Positions 1 through 64,000 of a DNA stretch of 64,000 nt are shown in pieces. The stretch comes from an uncultured virus (IMG/VR IMGVR_UViG_3300001605_000027). Its lineage: Duplodnaviria > Heunggongvirae > Uroviricota > Caudoviricetes. The stretch lies in the IMG/VR virus record IMGVR_UViG_3300001605_000027; one strand, 5' to 3'. The position numbers and the translations under genes were made by a program. Below the pieces are notes generated by a model. It had not been told where the DNA came from and ran no database searches. It worked only from the letters and a program-made list of their open reading frames with translations. How positions within the stretch are numbered: position 1 is the stretch's first letter; the number at the start of each line of letters is the position of its first letter.

Positions 1-2
1 AC

Positions 3-491
3 ATGAAACCGATTCAACCCATCGACTTGTCGATACTGCGACGCGAGCCGCAGGTGTCCGCACCCGCAACGGCACCGAAACGACGGCCACAACGCGACGG
101 CACTTGGATGGTGATCGCAGTGATCGCTATCGTGCTGTGTTCGATTGCGTGGGTGATGATCAAACGCGACGGACCAACGCCATCGCCCATCGACGACGAT
201 GGCATGTATGTCTTGGTCGTTAAGCCGACTGACTTGTCGCCGTTGACCAATGGACAGAAAGAGTTCTTGACGTCGGCGAAGGTTGCCGATTGGGTCGACG
301 CGAACGGCGGGCAGTATCGGGCGTATCCCGAAAGCCAGAACACGGACAACGAGAATCAGATATGGCGTGATCTACGCCGCGAAGCCGACGCGACACACCG
401 CGTGATCGTTGCGAAGAATCGGCGACTGACACGCATGACTGTACCGGACGGCATCGACGCGGGAATCGCAGCACTGGAGCGAATACGATAA
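3..491 (+). CDS. Membrane-anchored protein (one TM segment followed by a Pro-rich linker)
   Basis: Hydrophobic WMVIAVIAIVLCSIAWVMI then GPTPSP; stop overlaps the next ATG (TAATG). Confidence 0.6.
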   Translation: MKPIQPIDLSILRREPQVSAPATAPKRRPQRDGTWMVIAVIAIVLCSIAWVMIKRDGPTPSPIDDDGMYVLVVKPTDLSPLTNGQKEFLTSAKVADWVDANGGQYRAYPESQNTDNENQIWRDLRREADATHRVIVAKNRRLTRMTVPDGIDAGIAALERIR

Positions 492-1297
492 TGGCGACTT
501 ATGAAGGCATTCAGATTTACGACGAATCCAACTATCAAACGTTGGTGAGTCAGACCGTCGACGGTGGCGGCCAATTCTACACTGGTTTGAACCCCGAGTC
601 GGAACAACCGCTCTACGGTTCGTCGTGCGAAGTCCGCGAATACGCGACGGTTCCACGGTCGGAGTGGAAAGAACGCATCGAAGAAAAGAAAGCCAAGGGA
701 TTGTTCCCCGGTTCTTGGTTTGAACGTGGGAAAGTGAAGATTCTCAACCAACGGTCATTCGGGTACTGCTGGATGTACGGCGTCGTCGGAGCGATGCAAC
801 TTCGCTACGCGATGACCGGACAAGTCGCCCCGCATTTGAACCCGTTCTTTCCGGCATGGCTTGGTAAGCGAGGGGCCAATCGTGGCGGCTGGGGCGGCGA
901 AGCGTTGGGTTATCTCGATCAATTCGGATGCCCGATGGAATCGATCTTCCCTGGCCAGCCAACGAATCGGGCGGCGTTCGATCGGCACGAAGTCCGCGAG
1001 AATGCCAAGCTCCATAAGGTTTGGAAGTTCACCGAACTGCGACGAAATTCGTTCCAAGCGTTGATGGATATGTGGTTGTCGGATGATCCGATGCCAGTGT
1101 CCCAAGCGTATAATTGGTGGGGCCACCTCGTTTATGCGATGGAACCCGTCGTCATTGGTGCCAACGAGTTTGGTACATTGATCGGCAACTCATGGGGTTA
1201 CTCATGGGGCACGCAGGGACGCGGCGTGATCGCTGAATCGAAAGCGGCGGCGGCTGAGCAGATTTGCGTTGACATGGTATCGACGGTGGCGGCATGA
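491..1297 (+). CDS. Papain-like (C1 family) cysteine peptidase
   Basis: Q-x5-CW (NQRSFGYCW), His in WWGHLV, Asn in GNSWGYSWG match the papain catalytic motifs. Confidence 0.85.
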   Translation: MATYEGIQIYDESNYQTLVSQTVDGGGQFYTGLNPESEQPLYGSSCEVREYATVPRSEWKERIEEKKAKGLFPGSWFERGKVKILNQRSFGYCWMYGVVGAMQLRYAMTGQVAPHLNPFFPAWLGKRGANRGGWGGEALGYLDQFGCPMESIFPGQPTNRAAFDRHEVRENAKLHKVWKFTELRRNSFQALMDMWLSDDPMPVSQAYNWWGHLVYAMEPVVIGANEFGTLIGNSWGYSWGTQGRGVIAESKAAAAEQICVDMVSTVAA

Positions 1298-1665
1298 CGC
1301 GAAGCGAAACAATCTTCACTGCTGTATTTGTCCTAATCAACACGTTCTTCATTGGCGTGTTTAGCGGTCGAATGATCGAAGAAAAATCACAGCCAAAGGC
1401 AATCGAAGTGGCAACCGAAGAATCGAAATCCCAGCCAATCGACGCGACCAACCCACCGGCGATGTTCTCAAATTGGCGGACGCCAACACAACCCGGCATG
1501 GCACCGTTGCACGCGTTGAGAGCGACGTCGGAGCGGATGCAGATCGAGCAAGGCACCGACCTAGGATCGGACGCCAATGCACGTGCTTTGATTCTCGTCA
1601 TGGAAGCCGTGGCGATCCTTGAGGGTCGCGATCGTACAGTCGACGGGATTCAAGTTATCGAGTGA
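1294..1665 (+). CDS. Hypothetical protein with N-terminal TM segment
   Basis: ATGA overlap with the peptidase; hydrophobic N-terminus. Confidence 0.55.
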   Translation: MTRSETIFTAVFVLINTFFIGVFSGRMIEEKSQPKAIEVATEESKSQPIDATNPPAMFSNWRTPTQPGMAPLHALRATSERMQIEQGTDLGSDANARALILVMEAVAILEGRDRTVDGIQVIE

Positions 1666-1760
1666 ACGCCGGACATTTTGATTGCTTCGATTGGATTGTC
1701 GCTTAGACATGAGTGAAACGGTTGCCACGTTTCACGCCATCCAATCGAAGGACTGACAGA

Positions 1761-2264
1761 ATGAATATCCGCCGAACGTTCCCGCTCGTTGCCATCGCCG
1801 CTGTTGCGATGATTGCCGCCATGCTCGCAGGTCCGACGCAGCCGTCGGCACAGTCGCCGAAGTGGGACACTGTTACCGACTCGGTTCTGCCAGTGTCGAA
1901 TCAGCCGTCGACTGGGCCGGGATACAAGCCAGCCCCCGCGTCCAATACTTGCAATTGCGGCGACTTTGCGGCACTCGAAAAGCGAGTGGCTACGCTGGAA
2001 ACGAAGATCGCAAGCTACGGAGCGGCAAGGCCGACAACCACCAACGGATCGGCTGGCGTCAACACGTCGACGGTAACCTACCAGTCGCCGCCGGTCTATT
2101 ACAGTCCGCAGCAAACGACGACCACGTATCGGTCGGCACCTGTTACCTATCAGGCTCAGCCAGCGACGACAACAGTCCGAACCGGATTATTTGGACGACG
2201 GTATCAAACATACTCGGCCCCCCAGTCGTGCCGCATCGTCAACGGCGTTCGCGTCTGCAACTAA
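1761..2264 (+). CDS. Secreted low-complexity protein with short coiled coil
   Basis: Signal-peptide-like MNIRRTFPLVAIAAVAMIAAML; CNCGD motif; C-terminal GLFGRR...CRIVNGVRVCN. Confidence 0.6.
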   Translation: MNIRRTFPLVAIAAVAMIAAMLAGPTQPSAQSPKWDTVTDSVLPVSNQPSTGPGYKPAPASNTCNCGDFAALEKRVATLETKIASYGAARPTTTNGSAGVNTSTVTYQSPPVYYSPQQTTTTYRSAPVTYQAQPATTTVRTGLFGRRYQTYSAPQSCRIVNGVRVCN

Positions 2265-2276
2265 GAAAGGAAGTCA

Positions 2277-2615
2277 ATGTCGAACGGAAGTGATCTACCA
2301 GACGGATTTTTTGGCTATGTTTTAGCGTTTGTAGGGACCGCTATGGGCACATTGGTTACAACGATTGCGACTTTGTGGAAAGTATCGGAGTCGAAGAACG
2401 CTAAGGCGATCGAGGAGCAGCGACAGGAAATCATGACGCAGAAAGTCGAGTTCGCCGACGCAAAATCGCAGATGCGGACTGAGATTTCGATGGTTCGCGA
2501 AAACTTAAAAGCCGTCGAAGACGCTCGCCTTGAATGCGAACGCGACAGGGCGATGCTGACAGCCAAGTGTGAGATTTTCGAGGCACGGTTATCCAAGTTA
2601 GAAGGACAATCCTAA
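2277..2615 (+). CDS. Single-TM coiled-coil protein (holin or spanin-like candidate)
   Basis: One TM helix followed by a long heptad-rich segment; AAGGA upstream. Confidence 0.45.
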   Translation: MSNGSDLPDGFFGYVLAFVGTAMGTLVTTIATLWKVSESKNAKAIEEQRQEIMTQKVEFADAKSQMRTEISMVRENLKAVEDARLECERDRAMLTAKCEIFEARLSKLEGQS

Positions 2616-2854
2616 TGTTTCCCAACCTCAAAAGCCTATTATCAAACCACGTCGCACCCGGCGGAGCGATCGCATCAGCATCGCCGTTTTCATTCTTCGC
2701 ACGAGTCGAGGCATACGGCGCCGCGGGCGAAGGTACGAAGCAAGTCGACGCGATTGCGACCGAACTGATGGAAGTCGATCGGCTATTGGACGCGGATAAC
2801 TTGGTCGCCGGTCGCGAACGGCTGAAAGCGATCTTGCGAGGTATCGCCGAATGA
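2615..2854 (+). CDS. Hypothetical protein
   Basis: Translationally coupled on both sides. Confidence 0.5.
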   Translation: MFPNLKSLLSNHVAPGGAIASASPFSFFARVEAYGAAGEGTKQVDAIATELMEVDRLLDADNLVAGRERLKAILRGIAE

Positions 2855-3189
2855 TCGCCATTCTCCTAACCCTCGCCACCTTCGCACCATCTCTACCCGT
2901 TGTCGAAGTCTGCGAGATCAACACCACGCCGAACTTCCAGCAGGTGATTTTGCGACGATGGCATCGGCTTGGCGAGGTCAACGGGCATCGCGTGACGGAG
3001 TGGTGGATACCGCGAAAAGAGACGACCACGGTGGAGCGATTTGGCGACCGCTGGCTAGTGCGATCGGACGGACGCGAGTTTATCGCACGGTCGGTGCGGT
3101 GGACTGAGACGCAGCACGATCCTGAGATGAGAGAGCGTAAGATTTTGTGCCCGGGTGATCGGGTGCCGTATTTGGATAAAGAAAAATGA
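2851..3189 (+). CDS. Hypothetical protein
   Basis: ATGA-coupled ORF in the operon. Confidence 0.55.
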   Translation: MIAILLTLATFAPSLPVVEVCEINTTPNFQQVILRRWHRLGEVNGHRVTEWWIPRKETTTVERFGDRWLVRSDGREFIARSVRWTETQHDPEMRERKILCPGDRVPYLDKEK

Positions 3190-3767
3190 ACGCAGAACAA
3201 AAACTGGCATATCTATTAGAATCCGTTTGGGTGCCGACCAATGCGACGATCACAGTCGCGGCAATTGTCGAGGCTGTCGGTTTGGACGCTGGTAGATTGG
3301 TAGTAGGCACGATCCAAGCGGCATCGGCCCAAGACCCGATTTTGGCGGCATCTTATCAAGCTCTTTCAACCGTTGGCATGAGCCTATCGGGTGCGGATCG
3401 GCAATCGCTGATTGATCAAGTGGCAATCGCTGGCAATTGGCCCGATGCGGTACGCGATGCAGTGAAAGCCCTCGGCGGCGTGTCGCGTCTTAGGTGGCAG
3501 ATCGAAGGCTATCAGTCGCAGCCGACGATTGAGTCGGTACAGGCAGAGATTGACGCTGAATCGCAACCCGCCGACGAAACGCGGCACGAGGTGCTACTGT
3601 CCGTGAATCGCGGTACCGATGGCGTGATGCGAGTAATGGCTAGAGTAACGCCAGTCGAGCTTGCCAGCGGTGTCGAACTGCGACGCGGACAACCGCGAAC
3701 AATCGTTAATGATGCGGGGTTGGTCGCGGTTTTGAATCCGATTATTGAGGGGCTAATCGATGCCTGA
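3186..3767 (+). CDS. Hypothetical protein
   Basis: ATGA-coupled ORF in the operon. Confidence 0.6.
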   Translation: MNAEQKLAYLLESVWVPTNATITVAAIVEAVGLDAGRLVVGTIQAASAQDPILAASYQALSTVGMSLSGADRQSLIDQVAIAGNWPDAVRDAVKALGGVSRLRWQIEGYQSQPTIESVQAEIDAESQPADETRHEVLLSVNRGTDGVMRVMARVTPVELASGVELRRGQPRTIVNDAGLVAVLNPIIEGLIDA

Positions 3768-6033
3768 TAAATGGCCACTAGCAAACGACAACTGGAGCAA
3801 CGCCGCAAACTGGAACGACGGAACGAAGCCGGTTCCCGGTGATGATGTTTTTGCGGATGGTCGCACCGTCACGATTGATGAGGATGTGACCGTCGCAAGT
3901 ATAAGAACGACACAGCGTAGCGGCGGGACTGCGGGCGGTGGGTTTACGCTTAATGCCGGAATCACGGTTACCGCGAATATTATTGGTGGAGCTGGCGCTG
4001 TTTTAACGCGCTCGGTGCCAGGTGCAGATTCCGTAATTATCGGGGATGTGTTTGCCGGGCCAAATCCTGCTAGTGGTTTAGTTAATAATTCTACCGCTAA
4101 AGTTACTATTATTGGTGACGTGACTGCTGCTGACTCGATTGTTTCTGCGGGTGCTTCAAATTCGTCGACCGGTCAAATTGAGATTATTGGAAATGTTTTT
4201 GGTGCGAACTCGACAAGTGCCGCTTTTCCTTCTTTCGGTGTGCAAAACCTTTCGTCCGGCGTAATCCAGATCACAGGCAACGCGATAGGAGGCCCAGGTC
4301 TCAGCGCAATCGCTGTGAGGAACGCAGCAAATGGAGCAATATACATTACTGGCAACGCAACAGGAGGATCTGGCGTCGGATCAATTGGTGCAGTCAATGC
4401 TAGCACCGGCACACTGCGAGTATCGGGGCTTGCCATCGGCAATGATCATGGACTCGGTTTCGCTACAAACAACGGCAATCCAGGTGTGTTTGGGTTTGGC
4501 GTAAACACGGGGGTTGCCCAAGCAACAACAACTGTTGGTGGCCTTAAGTTTGGCGCTAAAGGGCAGACTCCTATCACAGGTCTCGTACAGCTAGAATTAA
4601 ATGATCCCGACGACATTATTATAAGTTTTCGCAGGCCGCCCGCAGACTCTTTTGCCGAGTACGTCGTGTCAGCAGCACCTGTGTTAGGAGGTCAACCCGC
4701 CCAAGCCGATGTACGCTTTGGAACCGAATACAATTTCGGATTACGCACCGGCACCCTACGCGTCCCCGCCCCGCAATTCGTCAACGCTGGCGTCTTGACC
4801 GACGACACGATCGGCACGCTCGCGGTCGATCTTCAGCCGATCCTAGACGCGATCGGTGCGATCGACGTCGACCTAAATCCAGTCTTGGATAAATTGCCGA
4901 CGACTGGCAGAGCGCTGTCGGACGCGGATTACGAAGCACCACTCGACTCAACTCAAACCCAGCAAGCCGCAGCCGCAGCGATCACGGCGGCGGGGCTGGC
5001 GTTGGAGGCGACATCGCAGTCGATCCTTGAGGATACCGGTACGACGCTGCCGGGGCTGATTGCGGGGATTGATGTAGACCCAAACATAACGGTCAACCCG
5101 ACAGAACTGAGCGGCACATCAGTCGATGCGATCCGATCAGGACTAGCAACGTCCGACAACGTAACCGCAATCGAAACCTCAATACTCGCCAAGATCGGTG
5201 CATTCACCGGAACCGGCGTCAACACGATTCTAGGATTCTTGCGAGCCATCGCACGCAAGGACGTTGCAGCCCCAAGCGACATGGGCGGCGACTACGATCC
5301 AGCAACCGACTCGCAGGAAGCGATTCGAGATCGCGGAGACGCGGCATGGACAGGATCGGCGGCACCATCGGTCGAAGCGATAGCCGAACGATTGCTGGCG
5401 ACACCAGCGAATAAACTGCTGACCAACGAGGCAGGGTTTGTAACCGCGACAAACGGCGGGACTGTCGTTGGCCCCAACGCTCAGTTGGTGACGTTTGACG
5501 CGACCGACAACGACGGCCCCGTATCGGGTGTGTCGATCCGCATTGCCGGACGCGAGATCACAACGCTGACGAACGGCCAACGCTCGATCACGCTTGATCC
5601 GGCGACATACACAGCGACGATTATTGTCCCCAACGGCTACCAAGAGATTCAACCGATCGAAGTCATTGTCGTCGATGAACCAGTCGTGGAAGAATTGACG
5701 CTTGTCGCGACGTCCGCACCAACGCCATCGGCGGCACCGCTGACGACGGTTCAGTTGCCGACCGAAGATCAGTATGGCAACCGCATCGGCGGCGTCTCTG
5801 TCCAGTTTGAGTTCTTGGGGCACTTGGCTGGTGCGACGATCACCGGAACGATCATGAACACCCCGGCGGCCCAGTTATCCAATGACACCGAAGGATCGCC
5901 CAATTTCGGCATTTGTGTTGTGCAATTGCGGCGACTTGCTCGCTACCGTGCAAGGTACAACATCGTCGGCGACGGTCCAAAGGTTGTGACGTTTGAGACT
6001 GGCAATACCGGGAGCGACTTAATCGTCGGGTGA
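3760..6033 (+). CDS. Large virion fibre/adhesin-like protein
   Basis: 757 aa; NWSNAANWNDG N-terminus, G/N/S-rich beta-helix-like repeats (IxGNxxGG), beta-sandwich-like C-terminus. Confidence 0.6.
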   Translation: MPDKWPLANDNWSNAANWNDGTKPVPGDDVFADGRTVTIDEDVTVASIRTTQRSGGTAGGGFTLNAGITVTANIIGGAGAVLTRSVPGADSVIIGDVFAGPNPASGLVNNSTAKVTIIGDVTAADSIVSAGASNSSTGQIEIIGNVFGANSTSAAFPSFGVQNLSSGVIQITGNAIGGPGLSAIAVRNAANGAIYITGNATGGSGVGSIGAVNASTGTLRVSGLAIGNDHGLGFATNNGNPGVFGFGVNTGVAQATTTVGGLKFGAKGQTPITGLVQLELNDPDDIIISFRRPPADSFAEYVVSAAPVLGGQPAQADVRFGTEYNFGLRTGTLRVPAPQFVNAGVLTDDTIGTLAVDLQPILDAIGAIDVDLNPVLDKLPTTGRALSDADYEAPLDSTQTQQAAAAAITAAGLALEATSQSILEDTGTTLPGLIAGIDVDPNITVNPTELSGTSVDAIRSGLATSDNVTAIETSILAKIGAFTGTGVNTILGFLRAIARKDVAAPSDMGGDYDPATDSQEAIRDRGDAAWTGSAAPSVEAIAERLLATPANKLLTNEAGFVTATNGGTVVGPNAQLVTFDATDNDGPVSGVSIRIAGREITTLTNGQRSITLDPATYTATIIVPNGYQEIQPIEVIVVDEPVVEELTLVATSAPTPSAAPLTTVQLPTEDQYGNRIGGVSVQFEFLGHLAGATITGTIMNTPAAQLSNDTEGSPNFGICVVQLRRLARYRARYNIVGDGPKVVTFETGNTGSDLIVG

Positions 6034-7253
6034 CAGTGGAAGGTATCGGTGGAGAATCTGCTTGGTGGTGCCCATCGCTTGACGATGCCGGAAATGGCAC
6101 GTCGACACTGAACGACATCAGTGGCAACGGTTTTGACGCCACGCTGACAGACATGGACCCGTCGACAGACTGGCCATTAGACACTGATTTTGGCGGCGTT
6201 CGAGCAATTGACTTTGACGGCGAAGACGACTTGTTAGTCGTAGACGATCCGTTGTTTGGTGCCGACACGACGCAGCTTTCGATGGCTGTTTGGATACGCA
6301 GACCAACAGCGTCCACACTTGGGCCGTTTTACGGACTAGGAAACGGAACCACGACCAATCGCATCGAAATTCAGCCTTGGTCAGACAATCAAATTTATGT
6401 CACATTCACTAGCTTCATTTATGGCTACATAGCACTCGATGAGGATTGGCACCACTACGCGGTTCTTTATGACGGGTCGCAAACCGGCAACGCAAACCGA
6501 CTGAAGTTATATAAAGACGGCGTCGAGCAGTCCGTTACTTTTGCAGGAGAGATACCGGCTGCTTTAGGAGCCGCATCATTGGTCCCGAGATTTGGTCGCT
6601 CGCATCCTGGCAGTTACGGTGCAGGCCGAATCGACGATGCGAGAGCGTATTCACGTCTCATTTCGCCGACTGAGATTGCCCACCTGGCATCGGCGAGAGG
6701 TGTCACCGGACTTCCCGCTAAAACTATTGATTTCGACAAAACACTGGATGACGTCTCGATTGTCTGCGAAATGACTGGCACCATTCCTGAAGGTGCCGCT
6801 GTTGTCGACGCCGACATTCAAATCGGCGACATCGCCATCACCGCCGAAGCCCATATTCCCGAGCGATCAGTCGACTTTGAACTGACGATCGGCGACATTG
6901 CATTCGACGCTTCCGTCGAAACCGCTAACAACGTCGACGCCGACATTCAAATCGGCGACATCGAATTGACCGCGTTTGCCGCACTGTGGGGTGAAGTCAA
7001 CGCGGACATTCAGATTGCCGACGTCGGCATCAACGCCAACATGCTACTCGATGATTTCAACGAGATCGATGTTGCGTTGACAGTGGGCGATGTTCAAATC
7101 GACGCAACTGCGGCGACAGGACTTTCGATGTTTGTCGACTTCGCTGTCGGCGACGTTGCGATCCAGTCGGCGGCGATTGTCGGCAACCGGCGATCACGCG
7201 GTTTATTTCCCGGCGGGTTGCAGTCCCGCAGTGTTCATCGACTCATGTACTGA
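6030..7253 (+). CDS. LamG/concanavalin A-like lectin domain structural protein with C-terminal repeats
   Basis: AIDFDGEDD, WHHYAVLYDG, LYKDG, GRIDDARAYSRLIS are LamG-type motifs; roughly 22-aa VDADIQIGDI repeats. Confidence 0.75.
   Translation: MTVEGIGGESAWWCPSLDDAGNGTSTLNDISGNGFDATLTDMDPSTDWPLDTDFGGVRAIDFDGEDDLLVVDDPLFGADTTQLSMAVWIRRPTASTLGPFYGLGNGTTTNRIEIQPWSDNQIYVTFTSFIYGYIALDEDWHHYAVLYDGSQTGNANRLKLYKDGVEQSVTFAGEIPAALGAASLVPRFGRSHPGSYGAGRIDDARAYSRLISPTEIAHLASARGVTGLPAKTIDFDKTLDDVSIVCEMTGTIPEGAAVVDADIQIGDIAITAEAHIPERSVDFELTIGDIAFDASVETANNVDADIQIGDIELTAFAALWGEVNADIQIADVGINANMLLDDFNEIDVALTVGDVQIDATAATGLSMFVDFAVGDVAIQSAAIVGNRRSRGLFPGGLQSRSVHRLMY
6804..6963 (+). repeat. Exact 31-bp direct repeat inside the LamG gene (6804-6834 and 6933-6963)
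   Basis: gtcgacgccgacattcaaatcggcgacatcg occurs twice and encodes VDADIQIGDI. Confidence 0.9.
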
Positions 7254-7260
7254 GATTCCA

Positions 7261-7668
7261 ATGGCAGTAAAGATGGCGGCGTTTGTCCGCAACGCAATTG
7301 TCGACTCGATCGAGACGTCGATTGGCACTTCGCCGGTGATGAAGATTTTTACCGGGGCACCGCCGACGAATCCGTCGGACGCCGACTCCGGCACCGTGCT
7401 GGCGACGATCAATCTGCCGAGCGACTGGATGGCCGCTGCGGTGTCTGGCGTCAAGGTGAAAGCGGGAACGTGGCAGGATAATTCCGCCGATGCCACCGGC
7501 ACCGCTGGCCACTTCCGCATCTATCAGTCTGACGGGACGACCGTGGCGATGCAGGGCACCGTCACCGCAACCGGCGGCGGCGGCGACGCGACGATCAACA
7601 ACACGTCGATCACAACAGGCCAGCCCGTAACCGTCGTGACGTTCACGATGACCGCACCGCACGCATAA
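7261..7668 (+). CDS. Small virion structural protein (fibre/decoration type)
   Basis: Start at ATG 7261 (MAVKMAAF); T/G/A-rich, ADATGTAGHFRI...QGTVTATGGGGD is typical of phage minor structural proteins. Confidence 0.65.
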   Translation: MAVKMAAFVRNAIVDSIETSIGTSPVMKIFTGAPPTNPSDADSGTVLATINLPSDWMAAAVSGVKVKAGTWQDNSADATGTAGHFRIYQSDGTTVAMQGTVTATGGGGDATINNTSITTGQPVTVVTFTMTAPHA

Positions 7669-7681
7669 GCGACCGCGTCCC

Positions 7682-8494
7682 ATGTCTCGATTAGTCGACC
7701 GCGACGTTCAAAATCTCAACATCACGATCTACCCCGTCGACGTGGCGGGGAATCCGATCGCTGGGTTGACGCACGCAACGGTCGGACTGGTGATTGAGTA
7801 TAAGAATTCGGCGTCGGTCGATTGGGTGCCGATCACGCTGGTTGCCGGGACGGCAGGATCGTGGACGTCGAGCGGATTTGTCGAGTTCGACGACGGCGAA
7901 TATCAGATCGGTTTGCCCAATGCGGCGATCGTCCCCGGCGACCGGACGGAGGTTCGATTCCAATACACGGGTGCGCCAAAGCAGTATGCCGCCATCGACG
8001 CTGTCAACGTGTCCGTGTTCCGTGCCCGTGGTCCGATTGTTGTTGCCGCCGAACTCCCCGGCGTCCCGTCGAGCGAAAGCGGGAATCTGTTTTTCACGAT
8101 CGTTCAGCGAGACGATTACAACGACGACAACGAACGCGGCCCCATTGGTCCGATTACTGTCGAGACGGTTGTCGATCTTGATAACGAGGCAGTGGTCGAC
8201 CGCGTCCGCTTTGGTGCGACCCGGCTTAATGGTTCGCGATTGTCAACGACGCATTTTATCGGCACTGCGTTCGTCGAAGCGACCGCCAACCCGAACGAGT
8301 ACAACGTCTTCATTGAATTGACCAGCGAGGAAACCGACCGCGAGCCGGGTTACTATCGCTGGGATGTTGAAGCCGTACTCGTCAACGAATCCGACGTCGT
8401 CACGCTGACGCCCGGAAACAATCAACTATTCCTATCGCCGTCGATGGGCGATAACGAAGAACGCGATCCGCTGGCCCCCGATCCATCAGCATAA
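7682..8494 (+). CDS. Putative structural protein ending in PDPSA
   Basis: Acidic and beta-rich; last gene of the structural block. Confidence 0.55.
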   Translation: MSRLVDRDVQNLNITIYPVDVAGNPIAGLTHATVGLVIEYKNSASVDWVPITLVAGTAGSWTSSGFVEFDDGEYQIGLPNAAIVPGDRTEVRFQYTGAPKQYAAIDAVNVSVFRARGPIVVAAELPGVPSSESGNLFFTIVQRDDYNDDNERGPIGPITVETVVDLDNEAVVDRVRFGATRLNGSRLSTTHFIGTAFVEATANPNEYNVFIELTSEETDREPGYYRWDVEAVLVNESDVVTLTPGNNQLFLSPSMGDNEERDPLAPDPSA

Positions 8495-8517
8495 TCGCCG
8501 CAAAATTATTTTTCTAG

Positions 8518-8554
8518 TTTTGCTGTTGACAGTTTACCCGTTGGCCGATATTCT
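8518..8554 (+). promoter_or_regulatory. Phage promoter family copy
   Basis: TTTTGCTG-TTGACA(8526)-17 nt ending CCGA-TATTCT. Confidence 0.8.
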
Positions 8555-8638
8555 TTATGCGTCGCCGCATTTTGCGACGATCGGCCCGGCCCGCTGACGC
8601 CGAAAGATTGTTGTCACCAATCAAACCAAGGCATAGTC

Positions 8639-9082
8639 ATGTGCAAGCTACCATCGAAAGAGTTCTTCAAGGGCGGCATCGCATTGGTCACCCTCGAAAA
8701 TCCACGCGGCGACAAGTTCGAATACCGCTTCCGTGCCGAGTTGTTGAGCGACGGGGCTGTGTTGATCTTCGTTGATTATTTTGACGACGGCGACTGGCGT
8801 TACATGGGCCGATACAAGCAAGGCGGCAAAAAGCGAGGCGAGTTTGTTGTCGAGACACGCCGCAGCGGCTACGCTGCAAACTCCCAAGCGATGCAAGTGA
8901 TCGACTGGTTCTGTTTCCATGCCGCATGGGGCATCGAATTGCCCGAAGGTTACACGTGGCACAGCGATGGCCGTTGCCCCCGCTGTCGCGTTCTGTTGCG
9001 TAATCATAAGTCGGTAGTCGATGGCGTTGGCAAGCATTGCAAGGCTATCATTGCATCCGACGAATTGTTGAAGCGAGCCTAA
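8639..9082 (+). CDS. DUF6011-like zinc-binding protein
   Basis: C-terminal GRCPRCRVLL..KSVVDGVGKHC; CAAGGCA leader. Confidence 0.6.
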   Translation: MCKLPSKEFFKGGIALVTLENPRGDKFEYRFRAELLSDGAVLIFVDYFDDGDWRYMGRYKQGGKKRGEFVVETRRSGYAANSQAMQVIDWFCFHAAWGIELPEGYTWHSDGRCPRCRVLLRNHKSVVDGVGKHCKAIIASDELLKRA

Positions 9083-9272
9083 TGATTCATCTAAAACTCT
9101 ACGCCGTCGACGTCAAGAGCGTCGACGGCTTGTACCGTGCAACGTGGCAGGCGTGGGCCGCCAGCGATGACGACGCAATCGATCAGGCATTCGCCGGATT
9201 GTGTGCCGATATCTTTCCAGATCGGCACCGTGCCGACTGGCTGTTTAATCCCTCGATACTGATTGATAATCT

Positions 9273-9956
9273 ATGTCATCCGCTATTCCAAAAGTCACCC
9301 ATGCACTTACCGTGCGAGAGCCATGGGCGTGGGCACTGTCAACCGGCATAAAGTCGGTTGAAAATCGTACGTGGGCGTTCCCGGCCAAGCGGCATCCGCT
9401 GCCCGCTTGGATCGCGATTCATGCGTCGCTTGATTACAAGACGATTGCCGACGATGTGTTCGCGTGCTTTGACGTTCACCCGATGATCGAGCCGGAATGC
9501 GAAGGCCCCGATGGCCCGAGAACCGGCAAGACGGGCCGCATCACGCTAGCCCGCAGCGAGATTGTCGGCGTCGTTAAGGTTGTCGACTGTGTGTTCGTTC
9601 CTGACTTGGAATCCGACAAGCCGCTGACCGACGCCGAAGCCGACCGCATCGCCGCTGCTGTTGATATACCAATGTCATGCCGCATGGCCAGCGAGATTGA
9701 TCGTACGCGTTGGGTCGATGGCAACGGCTACGCGTGGATTATCGGCGACTGCTACCGATTCTTAAAACCGATCGTGGCTATCGGCAAACTGAACGTTTGG
9801 CAGATGGCCCCGGCGTTGCAAATGTTGGTCGCCAAAGAACTGAAAGCGGCGATGGCTGCCCAGGCTGAGTCGATCGACCGCAGCCGACCATACGACAGCC
9901 CGACAATCTTTGAAATGCCGAAGATTCCCAAGAAGCAGCAAGCGTATTTTGCATGA
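9273..9956 (+). CDS. ASCH domain protein
   Basis: ALTVREPWAWAL..GIKSVENRTW, IAIHAS and GKLNVW motifs. Confidence 0.8.
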   Translation: MSSAIPKVTHALTVREPWAWALSTGIKSVENRTWAFPAKRHPLPAWIAIHASLDYKTIADDVFACFDVHPMIEPECEGPDGPRTGKTGRITLARSEIVGVVKVVDCVFVPDLESDKPLTDAEADRIAAAVDIPMSCRMASEIDRTRWVDGNGYAWIIGDCYRFLKPIVAIGKLNVWQMAPALQMLVAKELKAAMAAQAESIDRSRPYDSPTIFEMPKIPKKQQAYFA

Positions 9957-10375
9957 AAACCTATCGCCTATCCGCTAGCGAAATCGCCGTCGGTCACCTA
10001 GTGATTGCCAATCACGTCGAACGCCCCGAAGCGAGAATGCTGGCGTTGGTGGTTGCCATCGAAGGCGACGACGTTCGTTGCAAATATCTGAATGCCGACA
10101 AGTCGTTTAGCCCGTACAACGCGTACGGGTTCTGCAATCCGATCACAGACGTGACGCCGGTTGACCACTTCGGCGTCCGCGTCATGGCAGAGCAAGAATG
10201 CCCCGGTGCCGACGTCGTCTATTGGTGTGAGCCGATCGGCGAATCGACGGCCACATACCACGACGGAAAACCACGGCACTGGCAGGAACGTGGCTGGCGT
10301 GGTCGATACATTGCGAGGCCGAAGCTATGGGGCAAAGTCGGCAAAGAATGGGTCGAAGTGACTAAATCCACTTGA
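9953..10375 (+). CDS. Hypothetical protein
   Basis: ATGA-coupled ORF. Confidence 0.55.
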   Translation: MKTYRLSASEIAVGHLVIANHVERPEARMLALVVAIEGDDVRCKYLNADKSFSPYNAYGFCNPITDVTPVDHFGVRVMAEQECPGADVVYWCEPIGESTATYHDGKPRHWQERGWRGRYIARPKLWGKVGKEWVEVTKST

Positions 10376-10452
10376 TTTTTCCCAAAAAAACATTGCAACC
10401 CGTCTTTTCTAGCGGAATCTAACACTTCGATCCAAATCCGCAGGACCAAGAG

Positions 10453-10488
10453 GCCCGGAAATCTCCCAGAGATTCCCGGGCTTTTTTT
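10453..10488 (+). terminator. Intrinsic terminator
   Basis: gcccggaaatctc-cca-gagattcccgggc followed by T7. Confidence 0.75.
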
Positions 10489-10502
10489 GTTAAGGGACGC
10501 AA

Positions 10503-11876
10503 GTGTCAAACCTCGATCTATTGCTGGCCTACGCTGCATCTGCCGAAACCGGCGGCATCGCGACTGCCCGACCATACGTCGAATCGATGGCCAAAGGGCT
10601 ATCGTCCGCCGACTTTGATAAGCTCATCAAGGCCGCCGAAGAATGTTTGACGCACTCATCGCGTGAACTTATTGTCAAGTCGTTTACCGAATCGGATGAT
10701 GATTCGTTTTGGGACGCTGACATCCCCGCCGGTTCGATCTTCGCCTACGACGCCGTTCTGGCGACCAAAGATAAGGATCGCGATGGCGACATCGTCCATC
10801 CCGAAGGGCTGACGCTCGAAACGAAAATGCCGCTGTTGTGGCAGCATATCCAGACGCAGCCGATCGGCGTCATGGTCAAGATGCTCGAACAATCGAGCGA
10901 TGAACTTATCAACCGCTACGCCATCGCCGACACCGAACTCGGACGCGACGCGGCGACGCTGGTTAAGATGGGTGCCCTTCGCAAGAGCCACGGATTCTTT
11001 CCGGTGCCCGGCCAATTCCAGCCGATTGACATCATCACGAAAGCCGACGGATCGAAACAAGCCACTGGCTTTGAGATTTTCAAGGCCAACGTGTTTGAAT
11101 CGTCGCTGGTGTCGATCCCAGCCGGTGCCAAGGCACGTGTCATTCGAACTTATGAGAAAGAGTTCGACGCCATCTGTACCGCCCATAGCCGCGACGTTCT
11201 CAAGTCGGGACTCGTTAAGCAGTGGGCCGAAAGTCTCTATGGCAGTCGCCAGAAGGTTTTCGCCGGTGCCAGTGCCGCCGACGCGACCGTCAAGACTGTG
11301 ACCACTGAGGCACCCAACGGGACGCCGAACATCACCGTCAACGTGTCGATTCCCGATCTGGCGGTCAAGTCGATGCAGCCCAAAGGCATCAAGAGCTTCG
11401 CCGAATCGTTGTCAGTCAAGATGGCCGGGACGCCTGACCACATGCCGGGATCGTTTGAAGAAGTTCAAGCGGCGATTGGCCGCCAAGCCGAACGCTACCT
11501 AAAGCAAAACGTCCAAGGATTCCGCTGCGACTATGCGTTCGTTTCGGCGACGTTCGGCGACTCAGCAATCATTTGCTGCCGGACTTATGATCGCGACACT
11601 TACGAGTACGGCAAGCCGCGATGCTACCGCGTAATGTGGTCATACGGCGACGACGGCGAAGTGACACTTAGCGGGACGCCGCAAGAAGTCGAGATGGCCG
11701 TCTCGGTTGTCGAGAAGTCAATTTCGATGCAAACAATCGACTGGAAGGAGCCGCCTTCCCGCAAGGACGCGGGCATTTTGCCCGCCGTCAAACAATCCAC
11801 CGGGTCGACCGACGCGGCAGTCGCGTCAAGTGATCCGATTTTTGATTTGTTCGGACTGCAAACCCTCGGCGAATAA
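10503..11876 (+). CDS. HK97-type prohead protease with C-terminal extension
   Basis: DRDGDIVHPEG, PLLWQH..PIG, SHGF, ESSLVSIPA motifs; directly precedes the capsid gene. Confidence 0.8.
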   Translation: MSNLDLLLAYAASAETGGIATARPYVESMAKGLSSADFDKLIKAAEECLTHSSRELIVKSFTESDDDSFWDADIPAGSIFAYDAVLATKDKDRDGDIVHPEGLTLETKMPLLWQHIQTQPIGVMVKMLEQSSDELINRYAIADTELGRDAATLVKMGALRKSHGFFPVPGQFQPIDIITKADGSKQATGFEIFKANVFESSLVSIPAGAKARVIRTYEKEFDAICTAHSRDVLKSGLVKQWAESLYGSRQKVFAGASAADATVKTVTTEAPNGTPNITVNVSIPDLAVKSMQPKGIKSFAESLSVKMAGTPDHMPGSFEEVQAAIGRQAERYLKQNVQGFRCDYAFVSATFGDSAIICCRTYDRDTYEYGKPRCYRVMWSYGDDGEVTLSGTPQEVEMAVSVVEKSISMQTIDWKEPPSRKDAGILPAVKQSTGSTDAAVASSDPIFDLFGLQTLGE

Positions 11877-11886
11877 GGAATTGCCC

Positions 11887-13563
11887 GTGTTAGTTATTAC
11901 CAAGTCGCTGGCGGCATTTGCGGTCGCCAGTCTCGGACTCGATGCAGCGTTGGCTTCGGATATCGAAACCAACCGCGACGCAATCACCAACTGCGTGACG
12001 AAGGGACTTGTTGAAGGCAAGATCAGTGCAGCAAAGCTGGCTGAATTGCAGTCGGAAGTCACCAAGTCGCGTGGCGAAGAATTGTTGACCAAGAGCGTCA
12101 CCGACGCCGTATCGGCTGCGATGGCACCGATCAATGAAACTCTCGGCGGCCTCAGCGAAGTGCTGAAGTCGTTCAACCGTCCCGATACCCAGCCCGTCGC
12201 CGGAAGCGATCTTGCCACCGGTCAAACCGGCGACGGGCAGGGACCAGGAGCCAAGGCTTACGCGGCTGCGGCGGCTGGCCAGCAAAGCGGCGGAACCGTC
12301 GGCGGAGATGGCGTTCGCGTCAAGTGCATTTCGGAGCAATTCGATCGCACGACCAAGGCGGCCCACTACACCGACGGACGCCGTGCGATGTTCAAGGGTG
12401 CCGACGGCGTCGCCGATCGTGCATTGGACATGCCAAGTCAGTTGGACAAGGCGATTATCGGTGCGACGTTGAAGCACTTGATTAGCAAGCAGTTGTCGGT
12501 TCAAGACTGCCCGCGTTGGGCGAAGATGACCGACATGGATCGTCAGTTGGTAGCTTACGCTGCCAACGAACTCGACTGGATTGGACCGGTCGGCATGGCC
12601 GATGAAAACTCGGATCACGCCGAATACGGCTACGCCAAGGGCGGGCGATTGAACGGCTTGCAAGTCAAGGCGGTACTCGACCCCGGGGCATCCGGCGGAC
12701 TCGAAGCCGTCCCGATCGTGTTCGACGACATTGCGATTCTGACGCCGCTGTTGTCGGGTGAGTTGTTGCCGCATGTTGACATGCGAACGACCATCCGCCG
12801 CCGCGTGGAAGGATTCCGAGTCGGCAATCCGTCGGTTTATTGGACGACCGAAGGAGCTACTCCGACTGAGTTCAACACCGATGGATTTATCGGCGACTTC
12901 AACACCAACATCTTCCCATGCGTGGGCTGGATGGAATTGGGCTTGGACTTCGAAGAAGATTCGCCGGTTCGAATCGCTGATTTGATTATCAGCCGATACG
13001 GCCAGCGAATGACCGCCGAACTCGACCGCGTGATCGCCGTCGGCAACGGGACCAGCGAGCCGCTGGGCATCCTGAACACCGTCGGGGCGACGGAAGTGAA
13101 CAGCGACAATGGCTTCGAAGGGCCTTTGACCGTGGGCGACTGGGAGCGATTGATGTTTGCGATTCCGAAAGAATTGCGAGCCGAAGCGGACTCGGTCAGC
13201 CGCGAATCGTTCTCGTTCCTCAGCAATGAGCTGCTGTATCAGTTGTCGCGATCGATCCCTGTCGGCACTGGCGATCAACGTCGAGTGTTCGGCATGACGC
13301 ATTCGGACTACGAGTTGTTGATGAAGAAGTTCCGAATCAATCACTCGGTATCCGCTGGTGTCGCCGCTGCCGTTTGCTTGAACCGATACACCATGTATCG
13401 CCGGGCTGGTTTTAGCGTTCGCCGAATCACCGAAGACGGCACGCTGGCCAAGCAGAACAAGAGCTTGCTGGTTGTCCGTCAACGATACGGCGGCCAGATG
13501 AATCTTGGCTCTGCCGTCGCGATCATGGAAGACGCCATCGGATCGCCTGATCCTTCGGCGTGA
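11887..13563 (+). CDS. Major capsid protein (HK97 fold) with N-terminal scaffold region
   Basis: GGLEAVP, WTTEG, AELDRVIAVGNGTSEPLGIL; GTG start after AAGGA. Confidence 0.85.
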   Translation: MLVITKSLAAFAVASLGLDAALASDIETNRDAITNCVTKGLVEGKISAAKLAELQSEVTKSRGEELLTKSVTDAVSAAMAPINETLGGLSEVLKSFNRPDTQPVAGSDLATGQTGDGQGPGAKAYAAAAAGQQSGGTVGGDGVRVKCISEQFDRTTKAAHYTDGRRAMFKGADGVADRALDMPSQLDKAIIGATLKHLISKQLSVQDCPRWAKMTDMDRQLVAYAANELDWIGPVGMADENSDHAEYGYAKGGRLNGLQVKAVLDPGASGGLEAVPIVFDDIAILTPLLSGELLPHVDMRTTIRRRVEGFRVGNPSVYWTTEGATPTEFNTDGFIGDFNTNIFPCVGWMELGLDFEEDSPVRIADLIISRYGQRMTAELDRVIAVGNGTSEPLGILNTVGATEVNSDNGFEGPLTVGDWERLMFAIPKELRAEADSVSRESFSFLSNELLYQLSRSIPVGTGDQRRVFGMTHSDYELLMKKFRINHSVSAGVAAAVCLNRYTMYRRAGFSVRRITEDGTLAKQNKSLLVVRQRYGGQMNLGSAVAIMEDAIGSPDPSA

Positions 13564-13598
13564 TCGTAAAGCCGGGCCGTCCACTCTCGGCCTAACCG

Positions 13599-13633
13599 TA
13601 CCCGGGCTGTCGTAAGGCGGCCCGGGTATTTTT
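13599..13633 (+). terminator. Intrinsic terminator after the capsid gene
   Basis: tacccgggctgtc-gtaa-ggcggcccgggta followed by T5. Confidence 0.75.
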
Positions 13634-13680
13634 CTATGTGAGTAATGACCATGGGATTAACGACAATGGGATTAACGACA

Positions 13681-14313
13681 ATGCGAACGATCGACCGCAA
13701 CTATCTAATTGCACTGGCGTTGTTTGGCAACGGCGGCAACCACAAGGACGCTGCGACGAGCGGACGCCAGTTACTGGTTGACGCCGTCGATGCAAAACTA
13801 AATCTGTGGGGCGTCAATCCGACGTCGCCGATTCAACGCAAGCCAGACCGTGACCGACTGGCTTCTATGTCGCTGTCGTTCTCGATCGGCTCCCGGGTTG
13901 TCAATGCCGTCAAGCATCCGTCGGAGTTCCCGCAGCCAACAAAGCCGACGAAAGCGACGCCGGAATTGTTGCAGCGATACGAAAGCCGCGTAAAAGGATG
14001 GGAGTCGATGCAATCGAACGCCCAGTCCGACGTCGCGTTTATTCAATCGCTTGCCGCCACTCTTGGTTTGACCGAAGTCGCACCGCAAGCGGTTGTTGAT
14101 GCGGAGTCGGAGTATGCCGACAACACCCAAGAGCCAACGCTTGCGGACGTTGTGGGACGAACCAATGCGGCAATCCTAGCTGACCATCCATCGCCAAAAC
14201 TTGACACGGTTCAGGCCGTCAAGGATGCGATCGCCAGTGGGTTTGACTTGACGGACGTCGATGGCATCGGACCCAAGAAGGCCATTCAGATCAAAGAGTT
14301 GATCGGCCTATAA
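13681..14313 (+). CDS. Protein with C-terminal helix-hairpin-helix
   Basis: LTDVDGIGPKKAIQIK HhH motif; start position uncertain. Confidence 0.6.
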   Translation: MRTIDRNYLIALALFGNGGNHKDAATSGRQLLVDAVDAKLNLWGVNPTSPIQRKPDRDRLASMSLSFSIGSRVVNAVKHPSEFPQPTKPTKATPELLQRYESRVKGWESMQSNAQSDVAFIQSLAATLGLTEVAPQAVVDAESEYADNTQEPTLADVVGRTNAAILADHPSPKLDTVQAVKDAIASGFDLTDVDGIGPKKAIQIKELIGL

Positions 14314-14339
14314 GATTCTTACTTGTATGAGAGAACGCA

Positions 14340-14939
14340 GTGGACAACAAAGCGACGTATGTGATCGAGGCATCCCGCATTCACGAACGGGATGAGGATA
14401 AGCCGGAAAGCCGCCAGGGCAACAATGCAAATTGGTGGTTTGCCCCAGCATCGCGGCCACTCCGGGGGCGATGGCACTTCGGCGTCGTGGCCGACAAAGG
14501 ACTCGGCGAGTTCATGCAGGGACTTGCCCGCGTCTGTCGCGAGATCCCAGGCGAGTGCGTTTTTATCGACTTGGCCAAGGGCGAATGGGGCACGTTCGAT
14601 CCAATGGTTGAGACGGAAGACGGACGCAAGAAAGCCGATCGAATCAAAGCGTTCTACAAGGTCAATCCTTTGATGGGTGCCGACCCTCAGTTTCGCAAGC
14701 GTTATGTGACACCAGCCCGCAATCCTGACATCATCAAAAATGTCTTGTATTGGATGCGACGCGGCGTCGATTCAAAGTGTGCTGTTATCCCAGCCGGTGC
14801 CCCGCAATTGCCGAAAATGTCTGAAATCATCGCACTGCCAGGGCGTCGGGTTGTCTCTCCGGGTACGTCCGTTGGCGACAAAGAAACCAGGGAATATCTC
14901 GAACAATTCGCGTTCGATGTTCCGGTAAAAGGAACATAA
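14340..14939 (+). CDS. Hypothetical protein
   Basis: 199-aa ORF in the late operon. Confidence 0.55.
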   Translation: MDNKATYVIEASRIHERDEDKPESRQGNNANWWFAPASRPLRGRWHFGVVADKGLGEFMQGLARVCREIPGECVFIDLAKGEWGTFDPMVETEDGRKKADRIKAFYKVNPLMGADPQFRKRYVTPARNPDIIKNVLYWMRRGVDSKCAVIPAGAPQLPKMSEIIALPGRRVVSPGTSVGDKETREYLEQFAFDVPVKGT

Positions 14940-14940
14940 C

Positions 14941-15078
14941 ATGGCCAAAATGGCCAGCATTGTGTGCCCCGATTGCTTAGGCAGGGGCAAGGTAAAAGAC
15001 GCCGACGGCAAGGATAATCCATGTCCGTCGTGCAACGGGACCGGCACGAAGTCGACAAGTGAGGTTTGCACAAAGTGA
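14941..15078 (+). CDS. 45-aa DnaJ-type zinc-finger microprotein (not in the ORF track)
   Basis: MAKMASIVCPDCLGRGKVKDADGKDNPCPSCNGTGTKSTSEVCTK*; two CxxCxGxG motifs; GTGA overlap with the next gene. Confidence 0.7.
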   Translation: MAKMASIVCPDCLGRGKVKDADGKDNPCPSCNGTGTKSTSEVCTK

Positions 15079-15824
15079 CGACGGCAATCATCACCGGCGA
15101 CGAAGTGGCCCAAGAGTTATTCGGCAAGAATCTCTTGGTCGACATTCCGCTGCCCGATCGGACATTGATAGTGGGTGCGGTTCGCCGGGCCAACGCCGCG
15201 ATTGCTTCGCTGCTTGACGGCAATATCGGATTCTCTGCTCGCTCGGTGTGGTTGTCCTATCCTGCCGAAAACAATCGATCGGGGCCGCTGGCTGTTGCGA
15301 CGCATCCGACGGTTCGCGACCGCATCCCGCTGCGACACTGGCCGGTTGATATTGCATCGATCGAAGTATGGGAGGATCGGGACAAGTCGCGGTTGATGGC
15401 AGACTATGACAACGCCGCGAAGTTAACGATTGAACGCGACTACTCGATCGAATGCGAATCGATGCGAGTCGTGGGCAACCTCACGTTGTCCGATCGCTAC
15501 GTCACGATTCGACGCGTCGGCGACTCATGGCCCAAGCCGCCCGGTTCTGTGTTCGTTCGATACTCGGCGGGGATCACGGCGGCCAATTCGCCGGATATTT
15601 GGGAGATCATCCGCACGGCGACATTCCAGACGTTTGACGCTCAGTTTTATCGAGCCAAACAGACGGCGTCGGTCGGCGGCAACGCGGGGCCGCTCGCTAG
15701 CGAGTCGATCGGACGCTACTCATACAGCGTAAACACGTCGGCGATGGGTATGACGTCGTCGGGCGTTGCCAATTCATCGATGGCGACGCTGGCGGACGTG
15801 ATCGATTACGGAGCTTTTCTGTGA
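15075..15824 (+). CDS. Head-tail adaptor
   Basis: PLRHWPV, VRYSAG, SESIGRYSYS motifs and position after the capsid gene. Confidence 0.7.
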   Translation: MTTAIITGDEVAQELFGKNLLVDIPLPDRTLIVGAVRRANAAIASLLDGNIGFSARSVWLSYPAENNRSGPLAVATHPTVRDRIPLRHWPVDIASIEVWEDRDKSRLMADYDNAAKLTIERDYSIECESMRVVGNLTLSDRYVTIRRVGDSWPKPPGSVFVRYSAGITAANSPDIWEIIRTATFQTFDAQFYRAKQTASVGGNAGPLASESIGRYSYSVNTSAMGMTSSGVANSSMATLADVIDYGAFL

Positions 15825-16174
15825 GCTTGCAATCGCTAACCACCGGATCGCCGCTGCCGTTCGAGCGTTATACGATTCAATCGTCAAACTTTGGCCGCGA
15901 CGAGCCACTGGTCGCCGACGGATCGTTTGACGGCATGATGCAGTCGATGTCAGCCAGCGAAGCGTCGCAGTATGACGCCGCCGGACAACGACGCATGAAG
16001 CGAATCTATTGTTCGGTCGATCCCGAAGTGTTGTTGACGCACTACATCAAGCAAGGCGAAATGTGGTATCGAGTATTGGCGACCGACACGGACAGCCGAC
16101 CGAACCAGCCGCCGATCCTCTGGATCATCGACGTCGAAGAACACGATGCACGCGGGGTGCCGAGCGATGGGTAA
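15821..16174 (+). CDS. Head closure protein
   Basis: Size and position in the neck module. Confidence 0.5.
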   Translation: MSLQSLTTGSPLPFERYTIQSSNFGRDEPLVADGSFDGMMQSMSASEASQYDAAGQRRMKRIYCSVDPEVLLTHYIKQGEMWYRVLATDTDSRPNQPPILWIIDVEEHDARGVPSDG

Positions 16175-16502
16175 AGTCGTCAGTCACCGCAAGCGGGTAA
16201 TCGACCGCATCGAAGCCGAGATGGAACGTCGGATCGGCGTTATGTCGCGGACATTGGCCGCTGACATGGCCAACGCGTTTGGCAAGCAGGGGCCGCCAGC
16301 GTCTGTCGCTGGCGAATACCCCAAGCGGGACACCGGCGAGTTGATCGAGTCGATCACGATCATTCGTCGCGAGCTTAGTGCGAGCGTAGGGCCGACGGCG
16401 GAACACGCCAAGCATCTTGCCGAGTCGGGACGCAAAATGGCCAAAGACGTGTTTGAAGAAAACCGCGACGAATACGAGCGGATTTTGCGGGGTGGCCAAT
16501 GA
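16167..16502 (+). CDS. HK97 gp10-like neck/tail completion protein
   Basis: PPASVAGEYPKRDTGELIESI motif. Confidence 0.6.
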   Translation: MGKVVSHRKRVIDRIEAEMERRIGVMSRTLAADMANAFGKQGPPASVAGEYPKRDTGELIESITIIRRELSASVGPTAEHAKHLAESGRKMAKDVFEENRDEYERILRGGQ

Positions 16503-16933
16503 CCGATATCGATGGCGGCGTTCTCGACGCCGTGTTAGATGAAATCCAGTCGTATCAAAATACGACGCTTAGCGACGTCATGGCTTACGGACTCGGTTCA
16601 ATGGCTGAAGGCGACGAAGCGAAGTTTCCGGCTGTGCTGGTTACGTTGCCACGCGATCGACGCGGTGGCTTGACGACTTGCGAGAAAACGTTCCGGCGGT
16701 GTGAGGTGACAATCCGATGCAGGGCGACAAGCTACGCCATGGCTGCTGAGATTTTCTCCCATCTATCGGACATTGCCCGTGACATCGTTGAAAGCCCTCG
16801 TAAATTGAGCGTAAGGATGCCAGACGGGGCGTCGGTTTTCGAAGTGGACATCGGAGACACTCAGACCGTCAAGACGAAGGGCTACCACTCAAGGTCTTTG
16901 ACACTTTCCATTCAGTATGAAATTGTCCGCTAG
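16499..16933 (+). CDS. Tail terminator-like protein
   Basis: Size and position before the tail tube gene. Confidence 0.5.
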   Translation: MTDIDGGVLDAVLDEIQSYQNTTLSDVMAYGLGSMAEGDEAKFPAVLVTLPRDRRGGLTTCEKTFRRCEVTIRCRATSYAMAAEIFSHLSDIARDIVESPRKLSVRMPDGASVFEVDIGDTQTVKTKGYHSRSLTLSIQYEIVR

Positions 16934-16942
16934 GAGATTAAC

Positions 16943-17411
16943 ATGCCAATTGGCGATGCAGTAACGTCAGGCCGCTACGGCTGCTGTGAGATCGAAGCCG
17001 AAAAACGGCACCGACAAGATCTACGAAGTGACGGCTTGGAACTATTCTGAGCAGTCCGCCGACCAGTCCTATGCTTCGTGCGAAACCGACGGCCAGCGTA
17101 AACGCGTCGATGGCGACTACGATATCACCGGCCAAGTCGACGTCGTTTACAACAGCGAGAACTCATTCCGCGAAGTGATCGCCGTCAATCAACACGTCGT
17201 TTTGTATCTGTTCAAGCGTAAGCCGTCGATCGGACTGACCGGGATCGCCGACATCATCCCCGCAAAAGTGCTTGGCATTTCCGGCGGCGTGACGATCGAA
17301 GGCGGCGGCCCACAGCGATGGCAGATTACGTGGGGACTTGACACCGACGAAGACGATCCAGCCCCATTGTTCGACCAGACCGTTGCGGCGTTGAGTGCCG
17401 GTTCGGCATAA
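16943..17411 (+). CDS. Tail tube protein (one extra A in the A5 run at 17001-17005, probably a sequencing error)
   Basis: AGGAG-ATG at 16943 (MPIGDAVTSGRYG); removing one A joins it to ORF 16986-17411; precedes the chaperone and tape measure genes. Confidence 0.65.
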
Positions 17412-17434
17412 CGCATTAACCTACGAGGCTTAGT

Positions 17435-17938
17435 TTGTCCGCTCTTTTGACCGCAGCCCCGATCGAAGCAACGATCGGCGGCGTGACCATGCTGATACCA
17501 CCGGCGACACTCTATGAGATTGGCGTCTGTGAGTCGTCCTACATCGCGTCGCTGCGGCGGCAAGCGATCGAATCGACGATGGGGCTGGGTGCCGAAGAAC
17601 GACAGATGGCTTTGAACGCGTTGTCGCAATACGCCGGTCAGTTGGGTGATGACATTTCGCCGCTGTTCGACTGGTTGGCATATTCGATCGAAGGGCAAGT
17701 CAAACTGCTGGTGGTGTGCATTGAAGCGGGGACGGGCAATCGAGTATTACCCCGCGACGTCGCGACGTGGATACACGAATCCGGCGGTAACCAGTACGGG
17801 TCGCCGTTCTATGAGTGGATGGTGCGGTCGGGACTGCGGAGAAACCCCGTGGGGGAGTCGGTCAAGCCGGAGCCGACGTCGGCGACCGGCGAGCAGAATG
17901 CATCGGGCGAACCGTCTTCGGATGGTGCGACGGCTTAG
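17435..17938 (+). CDS. Tail assembly chaperone (gpG-like)
   Basis: Lies between tube and tape measure; overlapped by a -1 frame ORF. Confidence 0.65.
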   Translation: MSALLTAAPIEATIGGVTMLIPPATLYEIGVCESSYIASLRRQAIESTMGLGAEERQMALNALSQYAGQLGDDISPLFDWLAYSIEGQVKLLVVCIEAGTGNRVLPRDVATWIHESGGNQYGSPFYEWMVRSGLRRNPVGESVKPEPTSATGEQNASGEPSSDGATA

Positions 17939-18234
17939 GTTGTCCGCAGTCGCCCGATTCGGTGTTGCCACTGAATGATATTATTTGGCGATTAACGCGA
18001 CCGCCAGTTGTGTTTGGCGGGGGCGGGCTTGGGCTGCCACATTCCGACGTTATGAAGTTGACCATCCCGCAGATCATCAACATCATGCGTCCAGAACAAA
18101 AACAGGGCGGCCCGGTTCCGACGCAGAATCGACTCAAGATCGATTGGGAGCGGAGCAAGCAAGATTCGGTGGCGATAAAACAAGTGATGGAGACGATACG
18201 CCGTGGCCGAAAACGACAGCGAAAGCCTAATTGA
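17842..18234 (+). CDS. Frameshift extension of the tail assembly chaperone (gpGT-like)
   Basis: A AAC CCC heptamer (X XXY YYZ) at 17842-17848 in the gpG frame; the -1 frame stays open to 18234. Confidence 0.55.
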   Translation, partial: KPRGGVGQAGADVGDRRAECIGRTVFGWCDGLGCPQSPDSVLPLNDIIWRLTRPPVVFGGGGLGLPHSDVMKLTIPQIINIMRPEQKQGGPVPTQNRLKIDWERSKQDSVAIKQVMETIRRGRKRQRKPN

Positions 18235-20518
18235 CGCATTCGTCAATGTCCGTGCTGATACCAAGCAAGCCGAGAAGGATATTCTCTGGTTTGAGAGCTT
18301 CATCAAGCAGCACGTCGAAAAGCCAGCGACGGTATCGGTCAAGGCCGACGACTCGATTAAACGGACGGCTAGCGAGCTTGACAGTACCGCCGACGCTGCC
18401 GACAGGGCATCTAAGGCCGTATCTGGCGTTGGCGATGCAACGAGCGGTATCGACGACTTGTTTAATCGCATTCATCGGATGCGAGGCGAAATCGACCATG
18501 CCACCAAAAGCCAAGAGCGATTCAACAAGACCGCTGCGTCCGCCAGTTCTGGCGGCGGCATGCTGGGCGGATTGCGACGCGGTGCAGGGCGATTCATTGG
18601 CGGTGCCGTCGGCATGGCGTCGGCCCCGCTTATCGGTGCCGCCGGGCTTGCCGGAACGCTCACCGGCCAAGCTCAAAATATGTTCGGTCGGTTCGCCGCC
18701 GGTGGTGCCGTGGCTGGTGCAGGCGTCCGGCTGGCTGGCGGCGGTATGCCAGCGTCGATTGGCGGTGCATTGGGCGGCGGCGTCGGCAACGCGATCGGCG
18801 GATTAGCTGGTCCCGGTGCCGGACGCGTCGCCGGGGCTGCACTCGGAACCGCCGGGGCCATCGCTGGGAAGGTGATCGGCGACGGCATCGGCGAGATTCA
18901 GGACGCACGCAAGAACGAAGCGATGATGACGCGGATTCTTGGCGACGCCAAGCAGGCGAAGGAGCTATTCAAAGAACTGTCGGCGATCGACCTAAAAGTC
19001 CCGATCAGCATGCCGCAGTTAGCGGATTCCGCCAAGACTCTGGCACTTGCCGGATTCGAGGCCAGTGAAATCCCTAAGAAGATGCAAGTCATCATGGACG
19101 CGGCATCGGCATCGACCGAGGGGCTGGCCGGCGGTACGGATCGAATCGTCGCCATGCTCAGTCGGATCAAAGGCCAAGGCCAGGTCATGGGCCAAGAGTT
19201 GATGCAATTGCAACGCATGGGGCTGCCGATTGCCGACATTATGAAAGCCCAGTTCGGCAAGACGATCCAAGAAGTGGCCAAGGCGACACGCGAGGGGACG
19301 CTTGAATCAGGCAAGGTAATCGACGGCATTCTGGCTGGATTGAATGCGAAGTTCGCCGGGGCTGTGTCGGAGGAAATCAACACAATTGGCGGACAGATCG
19401 AGTTGTTGAAGGCCAAGTATTCGGCGTTCTCTGCGACGATTGCCGAGCCGGTGTTTGATCCATTGCTTGATGGGCTGAAGCATTTGAATACGGCGTTGGA
19501 ATCGCCGGGATTTCAGGAGTTCATCAAGAACATAACACGTGCCGTTGCTGCCACGATGGAAATGGTGAGGGCACTTAAGCAACTGTCGGATCAGTCAGGT
19601 GCAACAGACACCGCACTTGGTGCAGCAGTTGATACTTCAGGCTATGCTGCCGACGCATGGGTTGCCACTACGGAAGTAATAACTGGCGTTGGTTCGATCA
19701 TCGAAGATGAAACCAAGATGGGCGGACTTGAGTCTTGGAAAAACTTCCTCTTTGACAATCAGTATGGGCGAAGGGACAGCCGCCAAGTCGAAAAAGGCGT
19801 TGGTCCGATGCTCGACGAAGCTGGCAACGACATGCGTTACGTGCTGACGCCGGAGCAACGTGCCGCCGCCAGAAAGATACAGCGGGCCAACGAGTTCACC
19901 GCCGTCGGTCAGTCCGCCGTGTCCGGGGTGATGGGTGGACTTGGCATGATGGGCGGCGTCGCCGGCGATCTTATGGGCCAAGCTGGCACCGCATTCAGCA
20001 ACGCAACCGGCATCTCGTCCGTCGCCGACGCTCGCAAGATGGCGTCGGCTGCGGCGTTGGAAGCGGAGAAGCTGAACAACAAAGAATCGGTGGCCCGCCG
20101 CGTCGCCCGCGAGAAAGCCGACCGCGACGACGCCGATGGATCGCGACAGAACGCCGCCCGCAAAATGCTGGGCGATCGTCAGGCTGAGATTGCTAAGGAC
20201 ATTGCCGATCCACGGCTGAAAGAAGCATTCTTAGGCAGCAAGTTTGACATTGAGATGAAGCGGGACAAAGAAACCGGACGCATGGAGCCGGTCGCCGAAC
20301 TCAAAGAAGCATTCAAGGATATGCGAGGGTCGACGCAGACGAGCGGGCTGGACGGACTCAACCGCATGATGCAAGGCCAAGTCGACGCCGCCAACGATCG
20401 CAAGATGCAGCAGGACCAAAAGACGCTGCTTGAAAAGATCGTCACCAAACTGCAAGAGCAGATTAACCTAGAAGTGAAGGCCCCGGGGGACGGGGCCGCT
20501 GTGATTGCCCCGGGCTGA
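18203..20518 (+). CDS. Tape measure protein
   Basis: 771 aa, A/G-rich and helical; tape-measure domain pattern (IKGQGQVMGQELMQLQRMGLPI). Confidence 0.85.
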   Translation: MAENDSESLIDAFVNVRADTKQAEKDILWFESFIKQHVEKPATVSVKADDSIKRTASELDSTADAADRASKAVSGVGDATSGIDDLFNRIHRMRGEIDHATKSQERFNKTAASASSGGGMLGGLRRGAGRFIGGAVGMASAPLIGAAGLAGTLTGQAQNMFGRFAAGGAVAGAGVRLAGGGMPASIGGALGGGVGNAIGGLAGPGAGRVAGAALGTAGAIAGKVIGDGIGEIQDARKNEAMMTRILGDAKQAKELFKELSAIDLKVPISMPQLADSAKTLALAGFEASEIPKKMQVIMDAASASTEGLAGGTDRIVAMLSRIKGQGQVMGQELMQLQRMGLPIADIMKAQFGKTIQEVAKATREGTLESGKVIDGILAGLNAKFAGAVSEEINTIGGQIELLKAKYSAFSATIAEPVFDPLLDGLKHLNTALESPGFQEFIKNITRAVAATMEMVRALKQLSDQSGATDTALGAAVDTSGYAADAWVATTEVITGVGSIIEDETKMGGLESWKNFLFDNQYGRRDSRQVEKGVGPMLDEAGNDMRYVLTPEQRAAARKIQRANEFTAVGQSAVSGVMGGLGMMGGVAGDLMGQAGTAFSNATGISSVADARKMASAAALEAEKLNNKESVARRVAREKADRDDADGSRQNAARKMLGDRQAEIAKDIADPRLKEAFLGSKFDIEMKRDKETGRMEPVAELKEAFKDMRGSTQTSGLDGLNRMMQGQVDAANDRKMQQDQKTLLEKIVTKLQEQINLEVKAPGDGAAVIAPG

Positions 20519-20525
20519 TTATCGA

Positions 20526-20798
20526 TCATCGCGATAGAAATTCGCCACGTCCGTACTCGCGTTTTTCAATGTACTGTTCCAGGTCTGATCTTTTGTACCG
20601 AAACGTACCGGCGGTCAATTTGATAGGTTGAAGATCACCGCCCGACACGATGCGTTCAAATGTCCGGGTTGAAATGCCAAGAATGGCAGCGGCTTCACGC
20701 TTGCTGTAAAGCGATCGCTCCACTGTTACCGGCTTTTTTGACGACGGAGTGCGACGGGACTTTGGCGGTTGCTTGTGTGCCTTCTGTGCTTTTTCCAC
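20526..20798 (-). CDS. Excisionase/MerR-like HTH DNA-binding protein
   Basis: LYSKREAAAILGISTRTFERIV...FRYKRSDLEQYI. Confidence 0.75.
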   Translation of the reverse strand: MEKAQKAHKQPPKSRRTPSSKKPVTVERSLYSKREAAAILGISTRTFERIVSGGDLQPIKLTAGTFRYKRSDLEQYIEKREYGRGEFLSR

Positions 20799-20902
20799 GA
20801 CTATGGTTCCCTTTGATTGTTTAAATAGAGACGAATATAAACGCAGTTGTTTTAGAGACTTTATGCGTCTTGACGTGTAATTACAAGCGCTATCGCGGCT
20901 GA

Positions 20903-21118
20903 TTACTTGTCGACGCCGTCGATTATTTCCATCGCGTCGGCAAGCTGTTTCTTAAACGCTTCTAGCGTACCGACCAAGCCCCACGAAATCGACTTCGTCG
21001 TGTCGCCGCGTTCATCTTCGGGGGCCGGTAGTGTGTCGACAAACTCTTGTAAGTTTGCCATCGCCGCTTGAATGGCCATAACTTGTGCCGTGTACGCGTC
21101 GGATAGTGATTGCGACAT
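20903..21118 (-). CDS. Small hypothetical early protein
   Basis: CAAGGCA leader and its own promoter. Confidence 0.6.
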   Translation of the reverse strand: MSQSLSDAYTAQVMAIQAAMANLQEFVDTLPAPEDERGDTTKSISWGLVGTLEAFKKQLADAMEIIDGVDK

Positions 21119-21163
21119 CTGTTTGCCTTGATTTGTTGGCGGTGTGGTTGTGAACTATCGATC

Positions 21164-21245
21164 ATAGTAGCGTTATAGGTTTATTTTGCAATAGCGATAA
21201 GTTTTTTTATTTTGCTGTTGACGGATATCCGATACTTGCTAAAAT
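21164..21245. promoter_or_regulatory. Divergent promoter pair
   Basis: Minus: TTGCAA(21191-21186)-16-TACTAT. Plus: TTTTGCTG-TTGACG(21218)-16-TAAAAT. Confidence 0.7.
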
Positions 21246-21286
21246 CTTGAATGTCACGCCAGTTTTCACCCGCCAAGGCAAACAAA

Positions 21287-21535
21287 ATGCAATCGCTGAC
21301 AAGCAATCAACACTACGGAGCCATCAATCGCCGGTTTGATCGACGGGCCGCCCGATTGAAGTCGCTAGGCTTTCGGTACGAACGAATCGAACAATTCGGC
21401 ATCGCCGTCTTCATTCGTGGCACGCGTGAAATCGACGTCAAGAAAACGACGATTCCCGCTAGCACTGTTGCCCATGCCGACAACCGTTCGTTCATTGATA
21501 TTCTGTCGGCAACATGCCGACGTTCGCGAAGCTAG
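21287..21535 (+). CDS. Small hypothetical early protein
   Basis: ATG 21287 follows the CAAGGCA leader. Confidence 0.6.
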   Translation: MQSLTSNQHYGAINRRFDRRAARLKSLGFRYERIEQFGIAVFIRGTREIDVKKTTIPASTVAHADNRSFIDILSATCRRSRS

Positions 21536-21571
21536 TTTCATTTCATCCCCTCACTATCAAGGTTTAATCCA

Positions 21572-22447
21572 ATGCCAACCGCAGAAAAGAAAGTATCAGC
21601 TTACGATAAAGTGACCGACCGCCTGATCGAACTCATCGACGCCGGTGTCTGCCCATGGAAGCCAACGACAAATTGCCGATCCGCCCGCCCGGGCAAGAAT
21701 ATCAAGGGCAACAACTATCGAGGCATCAACGCCATGATGACGTGGGCAGTGGCATCGATTGAAGGCTACGCGTCTGACGTCTGGCTGACATTCAAGCAAG
21801 CCCAAGAAATGGGCGGCACGGTACGCAAAGGCCAAAAGGGCACGCCAATCATTTTTTGGGGCATCGTCGACGGCAAGGGCGACGAAGCCCCGGCTGATGA
21901 CAAGAAGTCGAAAGGCTACGCATTCGCCCGCTATTACGTGGCGTTCAATGTCGAGCAATGCGACGGCATCGACGTTGCCGATCTGCCCGACACCACGCGA
22001 TACGCAAACGATCCGATTGTAGCCGCTGAATCGATCGTCGCCGGGTTCAATGGGCCGAAGATCGCTCAGCGACTTTCGACGCCATGTTATAACTTCGTCG
22101 ACGACGTCGTTTACATGCCGCCGGTCGATCGTTTCGTATCGTCGGAAGCGTATTACGAGACGCTATTCCATGAGCTTGGCCACTCAACCGGCCACCATTC
22201 GCGACTGAATCGCGAAATGTCGCAAGACCGACCGAAGTATGCATTTGAAGAACTGGTCGCCGAAATGGCCGCCGCGTTCTTGTGTGACGAAGCCGGTATT
22301 TTGCCATCGGTCGAAACGAATGTTGCTGCTTACCTTGACGGATGGGGCAAGGCCATCAAAGCCGATCGGTCGATGCTTATCAAGGCATCATCCGCAGCCC
22401 AAAAGGCCGCCGATATGATTCTTGGCCGTCAATTCGCATCCGTGTAG
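21572..22447 (+). CDS. ardC: ArdC-like antirestriction protein (ssDNA-binding domain plus zincin domain)
   Basis: PWKP, YRGIN, WLTFKQAQEMGGTVRKGQKG, FNVEQ, HELGHSTGH, EELVAE. Confidence 0.85.
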   Translation: MPTAEKKVSAYDKVTDRLIELIDAGVCPWKPTTNCRSARPGKNIKGNNYRGINAMMTWAVASIEGYASDVWLTFKQAQEMGGTVRKGQKGTPIIFWGIVDGKGDEAPADDKKSKGYAFARYYVAFNVEQCDGIDVADLPDTTRYANDPIVAAESIVAGFNGPKIAQRLSTPCYNFVDDVVYMPPVDRFVSSEAYYETLFHELGHSTGHHSRLNREMSQDRPKYAFEELVAEMAAAFLCDEAGILPSVETNVAAYLDGWGKAIKADRSMLIKASSAAQKAADMILGRQFASV

Positions 22448-22450
22448 TTT

Positions 22451-22486
22451 TTTTGCTGTTGACGTTTATCTGATAAACGTTAAACT
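22451..22486 (+). promoter_or_regulatory. Phage promoter family copy with perfect palindrome
   Basis: TTTTGCTG-TTGACG-16-TAAACT; ACGTTTATC-T-GATAAACGT at 22462-22480. Confidence 0.8.
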
Positions 22487-22544
22487 AACCTAGTCGCCGG
22501 GCTGATTGTCAACCCGGCCCGCAGCCCTTAACCGAGTCGAGACA

Positions 22545-22811
22545 ATGAGCGATTATCTCAAAACTACCCGCACTGAACCCAAGGGGCGACGCGTCAGCTT
22601 GCTTGTTTGCGGCGAAGGAATGCTAGGCATTCTCAGCGGTCGAATCAGTGACGGCGAAATCTCCGTCGTGATCGATTGCCACTCGCTCTGCAATGGCACA
22701 ATCCGACGTGATGACGTGTCGATCTGGCGTTCCCGTGGATGGTGCCCCGTTGGGCCGTCTGTACGGCTGAACGTCTACGATTCCCGCCCGTTGGTGGCGT
22801 TCGCGAAATGA
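22545..22811 (+). CDS. Hypothetical protein
   Basis: First ATG after the promoter and leader hairpin. Confidence 0.5.
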   Translation: MSDYLKTTRTEPKGRRVSLLVCGEGMLGILSGRISDGEISVVIDCHSLCNGTIRRDDVSIWRSRGWCPVGPSVRLNVYDSRPLVAFAK

Positions 22812-22952
22812 CCGAAGCCGAAATCGAATCGCGTATCGAGCTATGCCAACGAATGTTGGCCACTGAACGCAACCTATCGACCATTGCAACGCTCAATCGA
22901 ACGATCGAGCGTTTAATCATGCTTGAACCAACTGAACCCCAAGAGTCTACTA

Positions 22953-23312
22953 ATGAACCAGCGAATCCGAAGCTACACCCGCAACCGCCCCGCCGACGCC
23001 ATCGACGATGATTCTATCGGCTGTCTCGCACTGCTTTACCGTGATCGGGAAATCAGCGGGGCCGCGTTGATTGCCGAAGGCGGCATTCGACTGTTAAACC
23101 GCGTCGCCCGCCATCACTTGGCCACCCGCGACGTTCGCCAGATGATCGCAACATTCTACAACGGCGGCCCGGTTGATCGCTTGAACCGAATCAGCCTACA
23201 ATCGATTGTCGATCTTTACCGATCGGGCGAAGCGACGGCATGCGATATCGAATCGGTGGGCGGCACGCCATTGGTTGAAGCCGTGGCCGCCGAAGTCGCC
23301 GCGTTTGCCTAA
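22953..23312 (+). CDS. Hypothetical protein
   Basis: ORF ending before the terminator. Confidence 0.5.
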   Translation: MNQRIRSYTRNRPADAIDDDSIGCLALLYRDREISGAALIAEGGIRLLNRVARHHLATRDVRQMIATFYNGGPVDRLNRISLQSIVDLYRSGEATACDIESVGGTPLVEAVAAEVAAFA

Positions 23313-23327
23313 TTCTCTGCGACCAAC

Positions 23328-23356
23328 AAAATGCCGCTGAACTCGGCGGCATTTTT
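23328..23356 (+). terminator. Intrinsic terminator (possibly bidirectional)
   Basis: aaaatgccgctga-ac-tcggcggcattttt. Confidence 0.75.
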
Positions 23357-23427
23357 CTTGCAAGGCGACGTTTCGCCTATCCAATGCGGTTTTAACCAGT
23401 GGACGACACCCACGCGAGAGAACCACT

Positions 23428-23661
23428 ATGAACCCAACGCTTGAAGCCCTGCGACGATCGCCAATCGGCGTTGCCGTCGGTGCATCCTCTGGACGCGACG
23501 TATCGACCCAACGCGAGCAAGCCTACCGTGGCCGCACCGGTGCCGCCCGTGCATCCGCCGAACAATCACGACGTTCGGACATTGGCGATGACGGTGGCCG
23601 TGGATCGGCCCGACGTCTCCAGCAGATCAACGCGATCCAAGCCCGACGAGCCGCACGATAA
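23428..23661 (+). CDS. Small Arg/Gly/Ala-rich basic protein
   Basis: 77-aa ORF heading the PP-loop/ParB/terminase operon. Confidence 0.6.
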   Translation: MNPTLEALRRSPIGVAVGASSGRDVSTQREQAYRGRTGAARASAEQSRRSDIGDDGGRGSARRLQQINAIQARRAAR

Positions 23662-23673
23662 GGCTAACTTCGA

Positions 23674-24459
23674 GTGGACGCGAAGAAACAGCCTAAAGCG
23701 AACTCACTACGACGCCCGCCGTTGGACGTGATCCAACGGGCGAAGGCGGCTGGAATCCGTGAATGCATCGTCGCATTCTCCGGCGGCAAGGACTCGATCG
23801 CAACGATCGAGCTTTGCGCCCGGCACTTTGACCGCGTCGAAGCCTACCACATGCACTTGGTCCGGGGGCTATCGTGGGACGAAGAACCGATTCGATGGGC
23901 CGAAAAAGAGTATGGCATCAAAGTATTGAGGGTGCCCCACTGGATTATCGGACGGCTATGTCGAGACAACAACTTTCGGCATCCGACGCAAGCCAGCAAG
24001 AAAGCCCCGCTGGTAAAACCACGGGACATTTACGACGCCGCTTGTAAGTATTTCGAGATCCGCTGGATCGCGACCGGCGAACGTTGCCGCGACTCGCTCG
24101 AACGCCAAGCGTATATCAAGAATTGCGAAGGCGTCCAACGCGACTGGCACCGGTTCTTTCCGGTCGGATTTTGGCGTGAGCAAGACGTCGTCAGTTTTTT
24201 GCTGCGGCACGGACTGCCAACGCCGAGCCTTTACAACTTCGCCGAATCCGAAGTGTTTAAGGAGCGTTCCGGCAAGCGTCGCGAGTTTGGCGGTTTTCAG
24301 ATGGAAACCGTAGCGTTCATTCGTCAGGAACGGCCCGACGACTACGCCAAGATCAAAGCCATGTTTCCCTTAATCGAGAGTCAATATGTCCGATGGCGTG
24401 CCCTCTGCGAACAAGACAAAGTACCAAAAGTCGACCAAGCTACTGATCGCACGGACTGA
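23674..24459 (+). CDS. PAPS-reductase-family (PP-loop adenine-nucleotide alpha-hydrolase) protein
   Basis: IVAFSGGKDS PP-loop, TGERCRDSLER, FPVGFWREQDV. Confidence 0.8.
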   Translation: MDAKKQPKANSLRRPPLDVIQRAKAAGIRECIVAFSGGKDSIATIELCARHFDRVEAYHMHLVRGLSWDEEPIRWAEKEYGIKVLRVPHWIIGRLCRDNNFRHPTQASKKAPLVKPRDIYDAACKYFEIRWIATGERCRDSLERQAYIKNCEGVQRDWHRFFPVGFWREQDVVSFLLRHGLPTPSLYNFAESEVFKERSGKRREFGGFQMETVAFIRQERPDDYAKIKAMFPLIESQYVRWRALCEQDKVPKVDQATDRTD

Positions 24460-25261
24460 ACTGGTCAACGCACCTTACAATCCGCGAACGATCAACCGCA
24501 TCGCCGCCAAACGTCTCAAAGGTTCGATCCAAAGTCATGGACTTGTCGGAGGCATCGTATGGAACCGTCGTACCGGTCATATCGTCGGTGGCCACCAGCG
24601 TCTAAACCAACTCGACGAACTGGAAGGCACCAGCGAATACACGTTAGAAGTGGACGTGATCGACGTCGATTTGGACGAAGAAAAAGAACTCAACATCGCC
24701 CTTAATAATCGGACGATGCAGGGCGAGTTTGACAACGACAAACTGGCTGGCGTGATACAAGACTTGGTCGAAGCCCGACGCAATATCGAGCGTACTGGGT
24801 TCACGATGCACGACTGCCAAGAAATGATCGGCGACATCATGCTCGCTGGCGAAGCCGCCGTGCAACGGGACACCGAAGCCAGCGTCTTCGCCGAACTCGA
24901 CGAATTGAAAGCGTTGGCAAAAGAATATCGGGCACCCGAAGGATTGCCATCGGATACGGACGGCCAAGAGCCGACGATGGTTGTGCCGACGCCGCCGCTG
25001 CCACGCCAAGACGACTATTCCAACAATCCGCCGATCGAAAAGCCCGAATCGTCGTCGCCCGAAGCACTGGCCAAGCGTCGCGTCGATTATGTGAGCGAAA
25101 CCGAAGGGGAAGTCGACGCGGACACCATGATAACGTTGACGTTTAACACCAACGCCCAGCGTGCAAAGTTCCAACGATTGATGAAATTGGAATCGACCAA
25201 GCGATACTTTGATCGGTATGAGATTGAAGTCGCGTTCGGCGTTGACTTAGGGGACGGTTGA
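24386..25261 (+). CDS. ParB/Srx N-terminal domain protein
   Basis: APYNPRTI, IVWNRRTGHIVGGHQRL, EKELNIALN. Confidence 0.85.
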   Translation: MSDGVPSANKTKYQKSTKLLIARTELVNAPYNPRTINRIAAKRLKGSIQSHGLVGGIVWNRRTGHIVGGHQRLNQLDELEGTSEYTLEVDVIDVDLDEEKELNIALNNRTMQGEFDNDKLAGVIQDLVEARRNIERTGFTMHDCQEMIGDIMLAGEAAVQRDTEASVFAELDELKALAKEYRAPEGLPSDTDGQEPTMVVPTPPLPRQDDYSNNPPIEKPESSSPEALAKRRVDYVSETEGEVDADTMITLTFNTNAQRAKFQRLMKLESTKRYFDRYEIEVAFGVDLGDG

Positions 25262-26073
25262 TGACAGATTCCAGCGGATATACCGACGCTGCCGGTGAGC
25301 CGCTGGCCATTCCCCAGTGGTGGCAGGGTGAAGATTCTGCATTCGCGGAGCTCGTTTCCAAGCTGAAGCCGCACCATTGCAGTTATCCGTCGGGACAACG
25401 CAAAGACGTCAAGAAGATGCTGCCTTGCCGCTGTGCCAAGCAATCGCACGGGGCTTGCGAACATCACGCCCATGAGCTTTTGCCGAAGATGCATTCGGCC
25501 AAACTGTCGCCCAAAGACACCAATTCGATGGTTGTGGCGATTACGGACCCGCGACTGACCGACCTGGCGACGAACATTTATTATGCCGAGCAATTGCTAG
25601 TGCGGGCTGTCAACCGATGCCATGAAGACGGGCTGTCGCAGCGGTTGGCGGGGATCATTCAAGCGATGGTCCGCAAGGCCAAGAAACATCGCGAGAAAAT
25701 GGCCGAGACGTTCACGATGCCGATGGATACCGAAGCCCAGCGGGTCAAACGCGGCAAGGTATTTCAAGAGGCGATCGACGGAACCAGCGAAGCCATCGAC
25801 GCGATCGAACGGGCGATCGAGCTTTACAAACAGGACGAGGAACATTGGGAAGCGATGGCCCGATTCAATCGCGAGTCGATCGCATTGAAGGGCAAGGCTG
25901 CGTCGATTGCAGCCGAGCGGCAACAGACGATTACCCAAGAGGATATGGACAAGACAATCGAATCGATGCTGGGCGTGATTGAACAGTCGATCGATACAGT
26001 GTTGATGAGTTACGACGCCGAACGTTTGAAGATGGCGATCTATCAGGAATTGCAGAGGATGGGTGGAAAATGA
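25258..26073 (+). CDS. Possible terminase small subunit
   Basis: Position upstream of TerL; Cys/His-rich N-terminus and helical body. Confidence 0.35.
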   Translation: MMTDSSGYTDAAGEPLAIPQWWQGEDSAFAELVSKLKPHHCSYPSGQRKDVKKMLPCRCAKQSHGACEHHAHELLPKMHSAKLSPKDTNSMVVAITDPRLTDLATNIYYAEQLLVRAVNRCHEDGLSQRLAGIIQAMVRKAKKHREKMAETFTMPMDTEAQRVKRGKVFQEAIDGTSEAIDAIERAIELYKQDEEHWEAMARFNRESIALKGKAASIAAERQQTITQEDMDKTIESMLGVIEQSIDTVLMSYDAERLKMAIYQELQRMGGK

Positions 26074-27063
26074 ACCGAGACGAAAAGATCGTCGCGATTC
26101 GCCAATACTCAAAAGACTTAACCGAGTTGGCGGACATTTATAGGAAGTGTGCGATCGACGCCGAGAGGCTGCCGGACAACATCATCGACGCCATGTATGC
26201 AACGGCTGTTGATAGCAACCGGATTCATAACGACATCGTCAATGACTTTGAGTCAGTCCAAGATCAATACCATGTCGTTTTAATTGGACGCGATAAGAAG
26301 TCGAGATTTTCACCAACGACGTTCCACTCATGGGAAGCCGCCGCAAGATTTGGAGAATCACGCGTGGCTCAAAATAAAGCGATTGGATTCCGCATAGTCA
26401 CCAGCCATCCAAAACCATGAAACACTACATCGGCCCCTATATCCATTTGCGTTCCGACTTCGACTACCGACCGTGGGACGGCATAGTCGTCAACGCACGC
26501 GGCCATTTGTGGCAACACGGCGATCCGCTGATTCTGATACCACGGCATCCGCTGGACACGATCAGCCGATCGTTTTACTGCGGCGTCGATCTGGTGCAAA
26601 TCAACCCGGCGTCGATTGTTCGCGAATCGGGGGCGTTGTGGCGACTGGCCAGCGAGCTACTTGACTCGATCGACGACGATGACGATTATGTTAGCGGGAT
26701 CGCTTGGGGCATTGTCCCGGTAAACGACGAAGAATTGCCGTCGCGGGGGCATGTGCCGGGTTTGAATAACATACTAGGACAAGTGGAATGAGTAACGACG
26801 AAGCCGAACGTTTGAAGAAAGCCGAAAGCAATCGACGCGTGAACCAAGCGGCGATTGAGTTTGCCAAACTTCACAGAGCCGAACGCGGTCACTATCCGCT
26901 GATTATGGACATGCCGATCTATAAGTTTTTCGGCGGCGACTGGGTCAAGATCGTTGAAGTCAATATGTTTGATGACGCCAGCAATGCCGAAGTTACGATC
27001 GAAGATGGATGGGGCGAACGCAAGCGGACAGAAATGAGCGAGTTGTCTTTGAAGGATCGCTAA
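26070..27063 (+). CDS. Three coupled hypothetical genes (26070-26420, 26417-26791, 26788-27063)
   Basis: Consecutive ATGA overlaps. Confidence 0.55.
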
Positions 27064-27069
27064 TTCCAT

Positions 27070-29044
27070 ATGATCGACCCTAAGCTATCAGTTGCCGACA
27101 TGGCCTACGGGGCCGCTGCCCGCTACGCTCGCCAGCGTATCGGCGGCGATACGGGCATCAAACGAGCTAGGACGCTGGCCCGTGCTGGCAACCCATTTCC
27201 GATGATCGCCTTACAGTGGCCGTCGCTGGTGGTGACCAATCCGGCGGAAGCGATCTTCTTTGATGGCATCGTCGGCGACGACTTGAACCCATGCCTAAGA
27301 ATCGACCGCTGGCAACGCGGCGTCCTCGAAGCCGCCTTCGACGTGACCGTTGGCGAAATCGCTATGAAGGGATGGCACCGGGGCGGGCAAGGGGTTCATC
27401 GCTGCGATCATTGCGAATCTATTCTTTGAAGTGTTCGACCCGTGCCGTATCAACGTCACGTCCGAAACGTTCCGTCATGCCGTCGATAACTTGTTTGGCG
27501 AAATCGTCATGTGGCGAAAACGCATGGCGTCCCCATCACGCGGCGACATCGTGACAAGCCGAATCAACGATACCGAGCGGCATTATATGACGGTGCTGAA
27601 CCCGTCGCCGTACGGTGGCGGCGAAGCATTCTCAGGGATGCACTCGGAGATGACCGTCTACTGGTTTGATGAGGCTTCGGCTGTCCCCGAAACGCACTAC
27701 ACAAACGCCCTTAAAAACTGCCGTAAGATTTTCGCCCTCGCCAACCCGCGAATCACCGAAGGGTGGTTCCGCGATATGTTCAAGCCGCTGCGGGGTAACG
27801 ACGGGACCAAAGAAGAAAAGCTGGCACGCGAGAACACCACTGGCTACTGCATTGGCCGCAAGGGCCGACGGTACTGTTGCACGATCGCCAGTAGTATCTG
27901 CCTGAATGTCCGCGAGCGTCGCCTAAAAGACCCGGTATCGCCAAATCGTGGCATCGACATCGAAGGCGTCTACTATGAACCGGGGGCGTTTATTCCCGAC
28001 GACGACTTTAAGAAAGTCAAGGCGTTGCTGCCGGGACAGATTGACCTAAGCCAGCATGAATCGATCATCGACACGTCGAAAGAAACGTGGGAAGTCGAAT
28101 GTTACGCCCATGCCGCGTTCCCGTCAGAAGATCCCATCCGGCAAGCCATCTTGGCCAGTTGCCTTGAATTCCATATCGCAGCCTACCGGCGGAACAAAGA
28201 TACCCCGCAGCCCATCACGTGCTTCGGACTCGACGTTGCTCGCTCGAAGTCGGGCGACGACTCTTGCTTGACGGCTGGCAACGACGCCGGGGTTGTCAAA
28301 CAGCATCGGTGGAAAGACGACTCCAACGTCCGCCACGTCAAGCGGATACTGAAGATCGCCAAAGAACACCATGGCGCCAACCTTCGCGATGGCAACTATC
28401 CCGTGTGCATCGACATGGGCGGCGGCTACGGTGGCGGCGTCGCGGACAGACTGCGAGAGCTTGGCGTCTGGGTGATCGAAATGCACCCATCGGGCAGTGC
28501 CACGACGTCGCCGATCTACGCAAACGCACGGGCCGAATGGTATCTGTTGCTCAGTCGCCGACTCGATCCGTCGGATAACTGGCAGGGGTTCCCGTTTGCA
28601 ATTCCCGACGATTCCAATCTGGTCGACGAACTGACGGCACCTGTCAAGATTCTCAAACCGAACGGACGCTATCAACTCGAATCGAAGGAAACGATCGCCA
28701 AGCGGCTTGGTCGGTCGCCGGATTCTGGCGATTCGCTGGTTTGCTTCTTTCGGGCCGTATTCGAGCGGTACGCATTGCTTGAACGCATGCTGGCGGGGAC
28801 GGCTGATCCGATGGTGTCGACCGGATATGAACCCGATGGCGACGATTACGGCGACGATGCGGAACTGCCAACCGAAGTTGACGACATCGCAGATATCCCG
28901 ATGGTTACGCCGCTGAAAAGCCCCATGGAAGAAATGCTCGAAGATATGGCCGATTGGGAGTCTGAATCGGACCCGTCGCGTGCCAAGCGTAGCAAGAAAA
29001 CCGACTCCGACGACAACCGTTTCGATGCCTATTTTGGCAAATAG
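27070..29044 (+). CDS. terL: Terminase large subunit (one extra base near 27375, probably an error)
   Basis: Removing one G restores Walker A (KGCTGAGKG); Walker B YWFDEAS; nuclease motifs FGLDVAR..GDDS and GRSPDSGDS. Confidence 0.85.
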
Positions 29045-29081
29045 TCGTTGCCGATGGCGGCGTCTGGCATAGAACCAAACC

Positions 29082-29438
29082 ATGCGAAAGTGGACACAAT
29101 CGATACGCCGATGGCTAAACCAGCGTCGTAGTCGCCGAATCGAACGGGCGTTGAAAAGCCGACACAGCCGTGCCCTGCGGGACGCGGCAGAGTTACTTCG
29201 TCAACGCAAACAAACGATCGACGAACTGAACGCGTTGGCCGATTCGTTGCGTGAAGATATCGAACAAGCCAACCACCGGGCGGCCAGGCTCGAACGCGAG
29301 TTGGAGCTTGCCAAGATGGAAAACGAACTACTTTCGGCGATTCATAGCCGCGACATTGAACGCGTCCGAACCGAAACCCATATATCGGTCGCCCGTGCCG
29401 CCGGTGTCATGGGATCGCTCCAATCGATAGGGGAATGA
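29082..29438 (+). CDS. Coiled-coil hypothetical protein
   Basis: Heptad-rich ORF between terL and portal. Confidence 0.55.
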   Translation: MRKWTQSIRRWLNQRRSRRIERALKSRHSRALRDAAELLRQRKQTIDELNALADSLREDIEQANHRAARLERELELAKMENELLSAIHSRDIERVRTETHISVARAAGVMGSLQSIGE

Positions 29439-29439
29439 G

Positions 29440-30894
29440 ATGGTCGGACTTTCAGCCAAGAATTACAGCTTCGAAAAACGTCGGGCCGATTCGCTCCGGT
29501 CGCCGTCACGGACTGGCGGGACAACGCAAGTCGGCGGCGTCTATGGCGGGCAGGGTGCCGGTGGCTCGCTGTCGTTCGGAAGCGACAACAGCTACGCCGA
29601 TCGTCAGTACGCGATGTTCCGCGATATTCCCTATTCGGCCATTCGTCCGATCTGCGTCCGGTTCGCCAGCCAGCCGATTCGGGTTGCGATCACTCCGGTT
29701 CGGCGTGTCCGCAGCCAAGAATCCGAGATGGTCGCGATGCGTAAGTCGCTGCGATCGTTCGGCTACGTTGCCGACCGCGACGAAGTGAAGTTTGAGCGAC
29801 GCCAACGGGTGTTGAAGTCTCATCAACCGATGTGGATTAAGCAGTCGTTGCCGCCGGACGCGGTGGTGCTGGACTCGCACGAAATCATCGACGCGTTGAA
29901 CAACAGCAACGACATTCTCGACGGCTATCGAACGCAATATCTGACGGCGGCGTCGTTGATGTTGGCTGGCAAGGCGTTGATTATGTGGGACCGGCGATCG
30001 CCCACGACAACCGTCGATGGCCAGCAGACGCCTGGCGTGTTCTACATTCCGATCCACTGGGCCGAAGCCCGCCATGCTAGTGGTCCGTTTAGCGGCTGGA
30101 CGATCAAGCCACCCCAAGGCGGCGAGACTCAGGAAATCAGCAAGGGCGAGTTCATTTATATGACGATGCCCGATCCGCGTGATCCGCTGTCGGCAGTGTC
30201 GCCAACGCAGGCCCAAGCCAAGACGATCAACACGGGCGATAAGATTCACGACGCCCACTTCCACGGGCTTAACAACCTGATCCGTCCGTCGTATGCCATT
30301 TCGATGGGGCGTGTTCCCGACGGCACCGGCGGCCAGTCACGGCCTTATGTGAAGCGAGAAAATCGCCGAAAGATAACTGACTTGGTCAAGGGCTACGTTC
30401 AAGGCGTGATGAACCGGGGCGAGCCGATCTTGTTGGATGCTTTGATCGATGACATTAAAGACATCGGCACCCGTCCGACCGACCTAGATTACGCCCAAGG
30501 CAGCGACTTGGTCGAACGTCGGATGATGCAGGGCTACGGGGTGTCGCCGATTGTCGCCGGATTCTCACAGTCCGCCAATCGTGCCGGTTCCGCCGAAGCC
30601 CACTCGATCTTTTATCAACTGGTCGTCAATCCGCTGCTGTCGCTCGCTGGCAGTGCCTACACCCACGCACTTGGCCCGCAGTATTCCAATCAGCGGTACA
30701 AGGTGACGGTTTACTTCGACGCCGCATCGGCGGACGACGAAGACGCCAAGCGTAGCCGGGTGATGATGTTCAAAGATCGATTGTCGCCGGTTGAATCGCG
30801 TCGCTACATGCGAACCGGCGAACTGGATTATCAGGATGAGGACGTGGTAGAAGAAACTCAAACAGCCGGGGGAACTGGTGGCACAGTCGAATGA
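29440..30894 (+). CDS. Portal protein
   Basis: 484 aa after terL; PDPRDPLSAVSP and YGVSPIVAG..ANRA resemble HK97-like portals. Confidence 0.75.
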   Translation: MVGLSAKNYSFEKRRADSLRSPSRTGGTTQVGGVYGGQGAGGSLSFGSDNSYADRQYAMFRDIPYSAIRPICVRFASQPIRVAITPVRRVRSQESEMVAMRKSLRSFGYVADRDEVKFERRQRVLKSHQPMWIKQSLPPDAVVLDSHEIIDALNNSNDILDGYRTQYLTAASLMLAGKALIMWDRRSPTTTVDGQQTPGVFYIPIHWAEARHASGPFSGWTIKPPQGGETQEISKGEFIYMTMPDPRDPLSAVSPTQAQAKTINTGDKIHDAHFHGLNNLIRPSYAISMGRVPDGTGGQSRPYVKRENRRKITDLVKGYVQGVMNRGEPILLDALIDDIKDIGTRPTDLDYAQGSDLVERRMMQGYGVSPIVAGFSQSANRAGSAEAHSIFYQLVVNPLLSLAGSAYTHALGPQYSNQRYKVTVYFDAASADDEDAKRSRVMMFKDRLSPVESRRYMRTGELDYQDEDVVEETQTAGGTGGTVE

Positions 30895-31374
30895 CGATAC
30901 GAGCGAGTCCGAGCGGGCGGCCAAGAGTATCAGCGGGATTTATATCGGGACGGCATGCGGCAATCCGAGTGAGCGGGCAACGCTGGCAGCGGCGATCAGC
31001 CAATTGGTTGATAAGATTGGCCAGCACGTCGGGCGTCCGTTTTCTTACGTCGATATTGGCCTGCGGATCGAGATACGAGGCGGCGAAGTCAAGATCGCAA
31101 GCATCAACTCCGATCAAATGTTCAAACCGAAGGGGGCAACATGATTGCACGCAATCCAGACGTTGAAGTGCTGCGTCCGGGGACGCTGGTGTTACTTCAT
31201 GGCCACATCGAAGCGATGATTCTGTCGGCGACCATTCGCGGCGAAGATTGCCAGAACGTCAACTACGAGTGCCGCTGGTTCGATGGTGCCGTCAGTACCG
31301 TCGATTCGTTTGCGGCGTTCGAAGTCGAACCGATGGACGAAGGCGAGATGAAAGCGACGGTGGGGTTCCAGTGA
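30878..31374 (+). CDS. Two small hypothetical genes (30878-31144, 31141-31374)
   Basis: Overlapping starts and stops. Confidence 0.5.
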
Positions 31375-32057
31375 ACGATCGACACTATCAAGCCATCGTC
31401 GTCGACACCGAGACGACGGGATTCAAAGAACCCGAAGTCATTCAGTTGGCATGGGCCGATCCTGACAACGGCCAAGTGTGGACGAATCTGTACCGACCGA
31501 CGAAGCCGATCGAACTTGGGGCGTTGGCGGCGTGTCACATTCTGCCATCCGATCTGCGACACTGCGAGCCATCGTCCGAAGCCATCGGCATGTTGCCGTC
31601 GTGCGATTACGTGATTGGCCATAACGTCGACTATGACGCCGACGTGCTTGGCGGCATGGCCGGAGTCAAGCGGATTTGCACGCTGGCGATGGCACGACAC
31701 CACTGGCCACAACTGGACTCGCATAAACTGTCGGCGTTGGCCTACCACACGATGGGCGTCAACGACGATACGCGGCAATTCCTACGCGGTGCCCACGACG
31801 CGAAAGTCGACGTGTTGATTTGCATCACCGTGCTGGATGAGATTGCACGTCAACGGGGACTAATGAAGGACGCCACGACGTTTGATTGGTCGGCGGTCTA
31901 TGAATACAGCGAGATTGCGAGGGTGCCAACGGAAATGACGTTCGGCAAGCACAAGGGCGAGCCGATCAAAGACTTGCCCAAGAGCTATGTCGATTGGTTC
32001 CTTAAACAGTCGGACGTCGATCCGTATCTGCGGCGGGCGTTGGAAGCGGCGAGGTAA
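31371..32057 (+). CDS. DEDDh 3'-5' exonuclease, exonuclease X-like
   Basis: VDTETTG, IGHNVDYD, AHDAKVD motifs and C-terminal MTFGKHKGEPIKDLPKSYVDW. Confidence 0.85.
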   Translation: MNDRHYQAIVVDTETTGFKEPEVIQLAWADPDNGQVWTNLYRPTKPIELGALAACHILPSDLRHCEPSSEAIGMLPSCDYVIGHNVDYDADVLGGMAGVKRICTLAMARHHWPQLDSHKLSALAYHTMGVNDDTRQFLRGAHDAKVDVLICITVLDEIARQRGLMKDATTFDWSAVYEYSEIARVPTEMTFGKHKGEPIKDLPKSYVDWFLKQSDVDPYLRRALEAAR

Positions 32058-32158
32058 AGACGCTGCGGTTATCGCTTGGTACGCAGCCAGTCCGCTAGGA
32101 CCACCGCAACTGTGGCGTCAGTTGCCAACGGGCTAGTTTAACGTGGGGCCAAACCACA

Positions 32159-32719
32159 TCACCCCACCAGCCCCAATAACTTGGCCTGCTTCAACCAAAA
32201 CTTGATCGTCTTCGGGTTGATCCTCAGTCCGTCGGCAATCGCCGACTCGCTGTCGCCGCCCATCCGCATGGCCAACGCTTGGTAAGGTAGCTTCGCCGCA
32301 GCCGTCGACGTCGTGCCTTGCGGGGCCAACGTTGGATCGGTGATCGTCGCGTCGACGGCCAGAATGCCAGACTCGAACGCTTGCTGGACGATGATTGATA
32401 CCCGCTGCTTCGATACGCCGGTATCGGCGGCGATGTCGGCAATCGATTTGCCCTCGCGTCGTAGCTTGGCAATGACGAATGCACGGGTGATCGAATTGCC
32501 GTCAAGGTGCGACGACGACGGGCGAGGGATCGGGATGCCGCAGTGCCGCATGTAATTGCGGACACTTTGCACCGTCATATTGAATTTGTTGGCGGCGTCG
32601 GCGATCGACTCGCTGGTGATGGCGTCGCCGTACTTCTCGCGAAGAAAATCGGCGACGGCTTGGCGACGCTTGACAACCGACTCGGCGGTACGGCTTGGCT
32701 TGGCTGGCACTTTTGGCAT
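32159..32719 (-). CDS. Multi-HTH DNA-binding protein
   Basis: Three HTH-like segments, e.g. SIADIAADTGVSKQRVSII and SAIADGLRINPKTIKFW. Confidence 0.65.
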   Translation of the reverse strand: MPKVPAKPSRTAESVVKRRQAVADFLREKYGDAITSESIADAANKFNMTVQSVRNYMRHCGIPIPRPSSSHLDGNSITRAFVIAKLRREGKSIADIAADTGVSKQRVSIIVQQAFESGILAVDATITDPTLAPQGTTSTAAAKLPYQALAMRMGGDSESAIADGLRINPKTIKFWLKQAKLLGLVG

Positions 32720-32809
32720 GGGTTGCTCCGTTGTGGACAAAGACAACAGTATGCCGTCGGGCGGCGATCGGTCAACGGGTAAAATCATGTTTTGTGTGTT
32801 GTTGGGATT

Positions 32810-35389
32810 CTATCGCTTAGTGACGACTACCATCGACGCGTCGACTTCGTCGCCCATGACCGAACGAACGATATCGTCGGCGATTCCAGTGGTAACGTCG
32901 GTATCGTAGTCGCCGGGGACAACTCCGGCCCAGCTATCGCGTGCCGCTGCATGCGTCGCTGCGTTGGATTCTTCGGTGCGGTCGATCATCTGACCGCCAC
33001 GGAACTTTGCGGCGATCCAGCCGCTGCCTTCGGGGTGCAAGAAATAGACGCCGTCGTGAATGCTAGTTGCCATCGGTGGTTGCCTTGATCGGAGAAAGAA
33101 ACGAATTGTGGACGCGGGCCACGGTGACCCGCCGCACAGAGCCTAACCACACTCTGCCTTAGGCAATGCCAGCGGCTTTTGCCATGTTCGTCGGGTCGAT
33201 CAACACCAACGGCCGGTTGTCGTCGAATCCGTTGACTACTGCGTGCCACAACGAAGTTTCGTCGTTCCATTTTTCCGATTTGAGCGAGTCGATGGTGTCG
33301 CTTGGTTGCAGTTTAACCGCCATACCGTGCCGCCAGCGGACGGCACCGCCAGCCATCGTGTCGATGCCGCCGAATCCATCGCGGATTAAGTACCGGTCGC
33401 CATTGTTGGCTTCGACGATTGCGTCGGTGCCCTTGAATCCGTAGTCGCGTTCTACCGATTCATGTTCGATTAACTTGGTCATTTCTGTTGCCTTGATTGG
33501 TGGTTAAAAACATCCGCCCGGTTCAACTACCTTCGATCACAGCCCGGGCTTTGCTGTTGTCGATTCGTACGATTCTAACGATCTCCACCGGGTGGAACAT
33601 CGCCACGATAGCGGCGATCGGATCGGTGGCTAGCGAGCCGTCGCAATACGAACGCCACGTGCCAGATAGGTCACGGGCGACCCACTGCGGGCCGCTTCCC
33701 TTCAATCCGTCTTCGGATCGGAAGTCGTCTTCGAGTTTGACGATTACGTTGTAAGTGCTCATCGCATCCCCGCATTGACTTCAACGGCTTGGCAGTATTC
33801 CGGCCCATAAACGCGATACAATCGCGTCGCGTGGGCTTCGGTGTAGTCGCCGCGTTCGTCGCAAGCAACGAATACGCGGTAGTCTTTGAGCGTGCCCTTG
33901 GGGCTTCGCATGCGGCCCGCCACGGCTGTTTTTAGCCGTCGGGCTTTGGCGTCGATTTGCTTCGGTGTCATCGCTTGAACGCTTCCAATGCTTGGGCCGC
34001 ACGGTTGACAAGATCAAGGGCTTCGGCGACGGCCTTGATACGTTCGTCGGTTGCCGGTTGCTTGGCGACGTCGCCAGCGATCGACTCGACGTCTTCAATC
34101 GATTCAAGTAGCTGATTCATGACGTCGTCAAGAATGTCGTCGGGCGTTGGCCCCGTCGGATCGACGAACAGTTCGATCGTTAAGCATAGCCCCGCTGAAT
34201 CGCATGCCGACACGTGATAGTTGCCATGGCCGTCAAATGACTTGTGGCCCATCGCAACGGCGACCGCGTGATCGATCTGGCCAGCGTACGCTTGCAAGTC
34301 GGCGATGTCGCCGCCGGTTGGCTTGGCGACGCTGTCGATGGCTTGACGTATCGACGCGTGCAAAACTTCGTCACGTTCGCCATCGCCCCATTGGTCGATG
34401 TCTTCATACCAATCGGCGATCAATTCGACGGCTTCGTCGAAAGTATCGGCCCGCTCGATTGCGTTGTTGTCGCTGATTGTGTAGCCGTTAAACGTGGGCA
34501 TGGTGGTTGCCTTGTGGGGTGGTGGTTAGTGAAAAACGGAACGATTGGCAAAACGCAGCGTTTGCCAGTAGGTGTCGACCATCGCCGGTGACCAGACGCC
34601 ACGATAGCGAGTGTATCGACGGGCCGAACGGATCATACGGGCCGCTGTCGCTCGCCACTCTGGCGACGCGTATGGCGTCGCGGTCAATTGCTTCCAATTG
34701 ACGTTTCGGCCTTCGACGATTGAGATTGTCGACCATCGGCCAATGTAGTAGCGGCTGGTTGCCATCGGTGGTGCCTTGTGGGGTGGTTGTGGTTGGATCA
34801 AACGCGTTCAACGGCTTGCCATGTGTTGCCGCTGAGGCAATCACTCATGTATCGGGCTTCGGCGTTGACGTTGCAGCAATCGTCGAACCGATCGGCTTTG
34901 ACCATTGAATTGCTGAGAACGACATAGCCAACGCAATGGCTGATTGCTGCCATGCGTCGCGAATATGCCGCACGGGCGATACTCTTGAACCGATCGAACG
35001 ACAACCCGCCCTCGCTGCATGGCCAGTTGCGTTCGACATAATTCTTGACGCGTTCGGCGGCCATGCCGTTGTGGTGGAAGTTTGCCGCCGACTCGCCGGT
35101 CGACTTGGCCCATTGCGTGTCGCGTTGGATATTCTGGCTGTTGGTCATTGGTGGTGACTTGGTTGGTTGGTTGGCTGGCTGGTCGTGGTTGGATCAAACG
35201 CTATCGCCGCCTCGCGACGATTGCCGAGACTTGATCAAGCCCATTGTCGAACGCGGCTTTCGACACCTCGCCGCCTACGATCGGCACTCGCACTTCGGCG
35301 TTGCCGATGTGGCATACGAGTTCGTTGCCACGCACTACCATGCCCAGGCCACGCGACAAGAATCGCTTCTTTGCTGTTTCTACTGACAT
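32810..35389 (-). CDS. Array of eight small early genes (35201-35389, 34798-35148, 34526-34765, 33968-34501, 33759-33971, 33523-33762, 33159-33482, 32810-33073)
   Basis: Co-oriented ORFs downstream of the promoter at 35449-35485; most are preceded by CAAGGCA(A)CCACC-type leaders. Confidence 0.65.
33107..33157 (-). ncRNA. Pistol-ribozyme-like catalytic core lacking P1
   Basis: GCAGAG-UGUGG-UUAGG-CUCUGU-GCG-[GCGGGUC..GGCCCGC]-GU-CCACA. Confidence 0.5.
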
Positions 35390-35448
35390 TGCTTTACCTT
35401 GCGTTACTGGTGGTTCTCATTCGCAGCACTTCGCTGCGTTGTTCCATC

Positions 35449-35485
35449 AGTTTAGGTTTATCGGCTATCGGTGTCAACAGCAAAA
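35449..35485 (-). promoter_or_regulatory. Phage promoter family copy
   Basis: TTTTGCTG-TTGACA-ccgatagccgataaacc-TAAACT on the minus strand. Confidence 0.85.
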
Positions 35486-35520
35486 GCAAAAGATTTTATT
35501 TTGCTGCAAATTACCGTCTT

Positions 35521-36102
35521 TTATCGCGTGAACACCAGATATCTTGTTCGACAATACGCCGTATCGTAGCCGTGGCTTCGGAACAACCGGATCAATTCCC
35601 GCGACCGCTCGTCATGCCCATAGCGGTAGTCGTTGTGCTCGACTGACCAGTTGGCGACGTTCCATCGGTCAAAGTCGAACGTGCTTAGGATGTCGACCTC
35701 GCTTCCTTCGGTGTCGATCGAAATGTAGTCGATCCACTGCGGAGCGTTTTCTTGTTCCAGTAGTTCATTCAGGCTGATTGTCTCGACTTCGATCAGCGGC
35801 CATTCGTCGTGGCCATCGGGCAGGTACGCTTCGATGCCGCTGTTCATTGCGTCGACGCGGAACCGCAGCATTTGTCCGCCGACTCCGGCGACCGCAACGC
35901 GGCGACACTTGCACGACCGAACCTTTGCCATCGCGTCGAACATGGACGGCAGCGGCTCAACGCAGATGCCCTTCCATCCGGCTTGTTCAAGACTCAGCGT
36001 GTTCGAGCAAGCGACGCCGTCATAGGCTCCGATGTCGACAAAGAACCCTTGGCCAGCGACCTTTTCGAGAATCCATTGGTCCTGACCGATCTGGCTGTTC
36101 AT
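35521..36102 (-). CDS. FkbM-family SAM-dependent methyltransferase
   Basis: SQIGQD, FFVDIGAYDG..SNT, GWKGICVEP, IDYISIDTEGSE. Confidence 0.85.
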   Translation of the reverse strand: MNSQIGQDQWILEKVAGQGFFVDIGAYDGVACSNTLSLEQAGWKGICVEPLPSMFDAMAKVRSCKCRRVAVAGVGGQMLRFRVDAMNSGIEAYLPDGHDEWPLIEVETISLNELLEQENAPQWIDYISIDTEGSEVDILSTFDFDRWNVANWSVEHNDYRYGHDERSRELIRLFRSHGYDTAYCRTRYLVFTR

Positions 36103-37117
36103 AGTAATCCTCGAATGTGTGGTGCTAACGTTGTCCAGTCCCGATGGGCGACAACCCAATCGCGGGCGTCTCTACTGGCTTGCGAAATGTCGGTGCCGAG
36201 TGCCTTTCGCATCGCCTTGATAACCGACTCCGGCGACACGTCCCACGACGCGTATCGGTAATGTGCCAAGTCAAGCCGGTTGGGTGTGCATGGCAACCGC
36301 ACCCACGGATTCTTCTCGTTCATCGGCGGCCCGTCGGTACACATTAGCGGCATGCCAGCGGCTTGACATTCGAGCAACTGGACACCAAGCCCCTCAAACC
36401 GCGACGGCATGACGAACACGTCGCCTTCTCGATAGATATCGCCCGGCGAATCGGCGGCCCCGCGAAAGTCGACGCCATCGGGCCAAACTGTTGGTATATG
36501 GTTCGCCCCGCTGGTGTAGCCCTTCTGGACTTGGCTGTAAATCGTGATCGGCAAGTCAGGTGCCATGCGGGCGACTTCGGCCATGATAAGGCCGCCTTTG
36601 CGATCGTCGCGTCCGCCGTTGCCTTGGGCATAAACGAACCGGTTGCATGTTCGCCGCTGGCGATACTCAAACGCCCCGGTGTCGATCGGCCATGGGCAGT
36701 ATTTGACGTTGCCGGGACAATCAAGCATTTGCAGTTGACTATAAGAAAACGCCGTCGGTGCCAGCCACGTGTCGACATACTTGGCCCACGGCCCGCCAAG
36801 GTTAACGCATTCGACCATGGGGACGCAGACGACTTTAACGCCCATTTTGTTGGCGATCTCGGGGATATGTTCCGCCATGTTGATCGTTTCGACAAAGATA
36901 AAGACGTCTAGACCCGCTCATCCAGCTACGGACTGAATGGTGCGGAATCGATCGTCTGGTTTATCACGCAATTGTCGACAGAATCGAGCAATGGCAACGT
37001 CGGAAATCTAGGATGTTTCGCAACCATCCAACGATCGATTCCTAAGTGCTTGGCAATGTCGCGATTGACGTAGCCAAGCCCCTGGGCTGTGTTGAATCCG
37101 AATAGTCCGATTTTCAT
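36099..37117 (-). CDS. GT-B (GT4-like) glycosyltransferase (indel near 36925)
   Basis: N-terminal MKIGLFGFNTAQGLGY in ORF 36926-37117; DVFVMPSRFEGLGVQLLECQAAGMP in ORF 36099-36878. Confidence 0.8.
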
Positions 37118-37885
37118 AGTATTTGTTCGTTTCTAAAGGCTTTCCGTGGTCGGCGATGCGATAGGCATTGCGTTTTTCAGTGTTAGTGCCGTGTCCGATC
37201 GATGAATACTCGGCAATGTGGGCGACTGGCGACGGATCGCAGAACCACATTGCCATACAAGAGTGCGTTGACGATCTGCCCGATGGCGGTGTCGAATGTT
37301 GGCGATCAACGACGGATCGGATCGTCGATCGGAAAATGCCGCCGCCGTTCGTTTCTTATAGTCGTCCCTGCGTTCACCATCTTGCCTTTTGGGTGCGACG
37401 CCTAGCCAAGAATCTACCAACGGATGGTTGACGACGGCGGCCAGCGTATCGGGCTTCCACACCAACGACAATGCACCCCAAAGGTTATGCGTCGCCACTT
37501 TGCGGACGCCGGTTGGTTGCAGCCTTTGCTTGCGGTCGATCGTGTAATGCATCGGAGTGTAGAGCGAAACGAACGCGGCCCGCCGTGGCCATCGGATCGA
37601 CTCGATAAACTCTTGACTATTAGGATGAAACAACGCGTCGTCTTGGGCGGTCAATATAAGGTCGGACTGCTGGCTAAGTGCCCATCGCGACGCCCGAAGC
37701 CAGTTGTGCCAAGCCCCCAGTCGTTCGCTGTTTTGTATGACGTCGTAGCCGTCGACGTGCGTTGATCCCGGTTCGGCGAAGATCGTAGGCGTCCAGCCGC
37801 ATGCCGCCATTGAATCTAAGCAGCGGCCAAGCGTGCAATCGCGACGCGGTGAGGTGGTGACGATGGCGGACCAGCGGGGTGTCAT
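37114..37885 (-). CDS. GT-A-like glycosyltransferase (indels near 37260-37300; 3' end approximate)
   Basis: AIVTTSPR, LILTAQDDALF (DxD-like), FVSLYTP, WGALSLVW, PSPVAHI..SSIGH. Confidence 0.65.
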
Positions 37886-38121
37886 TGTGATGGCAATTCT
37901 TTTGCGGTGTGATCGTCGCCAATTGCTTTGGTCGACTTGCTCGTACAGACATTGCAGAAATGCAAAATTGATAGTCCTGGTTTGAGTTTGCGGATCATGC
38001 ACTCGGTGTGCATGCCGCAGCGATAGACGTTCGTATTTCCCGCACAATTACAGTTTATTTGCCGGATGATTTCGCCGCGATGAACGCAAGCATGCGGGCC
38101 GTCCGTTAAAGTGTCGACCAT
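37882..38121 (-). CDS. Small Cys-rich protein
   Basis: CVHRGE..CNC..YRCGMHTEC..CNVC; coupled to both neighbours. Confidence 0.6.
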   Translation of the reverse strand: MVDTLTDGPHACVHRGEIIRQINCNCAGNTNVYRCGMHTECMIRKLKPGLSILHFCNVCTSKSTKAIGDDHTAKELPSQ

Positions 38122-39284
38122 GTGACCAACGATGCCGCTTGAGCCGATGTAAACGAAGGGGCTTTGCTCAGATTGTCATAATTGGAAAGTGAAAAACCTC
38201 TTACAATCAAGCCTGCCGACGCCTGGACAACCACCACCTGAGTATATGATTCTGGCTTAGGGTATGGATTCGCTACGGTTTGCCGTCGCCAAAGTACTTG
38301 CTGCTGTAGCCCAATGCTTGACCGACCGCCTGACATAATGCCCTGGTCGTTAAAAAACAATTCCTCCCTGTGCGGGCCGGTTCGCGATCCGTTTGTCCCG
38401 TTGTTTGTTCCTCCACGAAACGAAAACAATGGGGCTATTTCACTTGGCAAACTGAAGTCAATGGGAATAAAAACAATATCCCGCCAGCGGTAGTCGGTGA
38501 GCGTTTGCGCCCCCGGCGTTTGGCTGTAAATTGGGTGCGGCGAACTGTTGATCGTGTCTGGAATGCTGGACGTGTTTCTCGCAAATGGCGAGAACAGTAT
38601 GTAGTCTGAAAATGTGTTTGTGTAGAAACCCTGATTCTGCGAAAGCATAAGTTGCTCGGTGCCGTCAGGTAGCGTTGGACGCTGGCACTGTTCAACGATC
38701 TCGTCGCCACGGATAACAACACTCATATCTGCGACAGTCCACCGGACAACCGAACCGCTGGCTGACGCCATTGTCAGCGTCACCGGTCTTACGCTTGGAT
38801 CGTTAATGCGATCAATTATCTGAATGGCACCACGCGATGAACCAAAGAAACCACCGCGATCATCTAGGTGCAACGGGAAGTACATAACGCCATACCAGTC
38901 CGGCGTAACCACCAACATGATCTCAGTCGCTTGGATACCGGTTGGCACCATTGGCATAACAGGGATGTCGCTGCCATTTGAACGGACTACGCCCTGCCCT
39001 GGCCTAATCTCGATGGCAATCCCATCCCACTCAATGTCAATGTCGCCAGTGAATCGGATTCGGTGATACCATGCTTCAGATCTTGGTGAAAGTATTCTTG
39101 ACTTAGGACGCATTCTTTGGCCGCTCGAAAGCGTCACCGGCGAAGTGCTGAACACACCCAACTGGCCTTCGTTGATTTCAAAGGACGACCATCCGATATC
39201 CGGGAACGACTCTTTCGGGAACACTTCCGACAAGCACTCGAAGCCGCAGCAGTCGCAGTTGGGTGAGAACTTTAGCGTCGTCAT
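38106..39284 (-). CDS. Putative tail tip / receptor-binding protein
   Basis: N-terminal SPNCDCC motif, beta-rich, AT-richer than its flanks; third gene of the minus-strand structural block. Confidence 0.45.
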   Translation of the reverse strand: MTTLKFSPNCDCCGFECLSEVFPKESFPDIGWSSFEINEGQLGVFSTSPVTLSSGQRMRPKSRILSPRSEAWYHRIRFTGDIDIEWDGIAIEIRPGQGVVRSNGSDIPVMPMVPTGIQATEIMLVVTPDWYGVMYFPLHLDDRGGFFGSSRGAIQIIDRINDPSVRPVTLTMASASGSVVRWTVADMSVVIRGDEIVEQCQRPTLPDGTEQLMLSQNQGFYTNTFSDYILFSPFARNTSSIPDTINSSPHPIYSQTPGAQTLTDYRWRDIVFIPIDFSLPSEIAPLFSFRGGTNNGTNGSRTGPHREELFFNDQGIMSGGRSSIGLQQQVLWRRQTVANPYPKPESYTQVVVVQASAGLIVRGFSLSNYDNLSKAPSFTSAQAASLVTWSTL

Positions 39285-40048
39285 TCGCAGTACACCGTAT
39301 CCACAATCGGGGCACCGTTTTCTGGACGAGCAAGCCCAAATCGCTCGACTTCTAAATCCGCTGGCGACAAGTTGTAGACCATTGATCGTATCTGGACGCT
39401 GCCGACGCTTTGAACTGGAACCATGCGATACTTGTATCGTTTGTTGCCAAAAGACACCGGCACCCCGTTATGAACGACGCGGTGAAGGTCCACTTCAGCC
39501 CCGCCGATCTCAACATCTGGCGACGGACTACCTGGTATTGTTACCGGCCCCCGAAACACAACCGTATCAAGTCTCGCAAACTCATAGAACGATCCGTTCC
39601 AACTCACTTCGATCATCTCGCCTTCGGCAACGTATGTGCAACCGGTGGCACCGTATCGGATGGCCATCGTGTTGACGGCCATGCCATCGGGGACGTCGGA
39701 CTGTGGCCCGATCCGCTGCGTCGCCCAATCCAATGCACGTGACGACGTCGACTGCAAAAACTGCCCGGTTGTCTGCCCCGGGATCGGCGTGATAGTCCCG
39801 TTGCTGGCACGATTGACTTTCGTGAATCCAACCCAGCGAAACGGGAAAATGAAGTCGCTGTCGGGATCGTCGGGGTAGTCGCCATCGTACCGCATGGTTA
39901 CCGCTATTCGCGACGCCGCCCCCGGTGTGCCCGGTCGACGCATGGCGTCAGTCCGCACCGCGTCGACGATGCGACGCATCAGCGTCTCATTGATCGGATC
40001 GCCAGCGTGTGGGCGTTGCGGCGTCGGCACCGACGGAATCATGCTCAT
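39281..40048 (-). CDS. Putative tail protein
   Basis: Coupled ORF in the minus-strand structural block. Confidence 0.4.
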   Translation of the reverse strand: MSMIPSVPTPQRPHAGDPINETLMRRIVDAVRTDAMRRPGTPGAASRIAVTMRYDGDYPDDPDSDFIFPFRWVGFTKVNRASNGTITPIPGQTTGQFLQSTSSRALDWATQRIGPQSDVPDGMAVNTMAIRYGATGCTYVAEGEMIEVSWNGSFYEFARLDTVVFRGPVTIPGSPSPDVEIGGAEVDLHRVVHNGVPVSFGNKRYKYRMVPVQSVGSVQIRSMVYNLSPADLEVERFGLARPENGAPIVDTVYCE

Positions 40049-40965
40049 GGCGTTATTGCCTGCGGGACCGGTGGGGACTGCGGGAACAACGACTCGATTT
40101 GTGCGATCGTCACCGTGCGATGCAGCGGCTTTTCGTGATCCTCGTCATGGAACAACTTCCGCCATTTCTGCGTCCGGCTGTCGTACACGTGCTGCCACGT
40201 CAATTGCAGCGGTTCGCTTTCTTCTTCTTCGCCGACGGTCGTGTCGGTGGCATTGCGTTCGTGCCACGTGTAGGTGACGCGGTAATCCTGAGTTCCGTCG
40301 GACGCGTAGCGGTAGCTGATTTGTGCGCCCAGAAACTTCAGGCATTCGGCCTTAACACCGGGGAACAGCGGATGATCGTCGGGAAAGTCGACTTTGTTGA
40401 CCCTTGCCGAGTTCAGGCGGATTTGACGAAAGGGGACGTCGGATAGTTGCAGGTGATGACGCGTAAAAACATGGCTGATAACGTCGATCTGGATCGTCGC
40501 CGCGAGCGATTCGTCCAACGCTGGCGTATCTTCGTCCTCCCAGTACATTCGACTGCCGGGGAGCGTCTGAAACTCGCCGCCGAAGTCCCAATTTCGTTCC
40601 ACCATGTCGAGAATCGGCGGCTCGCTGGATTCGTCGTCGGCTTCGTATGGCAGCGGCGAATAAGTGATCGTCGCCAGATATTTGTCATAGACGGAAATCG
40701 AGCCAGACTTCTCACGGGCCTTGCCCATGGGGACGATATCGAGCGAATCGACGAAGAATCGGTAGCCACGAATGGGATACTGCCCCGGCGGGCGGAATGG
40801 CGGGAAGCACTCGTTGACCAGTGCGTCGGCGGCTGCTTCGCCAGGGACGATCAACATTCGAGTATTCTTACGCGTTTGGCGGTTCATCGAGAACCGAGGC
40901 CCCCGCCCGTCGTCGGTCGCTTCCTCGTAGTGACTCAGTCCACCTAGTACAGCCCTAACACCCAC
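40045..40965 (-). CDS. Putative tail tip/hub protein
   Basis: GTG start after GGAG; beta-rich with VNKVDF..FPG..CLKFLGA and YRVTYTW patterns, recalled from genes that follow tape measures. Confidence 0.5.
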   Translation of the reverse strand: MGVRAVLGGLSHYEEATDDGRGPRFSMNRQTRKNTRMLIVPGEAAADALVNECFPPFRPPGQYPIRGYRFFVDSLDIVPMGKAREKSGSISVYDKYLATITYSPLPYEADDESSEPPILDMVERNWDFGGEFQTLPGSRMYWEDEDTPALDESLAATIQIDVISHVFTRHHLQLSDVPFRQIRLNSARVNKVDFPDDHPLFPGVKAECLKFLGAQISYRYASDGTQDYRVTYTWHERNATDTTVGEEEESEPLQLTWQHVYDSRTQKWRKLFHDEDHEKPLHRTVTIAQIESLFPQSPPVPQAITP

Positions 40966-40976
40966 GGAAAACTCCA

Positions 40977-41648
40977 ATGCGTTTGATTCTTTTGATCGCC
41001 GTCGCCCTGTCCGCCGGTTGCACCAACGCCCCGCAGTCGCCGCCCGATCCGAACGAGAACACCATGCAGTTGTTCGGCGACACCGTCGAAATCCCAACAG
41101 ACACCGAGTGGCCGGTGATGGTCCGCAGCGGTCATGTCGTCGTGTCCGTTTATCCGCCGATTGCGTCGAAAGTCAAACTCGAAGTCGAAAATACCGACGG
41201 CCAGTGGTCGCCGATGGATCGAGAGTCACCGCTGGCCAACGAAACGATGGTCGTTGTCCCCTACCGTGTGGCCAACGTATCGAACGCCACGTCGTTCGCG
41301 ATCGATGATTCGGTGACGATCATTTGCAAACTGGTGGACTGGCGGGAACGGCAGCGGTACATCGGTTCGATCGACCACCACAAGCCTGACCGCGACACCG
41401 CCAGTCCGATGCGAGTCGTCGCACCCGCCGACGGGTATCTCGGTGGCATCGTTCAGAATCGACCATACAAACTGCCGCCCGGAGCGTCGGCGGCTGGGGC
41501 TGCGGTATTCCGGGCTGTCGACATTGCGACGCTAACCGACGGCGACGATCGCAACTTGGCCATTTCATGCGTCGTGGCTTCGGATTCGACTGGCAATAAA
41601 GCCGCTGTACTGGTCGATATTCCGGCCAGTTTTGCGGTTCCGAAATAA
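40977..41648 (+). CDS. Lipoprotein
   Basis: MRLILLIAVALSAG|C lipobox. Confidence 0.7.
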   Translation: MRLILLIAVALSAGCTNAPQSPPDPNENTMQLFGDTVEIPTDTEWPVMVRSGHVVVSVYPPIASKVKLEVENTDGQWSPMDRESPLANETMVVVPYRVANVSNATSFAIDDSVTIICKLVDWRERQRYIGSIDHHKPDRDTASPMRVVAPADGYLGGIVQNRPYKLPPGASAAGAAVFRAVDIATLTDGDDRNLAISCVVASDSTGNKAAVLVDIPASFAVPK

Positions 41649-41666
41649 TCGCACAATTTTTATTTG

Positions 41667-41703
41667 TTTTGCTGTTGACAGATAGAACGGTAGCCGATAA
41701 ATT
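41667..41703 (+). promoter_or_regulatory. Phage promoter family copy
   Basis: TTTTGCTG-TTGACA(41675)-17 nt ending GCCGA-TAAATT. Confidence 0.85.
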
Positions 41704-41750
41704 GGTTACTCGCAGTTAGTTTTCTATCACTCGCAACCAAGGCAAAACAA

Positions 41751-43109
41751 ATGGCATTCGAAAAATGGCTCGATACTTTCATCGAAGAAAAGGGCATCGA
41801 CACCGAACGAATTATTGAGGCCGAAGGCCGCAGCGGTGCAAACTTCATCCCCGTTGGCTGCTTAGTCGAAGCGATCAAGGCCGCCCCGCTACGTGAGCAA
41901 CAGCAAATCAAGACGACAATCGTCAAAATCGACTTTTGCAACGGCGACGTGATGCATTTCTTTCGCCACTTGGCCCAAGCAATCGCCCGCTGATTCACAA
42001 CACCACCGCCAGAAAGCCAATCAAATGTCGATCGTCGCCGCCCACTACGCAACCACCAAAGCCGAAGTAAAGTTCCAAGTTTACTACGGCTCGAATAATC
42101 AAGAGACAGTCTGCGTTGATCGTGCGACGTTTGATCGGCTGTGCCTTGAACATGGCGGAACGTCGCTGGTGACGTTTAACGACGTCGTCAACACTTCACA
42201 ACGCGTTCAGAAAGGCGAGCGGGCCATTGAAGTACCGGCCTACGTCAAACGCGTTCGCAATTATGACCACCCGCTGACCGGTGAAACGGTATCTGAAGTC
42301 ACTCATTCACCCCGCACTCTAAGGCTATTTGTTCGATGAATCGAGAACGCGTTTTCATTGTGATGAAGCCCGCCGAAGTTCGGCGATTCATCAATCAGTC
42401 AGACCGCGAATACTTCGCCAGCCCGGTTGAAGTTTTGCCGGTTTATTCATGCGTCGCAACGCGTCAACTGTACGCAACCGACCCCGTGCGGTCGGCGACG
42501 TTCCCGGTCGACAAATCGTCGCTGGTTCGATTCTACCGACTAACTAACCGCCAACGCCAATCAATCGCCCGATGAACACCACCACACCGGCCAGCCTACG
42601 GGCCTACAATCGTTCATACGGCGTCGTCGTCGACATGACCGGCGAATGCTTGGCGGCCAACGTCAGGGCATCGACGGCTGTACGCCGAACGGTTGACGGC
42701 GAATATGCCGTGATATCGGCACGCCCACGACGTGACGGAACGCTCGTTCTGATTGCAACGTTCCAATGCCCGAATCGGGCTTTCAATTACAATTTTTCAC
42801 TAGGTCGAAACTAACTACAAAGGCAACGTCATGACACCCAACGTATTTTCTGAACTTCAATTTCCCGTCGTCCACAACAACGGCACTTCAAAAGATCAGT
42901 TGTTGGATCAGTGCAAAGCTGCGTCGTGTGCATTGGGCGACGCGTACAATGCACTTCGCAACATGGCACCCAACGGGCGTGATTATTATCCGCTGGGGCC
43001 GGATGCGATGGAACGGGCACAAAAGCAACATCAAAACCGCATGAAGCGACTCGACGATATCAAAGATGAAATCGACCGAATCGCCGTTGCGATTTACGAC
43101 GGGTTCTAG
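41751..43109 (+). CDS. Five small early genes (41751-41993, 42025-42339, 42336-42575, 42572-42814, 42831-43109)
   Basis: Co-oriented after the promoter; AAGGCA leaders or ATGA coupling. Confidence 0.65.
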
Positions 43110-44311
43110 GCCATCGCCGCTTCGGCATCCCGCGTTTTCTTCGACGGCTTGGCCGCTGGCGTCGATTCGATCGGCGTCAGCGACATCGGCTGTAGCATGT
43201 ACGTCCAATCGCCCGCCGTCGTCTGCATAATGACGACGGCTTTCTCATTCTTGAAATAGATCGACGCCGCTTCGGTCGGTAGCAACGCGTTGAAGAAATC
43301 CTTCAAATATGCCGAATCGAGTCGATTGCTGCACTTGAATTGCCCAGTGTCGATCGGCAATTCGATCGTCGATTGGCCAACGCTTGCCGTCTCGCCCTCG
43401 ATCCGTAGGTTGTCGCCGCCAATCGATAGACGCAGCCCACGGCTTTCTTTCTCGGTGACGACGGCGGCTTGTCGCACTGCCGCGTCCAGTCCGCCGGGTA
43501 CTTCATCAAGCTTAATTTCGTGGTACTCGCTGAGGTTCGGCATGACGCGTCGCATGTCGGGGAATCGCCCTTCGAGTGTCCGCGTCGTGATCGTCAACGA
43601 GTCGGTGCGGATGGCAAAGTCGTTGCCGAACATCGCGATATCAACGTCGCCGCTGTCGCCAATCGACCGATCGATCAAAGCCAGCGACGGGATCGGCACG
43701 ATGGCCCCGTTCATCCCGTGTTCGTTGCCGATAACGTGTCCGCCTTCGGCGACGCCCTGACACGACGTCATCGATCCACGGCGACCGTCTGACGACAACG
43801 CCACGACGTTGCCAGCGGACGCCGAAAAGTGGACGCCGCCCAATGCGTACCGCGTCGATTCGTCGTCGGCGGCAAACAGCGTACGCCGACAGATCGATCG
43901 GAACTGCCCAGACGTGATCGTCGTGTACTGCTCCCACTGTTCGGACTGATGGCGGGGAAACTCATCGTGCGGCGTCGTCGGCATGCGAAACTTCGATCGA
44001 CCGGCGACAATCGTGATCGCTTCGCCGCCGTCGGTGATCGACACGTCGTTGCCTGCCACCTCTTTCAGAATCGCAGTCATGCGGGACGTTGGCAACAGCG
44101 TAACGCCGGTGCCCAACACCGCCACACCGCTGGTGATCTTGACGACGGCGGTTGTCTCGCCGTTGGTCGCCGTCAATTCGAGCGTCGAACCATAGGACTC
44201 GGCTCGAACGTGCATGAACACGTCACGCGGCGACTTGGGCGGCGAAAACTTGGCGACGATGGCGAACGCGTTGCGAAGCGTCAAACGATCGCACGAAATA
44301 TCAAACGGCAT
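43106..44311 (-). CDS. dnaN: DNA polymerase III beta sliding clamp
   Basis: LTATNGE, RTLFAADDESTRYALGGV, SSDGRR, LEGRFPDMRRVMP, YMLQPM. Confidence 0.9.
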   Translation of the reverse strand: MPFDISCDRLTLRNAFAIVAKFSPPKSPRDVFMHVRAESYGSTLELTATNGETTAVVKITSGVAVLGTGVTLLPTSRMTAILKEVAGNDVSITDGGEAITIVAGRSKFRMPTTPHDEFPRHQSEQWEQYTTITSGQFRSICRRTLFAADDESTRYALGGVHFSASAGNVVALSSDGRRGSMTSCQGVAEGGHVIGNEHGMNGAIVPIPSLALIDRSIGDSGDVDIAMFGNDFAIRTDSLTITTRTLEGRFPDMRRVMPNLSEYHEIKLDEVPGGLDAAVRQAAVVTEKESRGLRLSIGGDNLRIEGETASVGQSTIELPIDTGQFKCSNRLDSAYLKDFFNALLPTEAASIYFKNEKAVVIMQTTAGDWTYMLQPMSLTPIESTPAAKPSKKTRDAEAAMA

Positions 44312-44681
44312 GGGACTTCTCGTTTAGGATGGTTAATTCAAACGCACCGGTCGCACGATCGACCGTTACAAGGCGGACGGGGATACGGCGACGCATGGCG
44401 TGTTGCCGCTCGGCTTCGACGCCGACCGAATGATCGACGCCTTCGATTTGCAGAATCCATAGCTCGGACGCGACGTCGAGCATGCCAAGGCACTGACGTT
44501 GCCAGAACTGCCAGTCTTTCGGCAAGTCGTGCGTTGTCGCCAACGGATGGCTGTGAACGATCGGGCTGTAGATGATATGCCCGGCTCGGATGATCTTGGC
44601 CACTGCGTCGACGGCCAACACGTAGCGACGATGGCGGACGACTTCCGACGGGTTGTTGTAAGGTGATGCTAGGTAGATCAT
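44301..44681 (-). CDS. DUF1937 / nucleoside deoxyribosyltransferase-like protein
   Basis: MIYLASPY, YSPIVHSHP, SVGVEAE. Confidence 0.7.
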   Translation of the reverse strand: MIYLASPYNNPSEVVRHRRYVLAVDAVAKIIRAGHIIYSPIVHSHPLATTHDLPKDWQFWQRQCLGMLDVASELWILQIEGVDHSVGVEAERQHAMRRRIPVRLVTVDRATGAFELTILNEKSHAV

Positions 44682-45470
44682 TTGAAATACTCCTCAAGGT
44701 CGCCACGCCACCGCTCGAACACTTCAACCGACTTTTGTAAGTACGGACGAAACATCGCCAGTGCTGCCGTCGACTGAAACTCAGTAATCGTAAAGCCACA
44801 CGACGGGCATTTGTGTTGATTCGGGCGAACACCTTCGGGGTGTTGCCGATTGGTTATCGCCGCCTGATAGAACTTTTCAGCCGGTGCCAAATGGCCACAC
44901 TTCGGACAGTGGCCATCGTGCATGGCTCGCACCACGCGATGCAACGCCCTGGCTTGTTCGGCGGCGTCGACGTCAAGATTGCAGTCGGTTGCTATTTGTC
45001 CCATGTTATTCAACATCCTCAATTTCAATCTTAATATCATCCGACTCATACGGCGTGTCGCAAACTTCAACCGTCACCTTCGGATCGCTGGTTCCAACGA
45101 TCTTGCCAGTACCGCCATTGCCAGCGAATCCACTGAACCCCGCATGCCCCATGGCGTCGCCGATAATCTCATCGACGCCATCGGACTCAGTGTCGATCGT
45201 TACATGGCACCATGCGATGTACGGAATGCTGACTCGTTTTTTTGGCATGATGGTTTATTGGTCATCCCCGACGGCTTCGATAAGTACCGGACCATCGGCG
45301 ATGGTCATCTTGTACTTCCAATTCGGTAAGTCGCGAAACATAACGACATCGCGATACAATGCTGGCAAGTAAACTTGCGTTGCCCGGTGCGAGACTGAAT
45401 CGATCTCATGGCCATGCAGTTTGATCGTGATCTTAGGCTTGTCCGCGTCGATCTTGATCGAGTCGATCAT
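44678..45470 (-). CDS. Three small hypothetical genes (44678-45004 with two CxxC motifs; 45006-45248; 45255-45470)
   Basis: Co-oriented ORFs in the operon. Confidence 0.5.
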
Positions 45471-45536
45471 CTCCGGGTTCGATCATAAGATCGTCAATCA
45501 GTTGCCCAGCGTCGATCAGTGCTTTGGATAGCTTGC

Positions 45537-46482
45537 TCATTCGTCGAATAACCCCGGGACGGCTTGCTCGACTTCTTCGCCAGCCAGATACTTGGCGGCC
45601 AGGTTTGAAGTACGATTCTTTGAGTTCGAAGCCAATAAACTTACGGCCAAACTTGATCGATTCGACGCCCTCGCTGCCAACGCCAGCGAACGGGGACAGC
45701 ACGACGTCGCCGGGCTTTGACCATAACTGTAAGCATCGGTCGATTACGTCCAACTGAAGGGGACACATATGACGCGTGTCTTCATCCTCACGTGCCGATC
45801 GAGCGTTGAGCGTTCGCCCTTGGTCGATATCCATCCACACCGGCGACGCGTACCGCTGCCAGATATCGATCGAAGGGTTGCCGTTTTGTTTCTTGACGGC
45901 TTCCGACGATTCGGCGTCGCCAATGTAATGATCGAAGCCGCCGCTAATCGGATCGGGATTCTTGCCGGGCTTGCGGAACGTGCAAACATAGTCGGCTATC
46001 CCTTGGCGGGACATCGCCGAATCTTTGACGACTTGTTTGTGCAACAATCCTAATGCCTTGGTTCGTTGCATTGCGGTTACGGGATCTTTCCAGATGCAAA
46101 CTTCGCTGTGGTAAATCCACTGGCGATCGGTGAAGCACCTTATAATGCCACCCCGAAAGTCTCGCAGTCCAATAACGCCGTCTCGCGTCATAGTTGATGG
46201 CAACTGCATGCAGTGAACGGAGCAGAGGCGACCGGGCTTTGTGACGCGGTATAGTTGCTCAACTAAGAATCCAAAATGAGTAAAGAATTCTTCGCTGGAC
46301 TCGCAGTTCCCTAAGTCGCGTTCGCTATCTGAGTATGTAAAAATTGATTCAAATGGTGGTGAAAACACCGAATAACCAACTGATTCATCCGGCAGGCACG
46401 CGACGCCTTCGACGCAGTCGCCATTGTATAAGGTCCAGCCTTCGCCGCTGGCCATGTTGATTGCTTGGACTTGTGACATCAT
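45537..46482 (-). CDS. N4-C/N6-A DNA methyltransferase (indel near 45600)
   Basis: LYNGDC, VFSPPF catalytic motif, HMCPLQ, VLSPFAGVGSE SAM motif, FELKESY. Confidence 0.85.
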
Positions 46483-47876
46483 TATCCTAGAAAGTGTGGA
46501 ACTGGAAACGCACCCGCTGACTTGTACTCCGTCTTGCCCTCACGCAAGCCGAATTCTTCTAACGTCGACTCTCGCATCGCTTCGGACATACCCGAACGCA
46601 TCGCCGCGAAGTCGGCCTCTTTACGAGCGATTGCCGAATGAATCGCCCCTTCGGATTCGGCCAAAATGATATGAACGTCGACCGGTTGAGTCTGGCCGAA
46701 TCGCCAGCATCGGCGGACGGACTGATAAAACAACTCGAATGAATAAGACAATCCGGCGAAAATCTCAGTATTGCAATGCTGCCAGTTGCAGCCGTGCCCG
46801 GAAATTACCGGCTTGCTTATGAGTACGCGATACTTCCCTTGGGCGAATCCGAATAGCAATTCTTCTTTCTGCTCATCCTTCATCGCCCCACGGACTTCAA
46901 CCGCATCGGGTATGAGTTTTCGCAGCAAGTCGGCTTCGTAGTTGGTATCGCACCATACGATTACCGGGCCGTCGGTCGCGTTGGCGAGTTCGGCGGCCTT
47001 CGTGCATCGTGCCGTATTCGTCATCCGCTTTTCTTCGTGCAACGTCGTCGCCGATATGCCGCTGGTATTGAACAGAAAGCCGTCGGGGGCGTCTTGTTCG
47101 TCGATCTCCACCAGATGCCGCTGGACTCGCAATTCTGGCAATTCATAGCCGGTGTCGTCGCCGCCAATCTCCGACGGCTTGGCGATGCAGACGGCCCACT
47201 GGCTGACCCATCGCCAGAACTCTTGACGGGCATGGCCCATCAACACCCATCGACTGGTGTCGCCGGAGTCGTGGTAGAAGTATCGATTGAGCATATCAAC
47301 GGACTGGCAGACACCAAGAAACTCGGCATGGTTGCCAAGCTCCATGTGATCGTTCGGGGCTGGCGTTGCCGTGCAAGCCAGTCGGTATCGAACGCCATGA
47401 TAGCGATCGATAATCTGTTGCTTCGTCTTGCCGCTTTGGCCCTTGAGTATTCCAGATTCGTCGAGAACGACACCGCCCCACTGGACACCATCGAATAGGT
47501 GAATCTTCTCATAATTGACGACGTTGATTCCGGCGATCACTTCCGAAGCGTCGTTGACCACGGCGACCGGGCAGGCGATGCCAAACTTCTCGGCTTCGCG
47601 TTTGGTTTGATGCCGAACACCGACCGGCGAATGGACAACGACGGGCATACCGGTATGGTAGAAAACTTGCTCAGCCCACGATAGCTGTTGCAGCGTCTTA
47701 CCTAAGCCGGGTTCTTCGAACAGTGCCGCCCGCCCTCGTTTCAACGCCCAGACGACAACCCGACGTTGCCAATCAAATAGGTTGACATTTAACGCCGACG
47801 GATCGACATCAAAGCCTATGCACTCGACTGGCTTGCGTTTGGACGCGATGAATTGTTGATAGCTTTGCAAGATCAT
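46482..47876 (-). CDS. SF2 (SNF2-like) helicase paired with the methyltransferase
   Basis: PGLGKT, VLDES, CTATPAPND, QSVRRCWRFGQ. Confidence 0.85.
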   Translation of the reverse strand: MILQSYQQFIASKRKPVECIGFDVDPSALNVNLFDWQRRVVVWALKRGRAALFEEPGLGKTLQQLSWAEQVFYHTGMPVVVHSPVGVRHQTKREAEKFGIACPVAVVNDASEVIAGINVVNYEKIHLFDGVQWGGVVLDESGILKGQSGKTKQQIIDRYHGVRYRLACTATPAPNDHMELGNHAEFLGVCQSVDMLNRYFYHDSGDTSRWVLMGHARQEFWRWVSQWAVCIAKPSEIGGDDTGYELPELRVQRHLVEIDEQDAPDGFLFNTSGISATTLHEEKRMTNTARCTKAAELANATDGPVIVWCDTNYEADLLRKLIPDAVEVRGAMKDEQKEELLFGFAQGKYRVLISKPVISGHGCNWQHCNTEIFAGLSYSFELFYQSVRRCWRFGQTQPVDVHIILAESEGAIHSAIARKEADFAAMRSGMSEAMRESTLEEFGLREGKTEYKSAGAFPVPHFLG

Positions 47877-47900
47877 AAGTCATTCCGTTTGTGTGGTGTC

Positions 47901-47929
47901 AGTTTACCGACTAACCGATAAACCGACAA
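47901..47929 (-). promoter_or_regulatory. Phage promoter family copy
   Basis: TTGTCG-gtttatcggttagtcgg-TAAACT; spacer is 15/17 identical to the copy at 59793-59809. Confidence 0.7.
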
Positions 47930-47948
47930 GCGGTTAAATAGTAGATTT

Positions 47949-48407
47949 TCAAAACTTGGCCCGATATTCAAATCGGTGTGCGTCGCTGCCATCGGTGAAC
48001 CGACCGCCAATCGTTCGCGTCCATCGCATGCCCATATCCTTACAGAACAATTGGGCGGGCAGATTCGTTTCGACGACGTCGGTGAACAACAGATAACGTT
48101 TGTCGCGTGATAGCTTGCCCAGCAGTTTTTGAAACATAGCGAAACCAACGGACTGGCGGCGATGATCGGGATGCACGGCCATCGTCAGTATCTCGATCGA
48201 CGTTTTGCTAAGTCGATAAACCATATGGCCAACGACTTGGCCGTCGCGTTCGGCGACCATGCCGACTTGTCGATGGGCGGTGATGGCTTCGATCATTTCC
48301 TCTTGCGTCCACGGATCGTCGAACGAGCCGTATTCGATCGACATGACCGAAGGCAGGTCACGACGAATCATCCAGCGGACGTGGGTTGCGGTTGATTGGG
48401 TTGTCAT
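47949..48407 (-). CDS. rimI: RimI-like GNAT acetyltransferase
   Basis: HVRWMIRRDLP, MAVHPDHRRQSVG acetyl-CoA motif, ETNLPAQLF. Confidence 0.75.
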   Translation of the reverse strand: MTTQSTATHVRWMIRRDLPSVMSIEYGSFDDPWTQEEMIEAITAHRQVGMVAERDGQVVGHMVYRLSKTSIEILTMAVHPDHRRQSVGFAMFQKLLGKLSRDKRYLLFTDVVETNLPAQLFCKDMGMRWTRTIGGRFTDGSDAHRFEYRAKF

Positions 48408-49096
48408 AGCGGCACGCGGTATTCGGTATGCGGGCAGTATTCGGCACCGATTCGCTCGGCGGTTCGCTGGTCCCATGGGTTGCGAGAGCCAGCGGCCCGC
48501 AGTTCAATGTCACTTCGGTTGACATCATCATGGGTCGCCCGTCGATAACCCTTGCCAACGCCATCGGGATCGTCGTTGATGGGCTGCGGCTCAACGGGGA
48601 CGCGGTAGATAAGCGTCGGATACTTCGAGAGAGCAACGCCGACGCTGACTCGCGATCGTGGCCCCCATGCTTTTGTGAGCGTGTCCCACATTTCGATTCG
48701 TGGGTTGTCTTTGTCGTCGTCGGTTGCCAGCCGGTAGCCGTTGCCAACGTCGATGTCATTGATTGGCCGTGGCTTCGGCTCAAATTGTGTCAGTCCAATC
48801 GACACGTTGGTAACGCTATATGAATGATCGCCAACTGTTATCGTTGTGCCAGTCGTCGGATTATTCGATTCATGCATCTGAATCGCCCGGGTGATCGCGT
48901 CGCGGGCTTCGCTCAAATCTTGCAACGTGTCGCCCTTGCCGCGAATGCCGCTGCATAGCAACTTCTTGATCGCATGCACGCGGGCCGGACAACGAACGTC
49001 GAACGTTTCGACCACCGTGTAAACGTCGGCCTTGCCGTCGACTAGGCATCGCAATTCGCGAAGGTACTTTGAACCGCTGCGGTTGGACTCACTCAT
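48404..49096 (-). CDS. DUF3310-like N-terminus plus a tandemly duplicated C-terminal domain
   Basis: DVY..HAIKKLLCSGIRGKGDTLQDL; two copies of PIND..VGxGYRxAT.DD...YRVP. Confidence 0.55.
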   Translation of the reverse strand: MSESNRSGSKYLRELRCLVDGKADVYTVVETFDVRCPARVHAIKKLLCSGIRGKGDTLQDLSEARDAITRAIQMHESNNPTTGTTITVGDHSYSVTNVSIGLTQFEPKPRPINDIDVGNGYRLATDDDKDNPRIEMWDTLTKAWGPRSRVSVGVALSKYPTLIYRVPVEPQPINDDPDGVGKGYRRATHDDVNRSDIELRAAGSRNPWDQRTAERIGAEYCPHTEYRVPL

Positions 49097-49941
49097 ACTG
49101 ATACCGGTGCCTCAATTTTAGGATAAGGGTCGTAGTTTTCTAATTTGATATGCTGCCAACGAATGGCCAGCAGATTGTCGAGTACCGTGGCTGACTCGCT
49201 GCAACAATCGTCGCTGATCGACAGCGTCGGCAAATCACGCGGCGAGCGGGACAACTGCACGTACGCTTGATCTAAGTGATTGTTGTAGAGGTGAAGATCG
49301 CCAAAACTAATCACTAGGTCACGCGGCGTATAACCGGCGACGGCTGCGATCATATGAAGCAACAGCCCGTATGATGCGATATTGAAGGGCAACCCCAAGA
49401 ATATGTCGATCGATCGAGCATAGAGACTCAGGGACATCGACCGATCGTCGTGGCACTTCAACTGATACAAAGTGTGGCAGGGCGGCAACGACACCAATCG
49501 AGCTTGTTCAGGATGCCATCCGGTGACAATCAAGCGGCGGCTGTTGGGACTCGCCGAAATGTCGCCAAGCAACTGGGCAATCTGATCGAATCCGCCGTCG
49601 CCAAACGAACGCCACTGCTTGCCATAAATTGGCCCCAAGTCGCCGGGCTGTCGACCGAATCGTTGGCATTCTTCGGCGGTCGCCCATTCACGCCAGATAT
49701 CAACGCCTTCGTCGGCCAAGTCTTGCTCCCAAGTCGACCCACTAAGGAACCATCGCAATTCCTCGAATACCCAACGCAGCGGGACTTTCTTGGTTGTCAA
49801 CAGCGGGAATCCTTGCCGCATATCATGCCGCCACTGACGGCCAAATACCGACCGGGTGCCGGTGCCCGTTCGGTCGGCGTGCCGCTCGCCGTTTTCCATA
49901 ACGTCAATCAACAAATCGTGATAACTATCCATCGCGTCCAC
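49093..49941 (-). CDS. thyA: Thymidylate synthase
   Basis: DRTGTGT, FPLLTTK, LGPIYGKQWR, LPPCH, RSIDIFLGLPFNIASY, GDLHLYNNH. Confidence 0.95.
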   Translation of the reverse strand: MDAMDSYHDLLIDVMENGERHADRTGTGTRSVFGRQWRHDMRQGFPLLTTKKVPLRWVFEELRWFLSGSTWEQDLADEGVDIWREWATAEECQRFGRQPGDLGPIYGKQWRSFGDGGFDQIAQLLGDISASPNSRRLIVTGWHPEQARLVSLPPCHTLYQLKCHDDRSMSLSLYARSIDIFLGLPFNIASYGLLLHMIAAVAGYTPRDLVISFGDLHLYNNHLDQAYVQLSRSPRDLPTLSISDDCCSESATVLDNLLAIRWQHIKLENYDPYPKIEAPVSV

Positions 49942-50157
49942 CTAATAATCATTCGGAGAAATATCAAACATCGTGCTATCAATCCAGTTTTTTATGTAAC
50001 GCGGATTGTTCTTGTATGCCGATCGCTTGGCCATCTGTCGCTTGCACTCTTTGCAATAGATCGCCAGTCCATCGCTGCGGCTTTTGTCGGGATAAAACTG
50101 ATCGGCGGGCTTCGTTTGTTCGCAGCCGGTGCATTGTTTGGAGTCCATTCGGCTCAT
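49942..50157 (-). CDS. Small zinc-finger protein
   Basis: KQCTGCEQTKPADQFY...YCKECK. Confidence 0.6.
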   Translation of the reverse strand: MSRMDSKQCTGCEQTKPADQFYPDKSRSDGLAIYCKECKRQMAKRSAYKNNPRYIKNWIDSTMFDISPNDY

Positions 50158-50172
50158 CCAATGTGTAAGGTG

Positions 50173-50211
50173 AAAAGCTGGCGGCAGTCCAAGACATAAA
50201 CCACCGCCAGC
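50173..50211 (-). terminator. Terminator/attenuator-like hairpin
   Basis: gctggcggtggttt-atgtctt-ggactgccgccagc-TTTT on the minus strand. Confidence 0.5.
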
Positions 50212-50294
50212 GGCTAGCGTTTTTGTCGCCATGCCACCGCTAGCTGGGCACGCCGGGCAAATGTCAGAAAACCCGGAACTCGCAGAGCGTCGTT

Positions 50295-50600
50295 CTACGC
50301 CGACTCGCTGGACTGAATCGCCAACTCAATCGGCCTATAATGCAATGTCTGAAACGCAATGCCGCTGGCCGGATGCGTCGCATAGAGATCGACGAGCTTC
50401 GGTTCGTAAGTTTGGCGGACTGCTTTGATATGTGGCGAACCGACATCGCCGAAGATTGCTAGAAATTCATGTTCTGAAATCATGACCGGCGACGCATCGC
50501 GAAACGTGTCGACCGTAGCAAACGACTCGATCGGCAATTCGCATCGCTCGATCGCATCGGCCAGCGTACGAAGACGCTGGACTAGAAGATTTTTTGACAT
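50295..50600 (-). CDS. Hypothetical protein, first gene of the leftward operon
   Basis: CAAGGC leader just after the promoter at 50646-50673. Confidence 0.6.
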   Translation of the reverse strand: MSKNLLVQRLRTLADAIERCELPIESFATVDTFRDASPVMISEHEFLAIFGDVGSPHIKAVRQTYEPKLVDLYATHPASGIAFQTLHYRPIELAIQSSESA

Positions 50601-50625
50601 GGGCGGCCTTGGTAGAGAAGCGGAT

Positions 50626-50690
50626 AAACTAGTGTGACGCCCAAAAGTTTATCCGATAGCCGTTATATGTCAACTGGGGATTCTACTTTT
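50626..50690 (-). repeat. Left copy of a 65-bp inverted repeat containing a leftward promoter
   Basis: 55/65 identical (hand alignment) to 52043-52107; TTGACA-16-TAAACT. Confidence 0.85.
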
Positions 50691-51606
50691 TATCCGATCT
50701 TTTGTTCGCCCGGTAACTGACGTGGCTTACGCGGATTCGCCAGATAGTTAGCCAGTATCGAATCGACAGGCTGGGTGCCGACAATCCGGGGATCGAGATA
50801 ACGCTTGGTCGTTTTTGGACTGGCATGATCCAATGCTTCCGACGGGTTGCCACCGGCTTCAGCCACCGCCGACGCGACGGTTCGGCGGATTCTATGAAAC
50901 TTCGATCGGCGGTCGGTCGGCAGTCCAGCCGCAGCCAACAACAACGTCAAAGCGTACGATAAATATAAGTGTCGCTTAATCCCCACGGGAATATCAGCGA
51001 TGTCGATGATCGCTTGTCACAAAGTCGTTTCAATCCTTCGGCGGTCGCCGGGCTGATCGGATAGAGTCGGTCACGCCGTTGGCCCTTACGCATGGCCGCC
51101 GGGACCAGCAGCCACTCATTCTGCCAGTGGCATCGCTTCAACTGCCTGATCGCTCCGATGCGTTCGCCGGTGTCGACGAGGCAACGTATCAGGGCCTCCC
51201 ACCATGCGGACGCAGGAACGTCAACGACAATGCCTTTCATCGCACGTGCCGCCGCGAACATCGACGCCAATTCATCGGGCATCCATCCCATCGGCACGAT
51301 CTCCGGTTCTTTCATCGACTGGATGTCTGGCCAATGGTCGACGATCCGATGCGTAGCAGCAAACCGCCACAAGGCCAACAACTGCGATCGATCTTTGTTT
51401 GCTGTTGCCGGTGATCGTCCCTCACGTGTGACACGCGACATATGATCGGCCACAGCGTCATTCGATAAGTCGCCAACGGTGGGCACCCGGCCAAGCGTCT
51501 TTCCGAAGCTATTCAGTGTGTGGTTGTAAAGCCTAATTGTGTTGTCCGATCGGAATCGCAACCGCTTTGATCGATACAACTGGAACAAGTCTTGCAAAGT
51601 CATCAT
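50690..51606 (-). CDS. int: Tyrosine integrase (split by a one-base frameshift near 50950)
   Basis: LVDTGERIGA (R) in the 5' part; FHRIRRT (HxxR) and LDHASPKTTKRY (H, Y) in the 3' part. Confidence 0.85.
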
Positions 51607-51675
51607 TCAACCCACTTAAGAGATGGTTAAGAAAACCTTCCGTGGATTAACAATAGGACGCAGATACGACATGCG

Positions 51676-51696
51676 GGTGGGATGAGCGGGAGTCGA
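51676..51696 (-). other. Candidate attP core resembling a tRNA 3' end
   Basis: Minus strand reads TCGACT-CCCGC-TCATCCC-A-CC: T-loop remnant, T-stem, 7-nt acceptor strand, discriminator and CC; 70 bp upstream of int. Confidence 0.6.
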
Positions 51697-51790
51697 GTTA
51701 CGTCCCCGCAATTCCAAACTGCTCGCAGTTTGCGCCCGGAATCCGGCGATGCCTTGGCATAACTGGTGTGACATCCGGGCGGTTTTTTTG

Positions 51791-51818
51791 TTGTCGTTTA
51801 TCTAATACTGGTTAAACT
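51791..51818 (+). promoter_or_regulatory. Promoter for the HTH gene (probably leaderless mRNA)
   Basis: TTGTCG-16-TAAACT, with ATG 7 nt after the -10; preceded by a hairpin and T7 (51733-51789). Confidence 0.55.
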
Positions 51819-51825
51819 TGGAGGC

Positions 51826-52050
51826 ATGTCAACAACCATGATAAATAATTGGCTCAACGTCAAAGAGGCCGCCCAGATTATGGGAGTGTCTGCGGACCAC
51901 GTTCGTCTGCTGGCACGTAATTCGAAAATCAATGCCGTACCGGCTTCCGAACGATGCTGGCTAATTGATCGGGATGCAGCCATTGCGTGGGCAAAAAAGC
52001 CATCTCGCACCGGTCGCCCCAGGGGTTCAACGGTAAAAACAAAAAAATAG
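51826..52050 (+). CDS. Excisionase/MerR-like HTH protein (Xis or regulator)
   Basis: WLNVKEAAQIMGVSADHVRLL...WLID...TGRPRG. Confidence 0.8.
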   Translation: MSTTMINNWLNVKEAAQIMGVSADHVRLLARNSKINAVPASERCWLIDRDAAIAWAKKPSRTGRPRGSTVKTKK

Positions 52051-52107
52051 AATCCCCTGTTGACATATAACCGATAACAGATAAACTATCCGGCGTCACA
52101 CCAGTTT
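52043..52107 (+). repeat. Right copy of the 65-bp inverted repeat containing a rightward promoter
   Basis: TTGACA(52060)-16-TAAACT(52082). Confidence 0.85.
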
Positions 52108-52167
52108 TGCCGGTTAGTCCAGCGATGAAAAATCGCGTGGCTTCCGGCCTACTTTTGCCGGAATCTT

Positions 52168-53793
52168 TTGATGGCCACTGCGGATTTAGTGGGCGGTCGC
52201 ATCGTTTTGAGCGGCCCGCCGGATTTGTCGCCGTTTATTTCGACACTTCCAGAAAATCGCTGGAACGCTCCCAAGCGATCGTGGACGGTTGCGGCTACGC
52301 CGCTGGCCGCTGCCAAGATTATGGAGTCGCGACGCTTCGCCGCTTCGGCTGACGTCCACCAACTGGCGTTGTCATGGGATCGGGCGATTACGCCGCCGAC
52401 CGTTGGCTCGCTTGTCGGTCGCCGCTTCGGCACTGATCTGTGGAAGCATCAGCAGCAGATGTTCGCGTTTGCGATCGAAAAGTACGCGGCGATGTTCTCA
52501 TGTGGAATGGGAACCGGCAAGTCCGCCACTACCGTCGCATTGCTCGAAAACTGGCCAATTGCGACGGCCACTATCTTATGCCCACGTTCGGTGATCGGCG
52601 TTTGGCGTCGTGAGTTTGAACGCCATGCCGACGGCTTGGTCAAGGTGTTGTGTCTCGACAAAGGCACCGCAGCCAAGAAGTCCGCAGCGGTTGAAGACTT
52701 CGTGGCAGGCCAGCGAGACTTTCTTCGCGTCGTGGTGGTGAACTACGAATCGGCATGGCGGCCCGGATTGGCCGAGCGTCTGTTGCTAACCGACTTCGAC
52801 GCCGTGGTTCTCGACGAATCGCATCGGATTAAATCGCATAGCGGCAACGCGTCCAAGTTCGCGTACAAACTGGGCAAGGCGGCCCGTCGTCGGCTGTGCC
52901 TTACCGGCACCCCGATGCCTCACTCGCCGCTTGATCTGTATGCCCAGTATCGATTCTTAGAACCGGCGATCTTCGGCACTTCGTTTACGGCGTTTCGATC
53001 AAAGTACGCCGTCACTGATCCCAACTATCACAACCGCGTGTTGAGATTCCAAAACCAAGAGGAACTGACCGCCGAAGCCGAACCGCTGATGATTCGCATC
53101 AAGTCCAGCGACGTTCTCGATCTGCCGCCAATCGTCGAACAAGTAATCGACATCGAACTCGAACCCAAGGCCCGCAAGGCTTATGAGCAACTCAAAAGCG
53201 AGATGATTGTCGAACTCGAAGCCGGAACTATCACGGCTGGCAACGCGTTGACAAAACTTTTGAGACTTCAACAGATAACCAGCGGTTGGGTCAAGACCGA
53301 AGACGAACGGATGATCGAAGTGTCCGACGCCAAGCGGCAAGTGTTAGAAGAAATGATCGACGACATGGGGCCGGATGAGCCGGTGGTGGTGTTCTGTCGA
53401 TTCTCAAGCGACATCGAAGCCGTTCGTAAGGTTGCCAAGAATCTTGGCCGCGTGTTCGGCGAAATCTCGGGAAGCCATAAGGATTTGACGCCGCATTCAA
53501 CCATGCCCGAAGGCATTCAAGTCATGGCCGTCCAACAACAGTCTGGCGGCACGGGTATCGACCTGACGGCGGCCCGTTATGTGGTGTGGTTCTCGCAGTC
53601 GTTCAGTCTTGGCGACAACGACCAAGCCAACGCACGGGTACACCGCCCGGGGCAAACCAAGCCAGTGACCATCTATCGGTTGTCGGTTGTCGATTCAGTC
53701 GACCAACTGATCGCCCGGGCAATCGAGCAACGTCGTTCGGTTGTCGATTACGTGTTGGATTCTATTCGTCCCAAGGTAGCGGAGAGCATTTGA
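52168..53793 (+). CDS. SNF2-family helicase
   Basis: GMGTGKS, VLDESHRIK, LTGTP, QANARVHRPGQ. Confidence 0.9.
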   Translation: MMATADLVGGRIVLSGPPDLSPFISTLPENRWNAPKRSWTVAATPLAAAKIMESRRFAASADVHQLALSWDRAITPPTVGSLVGRRFGTDLWKHQQQMFAFAIEKYAAMFSCGMGTGKSATTVALLENWPIATATILCPRSVIGVWRREFERHADGLVKVLCLDKGTAAKKSAAVEDFVAGQRDFLRVVVVNYESAWRPGLAERLLLTDFDAVVLDESHRIKSHSGNASKFAYKLGKAARRRLCLTGTPMPHSPLDLYAQYRFLEPAIFGTSFTAFRSKYAVTDPNYHNRVLRFQNQEELTAEAEPLMIRIKSSDVLDLPPIVEQVIDIELEPKARKAYEQLKSEMIVELEAGTITAGNALTKLLRLQQITSGWVKTEDERMIEVSDAKRQVLEEMIDDMGPDEPVVVFCRFSSDIEAVRKVAKNLGRVFGEISGSHKDLTPHSTMPEGIQVMAVQQQSGGTGIDLTAARYVVWFSQSFSLGDNDQANARVHRPGQTKPVTIYRLSVVDSVDQLIARAIEQRRSVVDYVLDSIRPKVAESI

Positions 53794-53794
53794 A

Positions 53795-54277
53795 ATGAGC
53801 GAAGGTTATGAGAATATCAACGAGTCAGCGACGATCGTTATTGATCGCAATTCCCAATACGTCCCCGCCGACGAAGTCGATCGGTTGCTGATGTTGGCCG
53901 AGCGTATCAAGACCGCCGACACCGAGTTGAAAGAACTCAAGTCGCAATACGATGAATTGGAATCGCTGATCGTCGAACAGTGGGCGGCTATTGGCAAGCA
54001 GTCCGAGAGTCGTCGCGGCAAAACGATCTTTCGCAAGCGTGAGTTTCAGTGTTCGACCAAGTCGGGCCAAGGCAACGCACTGAAAGACGCCGTCGAAGCC
54101 AACGGGCTGGGTCAATTTGTCAACGAGTCGGTGACCATCGGATCGCTCAAGTCATGGATTCGCGAGCGGTTGCAATACACCGAAAGCGGCGATCTGGATT
54201 TGTCGCAAGTACCGGCGGAAATCGTCGAAAAACTCAACGTCCACGAACGCTTCGTCGTGGGCATCCGAAACAGTTAG
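53795..54277 (+). CDS. Phage replication-module protein (helical)
   Basis: Position between the SNF2 gene and the ssDNA-binding-like gene. Confidence 0.5.
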   Translation: MSEGYENINESATIVIDRNSQYVPADEVDRLLMLAERIKTADTELKELKSQYDELESLIVEQWAAIGKQSESRRGKTIFRKREFQCSTKSGQGNALKDAVEANGLGQFVNESVTIGSLKSWIRERLQYTESGDLDLSQVPAEIVEKLNVHERFVVGIRNS

Positions 54278-54363
54278 TGTTAGCTGTCCGTTGGCTGCGT
54301 TGGTCTAACGGCATACNTTTGTGTTGTTTGCTTGTTTGTCTTTTGATTAAGTGAGTCTTAGTT

Positions 54364-55185
54364 ATGTCGAAAAGTAAGAATGAAGTTGCGGTAGCCGCCG
54401 AGTCGTCCACCGCCGTCGCTGTTTCGGAACCCAAGCCACTGTCGCGATTCTTGGCGTTGCAGCCAGAATCCGACGTGGCCCAAGCGTTCGTGGCGAACTA
54501 CGGGCCGGGCGACGAAATCCAGCAGGGCGACTTGACGGTGTTGAAAGTCCCGTCGGGCGGGGCGACGACGTGGACGTTTGAAGACGTCACCGGCGAAGTC
54601 AACGCCAAAGAAGTCGAAGGCGTGATCGTGGCTTATCAGCCGTTCGGTGTGTTGTGGCCGCATGAAAAATCCACCGAAGGATCAAGGCCGTTCATGGTGA
54701 CGCATGACCTGCGGATCGGTCACCGCAAGTCCGACGACTACGGCGACATGGACCCGGCTGGTATCGAGGCGTGCCGGTTGCCCGATGGCACCTACGATTG
54801 GCAGAAGTTGCCGCAGAATCAGTGGGGCAGCGGCAAGGGTAAGGGCAAGCGTTGTAAGGAACAGCGGATCATGTGCATCTTGCGTTCGACCGACGTTCTG
54901 CCGTTGCTGTTGCGTGTCCCGCCGGGTTCGCTGTCGTCGGTCGGCAAGTTCATCAAGAAGATGACCGTGCCGTTCTTTCGCTGCGTCGTGGGGCTGTCGC
55001 TCGAAAAGGCCGTGTCCAATCAGGGCGACGCCTACGCGATCGTCAAGCCACGGTTCATCGAAGCGTTGTCGCCCGAAGAAGGCTTGGCCATCCGTAGCCG
55101 GTACACCGAATCGCTGACCAGTGCGATTCGCGAGTATGCCGAACAAGCGATGGAATCGTCGGCGGCACAAGACGACTTGGAATAG
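54364..55185 (+). CDS. Putative ssDNA-binding/annealing protein
   Basis: LKVPSGG, NQWGSGKGKGKRCKE, LLLRVPPGSL, acidic C-terminus. Confidence 0.5.
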   Translation: MSKSKNEVAVAAESSTAVAVSEPKPLSRFLALQPESDVAQAFVANYGPGDEIQQGDLTVLKVPSGGATTWTFEDVTGEVNAKEVEGVIVAYQPFGVLWPHEKSTEGSRPFMVTHDLRIGHRKSDDYGDMDPAGIEACRLPDGTYDWQKLPQNQWGSGKGKGKRCKEQRIMCILRSTDVLPLLLRVPPGSLSSVGKFIKKMTVPFFRCVVGLSLEKAVSNQGDAYAIVKPRFIEALSPEEGLAIRSRYTESLTSAIREYAEQAMESSAAQDDLE

Positions 55186-55200
55186 TCGCAAGTTATGAGA

Positions 55201-55230
55201 GCGGGCGGCCCGATTCGTCGGGCCGCCCGT
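55201..55230 (+). other. 13-bp GC-rich hairpin with UUCG loop
   Basis: gcgggcggcccga-ttcg-tcgggccgcccgt; no U-tract. Confidence 0.7.
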
Positions 55231-55293
55231 GGGTTGGTAGTGGGTAAATAGCGGGTATCGGATTCAGGATCAAACGGAATAGGACAACGGCGA

Positions 55294-55728
55294 ATGTCAC
55301 AGCAAGCAACATCGGAATACCTTGACGCTCTGCGAAAGGCCCAAGCGGTCAAACGCGAAATCGATTTGACATGCGACGCCATGTTACGCATGCGGGAACG
55401 CGTCAAACTGGCCCAGCGAGTCGACCAAGCTATCTGGGAGATTCACGCTCTGGCACGCGAGGGACGCGACGACGTCAATAGCCAGCGGCAATGCACCGTT
55501 ATCCGGGCCGCGTTGCAAGACATCGCGTCGCCGCTGCAACTCCAAGTCGAAGACTTAACCGTCCGTCTCGAACGCGAAACACGACGGGCCGATCTGGCCG
55601 AACAACGCGTCGCCGAACTCGACGCCATGATCCGACGCGGTGCCGCCAAGGCCGCCCAGGAAATCGCCGAGCTATCTAAGCGGACGATCAAGCAGTCGTC
55701 AAAGTCAACCGAATCACTGACTATCTGA
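55294..55728 (+). CDS. Coiled-coil hypothetical protein
   Basis: Heptad-rich ORF. Confidence 0.55.
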   Translation: MSQQATSEYLDALRKAQAVKREIDLTCDAMLRMRERVKLAQRVDQAIWEIHALAREGRDDVNSQRQCTVIRAALQDIASPLQLQVEDLTVRLERETRRADLAEQRVAELDAMIRRGAAKAAQEIAELSKRTIKQSSKSTESLTI

Positions 55729-55738
55729 GGCGGTAGAC

Positions 55739-57316
55739 TTGGCCACAACTGAACAACGGCTCGCAGCGGCCATGGCGGCTGCCGAGCGTGGGTTGCGTAT
55801 CGTCATCCTGCAAGACCACAACGGGACGCCGAAGTTCCGCAAGCGACCGGTCGGCACAGATTGGGGGATCAAAGCCACCGACGACGAAGAAGCGTTGATC
55901 CGCCGGTTCGACAAACGCCCCGACGCCAACATCGGCGTGCTGCTTGGCAAGTATCCCGAAGGCTCGAAGATTCCCGGCGTGATCGACGTCGAGTTCGATT
56001 GCGAGGAAGGACGCATCACCGCCGAGCGGTTGTTCGGTGCCAATACGTTCACGCCGACTTACAAATCAGCCCGATCCGTCCATCGGCTGTTTCTTTGGAA
56101 TGATGCTTTTCCGCCGGAGCAAAAACTTGCAATCGAAGGATTGGAGGTTCGACTGGGTGGTGGTGCAAAGCAGACGCAGTCCGTATTGCCGCCGTCGACT
56201 CACGAAGATGGCCGCGAATACCAGTGGTTGCCGGGATTGTCGATCGACGAAGTCGAATTGGCCGAAGTCCCGGAGATTCTCGCCGTCCAGTTTTGCAATG
56301 TCGAATCCAGATTAGAAGCCGAGGGGCTTTCGTCGGCTGCATCGGGCGGCCAACGCAAGCCCGACGAACATTGGGACAAACTCAAAGATGGCGTTGCCAA
56401 AGGATCGCGAAACGAATCACTTTGCAGTCTTGTTGGCCGATGGCTTACCAATCAAGTCGAAATCGACGTCGCCGAAATCAAAGAACGGGCGATCGATTGG
56501 GGAAAGCGGTGTGACCCGCCGCTATCAGCCAACGAATGCGAGTCGGTTGTCAGGTCAGTTGTCGGACGCGAACGGAAGCGACGGGCCGCCGAAGCCGAAC
56601 AGCAATCCGAGCAAGTCGCCGTGGCCGTGGCAACGCCGCCAACGAATCGAGTCTTCGGCGATGCCCCGCAGCCAGTCGCCCAGCCAGACCGGGGATCGCT
56701 GGCGTCCATCGGTATCGACCGCGTGCAGATTATCGAAAGCAAGCCACCGATGGTCATTCTCTTTTCCAAGGCGTTCGTCGATTCAAAGGATCACAGCATT
56801 ACTATGCCACTGGTTGATCTGCCTAATATCCGTCTTGTCCAAAACCACTCACTCGAACAATCGCAATCAATGCTCCCCGGTTCATGGCAGCGTCGCGGGG
56901 CGTGGCCGAAGATTTGCGCCAAGCTCATCGCCAACGCCGACAAGATTCAGCCCGATCCCGAACTCAACCGTCCGTCGATCATCGCCCGCCTTATCATCCG
57001 CTACGCCAGCCGATCGACCGGCTTCCTTACTTGCTCTGCCATTCGTGACAACGGCATGTCGAATCCGACGGGCATTGAGCAGTTGGACGATGGCCGCTGG
57101 ATCATCAGCGTTCAGGCGTTTTTCCGCTATCTCTGCGACGAACGGGCGTTGGAGCGAGTCACCCGCGAAGAAGTGCTGCGGGTCATTCGATCGGTCGATG
57201 CCCAGCATGTTAATTGGTCCGGTCGCTACTGGGTTCTCGACGATCTGGCGAAGCAAAAACTCGACTCTATCGAGGGGTGTGATGCTTCTACAAAGCATAG
57301 GGGGAATCAACAGTGA
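55739..57316 (+). CDS. Bifunctional primase-polymerase with PriCT domain
   Basis: DANIGVLLG, VIDVE, SVHRLF, SVLPPSTH..YQW, GSRNESL..CDPPLSANE. Confidence 0.8.
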   Translation: MATTEQRLAAAMAAAERGLRIVILQDHNGTPKFRKRPVGTDWGIKATDDEEALIRRFDKRPDANIGVLLGKYPEGSKIPGVIDVEFDCEEGRITAERLFGANTFTPTYKSARSVHRLFLWNDAFPPEQKLAIEGLEVRLGGGAKQTQSVLPPSTHEDGREYQWLPGLSIDEVELAEVPEILAVQFCNVESRLEAEGLSSAASGGQRKPDEHWDKLKDGVAKGSRNESLCSLVGRWLTNQVEIDVAEIKERAIDWGKRCDPPLSANECESVVRSVVGRERKRRAAEAEQQSEQVAVAVATPPTNRVFGDAPQPVAQPDRGSLASIGIDRVQIIESKPPMVILFSKAFVDSKDHSITMPLVDLPNIRLVQNHSLEQSQSMLPGSWQRRGAWPKICAKLIANADKIQPDPELNRPSIIARLIIRYASRSTGFLTCSAIRDNGMSNPTGIEQLDDGRWIISVQAFFRYLCDERALERVTREEVLRVIRSVDAQHVNWSGRYWVLDDLAKQKLDSIEGCDASTKHRGNQQ

Positions 57317-57540
57317 CAACACTTCAAAAACACAATTTTTCGGGGGGGTCGATGTCGCAAGTCGTTGCGGCGAAAGGTGTTTAGGAAACTTACTACACTG
57401 TCAACACTTTTTTGAAAAAATCGCAATTCGTAAAAACGTGTTGCAAGTGTTGACAGTGTTGACTAGCCCGCAATTTACGGGTCGAAAATGGGCAGGGGGG
57501 TCAACACTTCATGGTGAAGTGTTGACTGATTTGATAATTT
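57312..57540. other. Candidate replication origin with inverted iterons
   Basis: AT-rich gap after the primase; 15-bp perfect IR at 57395-57409/57445-57459 and 12-bp IR at 57500-57526, all built on TCAACACT. Confidence 0.65.
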
Positions 57541-57586
57541 AGACGGTCCCTCTTTTGGGCCGTACGGCTTACTAGAGGGGTGCATT

Positions 57587-59273
57587 TTGGCGACGGTGGC
57601 AAAGCTGATTGGCGGGGCTGGAACGGGCAAGACGACCGAGCTAATGCGGATCATGGGCGAGGTTATCGGGCATGGGGTCGATCCCTTTGAGATCGGCTAC
57701 GTGTCCTTCACCAAGGCGGCGATCATGGAAGCCGCCGGGCGGGTCGAGCAAGAGTTCGGGGTAGCCGCCGAGCATCTGACAAAGCAGGGGTGGTTCCGTA
57801 CTTTGCATTCGGTCTGCTACCAGTCCTTGGGGTCGATGGCCAAGGGCTTGCTGACCGACAGGAAGGCCGACCGGGAATGGCTCGAAGGCGTCCTGCAAGA
57901 GCATGTCGGCGAAGTCGTCAAGGCCATCGACGACGATCAAGGCTCTGGCGTCCGAGCGATGGCGATGGATGCCCAGTCGCCCGCATCGAACGCCCTGCGG
58001 ATATGGGCGATGGCCCGGTCCCGGCTATGCACGATCGACGAAGTGGTCGCCGAGCTATTGATCTGCGGCGAGACGCCGCCGCCGGTGGAGTATTGCCGCA
58101 AGATCGCCCATCAATACGAGCGGTCCAAGTATCTCGACGATCGGGTCGACTTCGCCGACTTGGCCGGTCGGTTTGCGGGCTGGCGGTGGAATCCCGATGG
58201 CGACCACGACTGGTTTGTCGATCCAATGGGCGAGACGCCGAATGTCCGCGTCTGGTTCTTCGACGAGCATCAAGACGTTAGCCGACTTCTGAACTCGGTG
58301 GCCCGGCGTCTGACCAATAGTCCGTCGTGCCAGTGGGCTTATTTCTCCGGCGATCCATTCCAATCGATCTTCGGGTTCGGCGGTGCGGACATGAATTGCT
58401 TTCTCGACATCGAAGCCGACCGCGAACGCACGATGGAGCGTTCCTTCCGGTGTCCCGAAAACGTCCTGCGGCTGGGCGAGCGGGCTTTGTCGCGGTGTTC
58501 CAATTACTTTGACCGTGGCATCGCCCCGAATGAACCCGGCGGACTGGTCGATTTTTCGTACCGTTACCGCGATCTGCTGACGACGCTCGATCTGTCGGCG
58601 ACCACGATCTTGACGGCCCGTACCAATCAGTTGGCCAGCCGGTTTATTCCCGCGTTGGATGAATCGGCCATTCCATGGATGCGGACAGAATCCGAACACG
58701 GCTATCTCTCTAAAGGCGCAAAAACAATTTGTTTTTTTCTGCGGGGATTAGAGATGGACATGAAAGAGCAAATTCCGCGCAAATTTCCGATCGGTTCGTG
58801 GCTCTCTCTTATAGAGAAGCTGCCAGTTGGTAAAGGCGAATCGGCGTTGTTCAGCCGTGGGACCAAGACGGCGGCCAAGGCCGGAACGTTGGGCGGCGAC
58901 CGATCCATGGTCACTTACGAGGATTTGGCATCGCTGGGGGCCACGGACTATCTGCTACGGACGATCGCCACCGGCCAATGGTCAAACGTCGTCGAAGGCG
59001 GCGAGCGATTCAGGCGGGCAGTGGCGGCCCATGGGATGGAAGTGGCCATGGAACCGAAAGTCCGCGTCGGCACCATCCATTCGGTCAAAGGGTCGGAGGC
59101 CGATACGGTGGTCATGCTCGACTCGCTGACGCGTCGCTGCGATATGAGCCGCCGCGTACCCCGCCGGTCGCGACGAAGAACAACGCGTGGCCTACGTCGG
59201 GATCACGCGGGCCAAGAAGCGGCTGCATATTCTTCGCCAACAGTCCGATCGCTGGCGGATGGATATCGAATGA
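57587..59273 (+). CDS. UvrD/Rep-like SF1 helicase (indel near 59160)
   Basis: GGAGTGKT, FDEHQD, GDPFQSIFGF, TIHSVKGSE; motif VI (EEQRVAYVGITRAK) lies in the shifted frame. Confidence 0.85.
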
Positions 59274-59770
59274 CTAAGACGCTCGACGATCTGCTGGCCG
59301 CCGTCCCGAAGCTACGGACCTACCGGCAATTGAACACGGCCCAATTGCGATACCTACTCGATCGGCTCGACGGCCAATGCACGTGGTGCGGACACGACGT
59401 CGGGCGTCGGCAGAACTGGTGCAGCGACGAATGCGTCGAATTGTTCCAGCTTCGATGCAGTCCGCCGCATCAAGCCAAGTTCGTCGTCGCCCGCGATGGC
59501 TACATCTGTCGATTGTGTGGTCGCGACACCATCGCCGCTGAGCAAGAGTTCCACCGCCAGTGGCATCAAGCGACTGACCGCCGAACAGCGGCCAAGCGGC
59601 AACTGATGGCATCGCTAGGCCATGGCCGGGCAGGGTGGCGGGAGGTCGATCATATCTTGCCCGTAGGCGACGGTGGCGGGCTGACTGGGCCGGAGAATCT
59701 GCGGTTACTTTGCGGGGCTTGCCATAGCGAAGTATCGAAGGGGCAAGCACTTAGGAACCAATCCGAATAA
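59270..59770 (+). CDS. HNH endonuclease
   Basis: RDGYICRLCG, EVDHILPVGDGGG...NLRLLCGACH; own ATGA start. Confidence 0.8.
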   Translation: MTKTLDDLLAAVPKLRTYRQLNTAQLRYLLDRLDGQCTWCGHDVGRRQNWCSDECVELFQLRCSPPHQAKFVVARDGYICRLCGRDTIAAEQEFHRQWHQATDRRTAAKRQLMASLGHGRAGWREVDHILPVGDGGGLTGPENLRLLCGACHSEVSKGQALRNQSE

Positions 59771-59778
59771 GTCGCTTG

Positions 59779-59815
59779 TTTTGCTGTTGACAGTTTATCG
59801 GTTAGCCGATAACAT
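59779..59815 (+). promoter_or_regulatory. Phage promoter family copy with palindromic operator
   Basis: TTTTGCTG-TTGACA-17-TAACAT containing TTATCGG-ttag-CCGATAA. Confidence 0.85.
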
Positions 59816-59842
59816 GGTTACTCGGTCGGTTTAATTCAGTCA

Positions 59843-60058
59843 ATGCAACGCGGAAACAAGAGAATGTTCAACGGATACAAAGTCAGCCATCCAAAACTTG
59901 ATTGCACGTATTCGGTGGTTTTGTCAAAGGAACAATATCACGAAGTGTGCAACCATCTTGGTGAAATGGGCGAAGGCGGAAAGTGCGAACGAATGTCAGA
60001 CTTGTCGATTGACACTAAGTTTGATTCGCTGGTTAAAGAATTGACGCGACACTATTAA
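59843..60058 (+). CDS. Small early protein
   Basis: First ORF after the promoter; its stop overlaps stem I of hammerhead 1. Confidence 0.55.
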   Translation: MQRGNKRMFNGYKVSHPKLDCTYSVVLSKEQYHEVCNHLGEMGEGGKCERMSDLSIDTKFDSLVKELTRHY

Positions 60059-60110
60059 CCCACTGACGAGCCGGTGCGATTCCGGCGAAACGCCCACGGG
60101 CGTATGGGTT
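60057..60110 (+). ncRNA. Type I hammerhead ribozyme 1
   Basis: AACCCA-CUGACGA-GCCGG(ugcgauu)CCGGC-GAAA-CGCC(cacg)GGCG-UA^UGGGUU; complete core and three stems. Confidence 0.9.
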
Positions 60111-60142
60111 CGACAACAATACTTCAACAGCAAGGCAAGACG

Positions 60143-60484
60143 ATGGCAACGACAGTAAAAACAACCCCAGCCCAACAAGCCGCCGAGTTCATGGGCCGAT
60201 GCAATTCGCTCGGTTGGAAAGTCGAACGAATCGACGATAGCGTAGTCACAATTACTAAGCGATTCGCAGCGGGCGACCGCGACGGCCTTGTCGAATGCGA
60301 CATGGAATACTACGACGTTTTGGGCATGTGCCCATTGAAAGGCGGTTCAGTTTGGGGAACTGACTGCGGCGGGCTTGGTGCGATATCGGCACTTAATAGC
60401 GGCGTGTTCCGAATGAACAAATCGGGGTCTGGTGGTAAGCGTTTTGCCGCCGAAGTTCGCAAGATCATGCTATCAACCCACTGA
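60143..60484 (+). CDS. 113-aa hypothetical protein bracketed by the hammerheads
   Basis: ATG 60143 after CAAGGCA; GGSVWGTDCGGLGA motif. Confidence 0.65.
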   Translation: MATTVKTTPAQQAAEFMGRCNSLGWKVERIDDSVVTITKRFAAGDRDGLVECDMEYYDVLGMCPLKGGSVWGTDCGGLGAISALNSGVFRMNKSGSGGKRFAAEVRKIMLSTH

Positions 60485-60527
60485 CGAGATCCCGGCGGGG
60501 ATCGAAACGCCAGCGATGGCGTATGGG
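60477..60527 (+). ncRNA. Type I hammerhead ribozyme 2
   Basis: CCCA-CUGACGA-GAUCCC(ggcg)GGGAUC-GAAA-CGCCA(gcga)UGGCG-UA^UGGG. Confidence 0.88.
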
Positions 60528-60557
60528 ATGCAACGACAACCACCAAGGGCCGATCAA

Positions 60558-61880
60558 ATGCTGAGAGTCATATTCCATTCGAACCGACAACGCGACGCGT
60601 TCATTCGCACCAGCGGCATTCAGTCGAATGAGATCGTTTCGGTAGGTTGTGGCGTGTTGTATGTCACTCAATCGGCGATCGATTGGTCGATCAACGATTG
60701 GGTGATGCGAGTCGAGAACGTTTAACAATTCAAGGCAACCACCAATGGCAACCGCAACCACCGTGCAAAACGCACTAGGCGAAACGTTCGACTTGTCGAC
60801 CATGACTGGATGGGAAGTGAAGAAACTGTGTCGTGAATTGACCGCTGAGTCGGTCATGTATGGCCACATTGAAGACGTAGCCAAGCGGGATTGGCTACGC
60901 GATCAGCGTGATATCGTCGACGCTGAGATTCGTCGGAAGTGCTACTAAGGATCAACCATGACAAATGACTGGCTACCACCACTCGCCGCCGACGCCGAGC
61001 AAGGCCGCGAGATAGTGNAACNTACCCCGACCGGATCANNCGTCCATGCGTCGGTATGTTCAGATCAATAGCACGCGGCGACCGTGCGACGTTGTATCGT
61101 GCTGGCACTGGTCAGTACGGTGGCCGTGGATGGGTGCCGATTCATAAGGTGCCGGTTCATCTGCGATCGTCGCTTTACGGAGTCCCCAACAACGATTGGC
61201 AGGATGCGTATTTCAAGACGCCGCAAGCAGCGGCAAAGATGCTTCACTCGATCGGTAAAGGCCCGGCCAATGTCCGCCAATCAGTGTAAGTGCCAAGGCT
61301 TCGGCTACTTCTACGGCAGCGAGATTCTCGGCTGGCGTCGCCGTCCATGGGATCGACTGACGTGTCGCGACTGCGGCAAGCCGTCGGCATGGCAGCGGCT
61401 ACTGTACTGGTGGTACGGCTATCGAAGCAATGCCCAAGCGATCGAGAGTCCGGCGAGTTATGTGTTGTCGAATCCACAATTCAATGGCGGCCAAGAGTGC
61501 GACGTCGAACGCGGCCCGTGTTCGTGCGGGGCTTGGCATGATGAAGTCGACCGTCCAACGTTTGATGATGATGTTTTTTAGTTCCTTTAACCTCACTAGG
61601 TGAAATGATGACAGTGGCAGAAGTTGAGCAAGTCGAACAATCGAGTCGACAAGATAATTCGATCGAGAGCCGGGTTGCCCGCAGTCTGGCAATCGCTCGA
61701 TATATCCGGGCCGTAGCGAAGTTTGAAAACGCGTCGCGAGACTTCAACGACGCGTGCCAGCACGTCCGCGAAGTTGCCGAGCATGGCAGCCGTTTCGTTA
61801 CAACCGTCGATTACAAGAGCTACCTTGTAACCGTCGAAAACGACGGATCGTTCGAAGTCGTTCCGATCGACGTTATCTGA
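60558..61880 (+). CDS. Further small early genes (60558-60725, 60745-60948, about 60958-61289 with n's, about 61269-61581, 61605-61880)
   Basis: Co-oriented short ORFs, the first two with CAAGG leaders. Confidence 0.5.
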
Positions 61881-61892
61881 TTTTTTGCCAAC

Positions 61893-61930
61893 GTTTATCC
61901 GTTGACAGATAAACCGACGGCGTATAAGAT
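61893..61930 (+). promoter_or_regulatory. Phage promoter family copy
   Basis: TTGACA(61902)-17-TAAGAT; the -35 is flanked by the inverted repeat GTTTATC/GATAAAC. Confidence 0.7.
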
Positions 61931-62023
61931 TCTCAAAGCCAGCTTGGCAAGTGGCAATAACAAGTCCGGTCGGTCCCGCAGCCAAGGCGGGGCCGACCAT
62001 TCCTTACACTTCACGACGGATCG

Positions 62024-63197
62024 ATGGTTCAGACGATCAAACAACTATCGACCGACCAGGAATCCGCCGTCGCGTCGATTCGTGCGTTTGTCCGATCGGG
62101 CAGCCAGCAGTTGACGATGGGCGGCCTCGCTGGAACCGGCAAGACGTCGATCATGTCGTACCTGTGGCCAGAACTGATGGCCGCCGGTGCCTATGTGATT
62201 ACGCCGACGGGCAAGGCTGCGAGTGTCCTACGCAAGAAAGGCATCGACCGCGTATCGACGATTCATGCGTTGTTGTATTTGTTTCGCGGCGTCGTCGACG
62301 ACGTCCGCACCGGTGAAAAGCCGATATTCGACAATCGCCACGATGGCGATTGGGGCTGCGATATCACGCCGAAGATGCTTGTGTGCGACGAGGCATCAAT
62401 GGTCAACAGCCAATGTTATGACGACGTCATGGCCCGCGACGTCCCCGTTATATGGGTCGGCGACCACGGCCAGCTTGCCCCGGTCGGCGGCGATCCCGGC
62501 ATCATGCGAGATCCCGACATCCGACTCGAAAAGATTCACCGTCAAGCCGAAGGCAACCCCATCTTAGACCTAGCGTTGGCCGTCCGCCATGGATTGTCGA
62601 CCGAGCGATTCCGCGACTTCGCCGACGGCGACCGCTTGAAGATCGGCGGCATCCTCGATGATCGGCGGCTTGTGAAGTACGCAAGGGACAACGAGATAGA
62701 TCAAGTGATCGTCGGCGTCAACGGCAAGAACCGTCGACGACTACGGGTCAAGGCATAAGATCAACCGGCTATTCCGCGAGTCCTACGGATTCAAAGATGA
62801 TTTGTGTGTCGGCGACCGGCTGATTTGTACGTTCAACAATCGACGGCGTGGGATCAGCAACGGTGAGATATTCCGCGTCGATGCGATCGAGTTTTCGACG
62901 GCGACTTATCACAACTGCTATCTATCGAGTGAAACCGCCGACGGATGGGAGCCGCTGGGCAAGTCGATCAACGTACAGCGGATATCGCTGGGCAACCCGG
63001 ATTACCGGTCGGCGGATCGCGTCCCTGACTGCGGCGAGTTCGATTATGGCCATGGGATCACCGCCCACAAAAGCCAAGGGTCGCAATGGCGTCGCTGCTT
63101 AGTGGTGCATCGCAACGTCCATGCGTTCGATATGGATCGCTGGGCTTATACGGGTTTTACGAGGCCGTCGGAACATTTGAGTGTGGTGATACGATGA
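62024..63197 (+). CDS. RecD/Dda-like SF1B helicase (frameshifted near 62730-62800)
   Basis: GLAGTGKT, TPTGKAA, CDEASMV, VGDHGQL, HRQAEGNPI; then TAHKSQGSQW and YTGFTR in the second frame. Confidence 0.85.
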
Positions 63198-63661
63198 CAA
63201 CAACAACCACCCCAAAGATCGACGTCGCCAACATCGTGCTAGCGTCGTTCTTCGACGGCAGAATCGAACGTCGCAAGGGCGGCATGTATGTTTGCTGGAC
63301 TGACCGCCACAACGGCGACGTCTCGAAACGATGGCAGTGTCGCGGCCAAGACTTCTATCCGGTGTGGCACCATAAGTATCCCGGTGGCGGGACATCATCG
63401 ACGGCGTTAAGCCAACTGATTCGCTGGGTGCAAGGCAAACCTGCGTTGCCGATATCGACGTGGCGAATGTGGGCGAGCGAGAGTTGCAGTCTGTTGCCGA
63501 TCGAAGCCGTCCAGCAATTGATCGTCGGCGGCTATCCGCAGAGCGTCGATTGTGTGCTGTGTAAGAAGCAGATCGAAGGCCGATTGGATTGGTGGAGTCT
63601 CGACGGCGTGACAGGTCCGTGTTGTGGTTATACGAGTGGTTGTAGGCAAAAGACACAATGA
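63194..63661 (+). CDS. Hypothetical Trp/Cys-rich protein
   Basis: ATGA-coupled ORF (MTTTTTPKID). Confidence 0.55.
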   Translation: MTTTTTPKIDVANIVLASFFDGRIERRKGGMYVCWTDRHNGDVSKRWQCRGQDFYPVWHHKYPGGGTSSTALSQLIRWVQGKPALPISTWRMWASESCSLLPIEAVQQLIVGGYPQSVDCVLCKKQIEGRLDWWSLDGVTGPCCGYTSGCRQKTQ

Positions 63662-63903
63662 ACAAGACACTCGTAGCCATCGCCGCAATCGGAGTGCTTG
63701 TCGGATTCAACGCCGGGCAAGCGTATGAACGCTATCGAACGACGAAACCGAATCGTCGAAGATATCCGCCGGATCGAAGCCGAGCGTTAAGTGCTAGACT
63801 TCGAACGTCGAAGGCTAGAATCGATTCAGTTATGGGAAAGCAAGATATGACCAACATCGAAACCATCCGCCAAGGCATTCGACCCCGTTTGCCGAAGCGT
63901 TGA
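63658..63903 (+). CDS. Hypothetical protein with N-terminal TM segment
   Basis: ATGA overlap; hydrophobic N-terminus. Confidence 0.45.
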   Translation: MNKTLVAIAAIGVLVGFNAGQAYERYRTTKPNRRRYPPDRSRALSARLRTSKARIDSVMGKQDMTNIETIRQGIRPRLPKR

Positions 63904-64000
63904 AAGCCAACGAGACCGATACGCTGGGCAGGCTGACCGAAGGTGAAAAGATACTGTTTTGGACTGCGGGATCGTGGACTGAAGCCAAACGCGTCACGCT

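Follow-up and report, generated by a model that had tools for sequence, protein, structure and literature searches.

A pistol-like RNA element without a P1 hairpin at a stop codon of a tailed-phage genome, and its covarying relatives in viral contigs

Introduction

Depictions of the pistol ribozyme class treat the P1 hairpin as a constant feature. In the Rfam Pistol family (RF02679), the elements are arranged in the order P2 5′ strand, UUARG, 6-nt pseudoknot strand, GCG, P3, a two-base GU and P2 3′ strand, and a 6-bp pseudoknot is formed onto the P2-P3 junction. According to Harris 2015 (PMC4604425), canonical pistols are cut between the G and the U of a junction that is strictly two bases long, and mutation that disrupts P1 leads to a substantial loss of activity. 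In another report (PMC6154101), G40 is given as the general base of pistol ribozymes, either A or G occurs naturally at purine 32, and activity is retained by the A32G mutant. The solved pistol structures, as presented in a third report (PMC11300833), contain a coaxial stack of P1, pseudoknot and P3, with P2 adjacent and parallel to the pseudoknot, and their linker makes an A-minor contact with P1. That report also describes a pseudoknot-containing hammerhead with the helix connectivity, overall fold and 6-bp pseudoknot of pistols, together with a core of CUGANGA and GAAA. In the literature searched, neither a P1-less nor a permuted pistol was described, and the original pistol alignment, which was outside this scope, could hold such variants.

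Here we describe a pistol-like element in a DNA stretch of 64,000 nucleotides, the whole of which is called the window. The element has the same order of parts and the same 6-bp pseudoknot onto the P2-P3 junction as RF02679, and it is found in a phage and near other ribozymes, as are canonical pistols. Unlike RF02679, however, it contains neither the P1 hairpin nor the A-rich linker, and the pseudoknot partner is a free strand located one base before a fixed 4-bp P2, so that the element is about 50 nt compared with the 68 positions of the Rfam Pistol model. It also lacks the CUGANGA and GAAA core found in the pseudoknot-containing hammerhead. Since P1 and the linker are absent and its score is below the Rfam cut-off, we classed the element as a pistol variant and not as an ordinary member. 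We suggest that it is probably a phage-borne self-cleaving ribozyme of the pistol type, from a subclass without the P1 hairpin or the A-rich linker, with a predicted cut between G33113 and U33112.

Layout and genomic setting of the element

The window contains PHROGs matches to the large terminase, portal, tape measure and a head protease/major head fusion, and further matches to a DNA polymerase clamp, a helicase and methyltransferases, and it is a tailed-phage genome. The element is located within a leftward series of small ORFs that belong to no known family. When we read the window sequence base by base, the pistol-like core was found to span positions 33157-33107 of the minus strand (51 nt), with the following features in and around it.

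33159..33482, minus strand: upstream ORF of 107 aa, with no family hit, whose TAA lies one base before the pseudoknot strand
33161-33159, minus strand: upstream stop codon TAA, followed by G33158 and then by the element
33152..33157, minus strand: pseudoknot 5′ strand GCAGAG, read from the sequence; its 5′ side is single-stranded and it lies in no hairpin loop
33151, minus strand: one-nucleotide spacer, U in the window, which could pair with A33107
33147..33150, minus strand: P2 5′ strand GUGG, part of UGUGG at 33151-33147
33142..33146, minus strand: UUAGG loop, corresponding to U29-G33 of the env25 pistol by the Rfam alignment
33143, minus strand: G33143, at the purine-32 position of pistol
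33136..33141, minus strand: pseudoknot 3′ strand CUCUGU at the P2-P3 junction, from the sequence and pair counts
33133..33135, minus strand: GCG, in which G33135 is the equivalent of G40 by the Rfam alignment
33114..33132, minus strand: GC-rich P3 hairpin of 19 nt with 8 pairs and a 3-nt loop, from the sequence and the descriptor
33112..33113, minus strand: GU junction, aligned to the GU of Rfam Pistol; predicted scissile bond G33113/U33112
33107..33111, minus strand: P2 3′ strand CCAC and A33107, from the sequence and pair counts
33087-33075, minus strand: leader CAAGGCAACCACC, between the element and the next ATG
33073-33071, minus strand: next ATG, 33 nt after the element
32810..33073, minus strand: downstream ORF of 87 aa, followed by the gene of an HTH protein

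In the window copy, GCAGAG and CUCUGU are paired at 6 positions, one of them as G-U, and UGUGG and CCACA are paired at 5 positions. An earlier note on this DNA had proposed the succession P2, UUAGG, 6-nt pseudoknot strand, GCG, P3, GU and P2 3′ strand, which matches the sequence exactly, and had placed the element one base past the TAA of the ORF at 33159-33482 and upstream of the leader listed above, both of which are true in the sequence. Its further claim, that the pseudoknot partner abuts P2 and that P1 and an AAA linker are missing, is borne out as well, and homologues with the same design exist. The P1 hairpin is absent, and upstream of the pseudoknot strand the members have unrelated coding DNA that ends in a stop codon. 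The A-rich linker between P1 and P2 is also absent; a single spacer base, which is U or A in most members, is found instead. Nested folding of the window copy prefers the competing pairs GCCUAA/UUAGGC and, at the junction, UGUG/CACA, and the z-scores of the nested fold are unremarkable (-1.3 and -0.06), as calculated with a program that cannot score pseudoknots, and we place no weight on this fold.

The neighborhood of the element has few relatives. A blastn search of the 3 kb around it against the phage collection gave no match. Among the viral contigs, the 107-aa protein has only one related locus (L001, 72% identity), which contains a 29-nt spacer at the equivalent place. The element is missing from this spacer and from the rest of the 22.8-kb record of L001, indicating that it is dispensable. 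No relatives of the 87-aa and 209-aa proteins were found.

Comparison with the Rfam Pistol model and with shuffled sequences

In a search of 1.1 kb, the Rfam Pistol model aligned 33150-33108 to model positions 24-68 of 68 with 22.4 bits and an E value of 0.15, which falls below the gathering cut-off of 34.5 bits. Neither a pistol nor a hammerhead was listed in Rfam scans of the whole window, which were run at the gathering cut-off and at E values up to 10. When the P1-less copies were compared with the model, nine hits including that of the window scored 21.6-32.9 bits, and several copies aligned only from model position 23-25 onward. Since all of these scores are lower than the cut-off, standard annotation misses the P1-less form.

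We also scanned both strands of the window with a pistol-core descriptor, which consists of P2 of at least 4 bp, UUARG, six free bases, GCG, the P3 hairpin, GU and the P2 3′ strand. It matched only once. In 300 dinucleotide-preserving shuffled windows, the descriptor gave 2 matches in total, one of which had a pseudoknot partner within 60 nt; none of the 300 showed an abutting partner, and none combined a P2 of 5 bp or more with a P3 of 8 bp or more. Because very many windows were screened initially, the Rfam and descriptor evidence alone makes a modest case.

Relatives and covariation

A DNA pattern in which the pseudoknot strands of the window were fixed and P2 and P3 were free matched two viral contigs (L002 and L003). 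Both keep the element, and their flanking regions are unalignable with the window. Compared with the window, these copies have G-C instead of U-A at one P2 pair and also differ in P3; in place of the P3 stem of the window, L003 has another one of 5 bp, capped by a UUCG loop.

A second pattern, which was agnostic to the pseudoknot, fixed two P2 pairs, UUAGG, GCG, two P3 pairs and GU. For each match, we took the hexamer whose last base lies three bases before the pattern and scored its complementarity to the junction strand. In the viral contigs, the pattern was found at 44 loci with 41 unique matches, 26 of which scored 6/6 while the remaining 15 scored 0-4. In the metagenome contigs, at least 122 loci were found, and 14 of the 118 unique matches among those listed scored 6/6. 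In the cellular genomes, there were at least 120 loci, and none of the 118 unique matches listed scored 6/6; the best score was 5/6, in 9 matches, and the distribution was centered at 2-3. These bimodal partner scores, for which the cellular genomes serve as a built-in control, are the main evidence, drawn from sequence comparison, that the abutting strand truly pairs. At least 34 unique members (viral matches, metagenome matches listed, and the window) carry at least 18 distinct pseudoknot strand pairs. Covarying P1-less homologues, for which the earlier note had proposed a search, thus exist among both the viral and the listed metagenome matches, with covariation in P2 and P3. The P1-less design is kept by dozens of relatives in phage contigs, and this probably reflects a working natural variant. 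The large terminase of the window had no match in five of the records (G001-G004 and G006), an empty answer that carries no weight on the kinship of the carriers.

Some matches of the same pattern are pistols in which P1 lies 3′ of P2 (viral contigs L012, L018, L021, L024 and L045). They share their core and the 6-nt pseudoknot onto the junction with the window element, and the partner comes from the loop of a P1 hairpin that follows the P2 3′ strand at a distance of 7-10 nt downstream; the window element, in contrast, has no hairpin partner at all.

The structure was further examined in an alignment (A2) of 27 sequences, consisting of the window and 26 viral members with a perfect pseudoknot. 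Four P2 pairs and five P3 pairs were 100% paired in all 27 sequences, although the full pairing in the selected or fixed columns is by construction, because the rows were chosen for a perfect pseudoknot and the pattern fixed four pairs. Of these pairs, the two in P2 and the three in P3 that were left unfixed showed compensatory changes. In P2, G-C was replaced by U-A, A-U or G-U at two of the four pairs, the U-A pair being found in the window and L038 and G-C elsewhere. In P3, 13-16 of the 27 sequences showed double changes at the three unconstrained pairs, and the hairpin varied in sequence and in length (14 to 23 nt among the relatives) while it was always paired. In the pseudoknot, changes on both sides were observed at four of the six pairs. 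The base just ahead of P2 can pair with the nucleotide after the P2 3′ strand in only 51.9% of the 27 sequences, indicating that this column serves the family as a single-base spacer ahead of a P2 of 4 bp and not as a conserved pair.

UUAGG is invariant in the alignment, where it was fixed by the search pattern, and it is also kept in two copies found by a covariance model (R1) that was built on P2 and P3. These two copies had been missed by the pattern, and two of the pairs that it fixed are A-U among them: the innermost P2 pair, in L168 with its P2 of GGGA/UCCC, and a pair at the base of P3. In the window, the covariance model detected the element at 33157-33107 as a single copy. Every member seen, also among the copies that the model alone detected, retains UUAGG, GCG and the two-base GU junction.

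Placement at stop codons and neighboring ribozymes

The elements are located between consecutive ORFs in the succession stop codon, element, short leader and next gene, and five phage records carry 5, 4, 3, 2 and 1 copies of the P1-less element. In 12 of 16 elements examined, the last base of the upstream stop codon falls at -1, 0 or +1 relative to the start of the pseudoknot, and in one it falls at -11. In the other three, the stop codon ends inside the element, once at +6 and twice at +15 (UAG of UUAGG), the latter offset being forced by the search pattern and uninformative. The next ORF, where called, starts 20-62 nt downstream of these 16 elements, often behind AGGAG. Among the matches listed, a stop codon at -1 to +1 was found in 20 of 34 members compared with 5 of 226 chance matches.

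The window also contains two hammerhead-like motifs, as follows.

about 60057-60110, plus strand: hammerhead-like motif 1, with CUGACGA, GAAA and a GUA site
about 60475-60529, plus strand: hammerhead-like motif 2, with CUGACGA, GAAA and a GUA site

Between the two motifs, the sequences of stems II and III are different, and both stems still pair. An Rfam scan of the 1.4 kb over both motifs listed neither of them, and they are thus assigned from our reading of the sequence only. The earlier note had stated that the pistol-like element mirrors the hammerheads in position. This holds, as each motif overlaps the stop codon of the preceding ORF and precedes the next start by about 35 nt. At another locus (L172), a Twister-P5 hit with 47.8 bits (cut-off 37.6) was found one gene upstream of the P1-less copy.

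Proposed mechanism

If the element is a self-cleaving pistol variant, transcription of the leftward operon would allow the 51-nt RNA to fold. The free strand 33157-33152, one spacer before the 4-bp P2, would pair with the junction strand 33141-33136, and the resulting pseudoknot would replace what the P1 loop supplies in canonical pistols. The solved structures make such a replacement conceivable on geometric grounds. From the arrangement of the helices and the linker, P2 would be expected to have its far end near the junction of P1 and the pseudoknot, and the linker would run back along P1 to this far end. A one-base link to a P2 of fixed length could therefore take the place of the detour through P1 and the linker.

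In the folded RNA, G33135 as the G40 equivalent would act as the general base that activates the 2′-OH of G33113, and G33143 at the purine-32 position, together with a bound metal ion, would complete the active site. The chain would then be cut between G33113 and U33112 in an Mg2+-dependent reaction, giving products with a 2′,3′-cyclic phosphate and a 5′-OH. As a result, the message of the 107-aa gene would end in the 2′,3′-cyclic phosphate behind a compact fold, and the downstream message, which covers the 87-aa and HTH genes, would start with the 5′-OH, 39 nt before its AUG. In this manner, the polycistronic mRNA may be split into units that each have a structured 3′ end and a 5′-OH start.

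Alternative explanations

Several observations speak against a catalytic element: P1 is gone, the Rfam score is below the cut-off, nested folding favors competing pairs, and the closest relative of the locus lacks the element. We thus considered that the element might be a non-catalytic structured RNA descended from pistol, which serves as a stabilizer of the 3′ end, a protein-binding site or a signal to the ribosome at the stop codon. Such an RNA would be in line with the absence of P1 and the A-rich linker, which are important for canonical activity, and a translation-linked signal would also suit the fixed place at stop codons. However, UUAGG, GCG and GU are positions of the catalytic core, and a purely structural pseudoknot needs none of them, while all members seen have kept them. 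The offset of the stop codon, which varies from -11 to +15 and is sometimes inside the element, argues against a recoding signal that acts at a fixed distance, and genuine ribozymes appear to occupy equivalent places, as seen in the hammerhead-like motifs and in the Twister-P5 near the copy in L172. We consider a non-catalytic role unlikely on balance, and favor self-cleavage by a pistol variant.

The pistol assignment itself could be correct with a true partner other than the abutting strand, if P1 of a canonical or permuted pistol was supplied from elsewhere in the transcript or in trans. The five forms with a P1 hairpin 3′ of P2, which were found with the same pattern, give this explanation some basis. 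A script search of the 60 nt upstream of the element, however, revealed no alternative 6-nt pseudoknot partner, and none was seen by eye in the 60 nt downstream; the unrelated coding DNA upstream of the pseudoknot strand also speaks against a displaced P1. Moreover, the abutting strand is complementary in all of the at least 34 members, with at least 18 different sequence pairs, and a P1 from another location seems very improbable to us. We give almost no credence to a chance resemblance or to an intrinsic terminator with a GC-rich hairpin. P3 is indeed a strong GC hairpin, and the Rfam Pistol score is below the cut-off, but the 300 shuffled windows yielded just the two descriptor matches, and at the element itself no site resembling a terminator was called there, no U-run follows the P3 stem, and a conserved family with covariation contradicts both of these explanations. 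The reading as a pistol variant that cuts itself and obtains its pseudoknot from the abutting strand is the one we carry forward.

Implications for the pistol class

A broader proposal is that the P1-less pistols constitute an active natural subclass of about 50 nt, that they are gated by the ribosome through their stop-codon placement, and that the pistol core tolerates three deliveries of the pseudoknot strand. We put this forward as a speculative idea with the odds against it. If it were true, the three ways of delivery would be the canonical P1, P1 located 3′ of P2, and the abutting strand without P1. With gating by the ribosome, a ribosome that reaches the stop codon would have to unwind the pseudoknot strand and P2, and cutting could take place only before the first ribosome arrives or after its departure, so that the fate of each cistron's message would be tied to its translation.

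With a natural form that is widespread and has no P1, the minimal pistol would be redefined, and RNA engineering would gain a smaller scaffold. The form also shows that a whole phage-borne branch escapes the Rfam Pistol model. The layout of stop codon, ribozyme, leader and gene, with up to five copies per operon, offers a concrete and testable setting for the role of self-cleaving ribozymes in phages, in which hammerhead and twister ribozymes, judging from the examples found here, can occupy the same stop-codon place as the P1-less element.

Alternative pairing and flanking hairpins in P1-less pistol copies

In the window copy of the P1-less pistol element, GCCUAA, a stretch that contains the upstream 107-aa gene's stop codon, can form six base pairs with UUAGGC (33164-33141, minus strand), and nested folding of the copy favours this pairing. 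If formed as modelled, it would mask the catalytic loop of the element. When the sequences were compared by eye, the corresponding match was weaker in L002 and L003, two viral contigs that share the pseudoknot strands of the window copy.

Many P1-less family members (L003, L007, L019, L025, L030, L031, L041, L042 and others) carry a hairpin directly after the P2 3' strand, in which GACA and UGUC are separated by 3-5 nt. The hairpin lies right after the first bases of the predicted cut product, and it could serve as a shield of the new 5' end or as a protein-binding site. It was not present in the sequence after the P2 3' strand in the window copy, L002 and L009-L011.

Pistol cores with a downstream P1

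In the pistol cores of L012, L018, L021, L024, L045 and L285, the P1 hairpin is located 7-10 nt 3' of the P2 3' strand, not upstream (L021 and L047 are duplicate loci, as are L045 and L206). In all of these cores, the hairpin loop is complementary to the junction strand, the pseudoknot 3' strand between P2 and P3, and the match is perfectly Watson-Crick in four of them. The L018 hairpin consists of a 6-bp stem and a 6-nt loop. L045 scores above the Rfam cut-off because the alignment takes an upstream stretch as P1.

Other ribozyme-like motifs and the small-gene leader

Two type-I hammerhead-like motifs were observed in the window, each with CUGACGA, GAAA and a GUA site.

60057-60110, plus strand: motif 1, predicted cleavage after A60104
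60475-60529, plus strand: motif 2, predicted cleavage after A60523

Pairing in stems II and III is kept despite different sequences. Motif 1 overlaps the stop TAA of its preceding ORF (60056-60058), and motif 2 the stop TGA of its own preceding ORF (60482-60484), which falls inside CUGA. Both motifs were missing from the Rfam output, including an E-value scan over 1.4 kb.

Among the relatives, two further matches were found.

L172 2413-2494, minus strand: Twister-P5 ribozyme match, 47.8 bits against a gathering score of 37.6
L001 2905-2984, plus strand: weak HDV-ribozyme-like match, 25.3 bits against a cut-off of 50, E-value 1.8

The former lies one gene upstream of the same phage's P1-less pistol copy, and the latter closely precedes the L001 gene that is homologous to the 107-aa gene of the window.

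The sequence record contains a few N bases at 61018-61030 of the window. A recurring leader, beginning with CAAGGCAA, is found a few bases upstream of small-gene start codons on both strands, and is probably a ribosome-binding region.

33087-33075, minus strand: leader
33496-33487, minus strand: leader
60130-60143, plus strand: leader
60732-60746, plus strand: leader

What the first reader, a model, noticed from the sequence alone, without database searches (positions are those of the whole stretch)
60057..60527. Two tandem hammerhead ribozymes excise a single-gene RNA from a phage early transcript
Seen: two complete type I hammerhead cores (CUGACGA...GAAA...GUA^) on the transcribed strand, 240-710 nt downstream of a family promoter. 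Stems II and III differ in sequence between the copies yet both pair, which points to selection on structure. Predicted cuts after 60104 and 60523 would release a 419-nt RNA holding exactly one ORF (60143-60484) and its CAAGGCA leader. Established: hammerhead cleavage leaves 5'-OH and 2',3'-cyclic phosphate ends, the substrate of RtcB ligases, and 5'-OH RNAs resist 5'-monophosphate-stimulated decay. Inference: the phage chops its early polycistron into stabilised monocistronic, possibly circular, mRNAs, or this is a ribozyme-bounded mobile gene cassette.
Basis: partly seen in the sequence, partly recalled or inferred. Interest (0 to 1): 0.92.

Follow-up and report, generated by a model that had tools for sequence, protein, structure and literature searches.

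The report
Two hammerhead ribozymes between phage genes
Two genuine-looking self-cutting hammerhead RNA motifs sit between small genes of an uncultured tailed phage and most likely chop its long early message into single-gene pieces, an arrangement already described for phages in 2011, so this is a well-supported but ordinary example.

Summary
Two complete type I hammerhead motifs lie on the + (coding) strand. HH1 is 60057-60110, cut after A60104. HH2 is 60474-60530, cut after A60523. A descriptor scan finds only these two in the window. In 300 shuffles no hit had stems as long.

Rfam does not call them: 0 hits at gathering score. In narrow scans the best or near-best sub-threshold hits are hammerhead families, at 15.5-17.8 bits. 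A model built only from 113 metagenome relatives finds exactly these two, at 61.0 and 58.8 bits.

The family is widespread in phage contigs and its stems covary strongly: 16 of 19 pairs carry compensatory changes. Some contigs carry arrays of 14 and 22 copies.

The cuts would release a 419-nt RNA holding one gene, ORF B (60143-60484). Its TGA stop lies inside the HH2 core.

Perreault et al. 2011 already described hammerheads flanking single genes in prophages. They proposed this processing role and looked for circles without finding any. The ribozymes do not travel with ORF B: 0 of 67 loci. No RNA data exist.

This scan has noted hammerheads in intergenic gaps before on other DNA: 122 notes, several of those shown in phages. 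Verdict: new member of a known kind.

The parts
59787..59815 (+). Promoter-like site TTGACA-17-TAACAT, 28 nt upstream of ORF A
   Evidence: The form TTGACA-N16-18-TAANAT occurs only twice in the window (59787 and 61902, both +). Expected by chance: 0.01.
59843..60058 (+). ORF A (71 aa, no family). Its TAA stop (60056-58) overlaps the first two bases of HH1 stem I
   Evidence: No Pfam or PHROG hit.
60057..60110 (+). HH1, type I hammerhead. Predicted self-cleavage between A60104 and U60105
   Evidence: Model R2, built without window sequences, scores it 61.0 bits, E 4.8e-15. Rfam is sub-threshold only.
60105..60523 (+). Predicted 419-nt excised RNA: 5'-OH end, 38-nt leader with AAGG ribosome site, ORF B, and HH2 body at the 3' end with a 2',3'-cyclic phosphate
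   Evidence: Coordinates. The end chemistry is established hammerhead chemistry and was not tested here.
60143..60484 (+). ORF B (113 aa), a conserved hypothetical phage protein. Its TGA stop (60482-84) is U4-G5-A6 of the HH2 core
   Evidence: 42 homologues, all unnamed or 'hypothetical'. Confident AlphaFold model, pLDDT 93. No clear structural relative.
60474..60530 (+). HH2, type I hammerhead. Predicted self-cleavage between A60523 and U60524
   Evidence: R2 scores it 58.8 bits, E 2.1e-14. Rfam Hammerhead_1 gives a full-length alignment at 15.5 bits, below the gathering score of 34.
60558..60725 (+). ORF C (55 aa from ATG 60558, preceded by AAGGG; or 65 aa from the in-frame ATG 60528, 4 nt after the cut)
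   Evidence: No family hit.
60745..60948 (+). ORF D (67 aa), preceded by CAAGGCA. No hammerhead lies between ORF C and ORF D

Best explanation
HH1 and HH2 are functional type I hammerhead self-cleaving ribozymes. They sit in the intergenic gaps of a + strand early/replication operon of an uncultured, probably temperate, tailed phage.

Each ribozyme starts at or overlaps the stop codon of the upstream gene. Each ends 34-38 nt before the next start codon.

As the operon is transcribed, each ribozyme folds and cuts itself after A60104 and after A60523. The message is thereby split into three parts:
1. An ORF A RNA that ends in the HH1 body with a 2',3'-cyclic phosphate.
2. A 419-nt single-gene ORF B RNA with a 5'-OH, a short leader with a ribosome site, and the HH2 body at its 3' end.
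3. A downstream RNA starting at 60524.

The likely benefit, which is inferred, is that each gene's RNA stability and translation become independent of its neighbours. This resembles the ribozyme 'insulators' used in synthetic operons.

Shown here: motif, fold, covariation, strand and gene context. Inferred: cleavage in vivo and its benefit.
For: Motif and chance:
- The core is complete and all three helices are present in both copies.
- They are the only two descriptor hits in the window, with 0 comparably stemmed hits in 300 shuffles.
- The minimum-energy fold equals the hammerhead junction.

Family and covariation:
- Of 103 distinct instances, 93 have >=4 bp in both stem II and stem III. Shuffled inserts reach this in 9% (stem II) and 19% (stem III).
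- On 100 distinct aligned sequences, 16 of 19 pairs show compensatory changes and 88.8% of cells pair. With slid partners, 23-42% pair.
- Model R2, built without window sequences, finds exactly HH1 and HH2 and nothing else at E<=10.

Strand and context:
- All long flanking genes are on +, and there is a promoter-like site at 59787.
- Of 132 family instances, 126 follow a same-strand open frame of >=40 codons. In 97 of them the stop sits at offset -8, -7 or +1 from C3.
- The median distance from the cut to the next start is 30 nt.
- The picture is the same without the multi-copy phage: 82 of 108.
- Arrays of 14 and 22 same-strand copies separate small ORFs in other phage contigs.

Literature:
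- Perreault 2011 (PMC3088659, passages read) reports that three tandem prophage arrangements cleave in vitro and that the A. tumefaciens ribozymes cleave in vivo.
Against: - No experiment and no RNA reads exist for this phage.
- Rfam's curated hammerhead models score both copies far below gathering score.
- Stem I is short (4-6 bp), and I found no clear stem I/loop II tertiary contact, which natural hammerheads need for fast cleavage at cellular Mg2+. There is only a weak hint.
- The cleavage triplet is GUA. In the family 120 of 139 use GUC.
- The family alignment was gathered with a pattern taken from the window's own motifs, so stem I conservation in it is an artefact of the search.
- Only one of the several small genes in this stretch is bracketed, and nothing explains why.
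Confidence: 0.8

Rival explanations
1. Circular single-gene mRNA. After both cuts, the 5'-OH end (UGGGUU, 60105-10) docks onto the stem I 5' strand of HH2 (AACCCA, 60475-80). This rebuilds a complete hammerhead at the junction. The ribozyme's reverse reaction or a host RtcB-type ligase then seals a 419-nt circle encoding ORF B.
For: - The two ends can form 6 continuous pairs (A60480-U60105 to A60475-U60110). This is better than HH2's own stem I of 4 bp, a mismatch and 2 bp.
- Copies within one phage share stem I, for example all 14 in G001.
- The end chemistry is the substrate of RtcB (established knowledge, recalled).
Against: - Shared stem I is expected anyway for paralogous copies.
- A 4-6 bp stem I favours product release over religation.
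- Perreault et al. state they could not detect circular or spliced products.
- No RtcB or RNA-ligase family appears among 27 + 57 window proteins scanned, one of them given twice. The window is only part of the genome.
Confidence: 0.07
2. Recombination module or mobile cassette boundary. The ~60-nt hammerhead plus leader is a conserved intergenic module. At the DNA level it serves as a homology patch for swapping small genes between phages. RNA cleavage is secondary, or serves the spread of the module itself.
For: - The hammerhead is the only stretch of 57000-64000 that matches other phage loci, over 33-94 nt at 74-94% identity.
- The genes between copies differ from phage to phage.
- In 97 of 126 cases the upstream gene's stop codon abuts or lies inside the module.
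- In run X5, contigs of a relative match HH1 plus leader up to 60151 and then continue with unrelated sequence. This is one contig per loose end at 80% likeness, so it is weak.
Against: - Compensatory changes that keep RNA pairing, and a strand-specific invariant core, show selection on the RNA rather than on DNA identity.
- 0 of 67 loci with ORF B relatives have the ribozyme nearby, so gene and ribozyme do not move as a unit.
- This reading does not exclude the processing role.
Confidence: 0.15
3. Translation-gated or otherwise regulated cleavage. The upstream stop codon lies in or against the ribozyme's 5' arm, so a terminating ribosome covers stem I and the core. The cut would then depend on how heavily the upstream gene is translated. 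Alternatively the cut destabilises the downstream RNA, as in glmS, rather than stabilising it.
For: - Stop codons sit at fixed offsets -8, -7 and +1 in 97 of 126 instances. In 28 of them the UGA of the CUGA core itself is the stop, as in HH2.
- Perreault et al. raise regulated cleavage for phage hammerheads.
Against: - Tight packing of genes is common in phages and may be enough to explain the offsets.
- Cleavage may occur before the first ribosome arrives.
- No ligand-binding or switch element is evident.
- The effect of a 5'-OH on decay depends on the unknown host's RNases (recalled knowledge).
Confidence: 0.12
4. Inactive look-alikes: chance or decayed motifs with no cleavage activity.
For: - Rfam sub-threshold scores.
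- No tertiary contact identified.
Against: - 0 comparably stemmed hits in 300 shuffles.
- Two copies 418 nt apart on the coding strand.
- Intact cores, covariation across 100 relatives, and 61 and 59 bits with an outside model.
Confidence: 0.03

Closest known systems
Clustered hammerhead ribozymes of prophages and phages (Perreault et al. 2011, PLoS Comput Biol, PMC3088659)
   Same: - Several hammerheads in gene orientation flank single genes or short gene blocks, and the genes vary from case to case.
- Proposed role: processing long phage transcripts into single-gene mRNAs.
- Circular products were considered as an alternative.
   Different: - This is a type I sub-family with a 4-6 bp CCCA/UGGG stem I that Rfam's models miss at threshold.
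- The stop codon of the upstream gene is built into or abuts the ribozyme.
- Related contigs carry 14 and 22 copies, whereas the passages I read mention triple arrangements.
- I could not check whether this sub-family is in their alignments. The supplement text held no searchable sequence.
Rfam Hammerhead_1 (RF00163), clan CL00010
   Same: Same core, same open-stem-I topology. Full-length alignment of HH2 to the model.
   Different: 15.5 bits against a gathering score of 34. HH1 aligns best to a truncated Hammerhead_3. No extended stem I with an internal loop.
Viroid, satellite and retrozyme hammerheads that yield circular RNAs (de la Pena et al. 2020, PMC7761336, passages read)
   Same: Two hammerheads bracket a unit-length RNA, and the ends are ligatable.
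   Different: Those RNAs replicate or retrotranspose, are mostly type III or metazoan type I, and their circles are documented. Here a DNA phage operon and a protein-coding insert are involved, and no circle is shown.
Synthetic ribozyme insulators in operons (for example RiboJ; recalled, not from a call)
   Same: Works alike: a self-cleaving hammerhead between transcript parts gives the downstream gene a defined 5' end and leader.
   Different: Engineered parts, not a natural family. This is a comparison of mechanism only.

Membership tests
Hammerhead ribozyme (class) | Core C3 U4 G5 A6 N7 G8 A9 ... G12 A13 A14 ... A15.1-U16.1, H17 not G | tested here: met
   Both copies read CUGACGA ... GAAA ... 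GUA with A15.1-U16.1 paired. These are the acceptance criteria quoted in Perreault 2011 Methods.
Hammerhead ribozyme (class) | Three helices around the core, with intact pairs next to the core (1.1-2.1, 10.1-11.1, 15.1-16.1) | tested here: met
   U1.1-A2.1, G10.1-C11.1 and A15.1-U16.1 are present in both copies. The minimum-energy fold gives the junction.
Hammerhead ribozyme (class) | Helices supported by covariation in relatives | tested here: met
   15 of 19 pairs on 22 sequences. 16 of 19 pairs on 100 distinct sequences. 93 of 103 pattern instances pair in stems II and III, against 9% and 19% of shuffles.
Hammerhead ribozyme (class) | Tertiary contact between stem I and stem/loop II | tested here: inconclusive
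   Loop II is a GGNR-like tetraloop or a 7-nt UGNNAYY loop. Complementarity of >=4 nt between longer loops and the 3' flank occurs in 44% against 22% of shuffles. No defined contact was found for HH1 or HH2.
Hammerhead ribozyme (class) | Mg2+-dependent self-cleavage leaving a 2',3'-cyclic phosphate and a 5'-OH | not testable with these tools
   No RNA run holds the stretch.
Rfam Hammerhead_1 / clan CL00010 | Score at or above the curated gathering threshold | tested here: not met
   0 hits at gathering score. Best scores are 17.8, 15.5 and 13.7 bits against 48.5, 34 and 56.3.
Type I topology | Stem I open; stems II and III closed by loops | tested here: met
Clustered phage/prophage hammerheads (Perreault 2011) | Two or more hammerheads in gene orientation flanking single genes in a phage genome | tested here: met
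   The phage nature of the window is shown by capsid, portal, tape measure, protease and integrase families. HH1 and HH2 bracket ORF B on the coding strand.
Ribozyme-derived circular RNA (viroid-like / retrozyme) | Detectable covalently closed RNA with the cut-site junction | not testable with these tools
   No RNA data. Only the end complementarity can be read from the sequence.

The most novel reading that the evidence does not exclude
The excised single-gene RNAs are circularised. All hammerheads of one phage share stem I, so the 5'-OH end left by the upstream ribozyme fits the downstream ribozyme (6 bp here). This rebuilds a closed hammerhead that the ribozyme itself or a host RtcB could ligate. 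Phages with 14-22 such ribozymes would then make a set of circular, exonuclease-proof mRNAs. A milder variant: the stop codon built into the ribozyme couples cleavage to translation of the upstream gene.
Probability: 0.07. Interest if true: 0.8.

Novelty: new member of a known kind. Interest (0 to 1): 0.3.

Why it matters
What bacterial and phage hammerheads are for is still an open question (review PMC6765202, passages read).

This locus adds no new principle. It does give a clean, small test case:
- One promoter-like site, two ribozymes and one conserved gene within about 750 nt.
- A family with very regular geometry: stop codon, then ribozyme, then a ~30-nt leader, then the next start.
- Related contigs with 14-22 copies.

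Such loci are convenient for measuring whether cleavage changes RNA half-life or translation. They also show that Rfam's current hammerhead thresholds miss a common phage sub-family.

Tried and rejected
- Rfam at gathering score on the whole window gave nothing. At E<=10 on 801 nt it gave only an sR43 chance hit.
- The whole genome of the window is not held.
- blastn of 59780-60760 and of HH1 alone against GenBank phages gave no match. tblastn of the portal protein also gave no match.
- Close relatives sought via the UvrD-HNH helicase in viral contigs: none found.
- Expression: no RNA holder is listed for 59800-60800, so expression, ends and circles could not be examined.
- Laying contigs of run X5: there is no cover over 60206-60473, and one low-confidence joint 60151>60475 (side 25 nt, 80% likeness). 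I treat this only as a weak hint of gene replacement.
- ORF B function:
  - No Pfam or PHROG hit.
  - Foldseek against PDB: no match at E<=0.001.
  - VIA-align wide: best Z 5.2, within the background range stated by the tool.
- Genes between the 14 hammerheads of G001: only one of 14 ORFs has a Pfam family, DUF932.
- Supplement of Perreault 2011 searched for the motif strings: no occurrence. The held text appears not to carry searchable sequences, so this says nothing about whether the sub-family was already listed.
- Literature searches for stop-codon overlap or large arrays turned up nothing specific. These were search listings plus passages of PMC6765202, PMC8782182 and PMC7761336.
- L014, one of the 12 viral pattern matches, does not fold as a hammerhead (12.6 bits) and was left out of the alignment.

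Full report
**What is there**

The window is a tailed-phage genome fragment.
- Structural genes: prohead protease, capsid, tape measure and portal.
- Integrase pieces and an HTH_17 gene near 50.7-52.0 kb.
- A + strand replication block from 52 kb to the window end: SNF2 helicase, primase-polymerase, UvrD-HNH helicase and a RecD-like helicase.
- It matches no GenBank phage, either by DNA over 59780-60760 or by portal protein.

Between the UvrD-HNH gene (ends 59770) and the RecD-like gene (starts 62024) lie several small + strand ORFs. A promoter-like TTGACA-17-TAACAT site sits at 59787-59815. The only other site of that form in the window is at 61902, also on +. The number expected by chance is 0.01.

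**The two motifs**

Read, HH1 (60057-60110) and HH2 (60474-60530) each have:
- the full hammerhead core (CUGACGA, GAAA, U16.1, H17 = A);
- G10.1-C11.1 and A15.1-U16.1 pairs;
- closed stems II and III and an open stem I, which is type I topology.

Predicted cuts fall after A60104 and A60523.

ORF A (59843-60058) ends with a TAA that overlaps HH1 stem I. ORF B (60143-60484) ends with a TGA that is U4-G5-A6 of the HH2 core. The interval between the cuts is 419 nt and holds only ORF B, behind a 38-nt leader carrying CAAGGCA.

The two copies share a 19-nt 5' segment, 18 of 19 identical. They have entirely different stem II sequences. Stem III differs only in its last pair and its loop.

**Is it more than chance?**

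- A type I descriptor finds only these two on both strands of the 64 kb.
- 300 dinucleotide shuffles gave 11 loose hits in all, and none with stems of >=4/5/5 bp.
- The minimum-energy fold of each + strand segment is the hammerhead junction. The minus strand folds equally well, as complements do, but lacks the core.

- No family reaches its gathering score anywhere in the window.
- No hammerhead appears at E<=10 on 801 nt.
- On ~80-nt slices hammerhead families lead the list by bit score. For HH1 a chance sR43 hit has the slightly lower E-value:
  - Hammerhead_3, truncated, 17.8 bits for HH1.
  - Hammerhead_1, full length, 15.5 bits, and RAGATH-1-hammerhead, 13.7 bits, for HH2.
- All are far below the thresholds of 34-56 bits.

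Formal Rfam membership is therefore not met. The reason appears to be a short stem I and loop and stem lengths unlike the seed alignments.

**Relatives**

A pattern fixing only part of the core and stem I found 12 viral-contig loci.
- Two loci are the same place.
- 11 of the 12 fold as hammerheads, two of them with a mismatch or bulge.
- One, L014, does not fold.

Aligning 22 instances gave 15 of 19 pairs with compensatory changes and model R1. With R1, the contigs behind five loci hold 14, 5, 2, 2 and 1 copies.

That pattern imposes no pairing in stems II and III.
- Of 103 distinct instances, 93 have >=4 contiguous pairs in both stems.
- Shuffled inserts reach this in 9% (stem II) and 19% (stem III).

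R1 over 77 of the 127 metagenome loci gave 113 matches. I left out the five loci of the multi-copy contig and most of the ~650-nt loci. On the 100 distinct rows:
- 16 of 19 pairs show compensatory changes;
- 88.8% of cells pair, against 23-42% with slid partners.

This alignment is fitted to the model and was gathered with a window-derived pattern. Stem I conservation in it therefore means nothing. Stems II and III are free.

Model R2, built from those 113 sequences only, finds exactly HH1 (61.0 bits) and HH2 (58.8 bits) in the window, and nothing else at E<=10.

**Context across the family**

I analysed 132 distinct instances with enough flank, taken from all loci plus the window.
- 126 follow a same-strand open frame of >=40 codons whose stop lies within -40..+4 of C3.
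- In 97 of them the stop is at offset -8, -7 or +1. It abuts stem I, or it is the UGA of the core.
- On the opposite strand, 36 of 132 have such a frame.
- The distance from the cut to the next start has a median of 30 nt (interquartile range 25-37).
- Leaving out the multi-copy phage gives 82 of 108 at those three offsets, among 113 instances.

HH1 (offset -7, leader 38 nt) and HH2 (offset +1, leader 34 nt to ATG 60558) fit this geometry.

In G001, 14 same-strand copies within 7.4 kb separate small ORFs. A metagenome contig of the same phage type carries 22 copies in about 10 kb (L060 plus L063).

**Does the ribozyme pair travel with the gene?**

ORF B is a real conserved gene.
- It has 42 homologues, none named.
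- Its AlphaFold model is confident, pLDDT 93.
- It has no family or clear fold match.

Among 67 loci encoding relatives (28-57% identical), none has an R1 hammerhead within 1.5 kb at E<=1. Rfam finds no ribozyme in 20 of them. Conversely, the hammerhead is the only part of 57000-64000 that matches any fetched locus.

Gene and ribozymes are therefore independent. [quoted passage not shown]

Contigs of a relative in run X5 match HH1 and its leader and then diverge after 60151. This is a weak hint that genes are swapped next to the ribozyme.

**What is known**

Perreault et al. 2011 (PMC3088659; passages read) report the following.
[quoted passage not shown] - Three tandem arrangements were tested in vitro, and the A. 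tumefaciens ribozymes also in vivo.

A 2019 review (PMC6765202, passages) still lists the purpose as undefined. cyPhyRNA-seq detected three type II hammerheads cleaving in Desulfovibrio near phage-like genes (PMC8782182, passages). All three topologies are reported from phages (PMC7761336, passages).

This scan itself holds 122 notes with these words on other genomes.

**Mechanism and odds**

I put 0.8 on genuine self-cleaving hammerheads that cut the operon RNA at the two sites and release a single-gene ORF B RNA.

The benefit is inferred from end chemistry and from recalled knowledge of 5'-end-dependent RNases. It could be separate stability and translation for each gene, with the ribozyme body as a structured 3' end and a 5'-OH on the downstream piece. 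It depends on the unknown host.

Other readings:
- Circular RNA stays possible, because the ends can form a 6-bp stem I with HH2. It has no positive evidence, and I give it 0.07.
- A role of the conserved module as a recombination patch (0.15) is not exclusive with processing.
- Coupling of cleavage to upstream translation (0.12) is also not exclusive.
- Inactive look-alikes: 0.03.

**Verdict**

Interest is modest.

The points worth keeping are:
- the sub-family that Rfam misses;
- the stop-codon/ribozyme geometry;
- the 14- and 22-copy arrays.

Noticed in passing
L040 (G001:C1:1-9500); L060 and L063 (one metagenome contig): Very large same-strand hammerhead arrays. One viral contig has 14 copies in 7.4 kb. 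A metagenome contig of the same phage type has 22 copies in about 10 kb. Each copy separates a small ORF. Stem II is almost identical between copies and stem III varies with compensatory changes. Only one of 14 intervening ORFs has a Pfam family, DUF932.
   Followed up: partly
window 60056-60058 and 60482-60484; family-wide in fetched loci: The stop codon of the upstream gene is built into the ribozyme module. In 97 of 126 instances it sits at offset -8, -7 or +1 from C3. In 28 instances it is the UGA of the CUGA core itself. I found no mention of this in the papers searched.
   Followed up: partly
window 60528-60530: An ATG 4 nt after the HH2 cut is in frame with ORF C, giving 65 aa instead of 55. 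After cleavage it would be a nearly leaderless start. Eight instances in all, HH2 among them, show a 4-nt distance from cut to start.
   Followed up: no
family alignment (loci L003-L168): Loop II falls into two classes: tetraloops GGGA/GGCG/GGAA/GGCA, and 7-nt loops of the form UGNNAYY. The longer loops show >=4 nt complementarity to the 25 nt after stem I in 44% of cases, against 22% of shuffles. This is a possible pseudoknot-type tertiary contact.
   Followed up: partly
window 62024-62758 and 62802-63197 (+): A RecD-like helicase is split into two ORFs, AAA_30/PIF1-like and then UvrD_C_2. A TAA at 62756-58 and a change of frame separate them. This could be a frameshift, a sequencing error or a real split.
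   Followed up: no
window 50693-50986 and 50950-51606 (-): A tyrosine integrase appears as two overlapping ORFs, a SAM-like N-terminal domain and a weak catalytic-domain hit. An HTH_17 gene at 51826-52047 (+) lies next to them. This suggests a temperate phage with a possibly broken integrase.
   Followed up: no
window 21572-22444 (+): An ArdC-like anti-restriction protein with a zincin metallopeptidase domain. Perreault et al. note hammerheads flanking ardA in A. tumefaciens, but here no hammerhead is nearby.
   Followed up: no
window 57587-59770 (+): A UvrD-type helicase fused to a C-terminal HNH endonuclease domain.
   Followed up: no
window 54317, 61018, 61022, 61039, 61040: Five N bases in the window. 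Those at 61018-61040 lie in the small-gene region just downstream of the finding.
   Followed up: no
window 60054-60151, run X5: Contigs of a relative from another habitat match HH1 and the ORF B leader at 80-95% and then continue with unrelated sequence after 60151. Depth peaks over both hammerheads, as expected for a multi-copy element.
   Followed up: partly
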